From Abditibacteriaceae bacterium (GTDB taxonomy: Bacteria > Armatimonadota > Abditibacteriia > Abditibacteriales > Abditibacteriaceae), in NCBI GenBank assembly GCA_031425655.1, contig JANPJS010000048.1, forward strand, positions 1-11,168: DNA of 11,168 nt, given 5' to 3'. Under the pieces are notes generated by a model. That model saw only the letters and a program-made list of their open reading frames with translations. It was not told the DNA's origin and did not search any database. Shown piece after piece: positions 1 to 11,168 of this stretch (the first letter of the stretch is position 1; each line of letters opens with the position of its first letter). Position numbers and translations under genes: made by a program.

Positions 1-66
1 ATCGCCCTCTTCCAAACAGTGAGGCCATCAAGCTACCTGTTTGGAAGAGGGCGATAGCCCCGCCCC
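1..66. repeat. REP/REPIN-like palindromic element, copy 1 (truncated by window edge)
   Basis: Perfect 19-bp inverted repeat ATCGCCCTCTTCCAAACAG (1-19) / CTGTTTGGAAGAGGGCGAT (37-55) with a 17-nt loop, followed by AGCCCCGCCCC. A near-identical copy lies at 3751-3826. Sits just downstream of the hslU stop. Confidence 0.9.
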
Positions 67-78
67 AATAACTTCACC

Positions 79-1509
79 TCACAAAATATAGCGGCTTAAA
101 TCTTCGTCTTTGACCAGCGGGCCTAAGCGTTCCAGCACAAAAGCGGCGTCCACGCGCAAGGTGCCTTGCGCTGAATCAGGCGCGTCAAAGGAGATTTCTT
201 CGAGCAGGCGCTCGACGACGGTGTGCAGACGCCGCGCGCCGATGTTTTCGGTTTGCTCGTTGACTAAGCACGCCAAGCGCGCGATTTCGTCAATGCCGTC
301 GTCCGTAAATTCGATTTCTACGCCGTCGGCGCCCAAAAGGGCTTGATATTGCTTCAAAAGTGCGTTGTGCGGCTCAATTAAAATGCGTCGAAAATCGGCT
401 TCGGTCAGCGGTTCCAACTCGACGCGAATCGGAAAGCGGCCTTGCAATTCGGGAATTAAATCGGACGGTTTCGAGACGTGAAACGCGCCCGCCGCGATGA
501 ACAGCATATGATTGGTCTGCACCGGGCCGTGCTTGGTCATCACGGTGCTGCCCTCGACAATCGGCAGTAAATCGCGCTGCACGCCTTCGCGCGAGACTTG
601 CGGCCCGGACGTATTTCCGGCTTCGCGTCCCGCCACTTTGTCCAATTCGTCAATGAAAAGGATGCCGGTTTCCTGCACGCGCACGAGAGCCTCGCTGATT
701 ACGACATCGCGGTCGAGCAGTTTTTGCGCTTCTTCGGCTTGCAGCACTTTGCGCGCTTCGGCAATCTTCATTTTGCGCCGCTTGCGCTCTTTGGGAAACA
801 TATTCGAGAACATACTTTGCATATCGAAGCCCATTTCTTCCATGCCGGCGGGCGTGAAAATGCGCGCTCCGCCGCTTTTGGTTTCTTCGATGTCGAGTTC
901 CACTTCGGCGTTTTCCAGTTCGCCGCGTTCGAGTTTGTCTTTCATGCGCGAACGCAGGCGGTCGGCCTGTTCGACTTGCAATTTATAAGCGGGGTCTTCG
1001 GCGGCGGTTTCCTCGTCGCCGATGTTGTCGGGCCACGCGCCCATGTGCGGAATATTGGCGACGGGCCGGGCGCGCGGCTGCGGACGTTCGACTAATAAAT
1101 CGAGCAGGCGCGTTTGAACACGTTCGGCAGCGCGCTCCTGCACTTCGGCGATTTTTTCTTTTTCGACCATCGCCACGGCGATGTCGGTGATGTCGCGCAC
1201 CATCGCGTCCACATCGCGCCCGACGTAGCCGACTTCGGTGAACTTGGTCGCTTCGACTTTGAGCAGCGGCGCGCCGGCTAAAGTGGCCAAACGCCGCGCG
1301 ATTTCGGTTTTGCCGACGCCGGTTGGGCCGATCATCAAGATGTTTTTGGGAATAATATCGGCGCGCATTTCGTCCGACAACTGCGCGCGACGAAAACGAT
1401 TACGAAGCGCGACCGCGACGGCTTTTTTAGCGGCGTTTTGCCCGACGATATATTTATCCAATTCCGCGACAATCTGGCGTGGCGTCAACGATTCGAGTTT
1501 GGTTTGCAT
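79..1509 (-). CDS. hslU: ATP-dependent protease ATPase subunit HslU (ClpY)
   Basis: N-terminal LTPRQIVAELDKYIVGQ, Walker A GPTGVGKT, GYVG pore loop, Walker B FIDELDK, REGVQRDLLP, GARRLHT, C-terminal DLSRYIL; hslV nearby on the same strand. Confidence 0.98.
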   Translation of the reverse strand: MQTKLESLTPRQIVAELDKYIVGQNAAKKAVAVALRNRFRRAQLSDEMRADIIPKNILMIGPTGVGKTEIARRLATLAGAPLLKVEATKFTEVGYVGRDVDAMVRDITDIAVAMVEKEKIAEVQERAAERVQTRLLDLLVERPQPRARPVANIPHMGAWPDNIGDEETAAEDPAYKLQVEQADRLRSRMKDKLERGELENAEVELDIEETKSGGARIFTPAGMEEMGFDMQSMFSNMFPKERKRRKMKIAEARKVLQAEEAQKLLDRDVVISEALVRVQETGILFIDELDKVAGREAGNTSGPQVSREGVQRDLLPIVEGSTVMTKHGPVQTNHMLFIAAGAFHVSKPSDLIPELQGRFPIRVELEPLTEADFRRILIEPHNALLKQYQALLGADGVEIEFTDDGIDEIARLACLVNEQTENIGARRLHTVVERLLEEISFDAPDSAQGTLRVDAAFVLERLGPLVKDEDLSRYIL

Positions 1510-1515
1510 ATTTTC

Positions 1516-1618
1516 ATTTTAAACACAAAGGACACAAAGATCGCACAAAGGCACACAAAGAAACTGAAAATCTTTTGTGTGCCTTTGTGAAATTCTTTGT
1601 GCCCTTTGTGTTTAAAAT
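1516..1618. repeat. Palindromic element built from CACAAAG tandem units (4 per arm, ~9-12 nt period), capped by ATTTTAAA
   Basis: Left arm 1516-1560 ATTTTAAA-CACAAAG-GA-CACAAAG-ATCG-CACAAAG-GCA-CACAAAG. The reverse complement of right arm 1573-1618 is ATTTTAAA-CACAAAG-GG-CACAAAG-AATTT-CACAAAG-GCA-CACAAAA. 12-nt loop. Confidence 0.92.
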
Positions 1619-1637
1619 CAGCTTCTGAGGGTTTCGA

Positions 1638-1919
1638 TTATTTTTTCGTCCCGTCAAAAGGGTTGCTGCTGTTTGACCACGGCGAGGACGAACCACTTTG
1701 CAGTGTTTTTGGTTGCGGCGAGGCATTGGGTTTCAGGGGCGGCATCGAATCTTGCGATAGTGTTGGGGCTTGCGGCATCGAATTCGGCATTTCGCGCGGC
1801 GGTTGGGCTTCGCGCGCCGTTTTCTCGCCGTTTTTCTTCATCAGGTGAGCGATGAGAAAGAACGCGACAATGAGCAGCTTAAAACCGCCGTGTCCGAGAA
1901 AACTGAGGAATTCCTGCAT
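1638..1919 (-). CDS. Small hypothetical single-pass membrane protein (93 aa) with Pro/Ser/Gln-rich tail
   Basis: Strong SD AGGAGGT (1925-1931, minus strand) 5 nt before ATG 1919. Hydrophobic segment FKLLIVAFFLIAHLM followed by KK, then a low-complexity tail ending SPWSNSSNPFDGTKK. Confidence 0.8.
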   Translation of the reverse strand: MQEFLSFLGHGGFKLLIVAFFLIAHLMKKNGEKTAREAQPPREMPNSMPQAPTLSQDSMPPLKPNASPQPKTLQSGSSSPWSNSSNPFDGTKK

Positions 1920-1957
1920 TGTAAACCTCCTGAGCGCCGCCAAACTGTGTTGAAAAA

Positions 1958-2977
1958 TTACTTCGTGGCGCTCACGTCGAAGCTGTAAACACGCGATTCG
2001 GGTTCGAGCAATTGCAGCGTTTTCGCGGTTACGTTTTTGGGAATGGCGAAGGCGAAGCGCGCCGTGTATTCCTGACCGGGCTTGAGTTCGCCGCCGGCGT
2101 ATTCGTTTCGCGCGGTTTTGAGCATTCTGCCGCCGTGTTCGGACTTTTCGTCATCGGAAGCGATTAATATGGGCGCAAATGTGGCGGTATCGTAGGAAAT
2201 CGTCAGCGAAGAAGCGTTTTTCAGCGCGACGGTGGCCACAAAAAACCGCTGATCTTCGGCAACTTCGTGTTCGCCGAGCGGCCCGGCGACGTAAGCTGCG
2301 GAAGCTAATTTTATGTCCCACTTCAGCAGCGGATAAAACTTCCCGACTTCTGCGACGACTTCGTTTTTGGCCGTCGCGCCCGCAGCATCCGCGCTGTCGG
2401 CGAACGGCGCCACCAAAGCTTTCACGACTTTACGCAAATCGTAGCGCAAGACCGGGCCACCCTCTGGATGCTGCACGATCAACTTGGGCACCACGCCTTT
2501 CGCCGGCACCACGACTGCGGTAAATACGCCGAGTTTTTGTCCCGGTTTGAGTTCCAGAGAAACCGATTCCCCCGTGCCGATGCGCGCCACTCTGCCGACG
2601 GATTCGTGATTGACGTTTTGCACGTCTACGGCTGTGAATTTCAGCGTGCCCCAATCGTATTGCAAAAGCTCTTTATTGGGATTGTGCACGGTGTAATTCA
2701 GCACGAGCAGCTTCTCATCGGCTTTGGGCGCGTCGGTTTCCTCGCCGATATTCACGCGCTCAACACGAAATTCGGCGCTGTCTAACGTGAAATTGATCGC
2801 GCCGATTTTGCCCAGAGTATAAGCCGTGCCGATAACAGCTTCGGCTCCGGCCATTTGCGTGGTGCCTTTAGTCGGCGGCTTGGCGGGCGGCGTTTTCGCA
2901 GGCGGCTTTTTCGGGTCGGCGGCCAGAGCAGGAATTGCCATGAGCAACAAGGCACAGAAACAGTTTTTGTGATTCAT
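1958..2977 (-). CDS. Secreted hypothetical protein (339 aa) with two tandem Ig-like/DUF4352-like domains
   Basis: SD GAGGAG (2982-2987, minus strand) before ATG 2977. Sec-type signal peptide ending ALA/A, then a Pro/Lys linker. Internal duplication: LLVLNYTVHNP..ELKPGQ..VVP versus FFVATVALKNA..ELKPGQ..FAIP. The domain name is by resemblance only. Confidence 0.8.
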   Translation of the reverse strand: MNHKNCFCALLLMAIPALAADPKKPPAKTPPAKPPTKGTTQMAGAEAVIGTAYTLGKIGAINFTLDSAEFRVERVNIGEETDAPKADEKLLVLNYTVHNPNKELLQYDWGTLKFTAVDVQNVNHESVGRVARIGTGESVSLELKPGQKLGVFTAVVVPAKGVVPKLIVQHPEGGPVLRYDLRKVVKALVAPFADSADAAGATAKNEVVAEVGKFYPLLKWDIKLASAAYVAGPLGEHEVAEDQRFFVATVALKNASSLTISYDTATFAPILIASDDEKSEHGGRMLKTARNEYAGGELKPGQEYTARFAFAIPKNVTAKTLQLLEPESRVYSFDVSATK

Positions 2978-3018
2978 AACTCTCCTCAAATGTGATTAAG
3001 TAGTCAGACAGAAATAGA

Positions 3019-3179
3019 TTAAACCGCAGAGACGCCGAGAGCGCAGAGGCAAAAAGAGTTTCGGGCCAACAGCAGGCGCACAATCATAGCCCAGACTGGC
3101 CACGCCACCTCCCGGCACCGCGCCCAGCCCCTCTCCAACCTCTCTCAGGCTCGGCGCCCTCGGCGTCTCTGCGGTTTAA
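3019..3179. repeat. MITE-like element: 30-bp inverted repeats with 9-nt periodicity (CGCAGAG/CGCCGAG units) around a 101-nt spacer
   Basis: TTAAACCGCAGAGACGCCGAGAGCGCAGAG (3019-3048) versus reverse complement of 3150-3179, TTAAACCGCAGAGACGCCGAGGGCGCCGAG: 28/30 identical, with TTAA at both outer ends. Confidence 0.9.
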
Positions 3180-3198
3180 CTTAATTTTGTTCAGCCAC

Positions 3199-3741
3199 TT
3201 ACCCTTCGACGGTTTCGACCGTAATTTTTTCGTTGGTATAAATGCAAATGCTGGCGGCGATGCGCAGACTTTGCTCGGCGATGTCGCGGGCGCTCATTTG
3301 CGTGTGACGCAGCAGCGCCGTCGCCGCCGATTGCGCGTAAGTGCCGCCGCTGCCGATGGCCGCGATGCCTTCGTCGGGTTCGATGACATCGCCGTTGCCC
3401 GAAATCAGAAACATATCGGTCGCGTCGGCGACGATCATCAAGGCTTCCAAGCGGCGTAAAACGCGGTCACTGCGCCAATCTTTGGCGAGTTCGATGGCGG
3501 CGCGGCGCATATTGCCGCGATGCTGATCGAGTTTGGCTTCAAACTTTTCAAACAGCGTAATCGCATCGGCGGCGCTGCCCGCGAAGCCCGCGATCACTTT
3601 ATCGCCCGCCAATCGCCGCACTTTTCGGGCGCTGTTTTTGACGATGTGATGCTCAACTGTGACTTGCCCATCGCCGGCGATGGCGGTCTGATTATCGCGG
3701 CGCACCGCGCAGATTGTGGTGGCGTGAAAGGTAGGGAGCAT
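3199..3741 (-). CDS. hslV: ATP-dependent protease peptidase subunit HslV (ClpQ)
   Basis: [11 protein letters not shown] (catalytic Thr after a short propeptide), [48 protein letters not shown]. Confidence 0.98.
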
Positions 3742-3744
3742 AGT

Positions 3745-4101
3745 TTAAACGGTGGGGGTATCGCCCTCTTCCAAACAGTGAAGGCTCAACTCGGCTTGTT
3801 TGGAAGAGGGCGATAGCCCCGCCCCCAATTTCGCTTCAAATCGCGCGATTGAATCCCAGAGTGCGGCTTCGGGGTCAACGCCGTGAATCAACGAAAAATA
3901 CGCGATGGCGAACATCAAATCGCCGATTTTCTCGTGCGCGATTTCGGGCGCAAGCGGCGCGGATTCGCGGCCAAAATCGGTTTGCTTCAGCAAAGCGCGG
4001 CTCAGTTCGCCAAGTTGCACTTGCGCGTCGAGCAGGCTCCATTCCGGCGCGGTTTGCAGGTCGTGGCGCGCGATAAATTCTTCGAGCAGCGAGAGGTTCA
4101 T
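3745..4101 (-). CDS. MazG-like (all-alpha NTP pyrophosphohydrolase fold) protein with degenerate acidic motif and repeat-derived C-terminus
   Basis: QLGELSRALLK...EKIGDLMFAI...GVDPEAAL resembles the single-domain MazG pattern ExGE...ExGD...GVDLExAL. The last ~26 codons are encoded by the 3751-3826 palindrome. Confidence 0.75.
   Translation of the reverse strand: MNLSLLEEFIARHDLQTAPEWSLLDAQVQLGELSRALLKQTDFGRESAPLAPEIAHEKIGDLMFAIAYFSLIHGVDPEAALWDSIARFEAKLGAGLSPSSKQAELSLHCLEEGDTPTV
3751..3826. repeat. REP/REPIN-like palindromic element, copy 2
   Basis: 27-bp arms GGTGGGGGTATCGCCCTCTTCCAAACA (3751-3777) / TGTTTGGAAGAGGGCGATAGCCCCGCC (3797-3823), 2 mismatches, 19-nt loop. Same orientation as copy 1 and with the same CCCAAT flank. 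Confidence 0.92.
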
Positions 4102-4181
4102 AGGAAAGGATGAAGGATGAAGGCGGAAGGATGAAATTGGCGCGACGCACTGGACGATTCGCGGCGAGGCCGCTTTTTCAT
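4098..4181 (-). other. Putative translational-relay mini-ORF (27 aa, MKKRPRRESSSASRQFHPSAFILHPFL*) crossing the heptamer palindrome
   Basis: ATG 4181-4179 overlaps the TGA of mini-ORF MKAEG* (4195-4178), whose ATG overlaps the rbsK TGA. Its own TGA (4100-4098) overlaps the mazG-like ATG (4101-4099). Translation is not demonstrated. Confidence 0.45.
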
Positions 4182-4206
4182 CCTTCCGCCTTCATCCCTC
4201 ATCCTT
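4106..4206. repeat. Heptamer (AAGGATG) tandem-repeat palindrome, copy 1
   Basis: Left arm 4106-4136 AAGGATG-AAGGATG-AAGGCGG-AAGGATG-AAA. Right arm 4176-4206 is its reverse complement with 1 mismatch. 39-nt spacer. Contains the rbsK stop codon. Confidence 0.93.
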
Positions 4207-5121
4207 CAATTTGGCGTCTACTTCGGCGCGCGTGGGAATGGAAACTTGCGCGCCGTGTTTGGTGCAGGCGAGGGCGGCGGCGGCGTTGGCGAAGCGCACG
4301 GCGTCTTCGAGCGATTTGCCTTCGGCCAACGCGCAGCCCAGCGCGCCGGTAAAAGTGTCGCCGGCGGCGGTGGTATCCACGGCTCTTACTTTAAAACCGG
4401 GCACGCGCGTGGCGCCTACGCCGGCGGTGATGAGCGCGCCGTCTTTGCCCAGCGTCGTAATGACCGATTCGACGCCGGCTTCCAACAACGGCTTGCAAGC
4501 GGCGGCGGCGGTGGAAACATTGACTTCATCGGCGCCGGTCAGCACTAAAATTTCGGTTTCGTTAGCGACCAAAATGTCCACTTTTTCCAGCAAAGCGGGC
4601 GGCAGAATGCGCGCCGGCGCCGGATTGAGAATCACTTTGGTTTTGTGCGCGACCGCCAATTCCGCCGCGCGCAGCACGGTTTCCATCGGCGTTTCGAGCT
4701 GCAAAATCATCACTTTGGCGCTCTCGATCAGCGATTCGGCGGCGTTGACATCGGCGGGCGTGAGACGCAGATTGGCGCCGGGCGCGACCACGATTTCATT
4801 TTCGCCGTTATTGTCTACGAAAATTAAAGCCACGCCTGACGCTGTGTTCTGGTCATGCACCAGATGCGTGATGCCCAACCCGGCGTCGGCAAAAGAATCA
4901 CACGATAACGTGGCGAACATATCGTTGCCCAGTCGCGCGACAAGCTGGGTTTGGGCGCCGCATTTGGCCGAGGCGACCGCTTGGTTGGCGCCTTTCCCGC
5001 CGGGCGTGGTCACGAAATCCTGGCCTAAAATCGTCTGGCCGGGCAGCGGCAATTCACGGCAGCGCACCGTCATATCAATATTGGACGAGCCGACAACGAC
5101 AACATCACACGGAATGGGCAT
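4192..5121 (-). CDS. rbsK: Ribokinase (PfkB family), 309 aa
   Basis: VVVVGSSNIDM, PGGKGANQAVA, GENEIVVAPGAN, LNPAPA, ANETE, VDTTAAGDTFTGAL PfkB signature. ATG 5121 preferred over the ORF-track start at 5193 (AAGGA upstream; homology begins here). Confidence 0.93.
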   Translation of the reverse strand: MPIPCDVVVVGSSNIDMTVRCRELPLPGQTILGQDFVTTPGGKGANQAVASAKCGAQTQLVARLGNDMFATLSCDSFADAGLGITHLVHDQNTASGVALIFVDNNGENEIVVAPGANLRLTPADVNAAESLIESAKVMILQLETPMETVLRAAELAVAHKTKVILNPAPARILPPALLEKVDILVANETEILVLTGADEVNVSTAAAACKPLLEAGVESVITTLGKDGALITAGVGATRVPGFKVRAVDTTAAGDTFTGALGCALAEGKSLEDAVRFANAAAALACTKHGAQVSIPTRAEVDAKLKDEG

Positions 5122-5240
5122 GGCTAAAGTGTCCTTGCAAATCTGCGCCGAAATCTGTTTCGGAGCGCGTTGAGTATCGCGCGCGAGGCTCAAATCGGCA
5201 AGAATGCGAAATCAATCGCGCGGCCCGGCTGAAAAAATCG

Positions 5241-5249
5241 TAGTATATT
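5241..5249. promoter_or_regulatory. Candidate overlapping divergent -10 elements for tkt and rbsK
   Basis: TAGTATATT gives TATATT on + (5244-5249) and TATACT on - (5242-5247), in an AT-rich patch of the divergent intergenic region. No clear -35 boxes. Confidence 0.35.
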
Positions 5250-5318
5250 GATAGCGGATTTTGGAAACCTCGCGTTTTCAAGACCAAACGCCGATTCAAA
5301 GCACGGGAGCATCCTTTT

Positions 5319-7151
5319 ATGAGTGAAAATACACAAATGGAATTGTGGCAGAAAATTGCGGCGCAGTTGCGCGTGGACAGCATTCGCTGCACCACCAAAG
5401 CCGGTTCGGGGCATCCGACTTCTTCGATGTCCGCCGCCGATGTCATGGCGGTTTTGATGGAAAAATATCTGCGCTACGACTTCAAAAATCCGCGCCATCC
5501 CAACAACGACAGCCTGATTTTCAGCAAGGGCCACGCGTGTCCGGTGCTGTATGCGGCTTACAAAGCCGCCGGAGCCATCAGCGACGAAGAATTGCTGTCG
5601 CTGCGCCAATTCGGCAGCATTTTCGAGGGCCATCCGACGCCGGATATTCCCTGGATTGAAGCCGCGACCGGTTCGCTCGGACAAGGTTTATCCGTCGGCG
5701 TCGGCGATGCGCTTTCCGGCAAATTTCTCGATAAATTGCCGTTCAAAGTCTGGGTGATTTTGGGCGACTCGGAGATGGCCGAAGGCAGCGTCTGGGAAGG
5801 CTTTGAAATCGCCTCGCACTATGCACTCAACAATTTGGTGGCGATTATTGATGTGAATCGCTTGGGTCAGCGCGGCGAAACCATGCTCGGCTGGGACACC
5901 GATGTTTATAAGGCACGCGCCGAGGCGTTCGGCTGGAACGCCATCGTGGTGGACGGCCATAATTTAGCCGAAATTGACTCCGCGCTTGCGCAAGTCGAAG
6001 GCAGCAGCAAGCCGACGTGCATCATCGCGCGCACGGAAAAAGGGCACGGCGCTTCGCTGACAGCCAACAAAGACGGCTGGCACGGCAAGGCGCTTTCCGC
6101 CGAGCAAGCCCAAACCGCGATTGCCGAATTGGGCGGCGAAACGCATCTGACAATTGAAGTCAACAAGCCCGAAGATTTACAGCCCGCAACGCCGGCCAGC
6201 CAAGCCGAAGCCCTGCCGATTTACAAACTCGGCGATGTGGTCGCCACGCGCCAAGCCTATGGCGACGCGCTCAAAGCCGTCGGCGCTTCCGATTCCAGCG
6301 TCGTGGTTTTGGATGCTGAAGTCTCGAACTCGACTTATGCCGAATTTTTCAAAAAGGTCGCGCCCGAACGCTTTTTTGAAATCTACATCGCCGAGCAGCA
6401 GCTTGTCAGTGCGGCTGTCGGCTTGCAAAATCGCGGCAAAAAGCCGTTTTGCTCGACGTTTGCAGCCTTTTTCGCCCGCGCTTTCGACCAGATTCGCATG
6501 AGCGCGATTTCGCAGGCCGATATTAAATTATGCGGCAGCCACGCTGGTGTTTCGATTGGCGAAGACGGCCCCTCGCAAATGGCATTGGAAGACCTTTCGA
6601 TGTTCCGCTCGGTGCATGGTTCGACTGTGCTTTATCCGTCCGATGCCACCTCGACGGCGGCGCTCGTGCAAGCTATGAAAGACCTGGACGGCATCGTTTT
6701 CATGCGTTCGACGCGCGAGAAAACGCCGGTCATTTACGAATCCGGCGAAGATTTTCCGATTGGCGGCAGCAAAACTGTGCGCGAAGGCGATGCAGCCACA
6801 ATTATCGGCGCGGGAATTACCTTAGCCGAAGCCGTCATAGCCGCCGACCAATTGGCCGGCGAAGGCATCAAAGTGCGCGTGATTGACCTTTATTCGGTCA
6901 AGCCGATTGACGCCGCGACGATTAAAAAAGCCGCCGAAGAAACCGGGCACATCATCGTGGCCGAAGATCACTGGGCGCAAGGCGGCTTAGGCGAAGCGGT
7001 GCTGACGGCACTGGCCGAAAGCGGAATCGAAAAGATGCCGAAATACACGCATTTGTGCGTGCGCGAAATGCCCAAATCCGGCAAACCGACCGAATTGCTC
7101 GACGCCGCCGGAATTTCCGCCAAACACATCGCGGCAGCAGTCAAGGGATGA
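5319..7151 (+). CDS. tkt: Transketolase (610 aa, mammalian-like short type)
   Basis: GSGHPTSSMS, SKGHA, EGHP, ATGSLGQG, ThDP motif GDSEMAEGSVWE..DVN, WHGK, IAEQ, HAGVSIGEDGPSQM; SD GGGAG at 5305-5309. Confidence 0.96.
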   Translation: MSENTQMELWQKIAAQLRVDSIRCTTKAGSGHPTSSMSAADVMAVLMEKYLRYDFKNPRHPNNDSLIFSKGHACPVLYAAYKAAGAISDEELLSLRQFGSIFEGHPTPDIPWIEAATGSLGQGLSVGVGDALSGKFLDKLPFKVWVILGDSEMAEGSVWEGFEIASHYALNNLVAIIDVNRLGQRGETMLGWDTDVYKARAEAFGWNAIVVDGHNLAEIDSALAQVEGSSKPTCIIARTEKGHGASLTANKDGWHGKALSAEQAQTAIAELGGETHLTIEVNKPEDLQPATPASQAEALPIYKLGDVVATRQAYGDALKAVGASDSSVVVLDAEVSNSTYAEFFKKVAPERFFEIYIAEQQLVSAAVGLQNRGKKPFCSTFAAFFARAFDQIRMSAISQADIKLCGSHAGVSIGEDGPSQMALEDLSMFRSVHGSTVLYPSDATSTAALVQAMKDLDGIVFMRSTREKTPVIYESGEDFPIGGSKTVREGDAATIIGAGITLAEAVIAADQLAGEGIKVRVIDLYSVKPIDAATIKKAAEETGHIIVAEDHWAQGGLGEAVLTALAESGIEKMPKYTHLCVREMPKSGKPTELLDAAGISAKHIAAAVKG

Positions 7152-7229
7152 GGGATGAAGGCGGAGGGATGAAATTTCCGCTCCGCGCAGCGAAATGACT
7201 TCATCCTTCATCCCTCCGCCTTCATCCCT
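7144..7229. repeat. Heptamer (A[A/G]GGATG) tandem-repeat palindrome, copy 2
   Basis: AGGGATG-AGGGATG-AAGGCGG-AGGGATG-AA (7144-7173) and TT-CATCCTT-CATCCCT-CCGCCTT-CATCCCT (7200-7229). 7151-7173 pairs perfectly with 7207-7229 (23 bp). Contains the tkt stop and the next gene's start. Confidence 0.93.
7148..7198 (+). other. Putative translational-relay mini-ORF (16 aa, MRDEGGGMKFPLRAAK*)
   Basis: ATG 7148-7150 overlaps the tkt TGA (7149-7151). Its TGA 7196-7198 overlaps the downstream ATG 7195-7197. Translation is not demonstrated. Confidence 0.45.
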
Positions 7230-7707
7230 TGCTCCGTCGCCGTGGCTTCTCACCGGCAGCGCCGCGCTGTTGCTGTCGGCGCGCGGCGCGATCATGTTGG
7301 TGCATTACGAATCGTCGCCGGTTGGGCCTTACGATGAGTGGGCGTGCTGCGTGATGACGATGCGCGGGCCGCGCGTAGTGGAAATGCTGGTCACATCGGC
7401 GGATTCGGTGCGCGCCGGACGCGAAAACTGGGGCTTTCCCAAGCAATTGGCGCCTTTAAAGTGGCAGCGGCGCGGCGCGCGAGTGAGTTTCGAGTCGCCG
7501 TCCGCGATTTATCGCTTAGGCGCGTGCGGGCCACGTTTTCCAGTGCGCGTGAAATTTTTCTGTGTGCAAACATTGGACGGCGAGGACGTGCGCGTGCCGT
7601 TTGAACTCGAAGGCGCGGCACGATTGGCGTGGCGCGGGCGTCAAATCGCCGTAGTTATCGAAGATTTTGCGATGAAAGTGAGTGCGCCACAGGCGTTATG
7701 CGGGTGA
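7195..7707 (+). CDS. Acetoacetate decarboxylase family (ADC-like) protein
   Basis: APSPWLLTG, LVHYESSPVGPYDE, SVRAGRENWGFPKQLA (GRE.WG.PK motif with the Schiff-base Lys position). The first ~12 residues derive from the repeat. Confidence 0.8.
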   Translation: MTSSFIPPPSSLAPSPWLLTGSAALLLSARGAIMLVHYESSPVGPYDEWACCVMTMRGPRVVEMLVTSADSVRAGRENWGFPKQLAPLKWQRRGARVSFESPSAIYRLGACGPRFPVRVKFFCVQTLDGEDVRVPFELEGAARLAWRGRQIAVVIEDFAMKVSAPQALCG

Positions 7708-8498
7708 CTTTTCTTGGCACTGGAACCAGTTACGGCGTGCCGTTTGTCGGCTGCGATTGCGAAGTTTGCCGCTCGACAGACCCGCTCAACAAGCGTTTGC
7801 GCTGCTCGATTCTCGTGGCCGGCGATTGCCTCGAACCCGTGGAAAACGGCGAGCGCACTTTGATTTTAGTGGACACCACGCCCGATTTGCGCCAACAGCT
7901 TTTGCGTCAGCACGTTCATTACATTTCGGGCGTTTTGTGGACGCACGATCACAACGATCACATCATCGGCGTGGACGATATGCGCCCTCTCACCGACCGG
8001 CAGGGCTATATTCACGGCTGGGCCAATCAGGACACGCTGGATCGTTTGAAAAAAGTGTTCGATTATGCGTTTATTCAAGACCGCGAACGCGGCGGCTTTC
8101 CCCGCTTGACCGATCATTTGGCGCAGCCGTTCACGCCGATGGAAATGGGCGACGTGAAAATCACGCCGATTCCCATCATGCACGGACAGCGCGAAATCTT
8201 CGCGTATCGCTTCGATTGCAGCGGGCGTTCGCTGGTTTACGCCACCGATTGCTCGCGCATCCCCGACGCCTCGCAGGAAGCGATGAGCGGCGTTGACGTG
8301 CTGGTTTTGGATGCTCTGCATCAGAAACCGCATCCCACGCATTTCAACATCGAACAAGCCTGCGATGCCGTCGCGCACTTGAAGCCGGGCCGCGCTTTTC
8401 TCACGCACACCACGCATAACGTGGATTATTCCATCGTCAACTCCGACTTGCCGCCCGGCATCGAGTTGGCCTATGACGGGCTGAGCTTTGAAGTGTGA
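7698..8498 (+). CDS. MBL-fold metallo-hydrolase, PhnP-like phosphodiesterase (266 aa)
   Basis: MRVTFLGTGTSYGVPFVGCDCEVC (structural Zn site), THDHNDH (HxHxDH), MHG, YATDC, HPTHFN, LTH..H, LAYDGL. ATG 7698 overlaps the end of the upstream gene. Confidence 0.9.
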   Translation: MRVTFLGTGTSYGVPFVGCDCEVCRSTDPLNKRLRCSILVAGDCLEPVENGERTLILVDTTPDLRQQLLRQHVHYISGVLWTHDHNDHIIGVDDMRPLTDRQGYIHGWANQDTLDRLKKVFDYAFIQDRERGGFPRLTDHLAQPFTPMEMGDVKITPIPIMHGQREIFAYRFDCSGRSLVYATDCSRIPDASQEAMSGVDVLVLDALHQKPHPTHFNIEQACDAVAHLKPGRAFLTHTTHNVDYSIVNSDLPPGIELAYDGLSFEV

Positions 8499-8499
8499 G

Positions 8500-8625
8500 G
8501 CTGGATGCTGGGTTCTGGATGCTGGGTTCTGGATGCTGGATTCTGGATAGGCGACGCTTCTTATCGAGCATCGAGCATCGAGCATCGAGCATCGAGCATC
8601 AAGCATCAAGCATCAAGCATCGAGA
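8500..8625. repeat. Heptamer tandem-repeat imperfect palindrome: 7 x CTGGATG-like and 9 x ATC[G/A]AGC
   Basis: 8501-8549 CTGGATG/CTGGGTT/CTGGATG/CTGGGTT/CTGGATG/CTGGATT/CTGGATA. 8563-8625 ATCGAGC x5, ATCAAGC x3, ATCGAGA. The reverse complement of ATCGAGC is GCTCGAT, against left-arm GCTGGAT. Confidence 0.93.
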
Positions 8626-8629
8626 ACCC

Positions 8630-9388
8630 ATGAATTGCGAAACGGTTCTTATCACTGGAGGCGCCCGGCGCGTGGGGCGCGCGATTGCTCTGGCTTGCGC
8701 GCGGGCCGGGGCCAATGTTGCCATTACTTATCGCACTTCGGCTAACGAAGCGTGGGAGCTTATCGGCGAGTTGAACAATATCGGCAGCAAAACACAGCGA
8801 TTCGCCGCGTTTCAGGCCGATGTCAGCGTTGCCGCCGAGGTCGAAAAGTTGGCTGAAAGCGTATTGCAATCGTTCGATAGCGTCACGGCTTTAGTCAACA
8901 ACGCGGCGATTTTTCGGCGCACGCCGTTCGATACGCTTAGTGAAGCCGATTTCGACGATCACATCGCGGCTAACCTGAAAGGGCCATATTTGATGAGCAA
9001 AAAATTCGGCGACATATTTTTAGCGCAGGGACGCGGCAATATCCTCAATATCGCCGATATTTACGGCTTGCGACCGCTGAAAAATTATGTGCCTTACTGC
9101 GTTTCCAAAGCCGGCGTGGTCATGCTGACCGAAGCGATGGCCAAAGCGTTGGCGCCCACGGTGCGCGTCAATTGCATTTGCCCCGGCACGATTTTGCTGC
9201 CTTCGGAAGCGCAGGGCGAAGACGATGGCGAAAGCGCCGATGACGAAGCCGCGCTGCTGTCGCGCATTCCGATGCAGCGTTTGGGCACGCCCGAAGAAAT
9301 CGCCGAAGCCGCCTTGTTTTTGCTGAACGGGCCGCAATTCATCACGGGCGCGATATTGCCGGTAGACGGCGCGCAACGCTTGAAATGA
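8630..9388 (+). CDS. SDR family oxidoreductase, pteridine reductase (FolM/PTR1)-like, 252 aa
   Basis: ITGGARRVG (Arg-containing Gly motif typical of pteridine reductases), VNNAAIF, NIAD, YCVSKAG (YxxxK), PGTIL, ITGAILPVDG. Homology starts at ATG 8630; the frame is open upstream to GTG 8495. Confidence 0.88.
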   Translation: MNCETVLITGGARRVGRAIALACARAGANVAITYRTSANEAWELIGELNNIGSKTQRFAAFQADVSVAAEVEKLAESVLQSFDSVTALVNNAAIFRRTPFDTLSEADFDDHIAANLKGPYLMSKKFGDIFLAQGRGNILNIADIYGLRPLKNYVPYCVSKAGVVMLTEAMAKALAPTVRVNCICPGTILLPSEAQGEDDGESADDEAALLSRIPMQRLGTPEEIAEAALFLLNGPQFITGAILPVDGAQRLK

Positions 9389-9454
9389 AGTCACCGATGG
9401 GCTTGCACGGAGTAAATTGCCGGACGTGGCGCGAATTTTGATAGAAGCCTGTGC

Positions 9455-9493
9455 GCCGCGAACATCCCGGCCCGCCGCCGCGATGTTCGCGGC
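9455..9493. repeat. GC-rich REP-like hairpin
   Basis: GCCGCGAACATC (9455-9466) / GATGTTCGCGGC (9482-9493), perfect 12 bp, plus an inner CGGC/GCCG stem after one C-C mismatch. No U-tract. Confidence 0.7.
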
Positions 9494-9564
9494 ACGAACG
9501 CTATCTCAAAAGGCCTACCAAAACACGGTAGAAGCTTGATGACAACGCAGGGCGAAGGCTTATA

Positions 9565-10509
9565 ATGACACTCGTTTTGGTCGCGGAAGACGATCCCGAA
9601 ATCAACAACCTCATGGCGATCACGCTGCGCTTAGAGCAATATGATGTGATACAGGCGCACGACGGCAAGCAGGCTCTGCACCTCATTGAGCAGCAGACAC
9701 CCGATTTGCTGCTGTTGGATGTGCTGATGCCGGGCCTGAACGGCTACGATGTCGCGCGCGAACTGCAAAAGAAGTCGTCCACGGCGCATTTGCCGGTCAT
9801 TTTCGTGACCGCCAAGCAAGACATGGAAGACCGCGTGCAGGGCTTGGAAATGGCCGTAGATTACATTTGCAAGCCGTTCGCGGTGCCCGAACTTTTGGCG
9901 CGCGTGCGCACGGCGGTGCGCGTTCGCAAATTGCAGGAACAACTCGAACGCTTAGCTCTCACCGATGAACTGACGAAACTGACAAACCGGCGCGGTTTCA
10001 TGGCCGAGTTCGAGGACGAATTGTGGCGCGCACGCCGCTTCGGACATCCTTTGGCGGTGCTGATTTTCGATCTCGACCACTTCAAGCGCGTAAACGACAC
10101 CTGGGGGCATCCGCAGGGCGACGAAGTCTTAAAAGCGTTCGCGCGTGTGCTGGAACACTCGTCGCGGCGCATTGACAAAGTGGCGCGCTTTGGCGGCGAA
10201 GAGTTCGCAGCGGTGCTGCCCGAAACCGATACCGCCGGCGCGCAGATTTTCGCTGAAAAAGTGTGCGAAGCCACGCGCTCTTTGGAAATTTTTGCCGGGG
10301 AGCAGCGCGTTCCCTTAACGGTTTCGGTGGGCGGCGTGGCCATGAATGTTGCGCGTTCGGAAGACGAAAATCGGGAAGGCAGTGACGGCAACATCGGCGT
10401 GCTGGCCAATCACCTGCTTTCCGAAGCCGACCATTGCCTTTATGATGCCAAGGAAGCAGGCCGCGACCGCGCTGTTGTGCACGTTTTTCAAAACGCCGAA
10501 GCCGGCTGA
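9565..10509 (+). CDS. Response-regulator diguanylate cyclase (REC + GGDEF, WspR/PleD-like)
   Basis: REC domain: VLVAEDD, LLLDVLMPG, FVTA, DYICKPF. GGDEF domain: TDELTKLTNRR, DLDHFKRVND.WGH..GD, I-site RRID 5 residues before the GGEEF active site, LYDAKEAGRDR. Confidence 0.95.
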   Translation: MTLVLVAEDDPEINNLMAITLRLEQYDVIQAHDGKQALHLIEQQTPDLLLLDVLMPGLNGYDVARELQKKSSTAHLPVIFVTAKQDMEDRVQGLEMAVDYICKPFAVPELLARVRTAVRVRKLQEQLERLALTDELTKLTNRRGFMAEFEDELWRARRFGHPLAVLIFDLDHFKRVNDTWGHPQGDEVLKAFARVLEHSSRRIDKVARFGGEEFAAVLPETDTAGAQIFAEKVCEATRSLEIFAGEQRVPLTVSVGGVAMNVARSEDENREGSDGNIGVLANHLLSEADHCLYDAKEAGRDRAVVHVFQNAEAG

Positions 10510-10521
10510 AATCAGTGAAAC

Positions 10522-10557
10522 CAAACGCCGCCGTGCTTTGAAGCACGGCGGCGTTTG
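10522..10557. terminator. Perfect hairpin between convergent genes; probable bidirectional terminator
   Basis: CAAACGCCGCCGTGCT-TTGA-AGCACGGCGGCGTTTG: 16-bp perfect stem with short T runs on both strands, 12 nt after the DGC stop. Confidence 0.7.
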
Positions 10558-10972
10558 ACGATTTTGTTTCTGTAAGGCATCGCGGATTTCCGTCAGCAGC
10601 TTTTCCTGCGTGGAGAGTTCGGGTTCAGGCGGCGCAGGCTCCTCGCGGCGGAAGCGATTGACCTGCTTTACGATCAAAAAGATGGCGAACGCCACGATCA
10701 CAAAGCTGATAATCTGATTCACGAAGTTGCCGTAAGCGATGACCGGCACGCCGACTTTTTTGGCTTCGACCAACGACGCGACCGGTGTGCCGGGCAATTG
10801 CAAAAACAGACTGGGAAAAATCCACTTTTCCCAGCACCAATCCGAGCGGCGGCATGAGAATGTCTTCGACCAGCGAGGTCACGATCTTGCCGAACGCGGC
10901 GCCGATAATGACGCCGATAGCCAAATCCAGCACGTTGCCCTTCATTGCGAATTCTTTGAATTCTTTAACCAC
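10558..10972 (-). pseudogene. mscL: Large-conductance mechanosensitive channel MscL, frameshifted (+1 base at ~10813-10820) and lacking a stop at the expected C-terminus
   Basis: First frame: [47 protein letters not shown]. Second frame: [58 protein letters not shown] (10980-10984) before GTG 10972. The low coordinate is approximate. Could be a sequencing error. Confidence 0.85.
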
Positions 10973-10989
10973 GAATATGCCTCCACGAA

Positions 10990-10995
10990 ATTATA
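10990..10995 (-). promoter_or_regulatory. Candidate sigma70 -10 box for mscL
   Basis: Perfect TATAAT on the minus strand just upstream of the GGAGG SD; only a weak -35 (TTAGAA at 16 nt). Confidence 0.4.
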
Positions 10996-11066
10996 GCGGT
11001 TGCGATTAGCGTTCTAAGCGGGGCTGACGCCCAATGGCATTAAGTTAAGCAATTGCGAAACGTAGC

Positions 11067-11155
11067 TTCCCTCCCTCCGGGAGGGATTGAGGGAGGGCAA
11101 GACGGCGGCTTTGCCGCCGTCAACCCCCACCTAACCTCCCCCAAAGGGGGAGGAA
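11067..11155. repeat. Triple-hairpin palindromic element (CCTCCCCC-loop-GGGGGAGG type arms in inverted orientation around a central hairpin)
   Basis: TCCCTCCC-TCC-GGGAGGGA (11068-11086) + TTGAGGGAGGG; central GACGGCGGC-TTT-GCCGCCGTC (11101-11121); CCCCCACCTAA + CCTCCCCC-AAA-GGGGGAGG (11135-11153). Confidence 0.85.
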
Positions 11156-11168
11156 TTATGCTTCGGAA

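What the first reader, a model, noticed from the sequence alone, without database searches (positions are those of the whole stretch)
4098..4206. Three-step ATGA ribosome relay through a heptamer palindrome links rbsK to the SD-less mazG-like gene
Seen directly on the minus strand: the rbsK stop lies inside the repeat as ATGA (4195-4192). That ATG opens MKAEG*, whose TGA again overlaps an ATG (4181-4178). That ATG opens a 27-codon ORF that crosses the loop and the whole second arm and ends in a TGA overlapping the mazG-like start (ATGA, 4101-4098). The 30 nt before the mazG-like ATG are pyrimidine-rich (TTCATCCTTCATCCTTTCCT), have no SD and would be locked in a 31-bp stem. ATGA overlap is the established signature of termination-reinitiation coupling. 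Inference: the AAGGATG unit is a tandem SD-like/start/stop cassette that passes ribosomes through the hairpin, so the element can sit in an operon without being polar. I know of no description of this for such repeats.
Basis: partly seen in the sequence, partly recalled or inferred. Interest (0 to 1): 0.82.

Follow-up and report, generated by a model that had tools for sequence, protein, structure and literature searches.

The report
Heptamer hairpin with incidental ATGA chain
A hairpin built from 7-base repeats sits between two genes, and the chain of overlapping stop and start codons through it is real but is mostly an arithmetic by-product of the repeat, because most sister hairpins sit between genes without such a chain.

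Summary
The three ATGA overlaps are exactly as described. Steps 1-2 are forced: any GGATGA(A/G) array yields a ladder of 5-codon ATGA-linked ORFs. The hairpin is one of 52 GGATGA-armed and 276 period-7 hairpins in this genome. Heptamer arms of other unit families flank 7 of 7 four-helix-bundle (23S-IVS-type) genes. Leaving out this copy, a strict chain reaches the next gene at 8 of 37 tight GGATGA junctions (expected 3.5-5.7; P 0.006-0.14 depending on the null). With a looser window it is 17 of 37 (expected 15-18). Across all unit families it is 15 of 149 (expected 15-17). Relatives carry other hairpins or nothing at this junction; one heptamer hairpin has no chain. A ribosome on the rbsK stop alone frees the downstream start in a folding model (28.8 to 4.3 kcal/mol). 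Best reading: an IVS-type repeat tolerated through stem melting and/or RNase III cutting, with the relay a possible side route. Repeat-borne relay ORFs are already described for MIRUs. This scan has noted the element class before on other DNA.

The parts
4192..5121 (-). rbsK ribokinase; its last codons and stop lie in the purine arm (start 5121 by my start model; longest ORF starts at 5193)
   Evidence: TIGR02152 339.5 bits, over cut-off 299.65
4176..4206 (-). 5' (purine) arm on the mRNA: four GGATGA(A/G)/GGCGGAA units; supplies the rbsK stop and ATGs 4202, 4195, 4181
4137..4175 (-). 39-nt loop; no cargo gene
4106..4136 (-). 3' (pyrimidine) arm; no stop in the frame read through it; ends 4 nt before the downstream ATG
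4178..4195 (-). MKAEG* mini-ORF, forced by the 7-nt period
4098..4181 (-). 27-codon ORF across loop and 3' arm, ending in ATGA at the downstream start (same frame and stop as a 34-codon ORF from ATG 4202)
3745..4101 (-). small gene with weak MazG-like match; SD-less ATGA start; orthologs are 95-98 aa, this copy 118 aa because its C-terminus runs through another palindrome (3751-3823)
7142..7231 (+). second GGATGA hairpin, between tkt and an ADC-like gene: tkt stop ATGA, then a 16-codon ORF, then ATGA at 7195 in the loop, the only in-frame start upstream of the conserved PPW-like motif
8501..8624 (+). third heptamer hairpin (other unit family) between the MBL-fold and SDR genes; a GTG overlapping the upstream stop reads in frame through it to ATG 8630

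Best explanation
The feature is a gene-less copy of a heptamer-armed hairpin element whose gene-bearing relatives carry a 23S-IVS-type four-helix-bundle gene. It occupies the rbsK/mazG-like junction, where the two genes overlap directly in a relative without it. SHOWN: rbsK takes its stop from the purine arm; the 7-nt period then forces ATGA and MKAEG*; the pyrimidine arm lets the last arm ATG read across; the final ATGA needs only the right phase and an ATG-A start. INFERRED: the downstream gene is translated without an SD once the stem is open. The stem is opened by ribosomes terminating rbsK inside it (RNA-unfolding coupling) and/or cut by RNase III. This route serves all unit families, with or without ATG. 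Some ribosomes may also reinitiate along the chain, but it is a tolerated side route, not the reason the element is non-polar.
For: Forced ladder. Chains at chance for all families: 15 of 149 strict against 15.4-17.3, and 60 of 149 loose against 63-67. GGATGA loose 17 of 37 against 15.1-18.3; no phase or strand preference. Orthologous junction: direct TGATG without an insert in G001; a different heptamer family in G002; a non-heptamer hairpin in G003; an SD-bearing spacer in G005; a third heptamer family with no ATG and an ATGG start in L021. One hairpin between divergent TauE and esterase genes has an SD-less ATG 3 nt from the array on both sides and no upstream ORF to relay from. Opening the -20..+13 start region costs 28.8 kcal/mol free, 4.3-4.4 with a ribosome footprint on the rbsK stop, about 5 after removing the 5' arm. 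RNase III gene present. 7 of 7 TIGR02436 genes have inverted heptamer flanks (read by eye; 4 of the 7 also recovered by automatic pairing). Precedents read as passages: PMC12548453, PMC4990558, PMC12721329.
Against: Strict chains are somewhat above expectation in the GGATGA family: 8 of 37 against 3.5 by re-pairing halves (P 0.006) and against 4.7-5.7 by frame shift (P 0.03-0.14); 8 of the 15 that have step 1. At window 7195 the downstream gene seems to depend on a start inside the element. The three orthologs whose start is ATGA (G000, G002, G003) all have an ORF ending there, and the tree cannot tell inheritance from repeated gain. SD-less starts close to the stem were not significantly more often preceded by an upstream stop at the stem (101 of 161 against 16 of 31, P 0.31), so unfolding is not shown either. 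No GGATGA-armed copy with a four-helix gene was seen in this genome. No expression data.
Confidence: 0.62

Rival explanations
1. MIRU-like relay kept by selection: where a GGATGA element captures the upstream stop, only copies whose mini-ORFs hand ribosomes on by ATGA overlap or in-frame fusion persist. The chain at 4195-4098 is then the main route to the downstream gene.
For: 8 of 15 step-1 junctions complete the chain against 4.4-5.7 expected (P 0.03-0.14). ATG 4195 and 4181 have SD-like pairing. The second copy in the window and orthologs at tkt-adc have frames open from inside the element. Concept known for MIRUs.
Against: The subset was chosen after the fact. 7 of 15 fail and 22 of 37 lack step 1. 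No phase or strand bias. L021 has a heptamer hairpin with no ATG chain at this very junction. Three successive reinitiations multiply losses (inference).
Confidence: 0.2
2. RNase III processing alone: the 31-bp stem is cut as in 23S rRNA intervening sequences, leaving the downstream gene on its own RNA with a short single-stranded pyrimidine leader, independent of rbsK translation.
For: The Coxiella IVS has a 28-bp stem with heptamer repeats cut mid-stem by RNase III (PMC4990558 passages). The H. influenzae hmw heptamer hairpin is cut by RNase III, raising expression (PMC12721329 passages). rnc is present. A 3' fragment has an open start region.
Against: Not testable here. Isolated stem mismatches are more often A.C than G.U on the mRNA over all families (65 against 34), although G.U leads in the GGATGA family (18 against 10). 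Fused frames read across whole elements would be cut.
Confidence: 0.13
3. The downstream gene has its own transcript starting in the loop or at the ATG, so the stem never forms on it.
For: Divergent genes flank at least one hairpin and must be transcribed from within or across it. TAnnnT shows a small peak at -13/-12 among starts genome-wide.
Against: No sigma-70-like site in 3700-5400 (0.7 expected by chance, so weak evidence). No TAnnnT in the 40 nt before ATG 4101 (sequence).
Confidence: 0.05

Closest known systems
Mycobacterial interspersed repetitive units (MIRUs; Supply et al. 1997, seen only through PMC12548453 section 11 and PMC3184786 passages)
   Same: Dispersed small repeat at start codons inside operons, with an internal ORF overlapping the next gene by -4; proposed to make insertion harmless.
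   Different: In MIRUs the review presents the coupled ORF as the rule. Here a complete chain is a minority (8 of 37), and the element is a long hairpin of tandem heptamers.
ORF-bearing 23S rRNA intervening sequences (Coxiella IVS with S23p; PMC4990558 passages)
   Same: About 30-bp terminal stem containing tandem heptamers; the same TIGR02436-type gene sits between heptamer arms at 7 loci in this genome.
   Different: This copy lies in an mRNA spacer, has no gene in its loop, and its arm unit was not seen around a four-helix gene here; RNase III cutting untested.
Intergenic heptamer repeats: Geobacter metallireducens class-3 paired sites, consensus MTYCTGA (PMC2700814 supplement legend); Beggiatoaceae TAACTGA repeats (PMC4679880 passages); Xanthomonas/Nostoc heptamers (PMC4692102, listing only)
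   Same: Tandem 7-mers in inverted pairs, or lying directly upstream of start codons in place of an SD.
   Different: Different unit. In the passages seen, these papers propose regulator binding or ribosome/S1 binding and do not link the repeats to four-helix-bundle cassettes or to relay ORFs.
Translational coupling by RNA unfolding (phage f1 VII-IX, MS2 coat-lysis, rpmI-rplT; PMC12548453 passages)
   Same: Long hairpin ending just upstream of a start; the upstream gene terminates inside it.
   Different: Here the hairpin is a dispersed repeat that differs between relatives; coupling is modelled, not measured.
H. influenzae hmw 5'-UTR (ATCTTTC)n hairpin (PMC12721329 passages)
   Same: Heptamer repeat, one base from the ATCCTTC unit here, in a long mRNA hairpin cut by RNase III.
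   Different: The hmw hairpin pairs repeats with a G-rich tract, is locus-specific and phase-variable; here both arms are mirror arrays and the family is dispersed.

Membership tests
MIRU-type relay element | Dispersed multicopy repeat with filled and empty sites | tested here: met
   52 GGATGA hairpins; empty orthologous junction in G001
MIRU-type relay element | Sits at start codons inside operons | tested here: met
   All-family hairpins: 216 of 246 between co-directional genes against 75% genome-wide; downstream ATG median 6 nt from the arm when an upstream stop is at the stem
MIRU-type relay element | Internal ORF coupled to the next gene by -4 overlap as the rule | tested here: not met
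   8 of 37 GGATGA junctions (4 of the 8 by in-frame fusion, not final overlap); 15 of 149 for all families
MIRU-type relay element | Tetranucleotide direct repeats at the insertion site | not tested
   relatives are too diverged at the junction for a clean filled/empty comparison
ORF-bearing 23S rRNA intervening sequence | Terminal stem of about 28-30 bp containing tandem heptamers | tested here: met
   Coxiella description
ORF-bearing 23S rRNA intervening sequence | Located in a 23S rRNA gene | tested here: not met
   between protein-coding genes; no Rfam match in the window
ORF-bearing 23S rRNA intervening sequence | Four-helix-bundle (S23p/TIGR02436) ORF in the loop | tested here: not met
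   39-nt loop here; present between heptamer arms of other unit families at 7 of 7 TIGR02436 loci
ORF-bearing 23S rRNA intervening sequence | Excision by RNase III | not testable with these tools
   rnc present
Termination-reinitiation coupling | -4 (ATGA) stop/start overlap | tested here: met
   three overlaps
Termination-reinitiation coupling | SD before the reinitiation codon (usual, not obligatory) | tested here: inconclusive
   SD-like pairing at 4195 and 4181, none at 4101; SD dependence varies by gene pair (PMC6728339 passages)
Termination-reinitiation coupling | Downstream translation depends on upstream translation | not testable with these tools
   needs reporters or ribosome profiling
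MazG family (downstream gene) | Profile match over the family cut-off | tested here: inconclusive
   NF007113 20.3 bits against 208, residues 53-92; no Pfam match at E<=0.1

The most novel reading that the evidence does not exclude
GGATGA is a self-neutralising unit of a widespread IVS-type mobile hairpin: because each unit is SD-like + ATG + TGA, copies that capture a host stop are filtered by selection for an unbroken ATGA or in-frame chain. They can even replace a lost start codon (window 7195). This would be a multi-step ribosome relay that also keeps a 31-bp stem melted.
Probability: 0.2. Interest if true: 0.6.

Novelty: new variant of a known kind. Interest (0 to 1): 0.3.

Why it matters
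If the relay were the working route, it would extend the MIRU idea to a multi-step chain and explain how very stable hairpins sit in operons; the data give only a weak hint of that. What stands regardless: hundreds of 7-base-repeat hairpins of many unit families fill stop-to-start gaps, displace the SD zone, differ between relatives at the same junction, and share their arm type with IVS-type four-helix-bundle cassettes. How genes behind them are translated, and how they spread, is open. This locus allows a clean test, because relay, unfolding and RNase III cutting predict different results for simple point changes.

Tried and rejected
Chain enrichment with called starts: none. That test dropped genes whose start lies in the loop, so it was redone without start calls. 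Looping-out to restore an SD or a -4 overlap: no peak at -4 after removing the stem (1 of 147); SD of 4 nt or more in 46 of 137 after looping out against 30 of 147 in place, with no proper null, and none at this locus; not pursued. G.U preference on the mRNA strand: not general. Dependence of SD-less starts on an upstream stop: not significant. Promoter scan: no site. Rfam: no match. RNA runs: none was listed. More orthologous junctions: one from metagenomes; the genome-contig scan gave four close hits, not counted as further junctions, and 76 distant partial matches. Literature searches for a four-helix-bundle plus heptamer element outside rRNA and for heptamer hairpins listed no paper describing it or a relay through it. 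The library lacks most subscription papers, Supply 1997 was not read, and the supplements of PMC2700814 were seen only as legends.

Full report
OBSERVATION. The chain is as described: rbsK stop TGA 4194-4192 inside ATGA; ATG 4195 gives MKAEG*; ATG 4181 gives 27 codons ending in TGA 4100-4098 over ATG 4101. ATG 4202 opens a further 34-codon ORF to the same stop. The arms (4106-4136, 4176-4206) are 97% complementary and fold at -73.9 kcal/mol, z -7.8; the stem ends 4 nt before the ATG. rbsK is secure. 'mazG-like' is one weak match. The closest titled hits to that protein are labelled Abditibacteriaceae (three of the top four titles).

HOW MUCH IS FORCED. In a perfect GGATGAA array every ATG is closed by the TGA two units on, and that TGA again sits in ATGA. 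Any gene that ends in the purine arm therefore shows steps 1 and 2. Only the last step is free: it needs the right phase and an ATG-A start. With my own hexamer-model gene calls (4011 genes, 79% of the genome; short or atypical genes are missed, including the ADC-like gene in this window), 1784 of 3502 ATG starts are ATGA and 2310 of 3962 starts lack an SD of 4 nt or more. A 16S 3' end with the usual anti-SD is in the assembly. At this locus a +1 shift in the loop also completes a strict chain, so 2 of 3 phases succeed.

WHAT THE ELEMENT IS. The genome holds 126 GGATGA-type arms forming 52 hairpins, 22 arms unpaired. It holds 276 period-7 hairpins of about 60 unit labels. The 5' arm has G>C in 267 of 276, a stop density of 0.090 against 0.017 per base in the 3' arm, and almost all the ATGs. 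Of the 266 short-loop hairpins, 246 have a called gene on both sides; 216 of these lie between co-directional genes, against 75% of gene pairs genome-wide (P 3e-7). At 147 tight junctions 117 downstream starts lack an SD, as expected when a pyrimidine arm fills that zone. A recalled link to TIGR02436 was tested: 7 of 7 matches are flanked by inverted heptamer arrays (by eye; 4 also by automatic pairing), none of the GGATGA unit. The GGATGA pattern occurs in 9 of 26 other genomes of the family searched.

With called starts: strict -4 chains at 4 of 16 tight GGATGA junctions including this one, against 3.0 expected when the loop phase is shifted (P 0.34); loose (-8..+7) 7 of 16 against 7.7. All families with ATG/GTG/TTG: 15 of 147 against 16.7 and 58 of 147 against 60. 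Because that test dropped starts in the loop, it was redone on frames. G000 gave 6 of 22 strict including this copy; all families gave 15 of 149 against 15.4-17.3. I added 74 hairpins from 71 loci of nine relatives (an incomplete set, as the patterns were strict and G001 was not searched for short loops), of which 16 were tight junctions, 3 with strict chains. Pooled without this copy: strict 8 of 37, expected 4.7-5.7 by frame shift (P 0.03-0.14) and 3.5 by re-pairing halves (P 0.006); loose 17 of 37, expected 15.1-18.3. Only 15 of the 37 have step 1. Of these, 3 end in ATGA at a start behind the element, 1 at a start in the loop, 4 fuse in frame and 7 fail. The ORF from the last arm ATG crosses the element in 26 of 37 sense and 27 of 37 antisense cases. 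Its phase against the native ATG is 4 in-frame, 8 in the -4 frame (2 ending in ATGA) and 11 other, of 23. So there is at most a modest excess in a subset chosen afterwards, among related genomes, and no family-wide rule.

THE SAME JUNCTION IN RELATIVES. G001 has no insert and a direct TGATG overlap. G002 has a different heptamer hairpin with a looser chain that also ends in ATGA. G003 has a non-heptamer hairpin with an in-frame ATG and a short ORF ending in ATGA. G005 has an SD-bearing spacer. L021 has a third heptamer family, no ATG in the spacer, and an ATGG start. The ATGA start is shared by G000, G002 and G003. The tree places G000 outside G001-G003 and leaves those three unresolved, so one gain plus one loss and two gains are equally short. 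At tkt-adc, four of five genomes lack a native ATG behind the 3' arm and have the frame open from the loop or first arm; G001 keeps a start next to the conserved motif. This is the best evidence that element-borne starts can matter, but it concerns start replacement, not the focal junction, where the native ATG is kept.

MECHANISM. Shown: geometry and forced ladder. Modelled: opening the -20..+13 region of the downstream start costs 28.8 kcal/mol on free mRNA, 4.3-4.4 with a ribosome footprint on the rbsK stop, and about 5 on a fragment lacking the 5' arm. Termination alone, or a cut in the stem, suffices in the model. Inferred: SD-independent initiation after melting or RNase III cutting (rnc present), with reinitiation on the arm ATGs (SD-like, -5.5 and -7.2 kcal/mol) as a possible extra. 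One hairpin between divergent TauE and esterase genes has SD-less ATGs 3 nt from the array on both sides with nothing to relay from; their transcripts may start inside it. Against my reading, SD-less starts were not significantly tied to an upstream stop at the stem (101 of 161 against 16 of 31, P 0.31).

KNOWN SYSTEMS. PMC12548453 (passages and section 11) describes MIRUs inserting at start codons with an internal ORF coupled by -4, and the unfolding model. PMC3184786 (passages) summarises MIRUs; Supply 1997 was not read. PMC10666635 (abstract) and PMC6728339 (passages) cover distance and SD dependence of reinitiation. PMC4990558 (passages): the Coxiella IVS has a 28-bp stem, heptamers and RNase III excision. 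PMC12721329 (passages): an RNase III-cut heptamer hairpin raises hmw expression. PMC4679880 (passages): heptamers replace the SD zone in Beggiatoaceae. PMC2700814 (passages and supplement legends only): paired inverted heptamer sites. It works like an IVS-type stem or an unfolding-coupled hairpin, and resembles a MIRU at this locus, but fails a defining test for each family. My searches listed no paper on the four-helix-bundle/heptamer element outside rRNA. Earlier notes of this scan report that class in many other genomes, and relay ORFs in some; these are unchecked, and I saw them.

VERDICT. Observation confirmed; interpretation partly supported. By-product chain in a junction-filling hairpin opened by melting and/or cutting 0.62; selected relay 0.2; RNase III alone 0.13; internal promoter 0.05. 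Interest 0.3.

Noticed in passing
window 7142-7231 (+); L102-L105: The tkt-adc junction holds a different repeat family in each relative. In four of five genomes the ADC-like gene has no native ATG behind the 3' arm and its frame is open from the loop or first arm.
   Followed up: partly
window 8495-8632 (+); L102: A GTG overlapping the MBL-fold gene's stop reads in frame through a whole heptamer hairpin into the SDR gene. In G003 the same family is present, the native ATG is gone and an ATG lies in the loop.
   Followed up: partly
window 3751-3823 and 1-66: A second, non-heptamer palindrome family brackets hslV-hslU; the mazG-like gene reads through one copy and is about 20 aa longer than its orthologs.
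   Followed up: partly
L204 114-677; L205 25-636: Uma2 (PF05685) genes associate with heptamer arms: one lies between inverted arms, another starts from ATGs in an unpaired GGATGA arm. Possibly a second cargo.
   Followed up: partly
G000, AGTTTTG-family hairpins: Isolated stem mismatches are A.C on the mRNA strand far more often than G.U (39 against 6); the GGATGA family leans the other way (10 against 18). Unexplained orientation bias.
   Followed up: partly
L207 783-879: Heptamer hairpin between divergent TauE and esterase genes with SD-less ATGs 3 nt from the array on both sides.
   Followed up: yes
L004 downstream of 1776; L002 downstream of the gene: In G002 and G003 the mazG-like stop is followed by another ORF before hslV; in G002 it ends in ATGA.
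   Followed up: no
G000 contig ends (C3, C20, C47, C124, C262): Long heptamer arrays run off contig ends, so copy numbers are lower bounds.
   Followed up: no
window 1516-1618: Another 25-bp inverted repeat with 9-11-nt periodic arms upstream of hslU.
   Followed up: no
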